Positions 1 to 64,000 of a stretch of 64,000 bases of DNA are shown in pieces; position 1 is the first letter of the stretch; the number at the start of each line of letters is the position of its first letter. Source of the stretch: an uncultured Methanosarcinaceae archaeon (lineage in GTDB: Archaea > Halobacteriota > Methanosarcinia > Methanosarcinales > Methanosarcinaceae); assembly GCA_963733675.1 (NCBI GenBank), contig CAVTET010000001.1, positions 256,001 to 320,000 of the forward strand, given 5' to 3'. Below the pieces are notes generated by a model. That model saw nothing but the letters and a program-made list of their open reading frames with translations. It was not told where the DNA came from and searched no databases. The position numbers were made by a program, and so were the translations under genes.

Positions 1-588
1 GAACCTATAAGGATTTTGAAATGCATTGATATCCTCTCAAAGACCTGTACTGAAATATGTGAAGGCCAGTGGCTTGATATTGAATTTGAGAATAGAGAAA
101 GGGTTACAGAATGCGAATATATTGAGATGGTGGAAAAAAAGACATCCGTTCTTTACGCAGCTGCAGCCAAGATCGGAGCTCTTCTAGGAGGAGCTTCTGA
201 TGAAGTTGCAGAGGCATTATCCGAGTATGGACGCCTTATAGGAATCGGTTTCCAGATGTATGATGACGTTCTGGACATGGTCACTCCACAGGAAGTGCTC
301 GGAAAAGTAAGAGGTAGCGACCTTATGGAAGGGAAGCATACTCTTATCGTAATCGACGCATTCGCGAAAGATGTAAAACTAGACATATTCGGCAAAGGAA
401 AAGCTACTCTGGAAGAAACGAATGAAACCGTCAGGATTCTAACAGAGTGCGGATCCATTGATTACGTAAAGAATCTTGCAATTTCATACATCAACGAGGG
501 CAAATCAAAACTAGATGCTCTGGGAGACTGCCCTGAAAAAGAGATTCTTCTCCAGATCGCAGACTACATGATTACAAGGGAGTATTAA
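1..588 (+). CDS. idsA: Polyprenyl (geranylgeranyl) diphosphate synthase, 3' part; gene begins upstream of the window
   Basis: GQWLD, KTS and FQMYDDVLD...GK..GSDL.EGK motifs of trans-prenyltransferases. Confidence 0.9.
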   Translation, partial: EPIRILKCIDILSKTCTEICEGQWLDIEFENRERVTECEYIEMVEKKTSVLYAAAAKIGALLGGASDEVAEALSEYGRLIGIGFQMYDDVLDMVTPQEVLGKVRGSDLMEGKHTLIVIDAFAKDVKLDIFGKGKATLEETNETVRILTECGSIDYVKNLAISYINEGKSKLDALGDCPEKEILLQIADYMITREY

Positions 589-1249
589 ATAGGGAACTCT
601 CAAATAACCGGAGCTTTCAGAGAATATGTGGTTAATTTGGGCTTCATAGCCCTTGTTTCAACAATTTTTTTTCAACTATTTCCCTCATTCATATTCATGA
701 TCAAAAAGTTTGATTTAATGCCTTATGAATGAGATTTCTGCTCCAGTGCCAAAACATATTGAAAAACTTCTGGAAGTTCAGGTAACTTGAAAATTCACAA
801 ATGTGGCATTAAGGCAATCTGCATCTTCAAACAATTTTCCAGAACATTGTATCTCATTCTCTGAGACGTAAACTCGCCAATAGGTAAGGAAGAAAAGTAA
901 GCTTAAAAACTGCAAATAAGACGTATGAGTATAGAACTTCTGGTTCGGATATGGAGTTTTAAAAACGCCGTAGTAAAATTTATCAGTCTGCTCAGACAGT
1001 ACATTACCAACTGGCTCATATACTCAGTAAAATTTCACCCATTTTCACGATTTTTGCAAAAAAGTAATGTTGAAAATTTATCTTTTTCTGACGCAGTATT
1101 CATCTCAATTCCCAGTTGCCAAAATAATTAAAAAAATCACTTGAAATTGCATTAAGGGCGATGAGTAATCTTCCATTTTCCATGGATTTAAATTACCCCT
1201 TTCATAATCCGTGGAAAAGTAAGAGTATTTTGAATTATGCTGAAAAAGG

Positions 1250-2780
1250 AGGAAATGTTTTTGATGCGAGTTTAAACTTATAAAACTTGAGCATCAATTA
1301 CACTTCTAGGAAGAAAAAGCAAACTAGATCTTTTCAAACCTTACAGATCTGAAAAACTTGATTAAAGCTTCTATACTGCTACTCGACTCTATCTAGAAAT
1401 CAAATAAATTGATTTTGAGGGAGGAAAAACTATCTTCAAAGGCTTTATTAAGAGAAGTCAGACCAAAAAGGGGTATCTGCTGTACTCAGCTATGAAAATA
1501 GAGCAGGAATCTCAGCTCAGGTAGAACTGATAGAAATGGGAGCAATTGAAATTGATGGAGAGGAAAAACTATTTTGCTTCAACCTGATTCTTGGATATTT
1601 CAGGATGATGTACTTTGAATTTACACTGAGAATAGATCCCCTCTATCTCATCAAGTAGGACGTATTTGAGTACTTTGGAGAATCAAAGGAGATACTCTAT
1701 GCAAACATGAAACCGGTTATAATCAGAAGAGCCGTAATAATCCAGATTCGGAATATACCCACAGTTCAATGATTTTTTTGTTCAAGCATTAAGGATCCTA
1801 CCCAGCTTATGTAAGCCTTGTAGGCCTCAGACAAACGGCAATATTGAAAATATAGAAGGGGGGGTCAAGAGGGGGAGATCCCCTCTTGGGAAAATGTTCA
1901 CCTCTTTTCGAATACCTGAACTCCAAGTTCACAAATCATTGAAAAGGGTAAATTCAACTGACCACTAAGTTCCCTATAAAATAATTTTGAACTTTATTGA
2001 GGAGTAGAACTGAACCCTTTGGGTTAGGTTCCTCATTATAAATTAGTCCATCAGAAAACCAGAAAAATCCCAACGGACTTTTTTATTACTTCTCTTTAGA
2101 ACAAATATTTTGTTTCTTACAGGTTTTCAGGAAAAAGCACAGAGATTCAGATACTCGAAGGAAATGTAGAAGTCTATATTCATTACGAAACTTTTGTGAA
2201 CAGGGAACAATTCTGGAAAATATGGACTTGCAAGAAAAAGGAACATTTCCTGGGCCTTCGAAGTGAGATCTTGAAGATTACTTTAAAATGCCATGAAATT
2301 TCGCAGATTCAATTGAACTTTTCAGGCTCCGAAGTTGAAGAGTGGTCTTTTGAAGTTTATGAAATTTTCAGTGGAGGAAGTTCATCATGAACAAATTCAT
2401 CTATTAAATACTTCACAATGACCTTCATTACCCAAAAACAAATACTAATGAAAAGGCCCTAAACAACTTCCTTAAAATTGGTACAAGGGGCAGCAAAAAA
2501 CAATTGAAATTTTTGATTTTTTTGAAAAAGAAAAAAAGCAGATATAAAATATTGAAACTGAGTGAATAATGAAAAGTGCCATTCTTTCTGTGAAAAGCCC
2601 ATAGAAGAAATTTATTTTGAGTTTCACTTGTATATTGATAAAAAAATCATCGACAACTTTGTAACCTTGAAATTTATACTTAATGCAAGAAATGTTGTTT
2701 TGTTCTAACCTTTCGGAGTTGGAAAATCACACATTATAATTGTTCTTGAAATTGAAGCAGTAAAGTAAGTATTTCTGTTT
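1250..2780 (+). mobile_element. Degraded IS21-family element (istA/istB remnants)
   Basis: Broken frames give KLDLFKPY and RPQTNGNIE (IstA-like) and NVVLF.PFGVGKSH (IstB Walker A); many stops and frameshifts. Confidence 0.7.
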
Positions 2781-2804
2781 ATTGCTTCTGGAGTGCAGAG
2801 GGTC

Positions 2805-3255
2805 AAGAATCCCACGTTCTTTATTTAGGGGGTGAAGTGAACCCTCGAATCATTTTGTTTTCGTTTAATCCTCTAAATCATCGCTTTTTTCTAAAATATG
2901 TTTTTTTGGCACTATGGTAAAAGGTGATTTCACCCAGATATGACAGGGATTTAATACACATTGTGATTAAATAGCTTTAGCCATAGTTATGGCCAGATCA
3001 TCTATTAAATAGTGTTTGTTCCTAAGTATTGACTCAATATTAATACTCAATAATCGAATTAAAAAATATTGCATGTCTATCTTCACTACTTTTTACGTGG
3101 AGCAAGGCTATGAATTAATACTATGGAAGTTGGAGAATATCAAGTTCACTTATTACTGGAATTCAATCCAGAAAAATCGGTATAAGAAGTAGCTCAATAC
3201 TTGAAGGGAGGTAGTTCTCACAGACTTTTCGGGCTTTATCCTGAACTGAAATAAA
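2805..3255 (+). mobile_element. tnpA: IS200/IS605 left end plus tnpA pseudogene
   Basis: AAGAATCCCACGTTCTTTA...GTGAAGTGAAC end motif followed by SYGQII..VFVPKY and AQYLKGGSSHRLF fragments. Confidence 0.7.
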
Positions 3256-3480
3256 CCAAAAAAATATAAGGCAACCAGAGCATAATTTTGAGATGTCTTC
3301 TAACTCTCGATTTTAGTTTGTGGGTAAAAATGAAAATATTTTATAAAAAGTAGTATATATTCTCCGCAAATTCTGACAAAAGAACATATACCGGACAGAT
3401 GCCAAGCACCAAGATACATATTTTTATTTATGTATCCATATTTGTGTCTGTAACTGTGGAAATAAGAAAAGTAAAATTTT

Positions 3481-5352
3481 TCAGAGTTTTCTTCTAACAA
3501 CAAAATACCCTGCTAGGATCAGAGGCAAGGATATTGTCATTAATATTTTGGCTACCTCTCTTGCTTGTTTTGCTCTATTATTATTCGAACTTCCGTTTAT
3601 TGCTACCTCTCCTGTCCTTCCCAGACTTCCTAGAGTATCCTTTAATTTTGATTCAGCCTGAGCTCCATTTTTTGTTAGTTCTCCTGGATATTCAGTTATT
3701 GCAAAGTAGGAAAATCCAGGCGTTTTAGATCTAAAATATATATAATCATTATCTTCTTCGACTTTTTCAGTGTATAGAGGTTCCCAACTTTTATTATATC
3801 GCTGGAGGACTAACATGGATTCTCTGACATTTTTATCGTGAATCCACGCTTTCTCAACTCTGAATCCTATTAACCCATTTTTCAGGGATGTAGAAAGTTC
3901 TCCCCCTTTATCCTCTATCCGTATATTTACCTGTTTATATATTCTCCCGAGAGGAAGCTTTGGAATAAAAACAGACTTGTTCTTGAGTTCTTCAACAGTG
4001 ATTGTTGCCTTAAGAAATGTTCTTTCTGCATCATATTCGATAAATAAAATGCATGTACTGTTTCCAGGGAAGTCATAAATTATATGATTACCGCTTATGA
4101 CATTCTTGGTGGCTAATTCCTTGAAAGCAACATTGACTTCTGGCTCTCTGGAAAAAAGGCTCATCCCTGAACTGCTAGAGTAACTGGAACTCCCATCTCC
4201 ATGGCTCGAATTTAAGATACTTATATTTGCAATATTTGAATTTGCAGTATGTGAATCCCCTATATTTGAATTTAAAGTGCTTGAATTTGCAGTACTCAAA
4301 TTATCGGTTCCTGAATTTCCGGTATTTGAATTTAAGATAATTGAATCCATTTTACTTGAATTTGTAGTATGTGAGTTTCCAATGCTCGAATTTTCAGTAT
4401 TTGAATTTGAAATATTAAAATCCATATTATTCGAATTCTCTGTATGTAAGTTTTTGATACTTGAATTTAGAGTATTTGAATTATCGATCCTTGAATTTTC
4501 GGTATTTGAATCTAAGATATTTGAATAACCTTTAATTGAATTCGCAGTTTGTGAGTTTCCAATACTTGAATTTTCAGTATTTGAATTTACATTAATTGAA
4601 TTTATAGTACTAGAATTAACAATACCTGAATGTATATTATTTGAGTTTCTGATATTTAGATCTCTAGCATTCAGATTATCTGTTCTTAGATCATTAGTAT
4701 TTAAATTAAAAATATTTGAATCCCGATTTCTTGAATTCTTAGTATTTAGATCTAAATTAGTTGGATTCCCAATATATGAATTCCCAGCATTTGAATTTTT
4801 GTTGTCCAAATATCTCTCTTTTGGGTATTCCCTATCCAAATAACCTTTGTCTGAATCCTTTCTGTCTGGATACCCTCTGTCTGGATATCCTCTGTCTGGA
4901 TACCCTCTGTCTGGATACCCTCTGTCTGGATACCCTCTGTCTGGATACCCTCTGTCTGGATACCCTCTGTCTGAATTCCCTCTGTCTGAATCCCCTCTGT
5001 CTGAATTCCCTCTGTCTGAATCCCCTCTGTCTGAACCCCCTCTGTCTGAATGCTCTCTGTCTGGATGCCCTCTGTTTGGATACCCTCTGTCTGGGTGCCC
5101 TCTGTCTGAATCCCCTCTGTCTAAATACCTATTGTCTGAATACCCATTGTCTGGGTATACTCTGCCTGAATACCCGTTGTCTGAATATACTCTGCCTGAA
5201 TACCCGTTGTCTGAATATACTCTGCCTGAAAATCCTCCGTATCTCAACTGTCCATCTAAAGCATATACAGTGCCTGTTATTATTCCAAGAGTCAGTAGTA
5301 CTGTTATTAATACACAGATTATAGAGTTGAGAAAATTTGCTTTCATTTTCAT
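3481..5352 (-). CDS. Secreted, C-terminally anchored PGF-pre-PGF domain protein with long pentapeptide-repeat region
   Basis: Signal peptide MKMKANFL...VYA; (DRGYP)n and (NSNTx)n repeats; KTPGFSYFAIT motif; C-terminal hydrophobic segment plus RRK. Confidence 0.85.
   Translation of the reverse strand: MKMKANFLNSIICVLITVLLTLGIITGTVYALDGQLRYGGFSGRVYSDNGYSGRVYSDNGYSGRVYPDNGYSDNRYLDRGDSDRGHPDRGYPNRGHPDREHSDRGGSDRGDSDRGNSDRGDSDRGNSDRGYPDRGYPDRGYPDRGYPDRGYPDRGYPDRGYPDRKDSDKGYLDREYPKERYLDNKNSNAGNSYIGNPTNLDLNTKNSRNRDSNIFNLNTNDLRTDNLNARDLNIRNSNNIHSGIVNSSTINSINVNSNTENSSIGNSQTANSIKGYSNILDSNTENSRIDNSNTLNSSIKNLHTENSNNMDFNISNSNTENSSIGNSHTTNSSKMDSIILNSNTGNSGTDNLSTANSSTLNSNIGDSHTANSNIANISILNSSHGDGSSSYSSSSGMSLFSREPEVNVAFKELATKNVISGNHIIYDFPGNSTCILFIEYDAERTFLKATITVEELKNKSVFIPKLPLGRIYKQVNIRIEDKGGELSTSLKNGLIGFRVEKAWIHDKNVRESMLVLQRYNKSWEPLYTEKVEEDNDYIYFRSKTPGFSYFAITEYPGELTKNGAQAESKLKDTLGSLGRTGEVAINGSSNNNRAKQAREVAKILMTISLPLILAGYFVVRRKL
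4855..5230 (-). repeat. 15-bp coding tandem repeat (TACCCTCTGTCTGGA-type, about 25 units)
   Basis: Directly visible near-perfect 15-nt periodicity. Confidence 0.95.
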
Positions 5353-5406
5353 TAGCCTCCGACCCAAAGTTCGTAAACAAAACCTTTTAAGATATAAATA
5401 ATAACT

Positions 5407-5650
5407 TAGGACTTACGTACTTGAAGTACAAAGTCAAGCTCATTGGACCTTGTGATCAACTTTAATTGTGGACAATTAATGGTTTAATGTCATCGGATTC
5501 TCAGATCAACCTTTTAGATCTCTAATTGACAAGCAATCAAATATACGACTTACGAGCTTGAAATACAAAATCAAGTATATAAATTCTGCAGTTCAAAATC
5601 ATATTTCAGACAATTTAACGGATTAATGACATTGATTTCGAAGTCAAAGT
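5407..5650. mobile_element. Degenerate copies of the TAGGACTTACGC-ended MITE
   Basis: TAGGACTTACGTACTTGAAGTACAAA at 5407 and CGACTTACGAGCTTGAAATACAAAA near 5547. Confidence 0.6.
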
Positions 5651-5729
5651 GTGTTGGTTTTAAATAGATGGCGACCAAGAGAATATTACCCTAGGAAATT
5701 GATTCAAAAGTGGGATGATTTAATATAAT

Positions 5730-7125
5730 TAGGGCTTTTGCAGTCGCGGGTTCTAAATATTTGTTCCTAAACTTCTTCAATATGATTATAAATTTAAAGA
5801 GATATTGATAAATCTCTTATTTCTTACGAATAATTTTAAAACATTTTATGAGCTTATGGCTAAATTTAGAGATTTATCAAAATATTCTGGAGTTGTATCT
5901 TGGTGGCTCATATATGCCTTTTCGATCACTGTATGAGTATTGGATTACTATCATAATCAATAAAGCCCGTTTCTGATTTTGTTATAACTTCATCCTCAGA
6001 AAAGCTCCCACTTAGAACATTGTATCTGCTCTATGGGACTCTTTTAGTCTAAACTGATACTTTCCAAAACCCAAGATTGTTTTATTCCCCTCTGATATTT
6101 GTCAATTTTTCAGGGTTTTTTAACCAGATCTTTACCCTGTGATTCCTTCCTATCCAACACGTCTGTAACCCATTATTGGTTGTCTTCGTTATTTGAAATA
6201 TCCTAAATACTTTCACAAATCCATATACTTTCAGATAAACCACAATTTTTTTATGAAAGGGATTTAAGATGTTTAGACCAGCCTATTTTTTGTCTTATCC
6301 GGATTCACCAAAATGTTTGATTTCAACTTTGTCAAAAATACCATTTTTTTATCCCTGAAGCTTTGATTTCCTTAATCTTGCATACACTCATCAAAAAGAA
6401 TGAATTTCGGTTTAAATCCACATTTTTTGGTTTCATCAAGCATATCAAGAAAACTATCATTCTTGGTTTTATTGCCTTTAACGATATCATATACTAAAAT
6501 GAAAAGATAGTGAAGTATTTTATGTAAAATCACAACTCTCAGAGAATTTCGATAAACGCCAATTTTTGGCTGGTTGCTTGCAAAAGATATATATATAATT
6601 TTATATATAAGTAAGTTGTTAAAATATGTGGTTTATCTTAATTTTACTCAAAAATTGTTGAGAAAGTAAATTTCACATCTGAAGAACCAAATTATACATA
6701 ATACACAAAAATTTGATTTTGAATTTACAGCAGTCTGCGACACTGCCAAAATAACCTCTAATATAAGTTAATCAACTAGCTAAATCAAGGTAATCAAAAC
6801 AACTCCATCAACAATAGGACGATATTTTCCATTCCACAGATCCAGAATAAAATTTATCCTTTCAGAATAAAGTTTATCCAATATTGTGTTGTCGACTATC
6901 ATACGACCTTCTTTAAGAGTAACGAATTCCGTTATTTTAGATCACAAATATCTCGCAGTTGAGAGTTGCTTTCAAATGAGATGGATCCATCTGAAAATCA
7001 TTGATTATAAAAGGATAGTGGCATTCAGCTTCATTTCAGCCAAAAACGATAAATTCAGCAACAATAAAATTAATTTTATTAGGTCTTATGTTGTAGTAGG
7101 GTTATATCACTACTCCAACCATTAT
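5730..7125 (-). mobile_element. Degraded IS701-family transposase remnant interrupted by MITE insertions
   Basis: Minus-strand fragments KEGRMIVDNTILDKLYSE...WNGKYRPIV and GFKPKFILFD...WYFLTKLKSN.LVNPD; degenerate end ACTGCAAAAGCCCT near 5730. Confidence 0.65.
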
Positions 7126-7152
7126 ATTAACTATTTGCAAATAAATATATTT

Positions 7153-7243
7153 TAGAATTTTTTGATAAATCTCTGATTTTTATGAGCCATTTTATATACT
7201 ATTTATGTGGCTATGAAGAAACTTAGGAGTTTATCGAAATCCT
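7153..7243. mobile_element. ~90-bp MITE of the GAGGATTTCGATAAA family
   Basis: Imperfect terminal inverted repeats; related to 5798-5888, 15030-15119, 38093-38199 and 49019-49084. Confidence 0.65.
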
Positions 7244-7814
7244 ATACAAGATCTATCGTTTGATGGCACTGGAAATAAAAAGAGTATTTTAGAAATAGAG
7301 GAAGCTATCTTTCGAATAGTGAAATAATAAACGATATAGAAAATTTCACGATTCAGCTTGAACAAAACAGTTCCAATAGCCATCTTTGCAGGGATGCATC
7401 AAAATCGATTATCATCTAATGAATTTTGAGTAGACTAACTAGTTGCTAAAAAATCAGGTGAAAATACAACCATTAGCGGGTAAGATTTGGCCAGAATTCC
7501 ACAAAAAGCACTCAAGGTACATAGGAATCTTCACACTTGTTTTTACAAATGTAAATCGTTTATGAGATAAATATAATTACAAAAACTGCAAGGAAAAATA
7601 AAGAATTTTTAAGACATCTCTTGGATAATAAAAACTCTAAGTAAAATATCTTTCATTTGGAACCAGAAAGGAAAATCTATTCCAAAAGATACAACTATTT
7701 TACCCTTTTGAAAGCTGATTCGTATAGAACAAGGTTGTACCACCCAAAACTTATATAAATGATGATGTGTCTATGCAGTTGTACTTTGGTGTAATAAATG
7801 AAACATAACAAAAC

Positions 7815-7888
7815 GGGCTCGTGGTCTAGACGGTTATGACGTCGCCTTGACATGGCGGAGGTCCTGAGTTCGAATCTCAGCGGGCCCA
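7815..7888 (+). tRNA. tRNA-Val(GAC)
   Basis: Cloverleaf; GGGCTCG/CGGGCCC acceptor stem, TTGACAT anticodon loop, GTTCGAATC T-loop. Confidence 0.95.
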
Positions 7889-7973
7889 CTGAAACGTTTG
7901 AATGTTTTAAATAAAATTAGAGAGCATTATCTTTTTAAGTAATCTAAAATAGGTATATTTAAAGTCTCTGTTT

Positions 7974-8048
7974 GCCCAGGTAGCTCAGTGGGAGAGCGCT
8001 GCCCTGAAGAGGCAGTTGTCCCCGGTTCGAATCCGGGTCTGGGCACCA
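7974..8048 (+). tRNA. tRNA-Phe(GAA)
   Basis: Cloverleaf; CTGCC-CTGAAGA-GGCAG anticodon arm; encoded CCA. Confidence 0.95.
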
Positions 8049-8052
8049 CCTC

Positions 8053-8124
8053 ACATCAGTAGTGTAGCGGTCATCACCGGGCGTTGCCAACGCTCGAACC
8101 CGGGTTCGAATCCCGGCTGATGTA
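8053..8124 (+). tRNA. tRNA-Gly(GCC)
   Basis: ACATCAG/CTGATGT acceptor stem; GGGCG-TTGCCAA-CGCTC anticodon arm. Confidence 0.93.
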
Positions 8125-8460
8125 TCAAAAAAGGTTATTTACAGACTTTTTATTATTTATTTTTCCAAACATTTCTTCAAAATTTATGCATTTATGAACA
8201 GATATTTATATATGCCATTGCGTTCACTACAACTACTTTACATCTAAAATATATACTCAAGTTTCATTTTATGTTCCAACATTTGCTTTTTTTCCGTTAA
8301 CTTTTTAAACTGGATCGTGCACATCGTTAACATTTATTTTTTATTTAATTTTTAACTAATGGTGATTAGGCAGCTGTAAATCCAAATTTGTTAACCAGCC
8401 TATCGTTAACCAAAAATTAATTAAAACATTAAATCATCTTATTAGTTGGTCATATATCTC

Positions 8461-8665
8461 GAAGAGCCAAAAAGTCTGATTGAAGAGATCTATACCAACT
8501 ATGTTGCAGACCTGAAAAGTCATAGGAGAGCTAAAAATGTCCGGAAAGTTCCAGAAACGAGATGCAGAGCGGAAAGGTATTAGAAAAGAATATGAACTGG
8601 AGCAGAAGTTAATAAAAGAAATCGTAGATGAAATTCAGGTAAGCGGCGGTGGATCCATTAAGTGA
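8461..8665 (+). pseudogene. 3' remnant of an unidentified gene overlapping the SAMP start codon
   Basis: Coding-like purine-rich stretch ending ...KEIVDEIQVSGGGSIK*; its stop overlaps the next GTG (GTGA). Confidence 0.45.
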
Positions 8666-8874
8666 GTAAAGAGGTACACATAAAAATCCAGGCTGGAGAT
8701 ATTTCAGAGCAGACTTTAGAAATTGCTGAGAATACTACCTACGAAGATCTGCTCGATCGATTGAAAATAAATCAGGAAACTGTACTTGTGTTAAGTGGAG
8801 GTAATGCAGTTCCCCTTGATGGAACAATAAGTTCCAAAGAGATTACAATCCTGAAAGTTGTAACTGGAGGGTGA
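8662..8874 (+). CDS. Ubiquitin-like MoaD/ThiS (SAMP) family protein
   Basis: 70 aa, beta-grasp-like, C-terminal VVTGG di-glycine. Confidence 0.88.
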   Translation: MSKEVHIKIQAGDISEQTLEIAENTTYEDLLDRLKINQETVLVLSGGNAVPLDGTISSKEITILKVVTGG

Positions 8875-9342
8875 TTTGCTTAAAAAAGTGTTTGCCATCA
8901 TTAATTATAACTTTTTTTCAATTGTAACTTTTTTCACTTGTCTATTGTTATTGTAAGTTTTCTCGTTTACCGACAAGTTTTAGAACTTTTTTCACAGTTT
9001 ATAGCATTTGCCTAGTTTTTTATGGAATATAATTGTGGTCTTCATTGTGATATCCTTTACTAACTTTGCCCCAGTCAAGTGGACTAAATTGTAAGCAATT
9101 ATTTTTGTCGTTTATTTATATCCGGATGATGTTTAAAAAAATACAAATGTCCGTAAATTCCCTGATTTCCACTTTGAATACATAATTCAATATTCTCGAT
9201 AAGTGCATTTTTAAATTTAATCTTTTTCATCCTTATGAGGTGATATAATCTTAGCTATAAAATATTTTAAGACTTAGATATTCTCGATTGATAAAAATAC
9301 AAAAATAGATATTGAAATTATCACAATTATGGCAAAAGAGAA

Positions 9343-9372
9343 TGGTGAGAGCCCTTGAGAAAGTTCTCGCCA
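9343..9372. terminator. Hairpin between convergent SAMP and radical SAM genes
   Basis: TGGTGAGAGC / GTTCTCGCCA 10-bp stem with G-U pairs. Confidence 0.35.
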
Positions 9373-9451
9373 CATACTTTTATGTTGAATGAGATCTAAA
9401 ATATCAGAGAAAAAAGCTCAAAAAATAACCCGCTAGTATATTACCTTGAGA

Positions 9452-10678
9452 TCATCTTTTATATACCTTTTCAAAAGGATAGGGCAATTTTGCCTCTGCA
9501 GGAATTCTATCAACGAGTTCCATAAACTCGGGGTCACGCATCGGGGTCACATTTTTTTGACTCTGGAAATAGGGATAATTTCTGATTTTCTGCCAGATTT
9601 CTTTCAAGGATTCTTCTTTTACATTCCCAAAACTGAAAGGAATATACGGACTGGGCGTTACGTCTCCATATGCTGTAATATGCATCCAACGCCTTCCTGC
9701 CATAGCACCCAACATTTGTCCTTCAAAATAAGTGTTTGAAAACATTCGAAGGCCTTCACGACTGGAATTTATCCTGTGGTACATCTTTAATATATACTTA
9801 CGGTTCTCTTCAGTAAGTACAGGTTCTGCCCTGGTTTTTGGCATTGCTTCCCAGACTGAGAATTCATGCACACCCAATTCCGATGCAAGGTCATATAGAG
9901 CAGGAAGTTCATGTATGTTTGAAGGAGATACATGAGTTGTCATTACGACCATTAGTCCTGCTTCAAGTGCCATTTTTATGGCAGATGTTGCTCTTTCAAA
10001 CGCTCCTTCAGACTTCCGTATTACATCGTGTTTTTGAGGATTAGTTGAGTAAATGGCCACCATAATAGAATGAAGCTCTTCTTCTTTCAAACGGCAGGCA
10101 ATTTCTCTTGAAAAATCAGTACCCCATGTGGAACAGTTCACTATAGCATTTTTTTTATCCACATACTTGATGAATTCAAATACCTCTGCCCGTAGTAGAG
10201 GATCATTCTCTGTAAAGGTAATAATGAAAGTACCAAGTTCGAGAGCTTCGTTAATTATTCTTTTAATAGTACCTTTATCCATTTCCTCTGAGACCGTTTC
10301 AGGCGGATATCTAGAACTATTCTGGCATGTGAGTTCAATTGATATCGTTTCTGGGATGTATTTCCCTAGGGCTATTTGCATTTCTGCAAGAATGAGACGT
10401 TTGAACACAGAGCTCGGTATTGGTGGAAGCCAAGCCGAGGCAATTACTCTGTCTTCCTGTACAAGGGCTAGTTTTTCCTTTTGCAGGCGAGAATTAATCT
10501 TCTTCAGGATAGGGTTGCAAACTCCTTTCAGAGTTCCTGTTGCTGTAAGTTCCAGGGTATTTCTAACATGCTGGAGGTTTACAGATAGTCCTGGAAAGGA
10601 GATAATTTCTAAATTTTTTTCATCTACTAGAGGACTCCTCAATGGGAAGTCTGAGATATTCTTTTTCGCAGAAGTCAT
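9452..10678 (-). CDS. Radical SAM/SPASM-family homolog lacking the CxxxCxxC and SPASM cysteines
   Basis: PETISIELT, ITFTENDPLLR, HDVIRKSEGAFERA and GDVTPSPY..FSFGNVKEESLKEIW match the rSAM/SPASM layout; Cys motifs degenerate. Confidence 0.85.
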   Translation of the reverse strand: MTSAKKNISDFPLRSPLVDEKNLEIISFPGLSVNLQHVRNTLELTATGTLKGVCNPILKKINSRLQKEKLALVQEDRVIASAWLPPIPSSVFKRLILAEMQIALGKYIPETISIELTCQNSSRYPPETVSEEMDKGTIKRIINEALELGTFIITFTENDPLLRAEVFEFIKYVDKKNAIVNCSTWGTDFSREIACRLKEEELHSIMVAIYSTNPQKHDVIRKSEGAFERATSAIKMALEAGLMVVMTTHVSPSNIHELPALYDLASELGVHEFSVWEAMPKTRAEPVLTEENRKYILKMYHRINSSREGLRMFSNTYFEGQMLGAMAGRRWMHITAYGDVTPSPYIPFSFGNVKEESLKEIWQKIRNYPYFQSQKNVTPMRDPEFMELVDRIPAEAKLPYPFEKVYKR

Positions 10679-10922
10679 TTTTTTCTCCCAGATTCCTGAT
10701 TTAACTGCTGAATATCCATAATAGCCTTTTATTTCCTAGTTGAACTCCAGAAGATCTCTAATTAAAAATCAGCTGAACATTATTTTAGAACTTCAAAAAT
10801 AGGCAATGTATGGTATGAGAGTCTGGAGCCTGAGAATAAAGACTTAAACTATCCAGGCACGAGAAATGAATACAAAAGTAGTCGTCCTGGATTTCCTTAG
10901 TCATGTTTAAAAAGCTTAAACC

Positions 10923-11531
10923 TCAAACTTTTTCTGAAAAGGCAAGATTTCCACTAATCTTCTTTATTTTTACCTTGACGACGTCGCCTTTTGCGGCCCC
11001 CGGCACAAAAACAGTGTATTTATCTATTTTTGCTATCCCATCACCTTTGGATCCCACTGCATCAATCCGAAGTTCATAGATTCCACCTTCTTCGATAGCA
11101 TCCCTGACAACCACGTTGCTGACCTTTCTCTTTTTGACAGGTCTGTGAGCTCCGCAAGCAGAACATTTCAAGATAAGTACCCTTTCCACCCTAACAAGCT
11201 GAGTATCGGGGCGTTCGCATTCTGAGCACATGACATACTCGTCAACATAAGCATGTATGTTATCAGTAATTTGAGCTCTCGTGAACCTTCCCTGGAAGAC
11301 TGCACGTGTGCCTTCTATCTTACCTGCAGTCCCGAGCTCCCTGGTGAGATATTTCATCAGGTGATCAATGTCACGGTTAAGGATATCTGCAATATTTCCA
11401 AAGTTATCCAGAATTGTGGTCTTGCCTTCAGAAAATACTCTGGGCTCAGGGATTACGAATCGAGCATCTGTAGTCTCAATATCAGGCATTTTTGCAATTG
11501 CACGGTTCAAAAGCTCTTCGTAATCGTACAT
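10923..11531 (-). CDS. eif2b: Translation initiation factor aIF-2 beta with C-terminal TRAM domain
   Basis: ELGTAG, CSEC..PDT..CSACGA Zn ribbon, TRAM motif GSKGDGIAK. Confidence 0.95.
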
Positions 11532-11566
11532 TAATATTCTCCTTTCGATGTTAACAGTTTAACTGG

Positions 11567-12121
<555 letters not shown>

Positions 12122-13245
12122 TCAAAATCTATTGTAACGGATTTGCTTCAATATATAAATATTCGTATCCAGTTTGCAAACAGCCGTTTTGCAAACCATT
12201 TCGTATTAAACATGGGTATATAAAGATACCTACCTATATTTACATTTATCTGCAAATTGGCTATGAAGAACTTTAGCATGAAAATTATGTGTTTCCGTTT
12301 CTTTGAAGATGATTCAGGACTTGAAATTTGTAACCCCGAAGTTTAGATATTCGGAGCCTAGGTGCCTTATCACTTAGTTGTTTATAGTTTTGTCGATAGT
12401 TCAGTATTTCCGAATTTCGTGAATTCCAAAACCATTTTTAAAATCATAAGAAAATAAAAAAGGGAATTTCCAGCCTTAGCAAAGCAATATCTTTAGCAAT
12501 CTTTACTGAAATTTACTTAGCAATGTAGGTGGCCTGATCTCATTTAACTGTCGGCTATTGATAATCTTTTATTTATCAATTTGTTCGTGTTTAGAAGTGT
12601 CTATTGAATCAAAATATATATCTTCAACTGTTTTGTTTAGGCTGAATAATCTCAAAAAAGGTTATTGAAGTTAATTGAATCGTTGATTATGTAAAAGAAA
12701 AATGATTCCACTTATGATATTGGCACAACCAGTTTACTGTCCGTATGCTATAAATCATGTAGCATAGTAGATCTACTAATTTCACCTGACGAAGCAAACT
12801 ATAGTTATCAAGACGTTTTAATATTTTGTCTAATTTTAATACAAATAGTCATAATGGATTAGTTAATTACTGAAGAAGACGATTTGTCATTTTAATAAAT
12901 AAAAAAGTTTGATTTTATTTGTACTTTTATGACTTAAAATTTTTTATAAATTATTTGGAGATGAAGGGTTGAAGCTTCAATGAAGGCACAAAGTCAAAGA
13001 CTTGACAAATTTTTAAAATCACACTTTTGAATAATCTAATCGTTTTCAGAAAAACGATAATTATAAGAATTGAGAAAATTTACAATTATATGATAAAAAA
13101 TGGTTAAAAGTTGAAAATTTAGACTTGAATCAAATTATTATAATCCTAAAAGTAAAAATTAACACTTCGAAATTAGAATTATAATTAATTCGTGAGTTTA
13201 CCATCAGAGAAGGAAATCGGATTGATAACCCAGCTTGATAATTGT

Positions 13246-13863
13246 TTAAAATAGAATTTCCCATAGAGGATACCACTTTTCTATATTTGTTTCAATAGAC
13301 AATTCTCTTTCCATGTCTGCTCTGAGCCTGAATTCGAAAGGACTGTTCCTTTGCTTGTCTGATAGAGGAATAAAAGGGTAGTAATTTCCTTGCTTGAAGT
13401 TATATATCCAGTATACTGATTTTAGTCTGTTGGTTTTTTCTTCACTATAAGCAGTCAAACCTACAGATTCGCTGTCAAATCTGGAAATGATACATAGGGT
13501 ATGTTCTCCAAGTCCATGCTCTTCGAGAGTCTGGCTTACAAGGTAAATATTTGTAACAATTTCTTCAAAGTCCGAATCTTTAAAAATAACCCAGAGGAAG
13601 TTATAATTATCCTTTTCAATTTTGAATTTTGTCTCTTTATCCTTCGAGCTATATTCTAGGAGCTCCTGAATTTCTTTTCTAGTTGATTCGTAGGCTGAGG
13701 TACCTATTGGCTTAAAACAGATACCTGCATATTCTGATGGTTTCAAGCCTAAATTGCTTTCTAAGGTAATGGAAACTGTGGAAATCTTAACCAGCTTGTC
13801 GCTCTTTGCTTTAGGAAGTCTACTCCTCCCAAGAACTGCACCCATAAAATCCAGGAAACCCAT
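13246..13863 (-). CDS. PspAB-like conserved protein (HtpX-linked)
   Basis: MGFLD..LGRS start, YWIYNFKQG.YYPF and WYPLW end; lies downstream of htpX. Confidence 0.7.
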   Translation of the reverse strand: MGFLDFMGAVLGRSRLPKAKSDKLVKISTVSITLESNLGLKPSEYAGICFKPIGTSAYESTRKEIQELLEYSSKDKETKFKIEKDNYNFLWVIFKDSDFEEIVTNIYLVSQTLEEHGLGEHTLCIISRFDSESVGLTAYSEEKTNRLKSVYWIYNFKQGNYYPFIPLSDKQRNSPFEFRLRADMERELSIETNIEKWYPLWEILF

Positions 13864-14076
13864 TTAACTTATCTCCTTAATTCTTGAGACTTTAAATCTT
13901 CTGTATCACCAAAATCTACCATTGATTTCATTAGGAATTGATTACAATTAATCAAAAACTCACAAAAGAATAAAAAATATATGATTTCTCTACTTGAAAA
14001 TGTCAATTTAACGTGTTAACACAACTTATCTGCTCAAATTATTTATTTAACATGTATGCTTAACTTATACTCTTAT

Positions 14077-14954
14077 TTAATACAGTTCCCTTTGCATATG
14101 TTCAAGTTTTTCTGTCCTTTTTTCCACAGATGGGTGAGTGAAAAATAGATTCCTAATCGAAGAACCTGAGATTGCAGGAATGATTAAAAAGAAATTCATC
14201 CCTTCCATCTGTCTTAGATCTTCATCAGGGACCTTGTCCATGAGCCCACTTATTCTCATGAGAGCCGATGCAAGATCCCAAGGATGTCCGGTAATGATGG
14301 CTGAGCCTCTGCCTGCAGAATATTCCCTGTAGCGGGAAAGAGCGCGAACCAGTAGAAAACTGATGATCCAAACTGCAATAGAGACCAGCCAGACAAGCAC
14401 AAAATTTCTCCCTTCACGCCGCCTATCTCCTCCAATGTTGAAGTAAAGACTATAGCGGACAAAGTAAAAAGCTACTGTTGAAATAAAACTGGCAATAGTC
14501 ATGACAGCCATATCTCTGTTCTTAACGTGGCTTAGATCGTGAGCAAGTACAGCCTCAAGTTCAGCTGGAGAGAGTTTATTTAGAATTCCTGTTGTAACTG
14601 CTATAAATGCTTTATTCGGGCTCCAGCCTGTTGCGAAAGCATCTGGGATTCAGTCCTGACAATTGCAATCTGAGGTTTCGGTAAGTCAGCGAGTGCACAA
14701 AGCCTTGTGATCATTCCATGAAGCTATGCCTCGATTTCAGAGACTACCTGTGCTCCAGTTGTCCATAGCACCATTTTATCAGAATAGAAATATTGAACAC
14801 CCATAAAAAGACCAGTAAATATAATCATAAAAATTGAAGAAGTTCCATAGGACGAAAGGACTGCAAGGAAAAATAGGTAAACTACTACCAGAAGAAATAT
14901 TGTGAAAAACATCCGTCTCTGGAGTCCTAAGTCTCGTTCCCACTTTCTTTTCAT
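14077..14954 (-). pseudogene. htpX: HtpX zinc metalloprotease pseudogene
   Basis: TAG at 14724, frameshift near 14650, HExxH changed to HDLSH; SRYRE and THP motifs retained. Confidence 0.9.
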
Positions 14955-15029
14955 ATGTTATTTCGCCTGTCCAGATAGTTAATGTAGTTAATTCCAGCTT
15001 AAACAATAATCAAGCTGGGTTAAATGATA

Positions 15030-15119
15030 GAGGATTTCGCTAGCTCCCTAGATTTCGTCGTATGCGGATAAATCTACATATTATAGATTTGTGAAAATTA
15101 GATTTTTGTCGAAATCCTC
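15030..15119. mobile_element. 90-bp MITE of the GAGGATTTCG family
   Basis: GAGGATTTCG...CGAAATCCTC terminal inverted repeat. Confidence 0.7.
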
Positions 15120-15129
15120 GATAATTAGT

Positions 15130-15200
15130 ATAGATTAAGTTAACTTATTAAATGAACTATCTATAGATTAAATGAACTACCTGTAGATTAAATGAACCTA
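15130..15200. repeat. ~20-bp tandem repeat (TAGATTAAATGAACTA..), about 3 units
   Basis: ATTAAATGAAC repeated three times at 20-nt spacing. Confidence 0.8.
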
Positions 15201-16077
15201 CAACAAACCTAAAAAGACAAGTACTAAAAATTGTGGTGGCGCAACCAGCTGAAAGCGACTTGTATGTTTGCGCCAACGCCCTGATATAAAGGAATTATTC
15301 CAAATCAAGTATTTTTCATACAGACATAGGAAACATACAAACATACATAACAGTGTGGATTGAAAACGCTAGTAAACTTATAGGTTTCGAATCGGATCAC
15401 GACATTAAGGGTGCATTAATGATGGATGTAGAACATCAAAAAATGTATCTGATGACATCAGGGATATACAAGACATGCAAATGAGACAAGCCGAATGTGA
15501 TATAAAGAATAAGTGAACTCGGCAACTTATAGTCATCTTTTTAAATAATGCGAAATTTTACGCATAAATTTTTGCTTGTCCCAAAATTCATTTATTTCTT
15601 CATTTAATATTTTAATAATTTTAAATAATTTTATTGATGTTAACATTTCTTCTATCGTTTTTTCCAACAATATTTAATTTGGCTCCTATTTTTGGCTCCT
15701 ATTTAGAGTAACTGGAAGAAAATATAATCCTTGCAACTAATGAATGCTGTATTAATAAAATTTCTCTGTCAGTTTTGATTTATACCATACAGCTCTGTCA
15801 AGTCGAGGAAATATCTTTGCTCCTATCTCTCTCTTAAAATCAAGTAATGCTTTCGGGAGAGTCTATAAATTGAATTTATAGACACATAATCAAAAAGTCA
15901 GAAATTTTGGCACAAAAACTATACATAGAAAAGTTTCACTTCAGCATAGTGACCATATCCCTTATCCAAGCGTTTTGGCTATTGACTGCATTGGATCTAT
16001 GACGTTTTTAATTTTATAGAAAACTATGTACATTACCGCATCAGGCAGAGTTCTCAAAAAAATTATCTGTCAGCAAA

Positions 16078-16788
16078 TTAATAAAGTCTAATTGGCTCAA
16101 TTCCCATTTTTTCCATCAAGCAGGCAGAGATATCTATTACTTGTGAAACGGAATCAATCACAATTCCATCAGAAGTTGCCACAACTAGGTCATTTTTCTG
16201 ACCTTCTTCATATGCTTTAAGTTCAAAATCAGTGGTTTTTGAGATTCGAGCCTCACCTGGAATTCCATGTTCTTCCATTTTGTAGCGAATGAAACCTGCA
16301 AGTTCCCCGCTCCGGCTGATCTGAGCATCCAGTAAAAAAATGACTGACTTAGGATGGGCTTCGCAAAGAAATTTAATGACTAAATCCAGGGATTCCTCTA
16401 GATCTTCTACTTGCTTTGCTTTACTGAAGTAACAGCGAGTATCTCTTACATAACCGTCATCATATAACCATATGGGTTTTTTCCTAAGAAGACTATCCAC
16501 GCTAAGAAGAACATTATACCCATCGAGTAGAATATCTTTATACCTTGTGTCTATAAAGGCCACTTTTTTACTAATTCTGGAAGCTATCCTGTCAGGAGGT
16601 ACAATTATCCTTGTAAGAATGTGCCGTTCTTCTACTTTAAGCTGAAAATGGTCAGCTACGAAACAGATGGTTGCAAACTTTGGGTAACCCCATAAAAGTA
16701 TTCTTCTAATATCTCTAGCAGGCTTGAGTAACTTTTCTCTCATATAAGAACCATATAAATAAAAGGGACCTTCATACGTACCTTTCAT
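16078..16788 (-). CDS. DUF434 domain protein
   Basis: GYPK, LLDGYNVL, DDGYVRD, LDAQISRSGELA, VATSD motifs. Confidence 0.8.
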   Translation of the reverse strand: MKGTYEGPFYLYGSYMREKLLKPARDIRRILLWGYPKFATICFVADHFQLKVEERHILTRIIVPPDRIASRISKKVAFIDTRYKDILLDGYNVLLSVDSLLRKKPIWLYDDGYVRDTRCYFSKAKQVEDLEESLDLVIKFLCEAHPKSVIFLLDAQISRSGELAGFIRYKMEEHGIPGEARISKTTDFELKAYEEGQKNDLVVATSDGIVIDSVSQVIDISACLMEKMGIEPIRLY

Positions 16789-17083
16789 GCATACTTATCT
16801 CCTTTTAGGAAGGGAGTGCTTTAAATGAGTGAACAGATATCTCATATATACATATTTGCGCAAATAAAAATGGTAACATCTGACATCCAGCATTCAATTG
16901 TCTGTGAAATCTTTTGCTCCGGTTCTGCTCAGTTTAAAGAGGATTTATACGTACCCATTCATTTTCTCACATTATGTTCATAAATGGTACATTAAATGAC
17001 TCGTGAAAATAAGAGGTTTATCGAAATCCTCTACAGTTGCTTTTCAGCTGAGCCAGTTAAGGGCTCAGGCTGGGGGTTATGTT

Positions 17084-18064
17084 ATGGAAGTATTATGGCT
17101 GTCTCAGGAAGAAGTAAAAAGTGTTATAGATATGCGTTCAGTTATGCAAGTTGTGGAAAAAGCTTTCAGGCAGCACGGGCTTGGTAAGGTACAGATGCCT
17201 CCGAAATCCTATATCTACTATACTGCTTATAACGGGGATCTGAGGACAATGCCTGCATATCTTGAAGAAGAGAATATCACTGGCGTTAAAATTGTAAATG
17301 TCCACCCCGAAAATCCAACTTTTGGGCTTCCCACCGTAATGGCGCTAATAGTCCTGATTTCCGCGGAAACAGGTGCTCCTATGGCAGTTATGGACGGAAC
17401 CTGGCTGACAGATATCAGGACCGGAGCTGCAGGGGGAATTGCGGCAAAATATCTATCAAGAAGGGATTCAAAAATTATAGGGATGATCGGGACCGGAAAC
17501 CAAGCAAAGACCCAGCTTGAAGCTCTTTGTGAGGTATTTGATCCCGAACTGGTGAAAGTCACCTCTAGAACGAAAAAAAGCTGTGAACAGTTTATCCGGC
17601 ACTTTAGAGGCATTAAGCCTTCAGATATCCGCTACGAAGAAAAAATAGAAAATGTATGCGATTGTGATATTCTGGTAACAACAACTCCAACCCGCAAACC
17701 GATCGTGAAAGCTCGATGGATTCAAGAAGGCACTCATATAAATGCAATCGGAGCTGATGCAGTGGGAAAAGAAGAACTTGACCCCGAACTTATTATCCAC
17801 TCCAAGATAATTGTAGATGATATGGTTCAGGCGCTTCATTCGGGCGAAGTAAATGTTCCTCTTTCGAAGCACTACATTTCTGAAAATGATATTCATGCTC
17901 AGCTCGGCGAAGTGATCGTAGGTCTTAAACCTGGTCGGATCACTGAAGAGGAGATTACAATCTTCGATTCAACAGGCCTTGCCATTCAGGACGTTGCAAG
18001 CGCACATCTGGTTTATGAAAGGGCTGTCAGTAAAGGGATTGGAAGGCAAGTGCACATGTTTTAA
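17084..18064 (+). CDS. ala: Alanine dehydrogenase (OCD/mu-crystallin family)
   Basis: GDLRTMPAY, GVKIVNVHPEN, RTGAAG, FDSTGLAIQD; likely start MEVLWL at 17084. Confidence 0.9.
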   Translation: MEVLWLSQEEVKSVIDMRSVMQVVEKAFRQHGLGKVQMPPKSYIYYTAYNGDLRTMPAYLEEENITGVKIVNVHPENPTFGLPTVMALIVLISAETGAPMAVMDGTWLTDIRTGAAGGIAAKYLSRRDSKIIGMIGTGNQAKTQLEALCEVFDPELVKVTSRTKKSCEQFIRHFRGIKPSDIRYEEKIENVCDCDILVTTTPTRKPIVKARWIQEGTHINAIGADAVGKEELDPELIIHSKIIVDDMVQALHSGEVNVPLSKHYISENDIHAQLGEVIVGLKPGRITEEEITIFDSTGLAIQDVASAHLVYERAVSKGIGRQVHMF

Positions 18065-18344
18065 ATATATATTATCTCTAAACTTCAGCCTCTTTGTTCC
18101 TTTTTAATTTTTCCCAACCGATGGCTATATAGAATCCTCGAAGCATATAAATTGACGAGTAAATAATCTTCAAAGTAAAATTTGGCACTTAATAACTTTC
18201 GAAAAATGAATTTATTTTCATGTGCATAAATCTCTCCACTAATTATAAAATGATTATTTCACTAAATTCCACACACTCATAAACAACTCCTTCATATCCC
18301 ATTATATGTGATGAAAAAATGTCCACATTCCCTTCATATTTGAG

Positions 18345-18520
18345 AAATACCACTCAGCTGAAGACGGAGTGACTTCTTAGTTCATTCCTTTCTCTTTTGA
18401 GAACAAGTCCCCAATTACATCCCCCAATTCCATGGTGTCAGATTCCAATTAGATTTTGATCAATGAGAGAGAATTTTTTGATGTTAATTGCAGCATTAAT
18501 GTCTCTATCATATTAGCCTA
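18345..18520 (-). mobile_element. tnpB: IS605-type tnpB C-terminal fragment and right end
   Basis: DRDINAAINIKKFSLIDQNLIG on minus strand followed by CACTC..GAGTG hairpin. Confidence 0.7.
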
Positions 18521-18689
18521 ACTAACTATCAAATGTTGTTGAACTATACTCATACTTGGTCTCATCAGCAATCAAATTCCAACCACTTGGATTTGTCGTT
18601 ATTTTTTGATCACCATTATTAAATAGATATAGAGTTACAACTAACCATTCATAACTCATTGGAGCTGCTTTTGGGCAATTTATTGGTAC

Positions 18690-19193
18690 TCGTCAACCAA
18701 ATTTACACTCACCCCAACACCTGCTCCAATGTCAAAGCAAAACAGATCCAAACAACGTTGACAAATAATATTTGCTTAGAACTATCAAGAATGTTTCTAT
18801 AGTCCTGTTGGGTCATAGTTTCCATCTTCAGTGTAAAACTTCAAAGTAAACCACGTGAATCACGAGCAACGTCAGCAGGACCCAGTTCCACACTTACTGT
18901 GGAAAAACGAGCAAAAACCTCAATACACTTGCCGACTTCAGAACGTAACTTTGCTTTGTTGTATATGGTCACGTCCACAGTTACCCTACAGTACCCCCCG
19001 TTTCCTGCACCTTAGGCATGTACTAAACGCTCAGGAATACATTCACGATCGAAGTAGCTAAATTTATTATCGAGCAAATGAATATCCGCATAAGGACAGG
19101 ACCACGTTCCCCAGTTGCAAGGCCACTCTGATCATCACCCACAGGGATTCCAAAACTAGTAGTTAACACCTTGGAAGATTTTGTTTCACTCAT
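18690..19193 (-). pseudogene. katE: Monofunctional catalase pseudogene (5' part only)
   Basis: LTTSFGIPVGDDQ..GERGPVLM, FDRE.IPERLVHA.GAG; frameshifts and truncation. Confidence 0.85.
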
Positions 19194-19752
19194 TTTGTAC
19201 TTCACTCCTCTACTCCATTGGGGAATATTTGATATATCAATCAAGTGATAAGCGTATTTGACTCTTTATTAGAGCCCAAAAAATAATGATTATCCGAACC
19301 AAATCATCAGTATGATATGGATATTTCGTATCACTGAGAATACATACGTGCATCTAATCATCAAGTTGTAGGAATGTATATAAATTAGAGATCCTACTTT
19401 CTTTAGCTGGATATTTTTTCCAAAAAGTAAGCTGCACAACTCCAAGTGCTATTATCAACCTCATTTCACTTTCTGAGCGGTGTGTTTTTTGGTTCTCTGT
19501 ATTCACATAAGATTATAAAACGAATGCAATTGATGAAAGGACATTCTAAGATGGAAATATCAGCCAGCTAATAGGGTATAACCTATTAGGTTAAAATTCC
19601 ATAACATTGCCATATTTTTGAACTCGATTTTTATAGCATAATTTTGATAAAAACGTAGCTACCAATCAAGTTGCTGCTGAAATGTTTCAATACTTTTTTA
19701 GTGACTCTTGCTTGCGAATAATTATATACAATTAATCATTTATTAGGAATGT

Positions 19753-20150
19753 ATGAAAGGATTTTCTACTGATATCGAAGAAACACTTTGGAAAATAGCA
19801 ATTTTCGAAAGGTGCTCTATACTTCAAAGCACAACCAATTGGTACTTATGAGTCTCAAGGCTGGTGAAGAAATCGGGATTGAAGTGCATGAGGAAAACTA
19901 CCAATTTTTCCATTTTGAGAAAGGGAAGGGGAAGTGTATTATTGACGGCAACGAATATGACGTCGGTGACGGTGTTGTGGTAGTAGTACTTTCCGGTGCA
20001 CAGCATAATATTATCAACACTTCGAAAACGGATTATCTGAAACTCTATACAATTTCTTCCCCACCGCATCACAAAAATGGAATCATTCGCGCTACGAAGG
20101 AAGAAGCCGAAGCCAATGAAGCAGAATTCGACGGAGTGGCTACGGAATAA
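19753..20150 (+). pseudogene. Cupin-domain protein with 5' frameshift
   Basis: MKGFSTDIEE at 19753 is out of frame with ENSNFRKVLYT..QLVLMSL..GEEIG.EVH..HNIINT..PPHH. Confidence 0.75.
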
Positions 20151-20371
20151 TGTCATAAAAAGCAGGAACAATAATTAAGATCCTGTTCAAAAATTCAAAA
20201 CAAAACATTTTTCATCACAATTTTTTGCATGAATGATTACGTTTTCACCAGAGTGATTGGGGAATTCTTAATCGCCTTTGATATAATCTGACAAAGGACA
20301 GCATTGTAAACCCTACTGATATCACTCTCATTGGAATTTACTAAGCTGACTTATCTACAACACTTTTTTTT

Positions 20372-20725
20372 GTGGACTTATGCACGCTCAACATCCAGAG
20401 ATTCTCTCTGGGATGATATGTTAAGCATACTGGCAGGGATCATTATCTGGTAATCAGACACGTTTTATAAATAGGTTGGCTTAACCTCAATTTGAGTCCA
20501 TGTCCCCACATTTTTTGCGTTTATTTTTGGTGTGTGACTTGTTTTATATCCCCAAACTTCATTGATTTCTCTTTTGACTCCATGGCTTTTTGGAGAATCG
20601 CCTTGTGATAGCATCCACTGTTTTGGATAAAGATCTTGTGTGTATTTGATTGTCATAAGAGGTGTGCGAGGAATTGTGAACTCTCTAATTCTCCATACTC
20701 TATTTTTCTCAGTTGCTCGAGTGTA
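20372..20725 (-). mobile_element. Probable IS remnant truncating the adjacent secreted-protein gene
   Basis: GGACTTATGCAC end-like motif near 20374; abrupt sequence change at the 3' end of the neighbouring gene. Confidence 0.35.
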
Positions 20726-22267
20726 ATACGGTATAATAGAGCATCTTCATGTGTTGTACATGATGAATCCTTTAGTTTTAAAAGTGATGAGCTTTGAACT
20801 GTGAGATTATCTGTGTAATTGTTTGCAGTAGCTAGATGCAGATTACCGGTAAATCCTTCGTTACTATACATTGTAAGTAATGCATATTTTGTCGATTTAC
20901 CTGGATAAGTCATCACATTAATATGCCAGGGATAATAGGGACTTGATTGACTCACATATTGTTTATTATCAAAATGTATACCATCAGTGGATGTATATCT
21001 ATAGATTACATGCGGGGCAGGATCGATATCAACAATCCACATGTAATACGTTTTTGTGGCTTTAGCATAGAGAACAGCAGGTGATAACCCATGAGCTGTG
21101 ACATTTATTTATGGTGAAACAGTAATACCATCATTTGACTTTCGGGTCTTCTACGGTTTCATTACCCCTTACATCTCCTATTACATAGTAGAGCATAAAT
21201 TTTCCGGTATCAGGATTGTATATGAGATGAGAATCAGAGCCATAAGGATCAGAACCACGTGAATCAGAACCGTATGGATCAGAACCATACGGATCAAGAC
21301 CATAAGCATTTGATTCATACTCAGATTCTATTGGTGTTCCAATAGGATTTTTCACTCCTGGCGGTACATGCCAAATTAGGCCATCATCAGAATAGTACAA
21401 ACATGCATTTTCAAGCTCACCTCTCGAGTATGCATATGGTGTAATAAACATCCACCATTTGTGACCAAATATGCCAGTCTTATTGAAATAGATAGATGGG
21501 TGATTGAACTGGTTATACCAATATGGATCAGGTATAGATAAGGGTAGACGATTTTGAGTTACATTTAGCATGTACATATTTGCATTACCAGAAGAATCAT
21601 GACTGTATGCCACTGTATGTGAAATATTCTCTTGGACGTAATCATTTAGTCTGATCCCAGGGATTGGCACATTAATATCCGAACTGTTTGAGTTTACCCA
21701 AATCATTGCTTTGTCTATTCCTTGACTTTGGAATGAGCCACCGTCACTAGTGAATCTTGTATGCCATCAATCTGCTCCTCTGATCCCACCTACGAGTGTA
21801 CCGAGACCAAAAGAAGCATTAGAGAATGTGCCTAAGTTATGGGTACCCCCTGTTAGTGTTTCATTGACCGCCAATTCAATGCCGTTCGTGAACGATTTAT
21901 TCAGCACAACATTCGCAGAAGATGTGTTACCAGAGCCTGACAACACCAGATGTCCATGCTGTATGTCAACTGTTGAATTATTGTTTCCTTCTTTGTAAGC
22001 TGTCCACTTTGATGTATTTAAGCTGCCTGAGCTAAAGTTATCGTATGCCCACATGACTGCATCCCCATTTGGGGGATAGCCAGGCGTATTGTACACATTG
22101 AAATGTTGTGTGCTGCCATTCATGTCGACTTTGAGCCACAAATTATGTTGTGGATCAATGTAATAAGGCTGTGCCGCAGATTTCAAGGTCAGAGATGTCG
22201 CAAGTGCAGTCTCCAACAATAAAATCATACTGATTAATAAAAAGAATATTTTATACTTCATTTCCAT
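20725..22267 (-). pseudogene. Fragmented secreted protein (DUF2341-like N-terminus plus glycosidase-like beta-propeller)
   Basis: Signal peptide MEMKYKIFFLL...ALA; HPSIYF..WWM..TPY..ENACLYYSDDG..W; DPYGS repeats; split into three ORFs. Confidence 0.7.
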
Positions 22268-22466
22268 AATAGACCGTCTTTTAAATATTATTTTGATATT
22301 TTTACTGAATACTAAGCTAAGTGCCAAAATAAATGGTTTTTTGATTCCACCTATATTGGGAAACAAGTTGGAAAATAATGATATTATACACATATATATT
22401 TAATCATGTTTAAATAAAGCCATAGATGTTAAAAAAATCTATGTCTCTTCATAAAATAAATATAAT

Positions 22467-22610
22467 AGGACTTACGCCGTTGAAAAGAACAGAATCAGCA
22501 GGATTAAATCATTAATAATCTAAGACCTTCATTTAGTTGGTTAAAAAATCTGTTAATATCGAAATGAATATTGCAATAATCTATTAATCTCAATTTACAT
22601 TTTTAGGTTT
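22467..22610. mobile_element. Degenerate TAGGACTTACGC-ended MITE
   Basis: TAGGACTTACGCCGTTGAA left end. Confidence 0.55.
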
Positions 22611-23402
22611 ACAGAAAAAAACAGCAAAAGCTACAGATCTTTGGTGGAAATGACCTGAAGCTGTATCTAGATACTTAATTTGATAGGGCTCTTTTAGGTA
22701 TATTTTTACTCAGGTACGAAAAGACGACAAAAGAAGTGAGAATGAAATAAAGAAGCTGTCTTGGAAAAAAACTGGTAGTTTAAAAAATAAAGATTTATGG
22801 GGAGGATACACTCCATATACAGATCTATTACTCATGGAGCTTATGGGACTTCTATAGCATATGGAGTTTATAATCGGCAAATAAGAAAAAATAAATATAT
22901 AGTGCTCTAAACAAAACTAAAAATCTGAATAAACCGAATCAAAAATTCAATTTTTCAATACCGGAACAATATTTGGATAAAGAGCCTGGAAAAACGTTTT
23001 TTATATTCTTTTTATGCTTCATCTCCAAGTTTAAGACCAATAAAAAATTTTGATACTTTATAAATTCATTTTTCTCATTTGATAAAATCATGATAATATA
23101 ATATTGACACACACATAGATTTCGCTATAAAACCTGTGCATCTGTAGGAAAGGTAAGTCATATTTTTAGTGATTAAGACAAAGAATGAAGAGTCGGTTAG
23201 ATTTCACAGAACTTTAGCTACACTATCAAAAATACCTACCAAAACGAAATGTAAAATCTGAAAAATAACAATATTTTGCGTAATGGTTGTCACTTTGAAG
23301 TATGGTATTTGTTGATAAATTTTGAATATTATCTACATAAAATTATAAAATATATTTAATATTAATTTTATGTTATTCTTTAAACTGTTTCATGCAGACT
23401 AA

Positions 23403-24274
23403 GAGCTTATCCAAAAAATGATATACTTCCAATTTAAGATCATGTGTGGTAATGACAAAACGGAAAATTGTTCAGGACTACTAACTTTCTGAAGATTATT
23501 GGAAAAAAATAAAGCCTTTACTACCTGTACCTAAGCCAAAAAAGAAGTCTGGAAGACCTAGAAAGGGTGATAGGAAAATAATGAGTGGCATCCTCTATCT
23601 CCTTGTTACTGGTTACCAATGGAAAGCATTGCCACGATTTTATGGAGCTTCAAGCACTGTACATGATAGATTTCAGGAATGGCAACTATCAGGCTTATTT
23701 GAGAGCATGTGGCTGGCTGGTCTTGTTGAGTATGATTTCGAAAAAGGATTAGAATGGGAATGACAATCAATTTACGGTGCTATGACAAAAACACCATTAG
23801 GTGGAGCTGGAACAGGAACCAATCCTACTGATCGTGGCAAAAAAGGTACAAAAAGGATTGTTTTAACTGATGGTAAAGGCATACCACTTTCTGTTGTCGT
23901 TGATGGAGCCAATCGTCACGATAAAAAACTTGTAAAAAGGACTTTAGACGCCATATTCTTTGAAAGACCTTCTCCAGAAAACATAATTCAGAATATATGC
24001 ATAGATAAGGGTTATGATTTCACCGATATCAGAAAATTGGTTGAAGAATATGGTTATACTGAGCATATCAAAAGTTGTGGAGAAGAAAACATAAGAAGAG
24101 ACATATCTGGTTTTAGGGCAAGAAGATGGGTTGTAGAAAGGACACATTCTTGGCTGAATAGATTCAGAAGACTCCTTATAAGATGCGAAAAGAAAATTGA
24201 AAATTACCTTGCTATGCTACATTTAGCGTGCGCATTGATAACATTAAGATCAGCAGGATTTTTCGGATAGCCTC
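23403..24274 (+). mobile_element. IS5-family (IS1031-like) element, transposase disrupted
   Basis: TIR GAGCTTATCCAAAAA / TTTTCGGATAGCCTC, TAA target duplication, DKGYD and RWVVERTHSW; in-frame TAA and TGA. Confidence 0.92.
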
Positions 24275-24427
24275 TAAGTACATAGATCACTTCTTTCTCT
24301 TATTTTTTTGACCAAAGCGAAAAGTTTTAATCTTATTGATTAGTCATTTATAAATATCTCATATGGAATCTACAATTTTATATGGGTTGAGTGTAATAAT
24401 AGGAAGAGAATCCTAGAGGTATTATTT

Positions 24428-24658
24428 ATGAAAAAAATGATAAAGATCATAGGAATGCTTATTGTTATAGCTGTTGTTGTCTTTTCAGCCGGCTGTGCCA
24501 CCAAAAAGACAGAGACTACAAATACAACAAACGCTACAAGCACTGTAACAAATGTATCAACTGAAAGTGGACATAACGCCCCAGTCACAACTGAAGTTCC
24601 AACTGGAAACACAACTACTGAAAGCAAGGTCACTACTAACGTAACTACTACTAAATAA
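24428..24658 (+). CDS. Small Thr-rich lipoprotein
   Basis: MKKMIK-hydrophobic-SAGC lipobox, Thr/Asn-rich mature part, GAGGT RBS. Confidence 0.75.
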   Translation: MKKMIKIIGMLIVIAVVVFSAGCATKKTETTNTTNATSTVTNVSTESGHNAPVTTEVPTGNTTTESKVTTNVTTTK

Positions 24659-25104
24659 GGTCTACTCTAATCGTAATTGATTCAGAAGTTGATTATAACT
24701 TAACTGCTTACAAAACATCTGAAGATGTAAGCGTAACTCAATAACTGAAAAAGTTGCATATGAAGATGAAGAAACCGAAGCTCAAATAAGCAATAAAATA
24801 AAGGAACCATCTCAGCAGCGTGTATATTTTTTATAAAATCTGCTCTATACACCTTAATCCGACATTCTGTAGATGTATACAAATGTATATTTTTTTACCT
24901 ATTTGCCCACTACTATGCATTGAAAGTTAGATTAATTTTCAAGCTACTGGCATACTAAAAAAGTAGATGGCATTCTTGTGTACATCCATAGAATGTTGTA
25001 TGATATTTTTTGCACAATAAATAGTTCAAGTGTCAAAGGAGATGAATAATTCTTCATTTTCGGTGCATTAAAATTTAGGTTGTATCCTTTAGTCATGATC
25101 AAAT

Positions 25105-25650
25105 GTGGCTGCTCCCCTCACTAAAGTGAGGGGCTCGATCGGTTTTACGAATAGATTGTAATCCCAATCTGAGAATGTTAATAGCGGCATTATGATCTCT
25201 ATCCAGAACAAGATCATCGAAAGAATAACGATGTGTTCTTTCAGATAATTCTTTTTTAACAATTTGACCGCAACCTGAGCATATTTGAGATGTATTTCTT
25301 GGATTCACTAGTTCTACACGTTTAACAGCTCATTTTGCCTTGTAAGTTGTGATGGCCATTAACTTGCTCCATGATATGCATCAGCTATATTCTTCGCAAG
25401 ACAATGACTTTTGATAATTCCTTTAACATTAAGATCTTCAAAGGTAATCGAATAATAAGTTCTCACTAGATTAAAACTTGCTTTTTGAACAAAATATTCA
25501 CACTTGTTAAATATTCTTTCGTGGATGTGTTCGACTATCTTTAGTACCTTTGCTCTTATTATAGTTCTTTTTGGAGCCGTTGTCAACTTCATTTGAGCTT
25601 TTGAAAGTACTTTTTCATCGATAACAAAAAATCTAAAATTCGGTATTTTT
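25105..25650 (-). mobile_element. tnpB: IS605-type tnpB pseudogene (3' half) with right-end hairpin
   Basis: FEDLNVKG, NPRNTSQICSGCG, DRDHNAAINIL; CCCCTCACTAAAGTGAGGGG hairpin; truncated by the IS6 MITE. Confidence 0.85.
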
Positions 25651-25800
25651 GGTTCCGTTGCAAAAAATCTGGCTTTGTTACAAAATCAGTGCAAAATTTC
25701 ACAATAAGGAAAGTTTATACTTTTCCTCATGATAAAAATAATACACAAAGGTCAGAATTATAGTCCCAAACTGCGGAAATATAATTTTTGCAACGGAACC
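25651..25800. mobile_element. 150-bp IS6-derived MITE, copy 1
   Basis: GGTTCCGTTGCAAAAA TIRs matching the IS6 at 31279. Confidence 0.92.
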
Positions 25801-25920
25801 ATTTCAATTGCTTTCTCATATTCTTTTATTGTACCTTCATACTGGTTTAATTTACCAAGAGCAACTCCTTTATTGTATCAAGCATCTAAGTTCTGGGTTA
25901 ATTTCAACTACTTTGCCAAA
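25801..25920 (-). pseudogene. TPR-repeat remnant
   Basis: LDA*YNKGVALGKLNQYEGTIKEYEKAIE on minus strand, cut by the MITE. Confidence 0.6.
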
Positions 25921-26059
25921 TGGTTTTTGACGAAAAATTAGGTTTTATACCAAATGGAAATTTAACTACCAAACTAAAGTATTAAATGCCTTCATAAAAA
26001 TTTGAAGATTCAGGAGACGTATCAGATTCTCCTCCCTGTAAAACATCTCCGGAAATCAA

Positions 26060-26563
26060 TTAAAAAGAGATTCTGAGCACAGACATGGAAACTTTTTCAA
26101 AAATTGCTTCGATATCACACTCGAACTTTCTTGCCATCAAAAGTGCCACGATCCGGATATCCACAAGGTAAGAAAGCCTCTCCTGCATGGAGTTGATTTC
26201 AGATACAAGTTTTTGTCGATTTACCCCTGTATTTCCAGCAATGAACTCTAAGACTTGCTCAAAGGAGATATCTTCCTTGAGAGAGAGTTTCCCGTCAGAG
26301 TTTCCCTGGCTTTCAAGAAAGTTTTCCGACGGCTTAAAGGTATTAGGGAGCCTAATATCTTCAACATCAAAGGCAGGTGTAAGGACACCTTTATTAAGGG
26401 AGAGCAGGCCTACTTCAAGAGCACAGCATTTTACTTTTGAAGCAATTTTTGGAGAAAACCATTTCAGGTCAAAAGCCAGTGTAAACTCGAAATCCTTTTC
26501 TGAAAGAAAAATTGCATTGTTTTTTTTAAAAGGAATTGAAACTACAAGTCTAAGTTCTTCCAT
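26060..26563 (-). CDS. DUF2240 family protein
   Basis: MEELRLVVSIPFKK, FTLAFDLKWFSP motifs. Confidence 0.8.
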   Translation of the reverse strand: MEELRLVVSIPFKKNNAIFLSEKDFEFTLAFDLKWFSPKIASKVKCCALEVGLLSLNKGVLTPAFDVEDIRLPNTFKPSENFLESQGNSDGKLSLKEDISFEQVLEFIAGNTGVNRQKLVSEINSMQERLSYLVDIRIVALLMARKFECDIEAIFEKVSMSVLRISF

Positions 26564-26784
26564 TCATTGCACCATTAAATAAACTGATACTTTGAAGTAG
26601 ATCAAAGTATAACAAAACTTCGGTATAATAGATTCATGATACAATGTATCCCAGTATATGTAATCAATTATACAGTGGATTTCGATATAATAGGTTTCTT
26701 GGGTGCAATTCAGAGAAATGTTAAAAGCTCAGGTACAAAATTCTCATTTTGAGCTTATGTCGAGGCAAGATATATCTTAAAATT

Positions 26785-26934
26785 GGTTCCGTTGCAAAAA
26801 TTATATTTCCGCAGTTTGGGACTATAATTCTGACCTTTGTGTATTATTTTTATCATGAGGAAAAGTATAAACTTTCCTTATTGTGAAATTTTGCACTGAT
26901 TTTGTAACAAAGCCAGATTTTTTGCAACGGAACC
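26785..26934. mobile_element. 150-bp IS6-derived MITE, copy 2 (reverse complement of copy 1)
   Basis: Matches 25651-25800 in inverted orientation. Confidence 0.92.
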
Positions 26935-27053
26935 TCGAAATTTATTTAGCCACAATAGATTAAAATGTCATTTTGTAAAGATTTTAAATTATTTTAGATA
27001 TTAATTTCTGCTATTACAATTTTAGAGGCCTGCTTTTCTTGTCAAGGAAAAGT

Positions 27054-28625
27054 TCAAAGTGTTACAAGTTTAGCATTGAGTATTCCCGGAACGCTCCGCA
27101 CTTCTTCAAGAATCGGTGCAGAGACTTCAGAGTCTACATTAAGTACCATCATGGTAACGCCTCCTATTTCAGATCTACCAACCTGCATACCTGATATATT
27201 AATATCGTTCTTACCTAGAACCATGCAGCATGGTCCGATTACGTTCGGCTTATTGATGTGCTTGGCAAAAATCATACGCCCTGCAGGAAAGATATCCATC
27301 TTGTCATCGTCAACTGAAATGATCTTTGACTCATCTCCAACAACAGTTCCAGCAACTAGTTTTGTCAGTTCACTACTAATAAGCCTGATACTAACGGTTG
27401 AAGAGTACTCCTCAGAAGACTCGGATTTACTTTCCACGACCGCAACCTTTCTGGACTTTGCAAGGGTAGGAGCATTGACATAATTAACTCCGGAACCAAG
27501 AGCCATTTCAAGCAACCCTTTGAGAGCAGAAACAGTAAGTGGTCTGGTATCTCTTCCAGAAATTTCTCCATTGTATGCGATTTCCACTTTTTCATAATTG
27601 CCATCTGCAAGCTGCCCTGCAATTTTGCCCATGATCTCCGAGAGCCTGATGTAAGGGGCAAGGATTGCCATGGCTTCTGGCTTTATTGATGGAATATTGA
27701 TTGCATTCTTTGCAAGCCCGCCTGTAAGGACAGATACAATTTCCTTGGCAATATCTATTGCCACGTTGACCTGAGCTTCCTGTGTGGAGGCTCCAAGATG
27801 AGGGGTTACTATGACGTTTTCAAACTGCAGGAGAGGATTGTTAAAAGGAGGTTCCTCAACGAATACATCTAATGCTGCACCTCCTACTTTCCCGCCTTCA
27901 AGAGCCTTTGTTAGTGCCTCTTCGTTGATAATGCCACCTCGAGCGCAGTTTATAATCTTTACACTGGGTTTCATCAGGGCAAACTGTTCTTCATCGATAA
28001 TGTTTTTGGTTTCTTTAATTAAAGGAGTATGCACCGTAATATAATCAGCTACTTTTGCGATTTCATTTACTGTAGTAAGTTTCACACCCAGTTCCGCCGC
28101 TCTTTTTTCTGAGATAAAAGGATCGTACCCAATAAGGTTCATTTCAAGTCCCAAAGACCTTTTTGCGACTTCGGAACCAATTCTTCCAAGACCTATGATT
28201 CCCAGAGTCTTACCCTTGACCTCAATACCCGTAAATTTATTACGTTTCCATTCTCTTGCTTTCAGGGAGGCATTTGCCTGAGGGATGTTTCTGGACATTG
28301 CCATCATCATAGCAATAGTGTGCTCAGCTGCCGAAATCATATTACCTTCTGGAGCGTTAGTCACAATGATGCCTTTTTTGGTAGCTGCATCCACATCAAT
28401 ATTGTCAACTCCGACTCCAGCCCTCCCGATTACTTTTAGGTTGTCAGCAGCTTCGATAATTTTCTGAGTGACCTGAGTTCCACTTCGTATTACAAGGGCA
28501 TCATATTCTTTGATTTTATCCACGAGTTCCTCTTCTGAAAGCCCTGTAGATACTTCAACCGTAAAATGTTCTTTTAAAATATCCAATCCTTCGTTGGAAA
28601 GTGAGTCGCTGACCAATATTCTCAT
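27054..28625 (-). CDS. serA: D-3-phosphoglycerate dehydrogenase with ASB and ACT domains
   Basis: RAGVGVDNID, GIIGLGRIG, NCARGG, TPHLGAST. Confidence 0.97.
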   Translation of the reverse strand: MRILVSDSLSNEGLDILKEHFTVEVSTGLSEEELVDKIKEYDALVIRSGTQVTQKIIEAADNLKVIGRAGVGVDNIDVDAATKKGIIVTNAPEGNMISAAEHTIAMMMAMSRNIPQANASLKAREWKRNKFTGIEVKGKTLGIIGLGRIGSEVAKRSLGLEMNLIGYDPFISEKRAAELGVKLTTVNEIAKVADYITVHTPLIKETKNIIDEEQFALMKPSVKIINCARGGIINEEALTKALEGGKVGGAALDVFVEEPPFNNPLLQFENVIVTPHLGASTQEAQVNVAIDIAKEIVSVLTGGLAKNAINIPSIKPEAMAILAPYIRLSEIMGKIAGQLADGNYEKVEIAYNGEISGRDTRPLTVSALKGLLEMALGSGVNYVNAPTLAKSRKVAVVESKSESSEEYSSTVSIRLISSELTKLVAGTVVGDESKIISVDDDKMDIFPAGRMIFAKHINKPNVIGPCCMVLGKNDINISGMQVGRSEIGGVTMMVLNVDSEVSAPILEEVRSVPGILNAKLVTL

Positions 28626-28774
28626 GTAAATTTCTCCAATAAATAAGATAAACTTGATCCATTAAATTTTAACAAAGAAATAAATCAACTTAATCACACT
28701 TAAGCATTATCACCTATATTTAAAGCAAGCGTTAATCATCTTGATATTTCTCAAAGTTATTCTACACTACACAA

Positions 28775-29644
28775 TCAACTGATGAGTCTGATTATTCCTA
28801 TTTTCGGTTCGTAACACTGGCCATCTGCAAGGAGAGAACGAATAACTTCATCTACAAATTGATAAGTAATCCCATTCGAAATTGCTGTACCCACAAAAAC
28901 TGCGTAGTCAACACCATTGTGTCCCCCCATCTCTCTGAGCAGCTCAAGCACAAACTCTTTCTGATCAGCCTTGGATCCTGCATAACCCTCTGGATCCAAA
29001 TCCAAGGATCTGAGACCTTCTCTGATTGAAACACGAAGCAATTTCACAAATTCTTGAGGAGAGCTTTCCTGTTCAAGGGCAATAGAAATACCTTCTGCAA
29101 GATCTGAAGAAATCCCTCTTTCGAGCAAGTACTCCCGGATTTCTTCTCCACGATATCCGCTAGCTAGAGCCTCAGAGAAAGCCTCTAGTCTCTCAACTGT
29201 CTGCTCTGCAGTATCTACAACCCACCTAATTCGGATCTTTTCGTCAACTACATTTACTTCTTCAGCTCGGACAGATACATAAGAAGATCCAGGTTCTGGT
29301 TTGTAAATTCGAGCTTTGCCTGTGAGGGCGATGAAAGCTGGAATTTGAACTGCCGAAAAGAAAATAGATGCTTCAGGCTGATACTGTCCGGAATATACCG
29401 TAAAAGCTCCTGTGGGATCGACTATCCTTGCTTTCCACGTCTCATTTAGTGTGCCTACACTGTCAAGTTCCGTGATCACTCCAACAATGAATATACGATT
29501 GAGAATAAGGCCGAGAGGGCTAATAAGCAGATTCGGGGTTTTCGAATCAGCTGCTTCAGAATCAGATATTACTGATTTTTCAAGCTCCCTAAAAGCTTCA
29601 AATTCTCTTGCAAAAACTCTTTTTGCAACCTCTCGTTTAAGCAA
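28775..29644 (-). CDS. RPA-associated OB-fold protein
   Basis: REVAKRVFAREF, ARIVDPTG.F.VY.GQYQPEA, C-terminal winged helix CYEPK. Confidence 0.85.
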   Translation of the reverse strand: MLKREVAKRVFAREFEAFRELEKSVISDSEAADSKTPNLLISPLGLILNRIFIVGVITELDSVGTLNETWKARIVDPTGAFTVYSGQYQPEASIFFSAVQIPAFIALTGKARIYKPEPGSSYVSVRAEEVNVVDEKIRIRWVVDTAEQTVERLEAFSEALASGYRGEEIREYLLERGISSDLAEGISIALEQESSPQEFVKLLRVSIREGLRSLDLDPEGYAGSKADQKEFVLELLREMGGHNGVDYAVFVGTAISNGITYQFVDEVIRSLLADGQCYEPKIGIIRLIS

Positions 29645-31006
29645 AGCCTACTCTCCCACTGGAAGCCTGTGAATTCCTGTCATGTCCATCTCCTTCTCCC
29701 GGCCCTATCCTGTGAAGTAATTCAACTATCCTTACTAAAAGATCATCTTCAGGTACCCAGACTTTTTCAGCTACGAAGGAAATCCCATATTCGCCTTTTG
29801 AGGAATTCCCACGAACTGCAATGTAGCGGCCTGTAAGGGAATATCTGAGATCTTCATAAACCGCATCTTTAGAGACATTCGAAAACATTAGCTTTTCGGC
29901 TTCTTCAAGGGTTTTTCCATAGATACTTTCCGAAAGTTCTCTAGGAAACATAACTGAAATGGATCCTGTTCCGTCATCAAGTATGGCCTTGATCCGCATG
30001 TCTCTTAGGCCTTCTACATTGCCGTGAACCCTGCAGCTTGCTTTTTGAATCGCACGGCCACATTCTGGGCAGTGGGAGATAATCCCGGAGCCTGGCCGTA
30101 CTGAAATCACATTTCCAGCTGTGATCACATCGAACATGATGCCTTTTGAAACTATTCCTTCGATTTTAATAGGAGCAGGGTCTTTTCCTGCGGATTCGAA
30201 GATAAAGGCAAGTTTTCTGGCCTCTTCCAGCTCGATAGAAGAAACTTTTGTGCTGTTCAGGATGTTTACTGAAAGCATTCCCCTGAACATTCGGATCTGA
30301 GCTCCCTCTATTCGGATTGTACTCCCGATATCAATCCCAGAAAGCTCAATCCAGGATGTGAAAGGCAGCCTTCCTGTCTCATCTGCGAGAACACCTGATA
30401 CAACTTCAGACTGGCGTCCCCTGACCCGCACCTCCTTGTTTGAAAGTTGAAGTACGCAGGCTACAGTCCCAACGGAAAAATCTGCAGCTCCGATATCTAG
30501 CAGCTTTTTTGATTGGCTCTCGGGAAGCTTAGATAGGGTGATAAGCGATGGGTCAGCAATTTTAGATACAAGAGACTGTTTCCCTATAAAAAGTCTGATC
30601 TTATTCTGCCAGGTGCGCATATAAGCGTTTTTGATAGTGATTCTATCTCCTATCGAGCCTGGAAGATATTTCCATGAAGAAAACATAACAGAACCTGTTT
30701 CACTGCAAGGATCCCGTTATAAATCTTAGAAGTTCCTTCTTTAGTTCCATCCTGAGGCCGGATTGTTTTTTCTCCAAGGTCCTGGATACTGCCGATAATT
30801 TCAAAATTCTTCAGGTTAGCTGAAAGATCCTTTACCTTTAGGACTTTTGTCTTTCCTCCTAACTTGCTGAGGCTACTCTTTTTTGCAACATCTTGTTGCA
30901 TGCGAAAAGAAAGACATTTATTAAACTCTGCATGGATATCAGTTTTTTCAAGATCTCCAAGTTCCCTGTTTGACTCCTCAAGGTGGGGTACTATTTTTTC
31001 ATCCAT
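29637..31006 (-). pseudogene. rpa: Replication protein A (OB folds plus Zn finger), split by a 1-nt frameshift near 30700
   Basis: GILA(D)ETG motif broken; downstream ADETGR, CPECGR..C..HG and LDDGTG intact. Confidence 0.8.
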
Positions 31007-31278
31007 TTTTAAGCCTTCATTCGAGACAATAATGAAATAATTCCTATTTTACAGTTTTTTGGATTTCAGGATATTTCAGGTTTGATTCCAGGCTCTGAAA
31101 TCCAATCTTTTACAATAAATTAGGTTCAAGAGATAATTTCAAAAAATATTTTTTTCAAGAATCACTTATATATCTAAGCACATGACAGAATTGAGGTTTT
31201 GTCTAAATCCTCAAGACTAATACTAATAAAGATACAGATTTTAGGGTAAATACAAATTTCAAGTTAGATATGAATATT

Positions 31279-32133
31279 GGTTCCGTTGCAAAAATCCTTT
31301 CTAATTGATGCAATAGAATAAAAAGAAAACTAAAGATAGTAATATGCTATCTGATTCTTTTAAATGGAAGCATTATGAAGGAGAAATTATCTTATTGAAT
31401 GTAAGATGGTACTTAAAATACCCACTGAGCTATCGAAACTTAAAGGAAATAATGATAGAAAGAGGAATTCAAGTTGATCACAGTACTATAATGAGATGGG
31501 TACATCAATATTCTCCTGAAATAGAAAAGAAGATAAGAAGACATTTAAGACCAACAAATGATTCGTGGAGAGTTGATGAAACCTATATCGAAGTAAAAGG
31601 TAAATGGAAATATCTTTATCGAGCAGTTGATTCAAATGGAGATACAATGGACTTCATGTTAAGTTCAAAACGAAATAGAAAAGCAGCGAATAGATTCTTT
31701 AAGAAAGCTTTAAGTTCAAATCAGAATCAAATTCCAAGAGTAATAACCGTTGATAAGAATCCAGCTTATCCACCTGTTATAGATAAACTGAAAAATGATA
31801 AAATACTACCTAAAAACGTAGGTATTCGACAAATCAAGTATTTGAATAACATTATAGAACAAGATCATCGATATATATAGCGGATAATTGCTCCAATGTT
31901 AGGATTTCAGTCTTTTCGATCTGCTAATAAAACCTTAAAAGGAATTGAAGCTATGAATATGGTCAAAAAAGGACAAGTCAATAATCTAAATTACTCTGTT
32001 TTTAATGAAGTCAAATACATTAATCAATTGTTTGGTATGGTTTTATAATGTTAGTACATTTTCCTTGAATATTTTGATTTTTATTCATTACTTATAGATT
32101 TACACATTTTTTTGAATTTTTTGCAACGGAACC
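31279..32133 (+). mobile_element. IS6-family element; transposase 31344-32048 with a single in-frame TAG
   Basis: GGTTCCGTTGCAAAA TIRs; WRVDETY, TVDK, NNIIEQDHR DDE motifs. Confidence 0.95.
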
Positions 32134-32584
32134 TGACATAATAAAGGACTTGCTCTACTTAAGTTAAATGAATCCGATTTGTAGGTTGAATATTTATTAA
32201 ATTTTTATTTATTATCTATCTTTCTTGATATAAATATAGCAACTTTTTGGCTTTTTAACATATAACATATTTTAATAAAAACTTGTATCCACTCACAACC
32301 AGGTAAAATATCCTATAATTTCGGCTGAAAAATGAGAAAATACAAAATTTTCAGACAAAAAAATTGTGCATCAATGAAAACACTAGAAACATAAGCTTTA
32401 TCAGTAAAACTAATGGCTTGACATCCTAATTTGTGCAATGAAAGAAAATGATAAAGAACCAATCATGTTTTACAGGACTTTAGCTACCCTGTCCCAACAA
32501 ATCAGATTCAGTTAATCTATTTAAATAAATATCTTTTGCCGTCTAATGCTGTTGAATCTAGTGGGTTATACATTTCAATTTTAT

Positions 32585-32836
32585 TTATCCCACAAAAGCG
32601 ATTTTAAGATAACTCAGTATAATGACAATTACTGCACCAATACTACCACCTAATGCACAAATGAGGATTGTCCATATAGATACTGCTACTTTTAAGCCGA
32701 AAAACCTTGCTACGTATAAAATTGCTAGACCAATCACTGCATGAATCCCAAGATGAATCAGATTGTCAAATAAATTATACAAAAAGAACGCCACTATTAA
32801 AGCGACGACCAATACTAAAATTTCAGTTAATATCAT
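32585..32836 (-). CDS. BofA-like small membrane protein
   Basis: 83 aa, three hydrophobic segments, ICALGG..G pattern. Confidence 0.65.
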   Translation of the reverse strand: MILTEILVLVVALIVAFFLYNLFDNLIHLGIHAVIGLAILYVARFFGLKVAVSIWTILICALGGSIGAVIVIILSYLKIAFVG

Positions 32837-33039
32837 GTATTAATAAAATGTTGTTTTATTATTTATTCCCATTTCAACATTTGAGAATTTTTTCCCCCAA
32901 AAAAATGAAGACACTGGAAACAGAAATAGGGTACAAAAATAAAAAAATCATGATCTCGCTGTTTAAAATTTGGGGAATGGATCTCGATCTTTGCCTATGT
33001 TTTTGATAATTAGATCATTCCATAGCTTATAGGAATTTC

Positions 33040-33378
33040 GGTTCCGTTGCAAAAAAATATGAGATCGATATATGAAATAAATAGGAATTTAAGAGTATAT
33101 AATATGCCATTAAATACCTTCTTATCCTCTTTTTTATCTCAGGTGGATATTGATGTACCCATCTCATTATAGTACTGTGATCAACTTGAATTCCTCTTTC
33201 TGCCATCATTTCCTTTAAATTTATATAGCTCAATGGATATTTTAAGTACCATCTTACTGTTTGCAGAATGATTTATCCTACAAAGTGTTTCCATTTAAAG
33301 GTATTTAATGGCATATTATATACTCTTAAATTCCTATTTATTTCATATATCGATCTCATATTTTTTTGCAACGGAACC
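33040..33378. mobile_element. IS6 deletion derivative with 81-bp inverted arms
   Basis: 33040-33120 is the reverse complement of 33298-33378; interior is the transposase 5' end. Confidence 0.9.
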
Positions 33379-33487
33379 CATCTCAGGGTTAAGAGAATTC
33401 AAACTTTTTGACCAAAACTATACCGCTGTTCAATCATTTTATCATGAAATCAAAGTACTCATTGCACTCATGAAAGGTCGTAAATTT

Positions 33488-33815
33488 TCACTGTCCATTG
33501 TGCGTTGGTCGGTCTCCTGCCTAATTTGCTTCTTGCTTACAAACATAAGCACCGCTATTGGTATGCCTGTAACAGCGTTGACCTTTGAAATGAGAGATGC
33601 CTGATGGGAGATTAAGCCAAACAGCAGTATCGTATGGACAATGATGTTGGGCTGCTTATTCTGTGCTGAATAATGTCAGTTCGTAGTTGCCTGTGCTGGT
33701 GTAACTGTGATGGGGCTGATAAGCGCTTATTGCCGGAGCTGCAACTGCTGCTACAAAAAAACAATTAGTATAATACCCAGTATTTTTTTGTTTGGTTACA
33801 TGTTTGTTTTCCCAT
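33488..33815 (-). pseudogene. Small secreted protein pseudogene (HCP..VWLN..SG..H..G...GAYVC)
   Basis: Signal peptide KKILGIILIVFFVAAVAAPA; in-frame TAA and TAG; not in the ORF track. Confidence 0.7.
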
Positions 33816-34322
33816 TTGTTTAGAATCCAAACTTTTGTTCAATTCTATCATCAGTTCGATGAACGCCATTTTTTGGTATATTAAATTGTTACTGCTAAAT
33901 AGTGTATATCCATTTTGATTTCACATTAAAATGAAACATATATATACTCATTTATTTATTAAAATTGCAATTATTAAATAGGTATTATGCTTTTTCATTT
34001 TTTTGACCGATTCAAATCGACTCTATACTCTTTTTTGTCACAAGTTGATGGGATTTATTATTTTGATTATTGTATATATTCTTATAGCAAAAACTATGTA
34101 TTTTTCTAATTTCAGACAAAATTAGAGGATATTCTTACCATATTGTGCAGAAAATACTTAGTTTTCATTAAAATATATGTCATCTTCAAAAACCAAAAAG
34201 TTGCTATATTTATCTTGTGAAGGATAAGAAATAAATAATAATTAAATAACTATAAAACCTACAAATCAAATCTATTTAATTGTTTTAGATAAAAATCTTT
34301 TATTGTTCCAAGCTAATGGATT

Positions 34323-34495
34323 TTACGGGTTAAGTTCAATTGCTTTGTCGTATGCTGTTATGGCTTCATCGGATTTATTTAGGTCAGATAGAAAATTTCC
34401 TTTAGAGATCCAAACATCTGAGTCCGGTGTCACACTTGCGATATTAACTAGGATCAAAACAGATCCAAACAACGTTGAGAAATAATATTTGCTTA
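34323..34495 (-). pseudogene. Secreted TPR protein remnant
   Basis: DSDVWISKGNFLSDLNKSDEAITAYDKAIELNP. Confidence 0.65.
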
Positions 34496-34499
34496 GAAC

Positions 34500-34623
34500 T
34501 ATTTGAAATATTTTTAGTATTATGTGAGAAATTAATAGCATTAAACTGTTAACTGTCTGAAATATAAATTTAAAAAACAATGAATATTGCACTCTATTTT
34601 ATACTTCAAGTGCTCAAGTCCTA
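34500..34623. mobile_element. TAGGACTT-family MITE copy
   Basis: AATAGCATTAAAC core and TACTTCAAGTGCTCAAGTCCTA right end. Confidence 0.65.
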
Positions 34624-34671
34624 TAGTTAAACAAAAAAATAGAACAGATATATTTTTTTTAGATGATTGTC

Positions 34672-35211
34672 ATGTTTGGGAAATACAAGGACCTTGTTGA
34701 AAAGGCTTCCGAAATAGGGATTAAATCTCACTTTCTGGATGCAAAGATCATTCCGATTGAAAACCGTACTGTTCTGAAGTGCGCTTACGGCTGCAAAGAT
34801 TATTGAACAAGGTCAAGCTGCCCACCTTATGTTATGTCAATTGATGAGTTCAGGAAGGTTATAGCGGAATACAACAGTGCACTTTTCCTTGTAGATGAAC
34901 ACGATAATGCAGAAGTTGCCGATATTCATGAAGCATGGTCAGGGCTTTTGAAGTACTCCTTCCATAAAATGTTCGAGCTTGAGCAGGAAGCTTTTAGGGA
35001 AGTCTTTACCTTCGCACATCTTCTGAGGCCTGGCCCCTGTAACGAATGTGAGATATGTAACCTTGATAAATGCGTAAAGCCAGAAATGAAGCGTTTTGCA
35101 CCTGAAGCTGTGGGAATAAATCTCCTGAAAGTAATGGGAAGTTTCGGACTTGCGCTTGAGTTCTGTAAACCAGAGAAAACTGTATGTATCGGGATTTTGC
35201 TTATTGAGTAA
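34672..35211 (+). pseudogene. DUF2284 (metal-binding) protein with in-frame TGA at 34804
   Basis: LKCAYGCKDY*TRSSCPP, GPCNECEIC, PEAVGIN. Confidence 0.8.
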
Positions 35212-35944
35212 ATGTATGTAAAAATCGGAGAGAACTTAAATAGAAAGTTCACCACCTGATAGATAATTATCTTTACATTTCTACCTGCCTCCTAACCATC
35301 TGAATCCATTTATCTCTCTACTGCAAGATCAGTAAGCTATCCTGCTCTGTTTCCATAGTGTTGATTGAGGTTATGTAAAGGTACAAACAATATACAAACC
35401 TTGACTAAATTAATTTACAATTAATACATTCAAAATTCCGTAGGTGAATGCAAATGTAAAATTTGTTTGACTATTTGCTCACTATCACTCTTTGAAAGTT
35501 AGATTACTTCTTAAGCAACTGCAATATTGAGAAAATAAATTGAATTTTGGTGTACTTCTGCGGAAAGTGGGATCATCAAATAAGTCTAATTTACTTAAAA
35601 CTCAGGGTTATAATGCCATCATTATTTCTAAAGGATATTAAAGATAGTTGAAAGAGTGCGAGAAAGAAAACTGAATCAATTAAAGAAAATTCCGATAAAT
35701 CCCCCGATTTCAATAAATTACTCCATAAACCTTATTAACCAACAGCAAAGATGAGTATTTATCTAACTCTTCTCAAATCAGCTTTCTTTTCCTTTATATA
35801 TAGTCAAATAGCTTACAAGAATATTGAAATTGTCAAATTTACTAGTATAATTTAATAATTGATTTCATAAATAATATTGATTTCTAGGTATATTTATCTA
35901 TATATATATATAAATACAACATAAAAATCGGAGGTTTTTTCAAA

Positions 35945-36652
35945 TTGAATTCTGAAAAGCTAAAAATAGCTGTCCTTGGAGGAACCGGCAACATAGGGGA
36001 GGGAATGGTGCTCAGACTAGCCCTTCAAAACCTAATGCCTGAAGGTGTAAAGAATGAGGTAATTATCGGGTCCAGGTCCAAAGAAACTGCAAATGAAGCC
36101 GCAAAAAAAGCCTTATCAGAACTTGAAAACTGTGGATTTGATATATCCAGAATAACCATTACAGGGAGTACAAACCTTGAAGCTGCACAGGTAGCTGAAA
36201 TAATAGTTCTTACAATCAGTTTTGATTATGTATTGCCCCTACTGGATGAAATCCGGAGGGCTCTTGAAGGCAAAATTGTTATCACTCCTGTGGTCCCAAT
36301 GGTAAAAGAAGGAAATCTTTTTTTGTATAAACCTCCTTCTGAGGGTTCTGCAGCTCTTGCAATCCAGAAAAGGGTTCCTGACTCCACGAAGGTTGTCGCA
36401 GCCTTCCACAATGTTTCTTCAGCGAAATTGAAAGACATTGTCAAATGTGAATCCATATATGACGCACTGGTATGCAGCGATGATGCCGAAGCGAAAAAAC
36501 TGATTATGGAGCTCACAAGGAATATGGGCTGCCTCAAACCCCTTGATGGAGGCCCCCTTAAGCTAGCAAGTACAATAGAGTCGCTGACACCCCTGCTAAT
36601 CAATATCGCAAAACTTAATGGGCTTAAAAATCTCGGGATTAATATTTCTTGA
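35945..36652 (+). CDS. npdG: F420-dependent NADP oxidoreductase
   Basis: GGTGNIGEG, IIGSR, VVAAFHNVS, DGGPL..A..IES.TPLLIN. Confidence 0.9.
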   Translation: MNSEKLKIAVLGGTGNIGEGMVLRLALQNLMPEGVKNEVIIGSRSKETANEAAKKALSELENCGFDISRITITGSTNLEAAQVAEIIVLTISFDYVLPLLDEIRRALEGKIVITPVVPMVKEGNLFLYKPPSEGSAALAIQKRVPDSTKVVAAFHNVSSAKLKDIVKCESIYDALVCSDDAEAKKLIMELTRNMGCLKPLDGGPLKLASTIESLTPLLINIAKLNGLKNLGINIS

Positions 36653-37510
36653 GTTGAGCGAAAAATATGACAGGATGAGAAAAACGACAGCAAAAAGGGG
36701 GATTTGGAAGTAAAGAATAGATGCGAAATAAGGGTTCCATGGAATTTTCTTCAAATGACTTTATTTGAGTCTTCGATGACAATTCACTGATTAGTTCTTC
36801 GACAGTTTTGAAAACAAAATTAGAGCAAAAGCTGTTGAATAATAATCACAGATGTTATGCTCAAAAAAGAGCACAAAGAGTACATTTTAATTTATTTCAG
36901 TATATCATACAAGAAACTGTATATTTGTTCTAAGTGCAATCATTAACTATTGAACTGAGAGGATTTCGATAAATCCCAAAATTTAGTCATATACTTATAA
37001 ATAGTAAATAAATGACTTCTGGTAATCGATGATTTATCTAAATTACCCATAATTCATTAAACAGTGTGCTCTACACCAATAATTATGGAAATTATGCCTC
37101 ACCCAATATTAAGTCAGATACCTACAAATTATATGTAAAATATAACGTGGATATTCAGATTAACAAAAATCAATTCATTAAATCCATTTTGGTGCAGTTT
37201 GATACCACTGATTACAAACTTATGGGGGAAAACATATTCAATAGCGGATATTTAACTAAAATCAGCCCACTAGAATTTGCTCATTAAAACTTAATAAGGT
37301 GATTGTTGGTGTCTTTTTGTTCAGGCTGAATATTTCAATAGAATAATTATATTAGAAAATCATATGACATTATTATCATCATTATTATTATCATTATTAT
37401 TGATTCTCAGCAAACTAAAAATTGTTAAGAGCTTCATTTCGCATTAAATTTTTCAGAGGTTAGTTCAAAGATTTTGATAAACATAGCTTATTCAGCCAAA
37501 ATCTGGATTA

Positions 37511-37735
37511 TCAGGCATTGTCTTCAAGACATCGTCTAGCAGCAAAACTTTCAAATGAAGCACTTGAAACTGCTTTTGCAACTATAGATTCCACATTCTT
37601 GTCAAGGGCGTCGGGGATAATGTGGTCTTCGCAAAAATCGTTGATTGTTACGACTCCGGCAAGAGCACCGGCTACAGCCATTTCCATCTCATACATTATT
37701 TTTCTTGCAAAGTGCAAAGAGCACCTTTCATCGTC
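37511..37735 (-). pseudogene. Malic enzyme C-terminal remnant
   Basis: ARKI..EM..A.A.ALA....EDHIIPDALDK.V...VAKAV. Confidence 0.65.
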
Positions 37736-37819
37736 TTTTGGCCCTTCGAAGAATATTAGACAAATACACCTTTATACGGCTCTTTGTGCTACAATCCGTC
37801 TCACTCCCTATTATTATTC

Positions 37820-37970
37820 TCTTCATTGGTTCTCTCCTTCCTCTATATCTCCAGTTGGACCCTTCAATCTAGCCAGCCATTTTGTTTCATCAAAATTCTC
37901 AAATACGATCTTCAAAACCATCGTTAGCGATGTGGGAAGTAGTACACCTGCAGTTCCGAGTGCATAATTC
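37820..37970 (-). pseudogene. AI-2E family transporter C-terminal remnant
   Basis: YALGTAGVLL..LTMVLKIVFENFDETKWLARL.GP. Confidence 0.6.
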
Positions 37971-38092
37971 CATTAGAAATTTGTGGGAACGCTCTAATTT
38001 TTGGTCGTTAAATATATGCTTCTATCAAATTTGGATTGAAATTTTTTTGAGCTAAGAAGTTCTGAGAATTCAAGCTTACAGGAAAAAATATA

Positions 38093-38199
38093 TAAGATTT
38101 CGATAAACCTCTGATTTTAATGAGTCATTTATATACAATTTCTAAGGATCTGACATAATTTAGGAACTTATCTGAATTTAGGAGCTTATCTGAATCCTT
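38093..38199. mobile_element. GAGGATTTCGATAAA-family MITE
   Basis: Similar to 7153-7243, with a duplicated right end. Confidence 0.6.
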
Positions 38200-38239
38200 T
38201 AAGTTCATAAGAGGAAATTAACTTTGAATAAATATTTTC

Positions 38240-39067
38240 TTAGGTGAGTTTTTTCTGGACTCTTTCATAAAAGCAAGTATCTGAAATCTTCACAAAGCGT
38301 GCTGGGAATTTGGATTTTTTAAGTTTGACTACATCACCGGTTCTGATTCGGTAGGATTTCTGTCCGTCGATTGCAATGATAGCTTCCTTTTTTTGAGCCG
38401 CTAATTTAATTGTTATTTCAGTGTCAGATGGAATTACCCAGGGCCTTGAGGAAAGTTTGAAAGGAGCAACAGGAACAATTACTATCGCATTTACCCTAGG
38501 GTTTACTATAGGACCTCCTGCGCTCATTGCATAGGCAGTTGAGCCCGTGGGGGTTGCAAAAACCACGCCATCTGCACGTATATCATCAAGAAGGCAATCA
38601 CCGATATGAACTTGAAATTGGATAATCTTTGCAGGTTTTGCTGACATTATCGCAATTTCGTTGGTTGCGGTCTCAATCATTTCCTCGTTAAGGAAAACAT
38701 CTACTCGCATCCTTTCGAGATAAGAAAAACCGTACAGAACCTCCTCTATAGTTTCAATTGCATCTTTAGGTTCCACATCTGCGAGAAAACCAAGAGTTCC
38801 CATATTGATCCCGAGTATAGGCAGAGGATTTTTCATCTTGGCAATATTACGAAGGACTGTGCCGTCACCTCCTACACTGATAATCAGTTCGATCCCTTGG
38901 TCTCTCATTTTCTCAACAGGAGTACCTTCTATTCCAAGTATATCAGCTGTGGGAGTGGCGACAAAAATCTGCACCTTTGAGCTGAAATGTGCAAGAATTT
39001 CTTTCACCATTTCAATTACTTCAAACCTATCGCAGCGTGAGTCTATCCCGATTTTTTTAATCGCCAT
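38240..39067 (-). CDS. nadK: NAD kinase
   Basis: GGDGT, GINMGTLGFL, NE, ATPTGSTAYAMSAGGP. Confidence 0.95.
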   Translation of the reverse strand: MAIKKIGIDSRCDRFEVIEMVKEILAHFSSKVQIFVATPTADILGIEGTPVEKMRDQGIELIISVGGDGTVLRNIAKMKNPLPILGINMGTLGFLADVEPKDAIETIEEVLYGFSYLERMRVDVFLNEEMIETATNEIAIMSAKPAKIIQFQVHIGDCLLDDIRADGVVFATPTGSTAYAMSAGGPIVNPRVNAIVIVPVAPFKLSSRPWVIPSDTEITIKLAAQKKEAIIAIDGQKSYRIRTGDVVKLKKSKFPARFVKISDTCFYERVQKKLT

Positions 39068-39069
39068 TT

Positions 39070-39860
39070 TATTCCTCTAATTCTAATAATATCAAATGTA
39101 TTTTATAATATGTCCTTTGCCTGCGATCATTTCCACCCTTAATATATATTATCAGAAAGTCTTAAGATGGTTTCCTCCTCACGTAACAAGCTCACAAATA
39201 CTCGTTATGATTAGCTGCTTTGCTGCCACATCGGTCACGAGCAGAGAATCTTTAACATTAACAAAAGCACCAAATCTGTCTAAGGCTACAAATAACAATT
39301 CAGGCGAAACACTATCTAAAAATTTTCAGTTTATAAAGTTTTTGTATCAGTTTTGAGTCCTCTCTACATCTGTCAGTAGTTTCAACAATGATACACGTTC
39401 ACATCATATCGGATTTCATGGTAGACTCTATTTTTTTTCGTTGATTTAAGCTCTTTTTCTGGTCTCTGCGTACTATTCTTGGAGTGTTTCAAGATTATTC
39501 GCATACTCGAACTTCATATATAATTGATCGTGAGAGTCAATAGCCATTTAAACTTTGCAAACTTAGATGCCTACAGGATATCAAAATGTTCCTTCATGAG
39601 GGCCAATAACAATAGAAAATTAGGGAAAATTTCCTAAAATACGCTTTCCAATGTTTCTCATAATAATTTTCATAGCTCCTCCAAGGCTTTAACCACCTTA
39701 ACAATAGTATCCTGCTGAGAGATCTATTTTGGTAATTGGAGTTCAGTCTGCCACCATTCAAGAATAGCTAACCCCGGAATGAGTGTCTTCAAGGTGGGAA
39801 ATGGGATTTGATGAATCTTTGAAAGCCTCTTCAAATAATTCCAAATAGTTTGAATCTACT
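39070..39860 (-). pseudogene. Heavily degraded FBPase/inositol monophosphatase
   Basis: Fragments MVADxTP.TKID and FSIVIGPHEGT (DPLDGT-like) directly upstream of NAD kinase. Confidence 0.6.
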
Positions 39861-40078
39861 AAATTTATATTTTCCCTAATATTTCTAAATAAATTTTCCA
39901 GTATTTGCTCTCAGGATGCAGAATATAGTAGATGAATATTCAGGTTTGGATATGCATGAAGATATTTAATTAAAAATACAGAATTGTCGAATAGGAAACT
40001 CCATATCTAAAAAACTGGATTTCGAACATTCAGAGTGAATACCCCGAAATCCTCAAAAGCTGAAGTGTCATTCGAGAC

Positions 40079-41086
40079 TTACAGTCCAATGGCCTTATTT
40101 GTTTTCTCAATCGACTTTTCACCTTCACTTTCCAGTTCCATCATGGCCCTTATAGCATCCACATTTTCGGGAACTACAATAGACTCCTGATGGATGGCTT
40201 GGAAGAAGTAGAGCTCCTGCTCATTAACTGTTATAGACTCAGGCCAGATGCAGTTCTCCCACATATCATTTCTGGGTCGTTTTATGTCCCTAGCAACTTC
40301 CATGATCTCGGCTGTTGAAGTAATACCCTGGCCTACGAAATGTATCCTGGACTGGTTATTGAAAATTTTCTTGATATCTTCTGCAGTGCAGTCAGTGTTA
40401 ACTTCCATATTCACAGTATGCAGGTGCATGAGAGTTGTCGGAACTATCAATGCTGCAGATGTTATATTGATGTTTGGAAGCACACTCTTTACATCAGGTC
40501 CATGGTGGGACGGAAGTTTCACTGGGTTAAGTACAATTGCATTAACAGGCCCCTTTTTAATATCGTTGGGGTCGACAGCCCTCCTTGCAACAGTTACCCT
40601 CACTTTCTTTACTCCGAGTTCATTGTTTATTGGGGATATTACCCTGCAGAGTCCTGTGGTGTTGCACGAGACAACTCTCACAAGGTCACGACCCAGAGCC
40701 TTATCGTAATTACTGACTGCATTAAAGGAGAAATCTGTAAGCTGATGACTCTCTCCTCCTTGCCAAATTGCCTTTACTCCGGTTTTCTCATATAAGGGCT
40801 TATTTTTTTCCCCAACTCCACCTGGAGTACAGTCCACAACAAGGTCGGCTTTTCCGATCATTTCTTCAATTGTCCCTGCCGAGGGTATTCCTGCCTTTCC
40901 AAAAGCTTCTATATTTTCAGCAGGTGTGTATATGTCATACCCTAACTGGTGTGCTACTGCAGCTTCATAGTTCGGCTTTGTCTTGGAAATTCCGATGATT
41001 TCCATGTCTTCCTGAGCCCTTACGGCATCTGCAACTCTTTTTCCTATGGTTCCGTAACCATTTACTGCAATCTTTGCTTTAACCAT
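40079..41086 (-). CDS. gap: Archaeal type II glyceraldehyde-3-phosphate dehydrogenase
   Basis: NGYGTIGKRVADAV, VVSCNTTGL, PSHHGPDV, HQESIVVPENVDAIRA. Confidence 0.97.
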   Translation of the reverse strand: MVKAKIAVNGYGTIGKRVADAVRAQEDMEIIGISKTKPNYEAAVAHQLGYDIYTPAENIEAFGKAGIPSAGTIEEMIGKADLVVDCTPGGVGEKNKPLYEKTGVKAIWQGGESHQLTDFSFNAVSNYDKALGRDLVRVVSCNTTGLCRVISPINNELGVKKVRVTVARRAVDPNDIKKGPVNAIVLNPVKLPSHHGPDVKSVLPNINITSAALIVPTTLMHLHTVNMEVNTDCTAEDIKKIFNNQSRIHFVGQGITSTAEIMEVARDIKRPRNDMWENCIWPESITVNEQELYFFQAIHQESIVVPENVDAIRAMMELESEGEKSIEKTNKAIGL

Positions 41087-42009
41087 TTGTTATCCTGTCC
41101 TGTTTACTCCTTTTCTATTCAATTCAGGATATAGTTTTAATTGTAGCTAAATTATGTCTAAATAGCTGAAAACTTAATTTTATCATAATTTGTAATTTCC
41201 TAGCCGTAAATTGTCTAAGTCTAAATTAGAGGCATAAATTCAAGGTATATTCATGGATTTACAATTCATTATGTATGTTAAATATCTATGCTGTAAACTA
41301 ATCCCCTTAAACTAATCCTCAATGCATTTGATCACAGATGCTTATTTAGCATATTCATATCTCGAGTATTTTGACTTTAGCCTTATTTCGATAAATGAGA
41401 TCACATGAAGTTATAGGTTAGAACAGGATAAATGCTTTTCTCGGGCAGCTTTTATTGATTAAATAAAGTAGAAGAAAGATTAAGAGCTTCTTTAGCTTTC
41501 AGATCATTTTCCTTAAAACATGATTATCATGTATATATCCTTTTTCTTACTCTGGGCAGTATTTTTTTCCGATATATTTATTTCAAATTCGAGCTGATAA
41601 GTGTGAAAAATATTAAGTAGAAATTACTCTGAAAAAGATCTAATCAGCCTTTTTTTAATCGTAATAAGACTAGAATAATAGCTATGCTATGTCTATTGGA
41701 TGATAGTTGGTAATAGAACCTTGAAGAAGAACTTAAGAGTAAGATTTAATCGGTTGTGAATTAAAACATTTTGAATAATAGCTTGAACAATCAGGTTATA
41801 TATCCGGTACGTCTTTATTTTTTTATTTCCCTCTAAACGACGTCTTCATGCATCTTTATTTGCGGTGAAAATGCTTCCATCTTTCCTTTTAATCATATAA
41901 GTCTGAATATTATTCTAAAATAAAATCAAACTCAAAATGATATATTGATGCTATATTATAATCTTTCAAGTCTATGTAAATATTAAGGGAGATTTCGATA
42001 ATTCTCTGA

Positions 42010-42516
42010 TTAGGGTTCAGTAATCTTTTCTTGAGCTTTAGCGATAAATTCTTCCGTGAGTGCTTCTTTTTTCTTTCTTGATCCAGGTTTATATGTTAAT
42101 TTCCTGTACCCGAAATCTTTAATTATTTGTCTCATTCTTGATTTTGAATAAGATATTTTGAATTCTTCTTTAACAAATTGGATTGCGTCTTGTGTTTGCC
42201 AACCACGATAATAACCATCATCTGTTGATATTGGCTCTGAAAGTGCTTTCCTTAACTTCGAAAATTGTTCTTCTGTTAAAAGAGACTTTACTCCTCGACC
42301 ATGTTTACATTTAAGGCTGAGCAAACCTTCTTTTTCAGCACGCTTTACCCAACGATAAATCGTAGAGCGATATACTAAAAAATCTTCTGCAACTTTGGCT
42401 GGACTCAGACCATTTTTAACTAATAATAAAGCTTGAAGTCTCATCTGCTCGTTTTTGTCGCAGGAACTAATTGTTGCCTTAGCAATATCATGCGTGGTAA
42501 ACATATCCAAGCTCAT
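42010..42516 (-). CDS. HTH / winged-helix protein resembling the IS630 transposase N-terminus
   Basis: RLQALLL..G....VA......STIYRW..R..GL, W......F.I.YS; no DDE domain follows. Confidence 0.65.
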   Translation of the reverse strand: MSLDMFTTHDIAKATISSCDKNEQMRLQALLLVKNGLSPAKVAEDFLVYRSTIYRWVKRAEKEGLLSLKCKHGRGVKSLLTEEQFSKLRKALSEPISTDDGYYRGWQTQDAIQFVKEEFKISYSKSRMRQIIKDFGYRKLTYKPGSRKKKEALTEEFIAKAQEKITEP

Positions 42517-43292
42517 AATTCAATTAATGTATTAATATCATATAAATGATGTTGCATTATATTCAGAGTGATGATATATGAAATAAATGTCATTATTCAA
42601 CTATGGAAAAACAATTTCATTAGCTATATTATTTAGGGTTTTATAGGTGCTTTTTTGAACTGATTTTCTTCATTTGGTGATTATTTATTTTGTTTTTAAA
42701 TTTTAGATGGGCTTTCAATTGCACAATTTTCACAGTTTAACAAAATATTAATATATTTATTTTGGGTAGCTGAATAATTGCTAATAAAATAGTGATATGT
42801 GTTAATATGACACTAAAGGATGAAATCGACATTGTGTAGATATACACATATGTATAATTTGTTTGATCATTCGCACGCGATTATTTATCTAAAGTTAGTA
42901 ATGATTCAGTCTGGGGGATTAAGTATCAATAACCATCTTTACCAAAATTCAATGAGCAAATTTCGGTGAGCTGATTTTCTTTAACTGCTAACTATTGACA
43001 ATATTTTTAATTATTTAATCAGTTAATAATTAGAAATATCTATTGAAACAAAATAGATACATTTTCAACTGATTTTTGGTAAGCTACAATAGTTATGAAG
43101 GTTAGATTAATTTTTAAGCTACTGTCATATTGAGAGAATAGATGGCATTCTTGTGTACATCTACGGAAAGTGGAGTGAAACAAATAAATGAAATGCTCTT
43201 GTGAGACCAGCCTCAAGCGAAATATATAAATACAATTATCGCTTTAAGAATGTTCGCGACAGGGTGAAAAAAAAGGTGCATCCGGTAATAAA

Positions 43293-43365
43293 GCCGCTTT
43301 AACTCAGTTGGTAGAGTGTCTGGCTGTTAACCAGAATGTCGTAGGTTCGAGCCCTGCAAGCGGCG
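43293..43365 (+). tRNA. tRNA-Asn(GTT)
   Basis: GCCGCTT/AAGCGGC acceptor stem; TCTGG-CTGTTAA-CCAGA anticodon arm. Confidence 0.95.
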
Positions 43366-43495
43366 TAAGACTTTTGTACAGTTTAAAGTACATCTTTTCT
43401 AGAAGAATATAAAACCCCTAAAAAATCTTTATAATAAGGGGTTATAGCTTAATAACTAGCTACTAACTGTCACTTAAAATGTATAAATTCAATAA

Positions 43496-43570
43496 GGGCC
43501 TGTAGCTCAGTCAGGTTAGAGCGCTCGGCTCATAACCGAGCGGTCACCGGTTCAAATCCGGTCAGGCCCA
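43496..43570 (+). tRNA. tRNA with CAT anticodon, probably Ile2 (agmatidine type)
   Basis: GGGCCTG/CAGGCCC acceptor stem; CTCGG-CTCATAA-CCGAG arm; lacks initiator features. Confidence 0.9.
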
Positions 43571-43589
43571 TAAAACTATTCTTAATAGT

Positions 43590-43839
43590 TCTAAGCAAAT
43601 ATTATTTCTCAACGTTGTTTTGATCTTTTTTGATCCCAGTTAGTGTCATAGGTGCGACACAGGATTCAGATGCTTGGATCGCTAAAGGAAATGCTATAGC
43701 TGATTTAGACAAATATGATAAGGCAATAAAAGCCTATGATAAATTAATTGAACTTAACCCAAATGATTCAGGCGCTTGGAACAAGAAAGTCGCTGCTTTA
43801 AATAAATCCAATCTTATAGTCGTAAATCTAAACAAAGAC
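43590..43839 (+). pseudogene. Secreted TPR protein fragment truncated by an IS6-MITE end
   Basis: DSDAWIAKGN..YDKAIKAYDKLIELNP; GGTTCCGTTGC at 43840. Confidence 0.7.
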
Positions 43840-43915
43840 GGTTCCGTTGCAAAAAATCTGGCTTTTTAAAAAAATCAGTGAAAACCTTCACAATTAGGAA
43901 AGTTAATTATTTTCA
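43840..43915. mobile_element. Partial IS6-MITE
   Basis: Matches the first ~70 nt of 25651-25800 with substitutions. Confidence 0.8.
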
Positions 43916-44902
43916 TTAGAAATAAAATAGCTGGCCAATAGTTCAAACAAAGTTATGGAAAGTAACGTTAAGGATATACACAGGTTCTACAATAAAACTT
44001 CAACATCAATGGGAAAATAAGAAACAAAATGTTTGTCAGTAAAACTATTGACTTTTCATTAATTATAATGAAGGGCAAAATAATAAGTAATCTGGAAGAC
44101 TCAAAATGAAATAGGGCAATATCAATTACCTTAAAGGATGTCATTATTGCCCTGAAAATTAGGAGACTAACCCCTTTAAATTATGCATGGAGACTATATT
44201 TATCAACATGAAGTTAACATCAATAAAATATTGTTTGTGCAGTTAGTGAGATGATCAATCCGATGCTTTTAAGCTTATTTTTCCCTAACTGATTAACTCA
44301 TTCTGCCAATAGGCTGATCAATTTCTGTTTTTCATTGGGAAGAAACAGATATAGAATCAATCATATTTACAAAACTTTCGGTACGCTGCCAGATCTATAT
44401 AATTATTTTTCTCCTTATATTTCTATTTATAACTGTTATTTAGGTTAATTAATTCCAAGTGTTCCGCGAGCTCCATATGCTCTATTAGTTTCATAAGTTC
44501 CATTAGTAATAGATCAGCAACGTTTTCTTATTCTGGATGGAACTTAGGAAATTCAGAGCTTTGGATACAAAAGACAACATATACATGAAGGTACTGTACT
44601 GGCCTGCTATTACAGGAATTATGTTATTGATTACATTCTTGAATTTTTATTGATAGGTATTTGATATCTTAATTTTCTTCATTTTAATGCAGAAATGCGC
44701 TTTTTTAAACTTGTGGATTCATTCGTGAACTTCCATACATTTATTTTTTTATTAATCTAATAATCTTAATATAAAAAGAAAATGTTATTAATTATTGCTG
44801 TTCAGTAACAAAGATACTTGTCTTTTTACTAGCAGGCCAGTTAAGTTTTGTTTCAATACTAGTCTATATATTTATTAAGGTGAATAAAAAGGAGATAATA
44901 AG

Positions 44903-45223
44903 ATGTTAAAACAGATGAAAAAGACACTAGGTATTGTGCTAGCAGTTTGTTTTTTAATGTCCGTGACCGTTGCAGCAGTAAGCGCAGAACCTATTGTGGC
45001 TAAGGAGAAGAAAGTCGTGGCTATTGATAAAGAAACTGGACAGAAGATAGCTGCGAAAGGAGTGGCCGTGAAGAGTGAAACTGGCCAGAAGATGGTAGCT
45101 GGGAAAGGAGTGGCTGTTAATAGTAAAACTGGTAAGAACATAGCTTCTAAAGGCGTAGCCATGGATAGTGTAACTGGAAAGAAAATAGTAGCCACGAAAA
45201 AGGTGGTCATAAAAAACGATTAA
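44903..45223 (+). CDS. Small secreted Lys/Val-rich protein with 15-16-aa repeats
   Basis: AAGGAG RBS; signal peptide ...AAVSA; four KGVAVxSxTGxKIxA repeats. Confidence 0.8.
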   Translation: MLKQMKKTLGIVLAVCFLMSVTVAAVSAEPIVAKEKKVVAIDKETGQKIAAKGVAVKSETGQKMVAGKGVAVNSKTGKNIASKGVAMDSVTGKKIVATKKVVIKND

Positions 45224-45332
45224 GATCAGGCAATTAATAGCTGAATCGGCAAAGACCTGACAGATCTGTTTATTGAAATTCTCTATATTTAACATGTTAT
45301 TAATTTAAACAGTATACACGGAGTGAAATCAA

Positions 45333-45676
45333 ATGTTGAAACAATCATTTAGAATGAAAAAGTAATTGCCATTTTACTGGCAGTACTATTTGTAACATCT
45401 TTGACAGCAATGGCAGCTGTTGCTGGCCATCACGGAGGCCACCACGGCGGCTATGGCGGCTATGGTGGCTGTAGATTACCCATTTGTGCACCACCTGTCC
45501 AACCTGTCATAACATATGCTGACCAAGTTGTCAACAAACCTGTCACAACAATGAAAAAACGAGTTGTCGAAGTACCTGTCACAACAATGGTCGATAAGTG
45601 TGTCGACGTGCCTGTCACAACAATAGTCTCAGAAGTTGTCAAAGTACCTGTTTGTGGACTTGCCCCGGTTTGCTGA
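45333..45676 (+). CDS. Small secreted Gly/His- and Val/Pro-repeat protein; 1-nt frameshift in the A-run near 45357
   Basis: GGAG RBS; MLKQSFRMKK(V)IAILLAVLF signal peptide; GHHGGHHGGYGGYGG; VPVTT repeats at 12-aa spacing. Confidence 0.75.
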
Positions 45677-46602
45677 ATACCGTAACTCTGAGTACCACTG
45701 CACGACATAATAGCACGAAGGCTAACAAGAATTATAAAATAGTAGATTAAATGTAGATAAGAGTCTTACTGCTTAAGTAAGCTTGTTCGATCCGATATAA
45801 AAAAACGTCATTGACTGCAGAGTGAGACTCTTAATTTTTTTATTATTTATATCTATTTGACAGTATTTGCTTGAAAATACAATTGATTTTTTGGTTCAAT
45901 TCCTTGTTTGAAACACAAATGTAGACTTTGCTTGCCTGTTTGTTAATTATTATTCGTTGAAATTTATATTACTTTTTAAGCGACTTTCATACTGAGAAAA
46001 TAGATGGCATTATTTATATTCATCTGCAGAAAGCGGAATAGTTACTAATTTTTAGCCTTGATTCACAAATATTTCACTTACTTTCATTACAAAACAGGCT
46101 TTATTGTTTTCACTTATGCATAGATTTTATAGCATAAACTATATATTAATGCGTTCGGGAAATTTCAACCGTTAATTGAAGCAGTTAAAAACTTGCTGAA
46201 CTCAGCTTCTAATAAGTGAATGCAGACCTTTTTACTTCAATGTTTATGCTCTCTTAAACTGACTCCCAGCTTCCTTTCCGTAGTCTATATGCAATCTTTA
46301 GACGAAATATAATCCAAAAACCTGCTGGAGGCTTTATAATGTATATTTTTTCAGATTATTACATGCTCATAAAGGTGTAAATTTCCTCAAAGAATGTATT
46401 AAAATTTAATCAATTTCTATAATATGGTCAAATATATAAATTAACAGAAAGATTAGGATAGGATTCCCGCGAAGAAAAAATTAAAGGTAATTCTGAATCC
46501 ACTAAAGTGTATATGTAATATAGCATAACCAAATATAATTGAAACACCATAATTTTGGATCATCACAAAATACTATTACTATCCCCCCAATTAATTACTT
46601 AG

Positions 46603-47544
46603 ATGATCATAGGCGTAATGGGGCCTGAAGGTTCATACTCAGAAAAAGCTGCAAAGTTGTGGATTCTAAAATGTGGCTTAATTGACGCAGAAATTCAATA
46701 TTTTGCAGACATAGAGGATGCATTTTTGGCGGTAGTTCAAGGAAAATCAGATATTTCAATAGTACCAATAGAGAATTCTATTGAAGGCTCAGTAGGTATC
46801 ACTCTTGACCTTTTTCTCGAAAACGAAGCTTTAATAGTTGGAGAAATTGTTGTTAAAATCGAACACTGTTTGCTTTCTAAAGGTAGGCTTGAGAATGTTA
46901 GGATCATTCTTTCACATCCACAGGGGCTTGCTCAGTGTAGAAACTTCCTGAAAAAATATCTCCCTCAGGCCGAACTTCGGAGCACAGGCAGTACTTCCCA
47001 TGCAGCCAAACTTGCAGGAGAGTTCGAAGAAATGGCAGCAATAGCATCACCTGAGGCTGCAGAGTGTTATGGGCTGAAAATTCTTCTTTCAAACATTCAA
47101 GACCAGAACGAAAACTACACTCGTTTCATTGTTTTGAAAGCTGGGGAAGCCGCGTCATTTGAGCAGGTTCAATATGCTTCAAATGCCAAAAGGAAATTAC
47201 AGTTAGGACTGGAATCAGGGTCTGAGTTCCAGTATGAACGTGGGATAGAAGCCGAGGAGTTTAGCCTTTCAGCTTGCAAAACTTCCCTGATCGTATATCT
47301 TGAAAAAAATAGACATGGGGCTTTATATGATATCCTTGGGGTTTTTGCAAAAAGAAAAATTAATCTGACAAAGATTGAGTCAAGGCCCTCGAGAAAGGGC
47401 CTCGGAGATTACTACTTCTATATCGACTTTGAAGGGTATTCTAACAACGCGGTTATAAAAGATGCCTTAGAGGAAACGAAAACTAAAGTTGATACTTTAA
47501 AATTACTAGGTTCTTATCCTACTTTTAAGAGACCCAATTCTTAG
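46603..47544 (+). CDS. pheA: Prephenate dehydratase
   Basis: GPEGSYS, PIENSIEGSV, SHPQGLAQC, NYTRF, INLTKIESRP. Confidence 0.95.
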   Translation: MIIGVMGPEGSYSEKAAKLWILKCGLIDAEIQYFADIEDAFLAVVQGKSDISIVPIENSIEGSVGITLDLFLENEALIVGEIVVKIEHCLLSKGRLENVRIILSHPQGLAQCRNFLKKYLPQAELRSTGSTSHAAKLAGEFEEMAAIASPEAAECYGLKILLSNIQDQNENYTRFIVLKAGEAASFEQVQYASNAKRKLQLGLESGSEFQYERGIEAEEFSLSACKTSLIVYLEKNRHGALYDILGVFAKRKINLTKIESRPSRKGLGDYYFYIDFEGYSNNAVIKDALEETKTKVDTLKLLGSYPTFKRPNS

Positions 47545-47903
47545 CCTGGAAACGATGGTTTATACTGAACATTTTATCTCATTTCTCATAAATTTCTAAA
47601 ATTTGGAGAGTTCCCACTTAAAAATCAAGTTTTTGAGACCAAAATTTACTCAAAAATAGCTTTAGCCATCTAAAAAGCATATTTTCATGATTTCCATTTT
47701 TTTTACTTAATACTGCAAGATGTAACAGGAAGAACACAAAAATTTATCTTCAGCCTCTTGTTGTCTAATGGAATCGTATCTTAAAGGAAATTGGTTCATC
47801 TTTTTTTATATAATTTCCAGCTTAAATCGTATGCGTGTTTCAATCATAAAAATTTAAAATTGAGTGCCTTAAAAATTCACTATTTTAGAGGATTTTCGAT
47901 TTA

Positions 47904-48774
47904 GAGCCTATCCGAAAAATAATATACTTCCAATTTAAGATCATGTGTGGTAATGACAAAACGGAAAATTGTTCAGGACTACAAAATTTCTGAAGATTAT
48001 TGGGGAAAAATAGAACCTTTACTACCTGTACCTCAGCCAAAAAAGAAGTCTTGAAGACCTAGAAAGGGTGATAGGAAAATAATGAGTGGCATTTTCCGTC
48101 TCCTCTTTACTGGTTGCCAATGGAAAGCATTGCCCCGATTTTATGGAGCTTGAAGCACTGTACATGATCGATTTCAGAAATGGCAATTATCAGGCTTATT
48201 TGAGAGCATGTGGCTGGCTGGTCTTGTCGAGTATGATTTCGAAAAAGGATTAGAATGGGAATGACAATCAATTGATGGTGCTATGACAAAAGCACCATTA
48301 GTTGGAGCTGGAACAGGAGCCAATCCTACTGATCGTGGCAAAAAAGGTACAAAAAGGATTGTTTTAACTGATGGTAAAGGCATATCACTTTCTGTTGTCG
48401 TTGATGGAGCCAATCGTCACGATAAAAAGCTTGTAAAAAGGACTTTAGACGCCATATTCTTTGAAAGATCTTCTCCAGAAGACATAATTCAGAATATGTG
48501 CATGGATAAGGGTTATGATTTCACAGATATCAGAAAATTGGTTGAAGACTATGGTTATACTGCGCATATCAAAAGTCGTGGAGAAGAAAACATAAGAAGA
48601 GAAATACCTGGTTTTAGGGCAAGAAGATGGATTGTAGAAAGGACACATTCTTGGCTGAATAGATTCAGAAGACTCCTTATAAGATGGGAAAAGAAAATTG
48701 AAAATTACCTTGCTATCCTACATTTAGCGTGCGCATTGATAACATTCAGATCAGCAGGACTTTTCGGATAGCTC
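47904..48774 (+). mobile_element. Second IS5-family (IS1031-like) copy, transposase disrupted
   Basis: GAGCCTATCCGAAAA TIR, TTA target duplication; highly similar to 23403-24274; several TGA stops. Confidence 0.92.
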
Positions 48775-49018
48775 TTAAGCACAAAAGGTTATGTGCTTAC
48801 TGCTGTTAGGAACATTAAAAACAAACTGCTGGTAAAATAACCAGTTTTTTTCCATTTGTTCTAACATTTTTTGCTTTACTTTCATTCATTTAAATGAATA
48901 TTAGTATTTGCTTATCTGATGTAATATGATTTAGCTGAATATATTAAGAATTGATATACTATAATTTAATATATTTTAAGTTCTATATTTTACATATTAT
49001 ATGTGTAATTATACTATA

Positions 49019-49084
49019 GAGGATTTTGATAAACCCAAATTTTTAGTTGGTTGCCTATATAATTGGAGGTTTATCGAAATTCTC
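49019..49084. mobile_element. Short GAGGATTT-family MITE
   Basis: GAGGATTTTGATAAACC...GGTTTATCGAAATTCTC. Confidence 0.65.
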
Positions 49085-49511
49085 TACCATTACTCCAATA
49101 CTTACGCATCTGACAGTTCATCCCTCATCCTATATCTATTGGCTTTAAGCTACAATGTACAATTACTCTAATATTTATTTTAATTAATTATACAAAAACG
49201 ATAGTTTTTAAATAAAACTCACTTCCCAAAAAATGTTTTAAGATCAAATAATAATTTTATATTAGTGATGCTTTCATTATTTTTGGGGATTTCATAACTT
49301 TAGGATTGAGTTTTTTCCTAAAAAAACAATCCACATGATGCTTGGCTAAATTCCAGGTTTTAATAGTCAGACAATAGTTATTATCAACACCATGGGATTA
49401 AAATAAAAATTTTTATATATTGTATCGTGTCCTTAGTTCTTTTAACAAATCTAAAAAAATGATTTTCGAGCTTTTATCAGCTACTACGACGTTAATTGGA
49501 GTCAGTGTGAG

Positions 49512-52500
49512 ATGAATAAAAACGTAAGAAAATCTGGCATTGATATTATTGGAGACGTTCCATGAGAAACACACTTTTGCCAATTTTATCAAACCCAAGA
49601 AGATTTGATGGAAACCTTGGTACCCTATTTTAGAACAGGGTTGGAAAATAACGAGCTTTGTATATGGGTCACATCAGAACCCTTAGATGCGGAAGAGGCA
49701 AAAAAATCCATGAGAAAGGCTATTCCTTATTTTAATACTTATCTTGAAAATGGACAAATAGAAATTATTCCTTACACTTATGTGACAAATGGTGTTTTAG
49801 ACACTAAGAAAATCTTGAGCGGGTGGTTTGAGAAAATCGATCCGATCCTCGCTACTGGATATGATGGCTTGAGGTTGAGCATAAACGCTTTTTGGCTGGG
49901 GAACAAAAATTGGAATGATTGCATTAAATATGGGAAAAAATAGATAGATCCACCGGTAAACAGAGGATAATTTTTTGTACCTATTTCCTGGATAGATGCA
50001 ACGCAACCGAGATTATTGAAGTATCCTCCTACCATCAATTTTCTTTGATCAAAAAGGAAGGTAAATTGGAGAACATAACTAATCTTTGGTGGAAGAAAGC
50101 TGAAGAAGCAGCTCTTCGATCCATAAAAGATTGGGAAAATACCTTTGATTCTATCCCAGACCTGATAGCCATAGTCGACGACAAATATCGATTTATTCGT
50201 GTAAACAAGGCAATGGCGACAAGATTGGGGATGATACCAGAAGATTGTGTAGGATTAACTTGTTATAGTGTTGTACATGGGGCATATGCCCCCCTCTTTT
50301 TGTCCATACCAGCAGTTGCTTAAGGACAAGTTTGAGCATATTAATAAAGTTCACGAAGAGGCATTGGGCGGCTATTTCCTAGTAAGTGTCTCACCACTGT
50401 ATGATTATGACGAGAAACTTATTGGATGTATCCATGTTGCTCGTGATATCAATGAATGCAAACAAGCTGAAAAGGCGTTGCAGGAGAGCGAGGAGAGATT
50501 CCGTTCAGCTTTTGATGAAAGTGCAGTCGGTATGGCATTAGTTGCTCCAGATAGTCTACTCTTGAGGGTTAATGATGCTTTCTGTCGATTGCTCGGGTTC
50601 AAAGACTATGAACTTAAAGGCCGTTCATTTCTTGATTTCAGTCACCCGGACGATGTGCCTATAAGCTTATTGGCTCACAAGGCAGTCTTTAATAAAGAGA
50701 GACCGTTTTTGTGGCTTGAGAAGCGGTAATCTCAATAAGGATGGACAAATTATTTGGTGTGAAGTGAGTTCTTCCCCGGTATTTGATTCTAAAGGCTGCA
50801 TGATCTATACGGTCGCTCATATCCAAGATATCACTGAGCGCAAAAAAGCAGAAGAAATTATTAGATTGTCAAATATTTATAATCGCAGCTTAATTGAAGC
50901 TAGCTTGGATCCTTTAGTAACCATGGGTATGATGGTAAAATTACTGATGTAAATGAAGCTACAGAAAAGGTCACTGGTTATTCAAGGGGTGAACTCATTG
51001 GCACCAACTTTACGAACTATTTCACTGAGCCTGAGAAAGCCGAAAAAGGGTATCAAGGAGTGTTCAAGGAAGGATTTGTGTCGAACTATGAGCTTGAAAT
51101 TCAGCACAGGAGTGGAAAAATTACACCTGTTTTATACAACGCTTCAATTTACAAGGACGAATTTGGTGAGATTATTGGTGTTTTTGCTGCAGCACGTGAT
51201 ATTACTGAACGCAAGCGAAATGAGCAGGAGTTATTTAACACTAAAGAGTCTTTGGAAGCACTCCTGAAGGCATTGCCTATGGGAATCAGCTTCTCAAATG
51301 ATCCGACCTGCCAGATTGTTACTGGGAACCCTGCATTATTGACTCAGTTCGAGGGTGGTACAGAAGACAATATATCAGCCTTTGCGCCAAAAGACGAGGC
51401 ACTCGGTCGACAAGTACGTTTTTTCTTGGACGGTAGGCAGATCGGTGATAGGGAGCATCCTATGCAGCGAGCCGTCGCCGAGAACAGGGTGATTCCACCC
51501 ATGGAACTAGAGGTACAGCTGCCTAGTGGACGGTGTTGGTTTACAGAAATCTCTGGGGCACCCATACACGACATGGAAGGCAACGTTGTCGGCGGCGTTG
51601 CCATAACCGTGGATATTACACAGCGAAAAAAAGCAGAAGCTAAGTTGAAAGAAACACTCGACAATTTAGAAAACTTAATTAAAAACGTACAAATGAACTT
51701 GAAGAAGCTTGTATATCATTGAGAAAAAGTAAGGAGGGTCTTTCTGAAGCTCAAAGAATAGCTCACCTTGGAAATTGGAATTGGGATATTGTAACAAATA
51801 GATTATTTTTGTCAGATGAAGTTTACCGTGTTTTTGGACGCACTCCTCAAGAACTTGTAAGTTACGAAGATTTTATCAACTATTTGTATCCAGAGGACAA
51901 AGGCTATGTAAAGAATGCCACTAAAAGAGCTTTAAAAGGAGAGCCCTATAACATTGATCATAGAATTATTTTAGCCAATGGAGAAGAACGTATAGCCAAT
52001 GAGCAAGATGAAGTTGTTTTTGATGAAAAAGGTCTTCCTATTCGAATGGAAGGGACAGTCCAGGATATTACGAAGCGTAAAGAAATTGAAGAAGCTCTGA
52101 TAAATGTTCAGAAATCCCGCAAAAAGGAAATTCACCATAGGATTAAAAATAATCTTCAGGTTATCTCATCCTTTCTTGATCTTCAAGCTGAAAAGTTCAG
52201 AGGCAGAAAGAATATAAAGGACTACGAAATCCTAGAAGCCTTCAGAGAAAGCCAAGATAGAGTGAGATCTATGGCTCTTATTCATGAGGAACTATATGAT
52301 GGTAGAGGAAGCGACACAGTGGATTTCTCATCATACCTTGCGAAACTTGTTGAGAACCTTTTTCAGATATATAGACTCGGAAATACCGATGTCAGCTTCC
52401 ATATGGAGATCTGGAAGAGAACCTTTTCTTTGATATGGATACTGCTGTCCCATTGGGAATGATTATTAATGAACTCGTTTCCAATTCTCTCAAATATGCA

Positions 52501-52770
52501 TTTTCCGGCAGAGTTAAGGGAGAAATTCGAATCAAACTTCGTAGAGAAGGGCACAAAAAAGATAGTTTTAATGGCACCTGTTTTACTCTAGAGGTCACAG
52601 ACAACGGCGTTGGCATTCCTGAGACCATTGAAATTGAAACTCTTAATAGTCTCGGATTTCAGCTGGTAACCATCCTTGTAGACCAATTAGATGGGAAACT
52701 TGACTTAAATAGGGACAATGGGATGAAATTCGCGATGAGATTTACGTTAAACGAAAATGAACGAGCATAA
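49512..52770 (+). pseudogene. MEDS-PAS(n)-HisKA_2 histidine kinase pseudogene
   Basis: RKSGIDIIGDVP*ETHFCQFY (MEDS), several PAS/PAC motifs (ARDITERK), EIHHRIKNNLQ, DNGVG; multiple stops and frameshifts. Confidence 0.9.
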
Positions 52771-53001
52771 ATAATATCCTATGCGTAGTTTTTTTTGTGT
52801 TAAAATATATAAATTTCCAAAGTTCTACACGAAATAAGAATAAATTGTTGATCTATGACTCATGGAGCTTATGGGACTCATAAAGCATATTTAGCTCATG
52901 GAATTTTTTAATTTGAAAACGTTTTGACCTTCAGCGATATAGGAAATATAGAGTTAGTATTGACAAAAAAGTTGAGATAAGCTCAAAATCATAATTATCT
53001 A

Positions 53002-53118
53002 CAGGATTTGAATAGTTGAATTGAAATCAGTAGCATTAGAACCTTGAATTGTCTGAAACATAGTTTAGCTATAAAGTCAATTATATGTGATTTTTTCACC
53101 GCAAATATGTAAACTTAC
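53002..53118. mobile_element. Degenerate TAGGACTT-family MITE
   Basis: GTTGAATTGAAATCAGTAGCATTAGAACCTTGAATTGTCT matches the core of 55311-55428. Confidence 0.55.
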
Positions 53119-53229
53119 AGATAGACAAGGAATTTTACGAGCTGAAAAACAACTCTAAATGGTAAATAATATATAGGAATCCTATTAAGTACTTTTCTTA
53201 TAAGATAAATTCATTAGGAGGAATTAAAT

Positions 53230-53460
53230 ATAGCTGATAAGTCAGATAAAGTTGTTGAAAGTGTTCTCGGACCTTATTATTGTGATTATGAATGTATAGC
53301 ATGTCAGTTATGTGTGGATACTGCACCAACGAACTTCAAAATGAATGATGATAATTCAAATTCCTACGTATATAAGCAGCCTGAAAACGACGAGGAAAAA
53401 AAAGCTTGTGAAGAGGCATTAGAAAACTGTCCTGTTGACGCGATAGGAAACGATGGCTAA
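53230..53460 (+). CDS. Single-cluster ferredoxin with ATA in place of the start codon
   Basis: AGGAGG RBS; (M)ADKSDKV..YYCDYECIACQLC...CPVDAIG; not in the ORF track. Confidence 0.85.
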   Translation: MADKSDKVVESVLGPYYCDYECIACQLCVDTAPTNFKMNDDNSNSYVYKQPENDEEKKACEEALENCPVDAIGNDG

Positions 53461-54039
53461 AAATAATTATTTTTAATATACAGTTTCTTTAATTTTATTC
53501 ATTGATGATTTAGGATGATCCATCAATAATGAATTAATATTTATCCAGAAAAGTCTCATACCTGTTCTCTATATTCCATTTTCTACACAGTTCATTTTTT
53601 ATTTTTCTATGCAGGTAAGCTTAGAAAACTAGTATATTTGAACAAAGTGTATTCTATGATGAAATATCAATAAGCTAATTTGGAACTACAGAAAACGAAT
53701 ATTATATAAAATTAATCTATATTTCTTTTTAGGAAAACGACAAATATTAAATTTATGAAGATTTCCTGGAGTAGTATATACAGAATTAATATTAAATTGT
53801 TGTCTGATTTTAAAATATTTTGTGATGAAGTAACTTTTATTCAGAAATTATTTTTCGCACAATTAAATAAAAATAGCTAAGCTAATTAAGATATATTTAA
53901 TGAAAATTAATCGGTTAAAAAAGTGAGAAATAACCGGTAGATATGTAGATAAAAAATTGTTTAGAAGTCGTTGGTCCTATTTATCCGAGACTTGTATCTG
54001 GATTACATGACTTACGAACACTATAATGTTTCTGGATGT

Positions 54040-54943
54040 AAGAGAAAAGATGGGTGATTTTGATGTTTTACATGGGCACGATTGGCATCCAATAATTGTC
54101 CTCTGAAGGATTAAAGCTCAGTTAGAGCTGTCCTTTGTGTTAACTTTTCACAGCACTGAATGGGGACGTAATGGAAATATTTACGGGGACTTGTGGGAGG
54201 CTAAGGAAATATCTCATAGGGAGTGGCTCGGAGGGTACGAATGTTCTGCTGTGATTACGACCTCGGCAATATTGAAGAAAGAAATTCAGCAAATTTATAC
54301 AATTCCAGATTACAAGTTTTGGGAGATTCCTAATGGCATAAATGTGGGGAAAATAAACAGGAAAATTTATCCAGGAAGTATAAAAAGGCGCCATGGCCTC
54401 CATCAATATCTCACAGTAGTGCTTTTCATGGGGAGGATGGCATATCAGAAGGGGCCTGACTTGTTGGTTGAAGCCGCGGCAAGGGTCTTGAAAAAAATAA
54501 TGCACAATTTGTAATCATTGGAGAGGGTAGAATGCGCTCTCACTGTGAATATCAAGCTAAGAAGCTTGGGATTGGTAATTCCTGCAATTTCCTTGGGTAT
54601 GCTCCGGATGAGATCGTGATAGACTGGTTTAATTCCTGTGACCTTGTTTGTGTACCTAGCAGAAATGAACCCTTCGGAATTGTTGTGCTTGAAGCCTGGG
54701 ACGCAAGGAAACCGGTAGTTGCAAGCTATGCAGTAGCACTTGTGGATAACTTCAAAACAGGTGTTATTACTCATAAAGAATCCTCTTCTATTGCCTGGGG
54801 ACTCAATTATGTCCTTGAAGGACTTGGACGTAACAGAATGGGGAAAACGGGCATGATCTTCTCAAAAAGAGATATAACTGAAAAACAATATCTGAAAAGA
54901 CCTTCGGAGTATATGAAAAAGTAATTGAAAAAAAAATCATGTA
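54040..54943 (+). pseudogene. GT4 glycosyltransferase pseudogene (5' part missing)
   Basis: HGHDWH, HSTEWGR, IPNG, GRMAYQKG, PSRNEPFGIVVLEAW; stop and frameshifts. Confidence 0.85.
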
Positions 54944-55310
54944 ATGTAAACTGATATAAGGACAAACTCAAATGAAGAAGTTTATGTGAGAAATAAGCCT
55001 GAAGTAAAATTTAATAATTGATCTGATTAGGTGTTTTTCTGACATCTTCAAGTACATACTTTTTTCTACTAAACTTAAATGCGAGGTTGGACTAAGGAAA
55101 GCCCTACAAAAAAGACATAAAGATTATTAGATTAGCTTTTTTCGTATGCTATGCTTTTTTATTCCGATGTTATAAAACTTCGAGCAACTTAAGCCGCAAT
55201 AATTATGTTTGCAACTACAATTGATTTTAAAAAATGTAATTAATTAGTGAATTAACTATAGTTATTCTAACCACATCTTAAAAGTTCAATAGAGAACATG
55301 AGAACCAATC

Positions 55311-55428
55311 TAGGACTTACGCGGTTGAACTCGAAAATCAATAGCATTAAACCTTCAATTGTCTAAAATGCAAACTTAAAAGCAGTGTTTATTGTGCTTT
55401 ATTTTGTACTTCAAGTGCATAAGTCCTA
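55311..55428. mobile_element. Best-preserved ~118-bp MITE with TAGGACTTACGC / GCATAAGTCCTA ends
   Basis: Terminal inverted repeat; homologous copies elsewhere in the window. Confidence 0.85.
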
Positions 55429-55645
55429 TACTATTTATTGTAATGGAATGGTAATAAAAAAGAAGAGTAAAGGGGGGATAGAACAAATTTTACAGAAAAT
55501 TATACGCGCTATCGACAAATCAAGATTCAGATGCTTATGGATTTAAATAGCTAATTCCCAAGACAGAAGATTTCACAAAACAATAAATATCTATATTATT
55601 GTTTTAGCTAAGTTAAAATTTTTTAGAAGAACAAACCTATAATGG

Positions 55646-56819
55646 TCATAAAATATCTAATTCAATACTAGCAACACAGTAACCTGAAATACAGAGAAGA
55701 TAAGCCCTGTTGACTAGTTCAAGCATATTCTGATTTTCCCGCTCTATTCTTATTCCGCAAGCAAGGGACAGGTACTCAGTAAGGTCAAAAACCCTTATTT
55801 TCTCATCTTTTCCAGCCTCAATGAGGTTCTGCATACAACCCCCACAATTCGTGATGATTGTATCACATCCCAGCTTTTCTGCAGCTCTGAATCTATCCGA
55901 TGCCATGGAAAGGGATTCGGAAGGATAGTTAATTCTTACTCCACCTCCAAAACCACAACACGCTGAGTTTTTAGGAGTTTTATTGGCAAGTTCGGTTCCC
56001 TCGATTTTTTCAAGCACATTTCTTGCTTCTTGATAGACTCTCATTCCCCGGGTCAAGTGGCAAGGATCATGATAAAAAATTTTGTGATTAAGAGTAGTCT
56101 CAGGAATCAGTTTACCGTTTCTTAACAGAAGTTCTAGATATTGGGAAACGTGCATGACCTGGAAATCAAGTTTTCCAAACATCCTTGGATATATGTCCTT
56201 AAAAGCTTTGAAACATCCTGGACAGGCAGTTATAATAATTTTTGCTCCTCTTTTTCGTACTTCCTTGATATTTTGCTGGCCGTTCTTGTGGATAGGACTA
56301 GGATTACCAGCACCTGCAGATACAGCTCCACAACAGTACTCAATCCCACTCAGAATAGTATAATCGACCCCTGCTTTCTCCAAAAGAGCAACTGCCGCTT
56401 TCACCATGCTGGTATTGATGTAGGTACCTGCGCAACCTGGGAAATAAGCTACAGAACCGAGACCATTTTTATACATGGGAATCTCACTCATTTCAGCGAT
56501 TTTTTTGAATATGTTATTTTGAGCATTCGGATCCACTATGGTTTGTCTGTCAGTAAGACCGTTTTCAATTATCCACTTTTGTCGGGCAGGAGAAATAAGT
56601 GGCTTGATTCCAAGTCCTTCAGGACAAGCGCAGGTGCAAAGTCCGCAAGTGAGACAGCGAAGAAGAGAGCCGGAATCAATGTCTGAATTTCCTTCTAAAT
56701 ACTTGCAGAGTTTTTCAATTAATTTGTGATCATTATATCTAGGGCAGACTTCAAGGCATTGTCCACAATATGTACATTTTTCCCGGTGTTTTTTTAAGAT
56801 ATCTATTTTTCAACTCCAT
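55646..56819 (-). CDS. HdrD/GlpC-like Fe-S protein (2x[4Fe-4S] plus two CCG domains); +1 A frameshift near the start
   Basis: CTYCGQCLEVCP and CLTCGLCTCACP are in frame upstream of the annotated GTG; YCCG, ACPGC, HDPCH, CCGFGG. Confidence 0.85.
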
Positions 56820-56826
56820 ATCTTCT

Positions 56827-56948
56827 TAGGACTTGTGTACTTGGAATACAAAATTAAACATAATAAACAATGTAGTTTAAATTTTCCATTTTAAACAATT
56901 ACAGATTTAATGCTATTGATTCTCAAGTTCAACTGTATAAATTTTACA
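56827..56948. mobile_element. TAGGACTT-family MITE (reverse orientation)
   Basis: TAGGACTTGTGTACTTGGAATACAAAA...AATGCTATTGATT..TTCAACTG. Confidence 0.7.
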
Positions 56949-56951
56949 TTA

Positions 56952-57908
56952 TTAAGGATTCTCATTACAATACATACATGGCGTCGACGATATTGAGCAG
57001 GAGTTGTTCAGGCATCTACTCTGCAAACTTGTTATCGCTTTCCAGCCTGTATAGTGCATGGGTACAATGTAATCAAGCTTGATTTTTTTCATTTCGTCAA
57101 TTGTAGGCTGAATTATATGGTCAAAGAATTGCCCTGTCAGGTGAAAGCCTCCTAGAATTGCATGAACCTTATTCGTCCTTGTAATTTTCTTAGCATAATC
57201 GATTGTATTGATAATTCCTGTATGAGCACAATCGCTAATAACAAACAATCTCTTTGTTCTTCAGTTTTATTTTCAAGCTTGATCATCCTTAAAAGGATCA
57301 ATAGTCCAGTTTCCATCGATTTTTGCTTCAGCCCAGAATAGTTCCTTTCAAATGCTGTTGTTCGTTTCACCTCTCATGTAGTATGAATAAAGCTATTTAC
57401 AATCTGTAAAGTTCTTTTCAACGTTATGGGAAAAGCTCCTGCTTCTATCAAAATACCTTCATCGAGTGAAGGTATTGTGACAGGATGTCCAATTGAGGGA
57501 TTATTCGTGCAGCTTTCAAGAAAAGCGTCATGATGGAGATCAAGAGGGACTCCTTTATCTCGCTCTTTACCTATAAGTTTCAAGAGCTCGACAAGTCCAA
57601 GAAGATGATCAAGATGGCCATGGTTCAGGATAGCAGCTTTTATTCCGCCAAGAACAGCCTCTAAAAGCGCTGCATTATCAAAAAGCAGGCTTGTGTGACT
57701 GCAGCATCCAAAAGTACGATACGTTCCTCAGCGACTGCATAAACTTTAATCAGGCATGAAAGTTCGTGTTCGACGAGGAGTATTCTATGGACGGGTAATT
57801 GCAGTTTTCTACATATATCGGTATTTTCTGTTACTAACCTTGGCGTGTGAACATCGATTAGAATGTTACTTCCAACCTGTCAGTTTCTCGAATACTCAGC
57901 TCATCCAT
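56952..57908 (-). pseudogene. MBL-fold metallo-hydrolase pseudogene
   Basis: EHELSCLIKV, LNHGHLDH, CAHTGIINT, LGGFHL, PMHYTG; frameshifts. Confidence 0.8.
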
Positions 57909-57965
57909 AAAAATATCTGAGTTTATCTGGGGTATGGATTTTCATTTAGTTGAAATATGCTTGTT

Positions 57966-58069
57966 GGGACTTAAGACTTGAGATCTAAAATTAAGTACAA
58001 TAAACACTTTGGTTTAATGAGTTTAAGGTTTAATGCTATTGATTTCTCATTTCAACTGCATATAGTCCT
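57966..58069. mobile_element. TAGGACTT-family MITE (reverse orientation)
   Basis: GGGACTTAAGACTTGAG...AATGCTATTGATTT..TTCAACTGCATATAGTCCT. Confidence 0.7.
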
Positions 58070-58267
58070 GCGGATTAAAATTCGATTTCCTTGAGATATG
58101 GCTTAATCACTTTTCGGTGTGCGCTACATAACCAGCGAATACTTTTCCACATTCATTGCACGCAAGATATGTGGCACAGAATTGTGTTAGTTGCTTCAAA
58201 GTGAGAGCATTTACATTTCCATTTTGAAGGGGATCAAATTGTTTCTACCATAATCTCAACTTCTATT

Positions 58268-58353
58268 TGGTGAGAGAGGTGCGATTTGAACACTGAACTC
58301 CTACAAGATCATACTCTCAATTTGATGCTTTTGGCCTGTTGAGCTACTCTCGC
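58268..58353 (-). pseudogene. Degenerate tRNA-Leu(GAG) gene
   Basis: Reverse complement GCGAGAGTAGCTCAACAGGCCAAAAGC...TTGAGAG...CTTGTAGGAG...GTTCAAATC...CTCTCTCACCA; long variable arm, mismatched stems. Confidence 0.7.
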
Positions 58354-59426
58354 ACACTAATTATTCTTCAACCAACTTAATGCAACTATGTAAAATAACA
58401 TGTGTAGAATAGATATTCTCAAAAGTAGTGAGAATTCCGCAAATTTCAAGTTTTTTCCGAATTTTTTTATAGAAATATGAAGTGGAAACAATATTTTTAT
58501 GTTATCAATCACCTTAAAATATATACGAAAGAATGGCAAGTACGACAAAAATTATTGCAAGCCACTTCGCAATATTCATAGATAAGCCTTCGATTCCTTG
58601 TGCACCCAATATATATGTAACCAATGCGAAAACCAGTAAAATTACAGCAAGTCCTATCAAACCAGGCACTTTTCACTCCCCCAATGTATTTAAACAATAA
58701 ATCAGTTGCTAGTGAATTTCAGGAGAAAAAAGTAGAAACTCCTGAGTTATTATTTAAGAAATAATTAATTTTTATGTCCTATCTGTAATTACAATTCATG
58801 TTTGTTCCATCTATTATGTCTCACAATAAGGTTTATATCTATACTGAGATACGCAGATATTGTTCTTCGTGAGTTAAAGATTATTTATCCTTATCAAAAC
58901 CTTCTTCTTTTTCCAAATACAATAGTTATGTTATTTTGAATATATCGATAGAGACTATATAGTGTTATTCTTTAACAACTTCACTAAAATATAACGTAAA
59001 AAACCTGATAAATAGGTAAATGAATGAGTGATAAAATATAGATCCTATCTTACTTGAAGCTGAACATACGAAATTTCAGGCCAGAGCCAGCACAGGAATT
59101 TCCTGATATTATCCTTTTCATTCTTCATATACCATTTTTATAGCATATCTTGCAAATTTTTTCCATTCTATATACTGCGTGAACTTTTGTAATTTTTCAG
59201 GCAGTTGATTATGATTTTATCTATACTTGGAAATAGGCCTTTTAATTTCCTTTTTATGAAAATGTTTCAGTGGCGGTCTATCCGCCAGGAAACTGCTTCC
59301 TGTTTTTGCCAAGGCTATAGGATCAAAACCATAACGCTGACATTGAGGATCAATTAGATTTTGAATATAAAAAAATTGTTTTTATCCGTATCATTTTTAG
59401 GTAGGAAGAATAAATCATATGGAATT

Positions 59427-59893
59427 TTAGATCTCCAGCACTTTTACAGCCAGATCGGCGTTGATAACATAATCAAAGTTGATTATTTTATCCCATTTCT
59501 GCTGCATGAACATAGACTGAAAACATAATCCGATAATTCTTTTTTTCCCGAATTTTCGAGGACCTTTCTGGCAATTTCGTTTGCTTTTTCAGGATGTATC
59601 CCCGTTTTCGACATTGCAAGTCCACCGAGCAGGACGATCAAATCAGCATGTGCATCTGTGAGCTCTCCAAGCTGCATACCCTCAGGAGTCATATGGATCG
59701 ATCTAGCTTTCTCGAAGTCTAGATTGGGGATGAAGGCAAGTTTTTTATCCCGGACTACAAAACTTAGAAGTTCAGCAAAGGGAGTGCAGAAACCTGGCGT
59801 TCCCAAAAAAGTGATCTTTTCTGCTCCTTCTGCAAGGTCCCTGAAATTGTTCAGGATACCTCCTACTCCTTGTGAGGTGTTTATTATTGACAT
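59427..59893 (-). CDS. DUF2124 family protein; frameshift in an A-run near 59540
   Basis: GTPGFCTPFAEL, LLGGLAM; shifted frame continues IIGLCFQSMF..KW..FDYVINADL. Confidence 0.8.
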
Positions 59894-60639
59894 AAAAATG
59901 TTCTCCTTATTGAGCTTTCATTAAACTTCTGTTTTTGAGTACTCTCTGTAGTAGTATATATCTCTACTATGATATTGAGGTTATTACCTCAAATAAGTTG
60001 AGTTGATTAGCTCATCCAAAAACAAAGGCAAGAAATGTATTGCTTATATATATTGGCTCAAGATTAGGAAACTGACATGGAAATTATCCCAAAATAATTA
60101 TTTATTGCCTAGGTTATTTAGTAACAGGAATTAACTGTTTTTTGTATTCAATTTATTGCTTAGAGTAACTGTTCTATTTGGGATCTGAAATAGCTTTTGT
60201 AAGTAGTTCTCATTTTTCATAGGTTAAATATTTTTATGCACAACTTGAATACTAAATATAGAGATTTTCCGACTTTAATTTGAGATTTGCTAGTATAAAA
60301 ACAGCGCTCTATAGACCTTTCTTTAGACATTTTGTGTCTTTTTGATAATCCTTATTTATCTTTATATAAATTACTTAACATATTCCATCTATCAATTTTG
60401 CTTGCAGAGGGCTGTACTGATAAAAGATAAGAAAATTTAAGCAGGACAAAACACCTTATATTGCATTGGCTTAAGAAGTAAGATCTATGAGATATTTTTA
60501 AGTATACAGTTAATTGTTCTACAGGGTTTAATGTACTCTAACTCAAATAATCCATAAATTCGTATTTGTGTAACCTGCAAGACAATAGGCTGGAGGTGTT
60601 TATTTTATACAAGGAAAGAATAGTCAACTACGGGATCCC

Positions 60640-61326
60640 ATGTCCTATCTGGAAGATAAAAACTCCTTAAGGTGCGAAGCTATAAGCTTTAATTATGTTT
60701 TAAGGCTTTCCAAAATTCTTTCCCGAAAAATCAGAGTATCGGGTTATGTTCCTGATATAATTGTTGCCATCGGGAGGGGCGGCTATGTGCCTGGGAGGCT
60801 GATTTCAGATTTATTGCTTTTCAATAACCTTATTTCAATGAGGATTGAGCATTACGCAAGAGCGTCAGAAATGCGGCCAGAGTCAAATATTCGGTTCCCA
60901 ATTTCTGTGGATATAACTGGAAAAAAAGTGCTGATTGTTGATGATTTGACTGATACAGGTGACACACTTAACCTTGCAGTGAACTATATATGGAGTCTTA
61001 AGCCAGTTGAGGTAAGGACTGCAGTGCTCCAGCACAAGAACTGTTCTACATATGTGCCTGACTTTTATGCCCAAAAAATTGTCAAATGGCGATGGGTCAT
61101 CTATCCCTGGGCTCGGTACGAAGATATTGCTGGATTTATAGAAAAGATCATCTTGAACAGGGCCCTGGATGTTCTCCACATTATATCCGAGTTTAAGGCT
61201 AGATACGATTTAGATATCAAGAAGAAAGAGCTTCTAGAAATCCTGGATTATTTAACTGAAAAGGGAGAAATCGAATGTATAGATGGGAATATACCTGCAT
61301 GGAGAGTTTCGAGAGATAACATTTGA
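60640..61326 (+). CDS. Type I phosphoribosyltransferase
   Basis: VAIGRGG, VLIVDDLTDTGDT, PDFY..W..YPW. Confidence 0.9.
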   Translation: MSYLEDKNSLRCEAISFNYVLRLSKILSRKIRVSGYVPDIIVAIGRGGYVPGRLISDLLLFNNLISMRIEHYARASEMRPESNIRFPISVDITGKKVLIVDDLTDTGDTLNLAVNYIWSLKPVEVRTAVLQHKNCSTYVPDFYAQKIVKWRWVIYPWARYEDIAGFIEKIILNRALDVLHIISEFKARYDLDIKKKELLEILDYLTEKGEIECIDGNIPAWRVSRDNI

Positions 61327-61519
61327 GGGTCTTTCCCATGAGTTGTTGAAAATAGCAGATCAAACACTCTCTTCATATTTTTCAAAAAATTGAGATGGTT
61401 TTTCAGAAACCAAATCCTTTTCAAATATCTATTTATGAGAATATAGCATCTGGGACGCGTATCCATAGTGAAAATAAACTGGCTATATGTTGCATTGTCA
61501 AGCATATCCTCTATTTAGC

Positions 61520-61879
61520 TACCTTCTGAAATGAATCTTCAGACGGGATATGTATTTTGCCTACTCTCTTAGCTGCCGGCAACAGCCTAGGCTCTGATTG
61601 CCAGGACTCTGGCAGTAAAACCTGAAATCATTCTTTTAGATGAATCTTGCAGTGCTCTTGATCCTGTGTCCACTTCAAAGATTGAAGAGCTTATACTGAC
61701 CTTAACAAAGATTATACTATAGTAATAGTAACCCACAATATGTAGCATGTAGCCAGATATGAGACAATATCGTATTTTTCCTTATGGGTGAATTTATTGA
61801 GTTTGGACAAACTAGATAAATTTTTCATAACCCTAGTGAACGCTGTACTGAGAATTACATTACAGGTAAGTTTGGGTGA
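61520..61879 (+). pseudogene. pstB: PstB phosphate ABC ATPase 3' remnant
   Basis: [39 protein letters not shown]. Confidence 0.85.
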
Positions 61880-62320
61880 TTTATAATAACCGGAATAGTA
61901 TCATAACTGGATCTGCTCACAGAGTCTGTATGGGAAAAAATTCATGTTATTTTTAGAAATTATATGGTTGTATTTATATATTTTGAAGTAAAGATTGCTA
62001 AAAGGAAGCTTGTTTTTGAGACAGAAGTAAATAAAGTAGAGGAAGGAATTGAAATTTCTATTTGTGACCTACTTAAGCTCTATAAGCCTATAGCTAACTA
62101 TTTACAGCTTAGTAGTTCTCTGTTTTCAAGATATCATCGAATCTCAAAAATATTGTAGGGCTATTAATCAATATTACATAAATTTCCGGAGAAGGCGATT
62201 ACTAAAAATGGAATTAAGAATTACGGAAAAAGTTCTTTGATAACTATTGAGTAAAGAATGTAACCAAATAAGAATAGTTATTCGTAACTATTGGTTTTAA
62301 GTATATTTTTAAACATATAG

Positions 62321-63709
62321 ATGCAAATGCCTGATATTCTTATAAAAAATACAAGGATCTATCACAATAATTATCTTCAGCCTGCAGAAATCATTATTAA
62401 AGGTAGCAAGGTTATAAAAATTGGGAAAGACCTCCGAGTATCGAGTTCTGATCTGATTATAGATGCTGATGGTGCTCTTACCCTACCTGCAGGAATTGAC
62501 GTGCATGTTCATTTCAGAGAGCCCGGCATGACAACAAAGGAAAATTGGTATACAGGTTCTTGTGCTGCAGCTGCTGGAGGAATTACTACTGTCATAGACC
62601 AGCCAAATACTATTCCCCCTACAACGGACAGGCGATCTTTTGAACAAAAACTTAAACTTGCCAGAAGAAAGTCCATTATTGATTTTGGGATCAATGGTGG
62701 GGTAACGGGGAATATAAATAATTTAGAAAAGCTCTGGAAATCAGGAGTTACTGCTTTTGGAGAAATTTTCATGGCTGAGTCTACAGGTGGGTTAAATATC
62801 ACGGAAAAGATATTCAATGAAGCCCTCTCCGAAATTAAAAGACTCGGAGCCCTTGCAAGTATCCATGCTGAAGACGAAGAGATATGCTTCGAGCTGGAAA
62901 GGCTTCAAAAGGGAGATGTTTCTTATGACTATCATTCAAAAGTACGCCCCAATGAATGCGAAGCAGTTGCTGTTCAAAAAGCCCTTGAGATTATTTCCAA
63001 ACTAAAAGTTAAGGCACATTTTTGCCATATAAGCACCCTTGAAGCTATAGGCCTTATAAGAAAAGAAAAATTTCTTGCGAGAAGGGAAAACAAAATACCT
63101 TTTTCTACTTGTGAAGTTACTCCGCATCACCTTTTTCTTTCTATACGGAACTGTGAGAAACTCAGATCTTTTGGCAAAATGAATCCACCTCTTCGGGGCA
63201 GCCACAGTATCAAAGCTCTGGTAAACGGGATAAATGATGGAACTATTGATATGGTAGCTTCAGATCACGCTCCACATCTTGAATCCGAAAAGGATACTGA
63301 TCTAAGGTTTGCTCCCTCCGGTGTGCCTGGAGTTGAAACTCTTATGCCTCTCATGCTTGCCGCAGTCAGGAAAAATATCCTTCCCCTTGGAAAGATGATA
63401 ATGATTACAAGCTGGAATCCAGCAAAGTCTTTCGGGCTTGATCGTCATGATAAAGGCAGGCTTGAAGTAGGTTTTGATGCGGATCTTATAATTGTGGATC
63501 CGCGTGTTCTTCAACCTATTAAAGCTGAGACGCTACATAGTAAAGCTGGTTGGACACCTTTTGAAGGCATGGATGCAGTCTTCCCGAAGTATACTTTATC
63601 CAGAGGCGAGGTTATATGGATTGAGGAATCCATTGATGCAAGGCCTGGGAGGGGCAATTTCTTGGGAGGCGATGGGAGAAAATCAGAAGAAGACTTCGAA
63701 GAAACTTAA
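62321..63709 (+). CDS. pyrC: Dihydroorotase
   Basis: DVHVHFREPG, CEVTPHHL, KMNPPLR, ASDHAPH, GWTPFEG. Confidence 0.93.
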   Translation: MQMPDILIKNTRIYHNNYLQPAEIIIKGSKVIKIGKDLRVSSSDLIIDADGALTLPAGIDVHVHFREPGMTTKENWYTGSCAAAAGGITTVIDQPNTIPPTTDRRSFEQKLKLARRKSIIDFGINGGVTGNINNLEKLWKSGVTAFGEIFMAESTGGLNITEKIFNEALSEIKRLGALASIHAEDEEICFELERLQKGDVSYDYHSKVRPNECEAVAVQKALEIISKLKVKAHFCHISTLEAIGLIRKEKFLARRENKIPFSTCEVTPHHLFLSIRNCEKLRSFGKMNPPLRGSHSIKALVNGINDGTIDMVASDHAPHLESEKDTDLRFAPSGVPGVETLMPLMLAAVRKNILPLGKMIMITSWNPAKSFGLDRHDKGRLEVGFDADLIIVDPRVLQPIKAETLHSKAGWTPFEGMDAVFPKYTLSRGEVIWIEESIDARPGRGNFLGGDGRKSEEDFEET

Positions 63710-64000
63710 TAAAGCACAGTCGTAATGACAAATGATATTTCTTTAACAAAAAAGAAAAGTATTTGATAAAAAAATTTAATTCAATTATTTAAGTGAAAAA
63801 TTAAGTATGTTTATGGAGATTAGTTTTTACTAATCAATATAAATCAATTGAGTCTAGCTGGGACTGCATAAGTTCTTGATGCTTTTTTTCCAGGAACTTA
63901 TAAACTACTCCGTGGGTAGCCCCATCAAGTAGCATCTTTATGGCTGTTCTTATTATAGTATTTTGTTCAGGGTAACCAAGAATTGATACAGTTTTCCCGT

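Follow-up and report, generated by a model that had tools for sequence, protein, structure and literature searches.

A radical SAM/SPASM homolog without cluster cysteines is conserved in Methanosarcina and related archaea

Background

Homologs of radical SAM/SPASM enzymes that lack the Cys residues for iron-sulfur clusters are an already recognised category, named 'pseudo-SAM/SPASM' in NCBIfam, and the protein described here adds another. The NCBIfam model TIGR04347 ('pseudo-SAM/SPASM protein'; pseudo_SAM_Halo) likewise represents full-length radical SAM/SPASM homologs, and, as the name of the model suggests, this family would be confined to Halobacteria. We know of no Cys-less radical SAM homolog with a measured function. 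A literature search returned no paper on the target protein, on its orthologs, or on any Cys-less radical SAM protein in Methanosarcina, and the accessible text of a paper on haloarchaeal AhbC and AhbD (PMC8305020) makes no mention of the pseudo-SAM protein.

The gene is located in a stretch of 64,000 nucleotides (the window) on contig CAVTET010000001.1 of an uncultured Methanosarcinaceae archaeon (assembly GCA_963733675.1). By a rough count the window is gene-poor: ORFs of at least 100 aa cover about 40% of it and 11 gaps exceed 1.2 kb, which fits the remark in a preliminary description of this DNA on broken dispensable genes.

Sequence features and loss of the cluster ligands

The target ORF encodes 408 aa from an ATG start codon with no internal stop; the coordinates of its features are summarized in Table 1. 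Valid Pfam matches were obtained for Radical_SAM (PF04055; residues 118-264, 53.2 bits at a cut-off of 29.5) and for SPASM (PF13186; residues 327-372, 30.8 bits at a cut-off of 21.5), and every match above noise in Pfam and NCBIfam is to a radical SAM/SPASM family. The protein contains four Cys residues (54, 118, 182 and 195), none of them at a cluster-ligand position: residues 115-126 read ELTCQNSSRYPP, aligned with CPNNCIHC in the paralogs, so that the CxxxCxxC triad is missing from the cluster loop, and A325, T335, S343 and T378 are found where the orthologs hold the Cys residues of the SPASM-type domain. The preliminary description of an intact ORF with Radical_SAM and SPASM-type domains and without cluster Cys was hence accurate, and all of the motif strings that it quoted are present in the target (TENDP, residues 156-160; GAMAGRR, 324-330; VTPSPY, 340-345; TPMRD, 378-382). 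A sequence search returned 330 homologs of the target; the CxxxCxxC motif is absent from the target and from all 120 homologs among the matches listed, which contain one to four Cys each.

Table 1. Features of the target gene, with positions in the window
Feature	Position	Strand	Basis
Whole ORF, 408 aa and stop; cluster-free protein derived from a radical SAM/twitch enzyme	9452..10678	-	ORF, Pfam, homologs, AF2 model, Foldseek
N-terminal family-specific domain, residues 19-108	10355..10624	-	Alignments, secondary structure
Former radical-SAM cluster loop, residues 116-134; CxCxCxxC in orthologs, LTCQNSSRYPP in target	10277..10333	-	Alignments
Partial TIM-barrel core, residues 135-304	9767..10276	-	Column comparison, AF2 model, entropy
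Twitch/SPASM-like domain, residues 305-372; auxiliary Cys replaced (A325, T335, S343)	9563..9766	-	Pfam SPASM, columns
C-terminal tail, residues 373-408; fourth former auxiliary ligand T378	9455..9562	-	Column comparison
GGGAG Shine-Dalgarno-like motif, 6 nt upstream of ATG	10685..10689	-	Direct sequence reading

The N-terminal domain comprises three strands, a helix, an invariant S-x-W-L-P-P-I-P stretch and a second helix, and the barrel core carries the motifs TENDP, STWGTDF, YST..KHD, TTH and EFSVWE at its strand ends. In the Cys-less clade, the consensus at the eight former ligand positions is N, S, Y, E/G, A, T, S and S/T; the comparison of clade columns showed no His, Asp, Glu or Cys substitutes there, and alternative ligands, the circumstance that according to the preliminary description would speak against a cluster-free role, were thus not encountered. 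Because all eight ligands are replaced by residues unable to hold a cluster, reductive cleavage of SAM by this protein would be precluded, as follows from established radical SAM chemistry.

The motif in contact with the methionine of SAM (GGE-type) reads TENDP in the target, TEGDP in the orthologs and GGE(P/T) in the paralogs; G158N is the sole change in this motif that is specific to the Cys-less clade. It may block the binding of SAM, and the ligand, if there is any, need not be SAM. The Cys-bearing orthologs hold four conserved downstream Cys residues only, aligned to target residues 325, 335, 343 and 378, which would suffice for a single, twitch-like auxiliary cluster but not for a full two-cluster SPASM domain. 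In these two points the preliminary description, which set the target against GGEP and SPASM cysteines, is refined.

Predicted structure and presence in RNA libraries

The AF2 model of the target (pLDDT 91.5, pTM 0.90) represents a radical SAM barrel, in accordance with the PF04055 match and with Foldseek matches to radical SAM structures; the best of these were SkfB (6efn; E 3.6e-14), PqqE (6c8v) and BlsE (7vob), with E-values up to 1.1e-11 and TM-scores of 0.45-0.61. The former cluster loop is the exception in the model, with a mean pLDDT of 56 for the block of residues 121-130 and values below 50 for residues 125-127. A search in a protein atlas yielded nothing beyond the cluster of the target itself and clusters of generic radical SAM proteins.

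The N-terminal domain, when modelled alone (pLDDT 81.6), had no Foldseek match at E ≤ 0.001 (best E 0.48), no match at Z ≥ 5 among 48,161 chains in VIA-align (best Z 4.5), and no match in Pfam, so that the domain was matched to no known fold; the two fold searches speak neither for nor against an RRE/PqqD-like peptide-binding domain.

Most of the ORF is represented, at 95% identity or higher, in metatranscriptome contigs from three studies, with possible carry-over of DNA in such contigs; the contigs of runs X2 and X6 left parts of the ORF uncovered, which is not evidence of absence.

Orthologs, gene neighbourhood and origin of the Cys-less form

Eighty related loci were compared. The gene product is Cys-less at all 51 loci from the Methanosarcina side (L008-L058), and it retains CxxxCxxC and four auxiliary Cys at all 29 loci from other Methanosarcinaceae genera (L059-L087). 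Orthologs sampled from further genera of the family were Cys-less in eight of eight cases, and the best matches from three other families were Cys-bearing in six of six. The reading frame is intact, with no internal stop, in all 80 loci, and ends early at one of them (L013; 372 aa). The preliminary description had called for a search for a Cys-less clade beside Cys-containing paralogs; such a clade exists (51/51 loci and 8/8 samples), together with two such paralogs in this genome, and the opposite outcome, close orthologs that keep all cysteines, is true only of the more distant genera, at 52-58% identity. Because the orthologs in these more distant genera are Cys-bearing, the Cys-bearing form represents the ancestral state.

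In the protein tree, the Cys-less label requires one change, with an SH-aLRT support of 88 when the Methanolapillus row is included and of 99 for the Methanosarcina group, and in a tree of aIF2beta and L10e a single branch (support 0.989) separates 46 Cys-less from 26 Cys-bearing genomes; both trees are consistent with one ancestral loss of the Cys residues. The closest paralogs in the genome are only 35-37% identical to the target, and there is no recent Cys-bearing duplicate that could take over the lost chemistry. The Cys-less form arose by conversion of the ortholog in place, without a duplication next to a live copy, which opens sister genera to a comparison of the live and dead states of one gene; Methanosarcina is a genetically tractable genus.

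The neighbourhood of the target comprises housekeeping genes (L10e, aIF2beta, TrpRS and PheRS). In 75 of the 80 loci the gene directly follows aIF2beta, which is in turn usually preceded by L10e, and the remaining five loci have less than 1 kb of upstream DNA each; the same adjacency was seen in both of two loci from small-genome genera and in none of six loci from three other families. A functional link to aIF2beta/TRAM was dropped, since the adjacency, present inside the family and absent from these six other loci, was treated as inherited gene order. A link to SAMP2 was dropped as well: the preliminary description pointed out a convergent SAMP-like neighbour and itself called the functional link unproven; a SAMP2-like gene is found in the flanks of only four of the 80 loci (L008, L009, L010 and L012), and this unconserved adjacency does not indicate a functional link. 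Outside the family, the neighbours of Cys-bearing orthologs (OapB/OapC, an argininosuccinate synthase fragment, a GTPase, FKBP and McrB) gave no clue to a pathway.

Selection and conservation

Rates were estimated from a single codon alignment by the Nei-Gojobori method. The median dN/dS was 0.115 for the Cys-less clade (861 of 1275 pairs usable) and 0.062 for the Cys-bearing clade (42 of 406 pairs usable), compared with 0.053 and 0.051, respectively, for aIF2beta as a control from the same genomes; for the target against its nearest relatives, values of 0.17-0.27 were obtained. Hence, purifying selection maintains the Cys-less gene, which is not a decayed copy, and the non-neutral evolution that the preliminary description had proposed to check by dN/dS was confirmed. 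The constraint did relax, however, as the value of the Cys-less clade is roughly double the Cys-bearing one.

Among 121 sequences, 165 of the 408 columns are highly conserved (at least 97%). A total of 131 columns are conserved and identical across both clades, 16 are conserved in both with a different residue (including G158N, P185W, C124Y, C325A and C335T), and 29 show fixation in the Cys-less clade alone (including Y368, P369, Y370, Q372, P383, E384 and H381, the latter in most members, with R381 in the target); the Cys-less sample is the shallower one, so that this last count is inflated and the entropies of the two clades are not strictly comparable. With this reservation, the C-terminal face of the barrel is better conserved than the barrel helices in the Cys-less clade (mean entropy 0.34 versus 0.66 bits), as it is in the active, Cys-bearing clade (0.44 versus 0.78). 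The cluster loop is the sole region that is less conserved in the Cys-less clade (0.87 versus 0.55), and the twitch/SPASM-like domain has an entropy of 0.45 in the Cys-less and 0.69 in the Cys-bearing clade. Genera with genomes of 1.5-2.2 Mb still contain three matches.

Paralogs and a lead to a pathway

The genome encodes two Cys-containing paralogs (392 aa at locus L002 and 379 aa at locus L003; 35% and 37% identity), which are placed outside the target's orthogroup in the tree. The N-terminal domain with its TW(L/I)PPIP motif, the barrel and the short, twitch-like domain at the C-terminus are common to both paralogs and the target; unlike the target, both have kept CPNNCIHC and the auxiliary Cys. 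Three matches are present in 77 of 81 genomes of the family; across the class, 119 of 121 genomes yielded a match.

One paralog gene adjoins a GFPP-synthase-like gene (576 bits, below the cut-off of 600 bits), and the other adjoins a geranylgeranyl-reductase-like gene (also below its cut-offs). The pairing of the L002-type paralog with a GFPPS-like prenyl synthase was found in eight of ten loci from two families, and is a lead towards the biosynthesis of methanophenazine. Two MqnA/D-family genes were found in each of two genomes without the paralog set, and none in three genomes with the set. The model GFPS_Meth (NF040627), used as a marker for methanophenazine across families, had no match above cut-off in any of five genomes and was thus uninformative. 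Because the neighbourhood of the target itself is of the housekeeping type, and unrelated again outside the family, the link to a pathway is drawn from the paralogs only. In the accessible text of two papers from 2017 and 2018 (PMC5244752, PMC5852551), the methanophenazine pathway is said to be unresolved or still not known. The family context nominates the three genes as candidates for it.

Proposed role

The target is an enzyme-family homolog without the essential catalytic residues that is kept under purifying selection, with the frame intact at all 80 loci, and hence a candidate pseudoenzyme; the Cys-less clade, its dN/dS and the lack of substitute ligands support the earlier suggestion of selection for a cluster-free role. 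On balance, we consider it somewhat more probable than otherwise that the protein is a cluster-free, non-radical ligand-binding protein that acts in the same process as the two intact paralogs, probably an isoprenoid-linked one. It is a stably folded descendant, in place, of a radical SAM enzyme with presumably one radical-SAM and one auxiliary [4Fe-4S] cluster, in which all eight Cys ligands were replaced in the ancestor shared by Methanosarcina and a group of small-genome genera of the Methanosarcinaceae. Purifying selection has acted ever since, most strongly on the face of the barrel that forms the pocket for SAM and substrate in active relatives; among the cluster-free roles, this pattern of sequence conservation favours ligand binding. 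The pocket may now hold, present or sense the substrate or an intermediate of the family in a non-radical manner, in a process presumably shared with the two catalytically intact paralogs of a set found in almost all of the searched genomes of the class. This process would most likely be methanophenazine biosynthesis, which is the least secure step of the proposal.

A further-reaching version, which we regard as doubtful, is that the three-paralog set represents the missing core of methanophenazine biosynthesis, and that in Methanosarcina, as well as in the gut-type genera with small genomes, the third member is now a cluster-free, intermediate-binding subunit. If so, methanophenazine might be formed there without one radical-dependent modification, or a dead subunit might channel a polyprenyl-phenazine intermediate between live enzymes.

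The protein might instead be a pure scaffold or partner subunit that stabilises or regulates the paralogs, or another protein, through surface binding, with no role for the pocket. The co-occurrence of the paralogs in genomes of the family and the class and the N-terminal domain common to all three are in line with this role, but in this genome the three genes lie apart from one another, on contigs C1 and C4, and a surface-only role predicts conservation of the outer helices, not of the pocket face that is in fact conserved. The single pair that was modelled as a complex, the target with the L002-type paralog, had a score of 0.00 against a mark of 0.32, with no controls folded, which carries no weight either way. 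We regard a pure scaffold as improbable.

A cluster-free enzyme with new chemistry, i.e. a barrel adapted to a non-radical reaction with the family's substrate or a related one, which would then be no pseudoenzyme, seems to us no less improbable than the scaffold. The switched and newly fixed columns and the highly conserved pocket face would fit such an enzyme; however, motifs typical of catalysis in other enzyme classes were not recognised, all Pfam and NCBIfam matches above noise are to radical SAM/SPASM families, the count of newly fixed columns is the inflated one, and the constraint was relaxed rather than tightened.

Ligation of Fe-S clusters by residues other than Cys is known in other proteins, so that an Fe-S or other metal centre with non-cysteine ligands, and with radical SAM activity kept, has a precedent; such a centre is very improbable here, for the former ligand positions do not provide a set of His, Asp or Cys, the cluster loop is shortened and the least conserved region, and the glycine of the GGE-type motif is replaced. 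That the gene is decaying and intact by chance, as the gene-poor window might suggest, is practically negligible in view of the frames (with L013 as the only short one), the dN/dS values, and the retention of the gene in small-genome genera.

Comparison with known systems

The Cys-bearing orthologs of other Methanosarcinaceae (e.g. WP_135609651.1 of Methanococcoides sp. AM1, annotated as 'radical SAM/SPASM domain-containing protein') are 52-58% identical to the target along the full length and share with it the N-terminal domain, the barrel motifs and the position after aIF2beta. They differ in a total of 9-11 Cys that includes the CxCxCxxC motif and four auxiliary residues, in TEGDP, and in about half the dN/dS. 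SkfB, PqqE and BlsE, the latter two also matched by sequence, resemble the target in the partial TIM barrel and C-terminal cluster domain, but they bind Fe-S clusters, are 18-21% identical, and have no counterpart of its N-terminal domain. The best-scoring curated families are those of the heme-pathway enzymes AhbD, NirJ2 and AhbC (115.1 bits for AhbD and 102 bits for NirJ2), but these scores are far below the cut-offs of 500 bits (AhbD, TIGR04545), and the genome encodes genuine AhbD (611 bits) and AhbC (741 bits) elsewhere. The pseudo-SAM family TIGR04347 is a different subfamily: the target scores 71 bits on its model at a cut-off of 525, lower than the true AhbC of the same genome (423.5 bits), and its loss of the cluster Cys was therefore independent.

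Target gene and protein

The target, an uninterrupted ORF of 408 aa with an ATG start, is preceded by a GGGAG motif 6 nt 5' of the ORF, and T-rich runs lie 3' of its stop. The Pfam models Radical_SAM and SPASM matched the protein above cut-off (53.2 and 30.8 bits, respectively); no NCBIfam family was matched at cut-off, the top match being AhbD (115 bits vs 500), followed by NirJ2. None of its four cysteines (54, 118, 182 and 195) aligned with the CxxxCxxC motif or the downstream cluster ligands of relatives. The preliminary description, which had reported an intact radical SAM/SPASM homolog without Fe-S cysteines, is confirmed in this respect, and all motif strings cited there were found in the target. 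The features are collected in the following table.

Features of the window and of the loci compared
Feature	Location	Strand	Remark
Target ORF	window 9452-10678	-	408 aa
aIF2-beta gene	window 10923-11531	-	C-terminal TRAM domain, residues 148-202 (Pfam TRAM, 47 bits); 319.7 bits with NF008993 (203-residue model)
tRNA-Val(GAC), tRNA-Phe(GAA), tRNA-Gly(GCC) cluster	window 7815-8124	+	upstream of SAMP2-like gene
Spacer, target to convergent SAMP2-like gene	window 8875-9451		577 nt
Matching place in nearest relative	L008:6228-8110		~1.9 kb without ORF of at least 60 aa
Stretches without ORF of at least 100 aa (examples)	window 589-3480, 5353-9451, 31881-34833, 56492-59482
RNA-library contig, set X5 record 17	window 9300-10436
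RNA-library contig, set X1 record 3	window 9824-10977		crosses target ORF start into aIF2beta
KaiC-like ATPase gene (Methanolobus)	L082:4191-4976		PF06745, 221.7 bits; between aIF2beta and Cys-bearing ortholog
L002-type paralog and GFPPS-like gene	L002:1489-3714 (G000 contig C4)		pairing also in L102, L103, L105-L110
L003-type paralog and geranylgeranyl-reductase-family gene	L003:1480-3908 (G000 contig C4)		reductase-family gene 401 aa
Weak radical-SAM-like match (L007)	G000:C3:283449-283814		E 4.8e-4; interrupted by 3 TGA and 1 TAA

The window is gene-poor for a prokaryote: ORFs of at least 100 aa occupy only about 40% of its 64 kb, and 11 stretches of more than 1.2 kb contain no such ORF. 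At the spacer on the SAMP2 side, the window and its nearest relative differ by an indel of about 1.5 kb of apparently non-coding DNA. Most of the target ORF is covered by contigs of at least 95% identity from metatranscriptome libraries of three studies; these matches are only compatible with transcription, as DNA carry-over is possible and some contigs perhaps derive from close relatives.

Distribution of Cys-less and Cys-bearing proteins

A word-indexed search returned 330 homologs of the target. Among the 120 matches listed, all of full or almost full length and for the most part 68-91% identical to the target, the source, where given, was Methanosarcina or an archaeal MAG; each protein contained 1-4 cysteines, all outside the motif, and conservation of at least 97% was seen in 165 of the 408 columns. 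Outside the Methanosarcina group, the nearest relatives in an exhaustive search of representatives were a Methanococcoides protein (54% identity, CKCNCDHC, 10 Cys) and a Methanolapillus ohkumae protein (47% identity, one Cys).

Across 80 genomic loci the two states separated completely: all 51 loci of Methanosarcina and near relatives (L008-L058) were Cys-less, and CxxxCxxC with 9-11 Cys was found at all 29 loci (L059-L087) of Methanococcoides, Methanolobus, Methanomethylovorans, Methanosalsum, Candidatus Methanovorans and further Methanosarcinaceae. Eight of eight further orthologs, from five additional coded genera of the family, were also Cys-less; three of these genera have genomes of 1.5-2.2 Mb. 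PMC11362671 describes reduced genomes (1.6-2.2 Mbp) in a gut clade of the Methanosarcinaceae, and the coded small-genome genera probably correspond to that clade, judging from genome size and the Methanolapillus protein. In three other families of the class, each of the six best matches was Cys-bearing, and the Cys-bearing state is therefore ancestral. Among 150 representatives of the wider family, three distant full-length proteins (P0168, P0190 and P0265; 25-31% identical) also lacked the first CxxxCxxC motif, with auxiliary-cluster cysteines still present in P0190 and P0265, and may represent independent partial losses.

Gene order and phylogeny

The target ortholog follows aIF2beta on the same strand in 75 of the 80 loci, usually with L10e before aIF2beta; in each of the five other loci the upstream DNA is shorter than 1 kb. 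Genes for TrpRS and PheRS-alpha lie 3' of the gene in all three loci annotated. Because this gene order is shared, the Cys-less proteins are positional orthologs of the Cys-bearing ones, not a side copy. A gap of about 0.9 kb, the same size as that holding the KaiC-like ATPase gene in Methanolobus, occurs at the aIF2beta-ortholog junction in about half of the Cys-bearing loci and in none of the Cys-less loci.

In a quick IQ-TREE protein tree of 90 rows (L013, cut short at 372 aa, was omitted), one change suffices for the Cys-less label; SH-aLRT support was 99 for the Cys-less proteins of the Methanosarcina group and fell to 88 when the long Methanolapillus branch was counted in, and the paralogs of the window's own genome fell outside the target's group. 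An independent FastTree of concatenated aIF2beta and L10e from 72 genomes has a single branch (support 0.989) that divides the 46 Cys-less genomes from the 26 Cys-bearing ones, with the two small-genome loci on the Cys-less side. The simplest reading is a single loss of the cysteines in a common ancestor. On this reading, which goes beyond the preliminary description, conversion was a single event at the gene's own locus and affected an ortholog that is kept active in other genera.

Selection on the target gene

Values of dN/dS were calculated by the Nei-Gojobori method from one codon alignment, pairs being usable at dS 0.05-1.5.

Pairwise dN/dS of the target gene and of aIF2beta
Gene and group	Pairs	Saturated	Usable	Median dN/dS
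Target, Cys-less clade (51 sequences)	1275	112	861	0.115 (IQR 0.105-0.129, max 0.266)
Target, Cys-bearing clade (29 sequences)	406	298	42	0.062
aIF2beta, Cys-less genomes	1081	0	1031	0.053
aIF2beta, Cys-bearing genomes	351	254	49	0.051

The twofold difference between the clades is specific to the target gene, because aIF2beta is alike in both genome groups. The window copy and its four nearest relatives gave dN/dS of 0.17-0.27 at dS 0.14-0.26. After the loss of the cysteines, constraint was modestly relaxed, and the gene is still far from neutral. It is very probable that the target is cluster-free and selected, and the core of the preliminary description, a pseudoenzyme candidate under selection in a Cys-less clade beside Cys-bearing paralogs, is supported.

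Conservation of the protein and its former active site

Among the Cys-bearing orthologs, eight cysteines are conserved: four in the CxCxCxxC motif of the first loop, and a downstream set of four aligned to positions 325, 335, 343 and 378 of the window copy. This downstream set suffices for a single auxiliary cluster, which makes the ancestor twitch-like rather than a complete SPASM enzyme. In the Cys-less clade the former ligand positions carry N, S, Y, E/G, A, T, S and S/T, substitutes that do not make up an alternative ligand set. A column comparison of the two clades yielded 131 columns in which both show the same residue with conservation of at least 90%, 16 that are conserved in each but different (e.g. 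P185W, and G158N, which lies in the former GGE motif), seven that are relaxed in the Cys-less clade, and 29, many of them near the C-terminus, that are fixed in the Cys-less clade only, a count inflated by the shallower Cys-less sample.

An AlphaFold2 model of the target (74-row alignment) was confident (pLDDT 91.5, pTM 0.90) except for residues 1-18 (pLDDT <50) and the former cluster loop (mean pLDDT 56 for block 121-130); its Foldseek matches were SkfB, PqqE, BlsE, CteB, SuiB and MoaA. In active radical SAM enzymes the SAM/substrate pocket is the barrel face at the C-terminal strand ends. With the barrel faces placed by the strands of the model, mean entropy in the Cys-less clade was 0.34 bits on this face vs 0.66 in the barrel helices, the same pattern as in the active clade (0.44 vs 0.78); only the old cluster loop was less conserved than in the active clade (0.87 vs 0.55). 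Within the target, constraint is still strongest at the old pocket, a point that goes beyond the preliminary description. The conservation of the pocket face favours a pocket-dependent role over that of a scaffold acting through its surface only.

Paralogs and a possible pathway

The window's genome encodes two closer paralogs (35% and 37% identity to the target), which share with it an N-terminal domain of about 90 residues with an invariant TW(L/I)PPIP stretch and have kept CPNNCIHC and the auxiliary cysteines; separate genes of this genome encode its true AhbD and AhbC, which score 611 and 741 bits. The interrupted match L007 may be a broken radical SAM gene. The target's protein family was found in all 81 sampled Methanosarcinaceae genomes (16 coded genera), with exactly three matches in 77, four in one and two in three; the small-genome genera still have three each. 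Class-wide, 119 of 121 genomes contain the family. The two others, G112 and G156 (both of coded family f2, ~99% complete), each have two MqnA/MqnD-family (PF02621) genes (198-258 bits), and no such gene was found in three genomes with the three-paralog set (the window's own, G119 and G100), a distribution that looks complementary in a very small sample (2 vs 3 genomes).

The L002-type paralog (CPNNCIHC, N-terminal TWIPPIP domain) directly adjoins a GFPPS-like prenyl-diphosphate synthase gene in eight of ten loci from two families of the class (exceptions L104 and L111); in the window's genome the score of this neighbour with the Methanosarcina GFPP synthase model was 576 bits (cut-off 600). 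The neighbour of the L003-type paralog scored 100.9 bits with TIGR02032 and 108 bits with a digeranylgeranylglycerophospholipid reductase model, both below cut-off. GFPP synthase, in work attributed to Ogawa et al. 2010, reportedly provides the methanophenazine side chain. The conserved, operon-like L002-type pairing may mark the methanophenazine or another isoprenoid pathway. PMC5244752 and PMC5852551 describe methanophenazine biosynthesis as a pathway still unresolved or unknown. Taken together, these observations make it a reasonable assignment for the three paralogs, if a thinly supported one; the target is linked to it by family membership only, and we consider this assignment unlikely. 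On the best reading, the target would be a non-radical, ligand-binding helper of an isoprenoid or methanophenazine-linked pathway, an explanation which, taken as a whole, we hold to be slightly better than an even bet.

Comparison with known systems

The literature searches found no report on the target or its orthologs. The system is of value mainly because a live and a dead form of the same gene can be compared directly in cultivable methanogens. Cys-less proteins as a category are already known from the curated NCBIfam family TIGR04347, 'pseudo-SAM/SPASM protein', of which the target is not a member (71 bits vs a cut-off of 525). This model is AhbC-like, because AhbC of the window's genome scores 423.5 bits on it; the target lies outside this AhbC-like family and therefore represents an independent loss in another subfamily.
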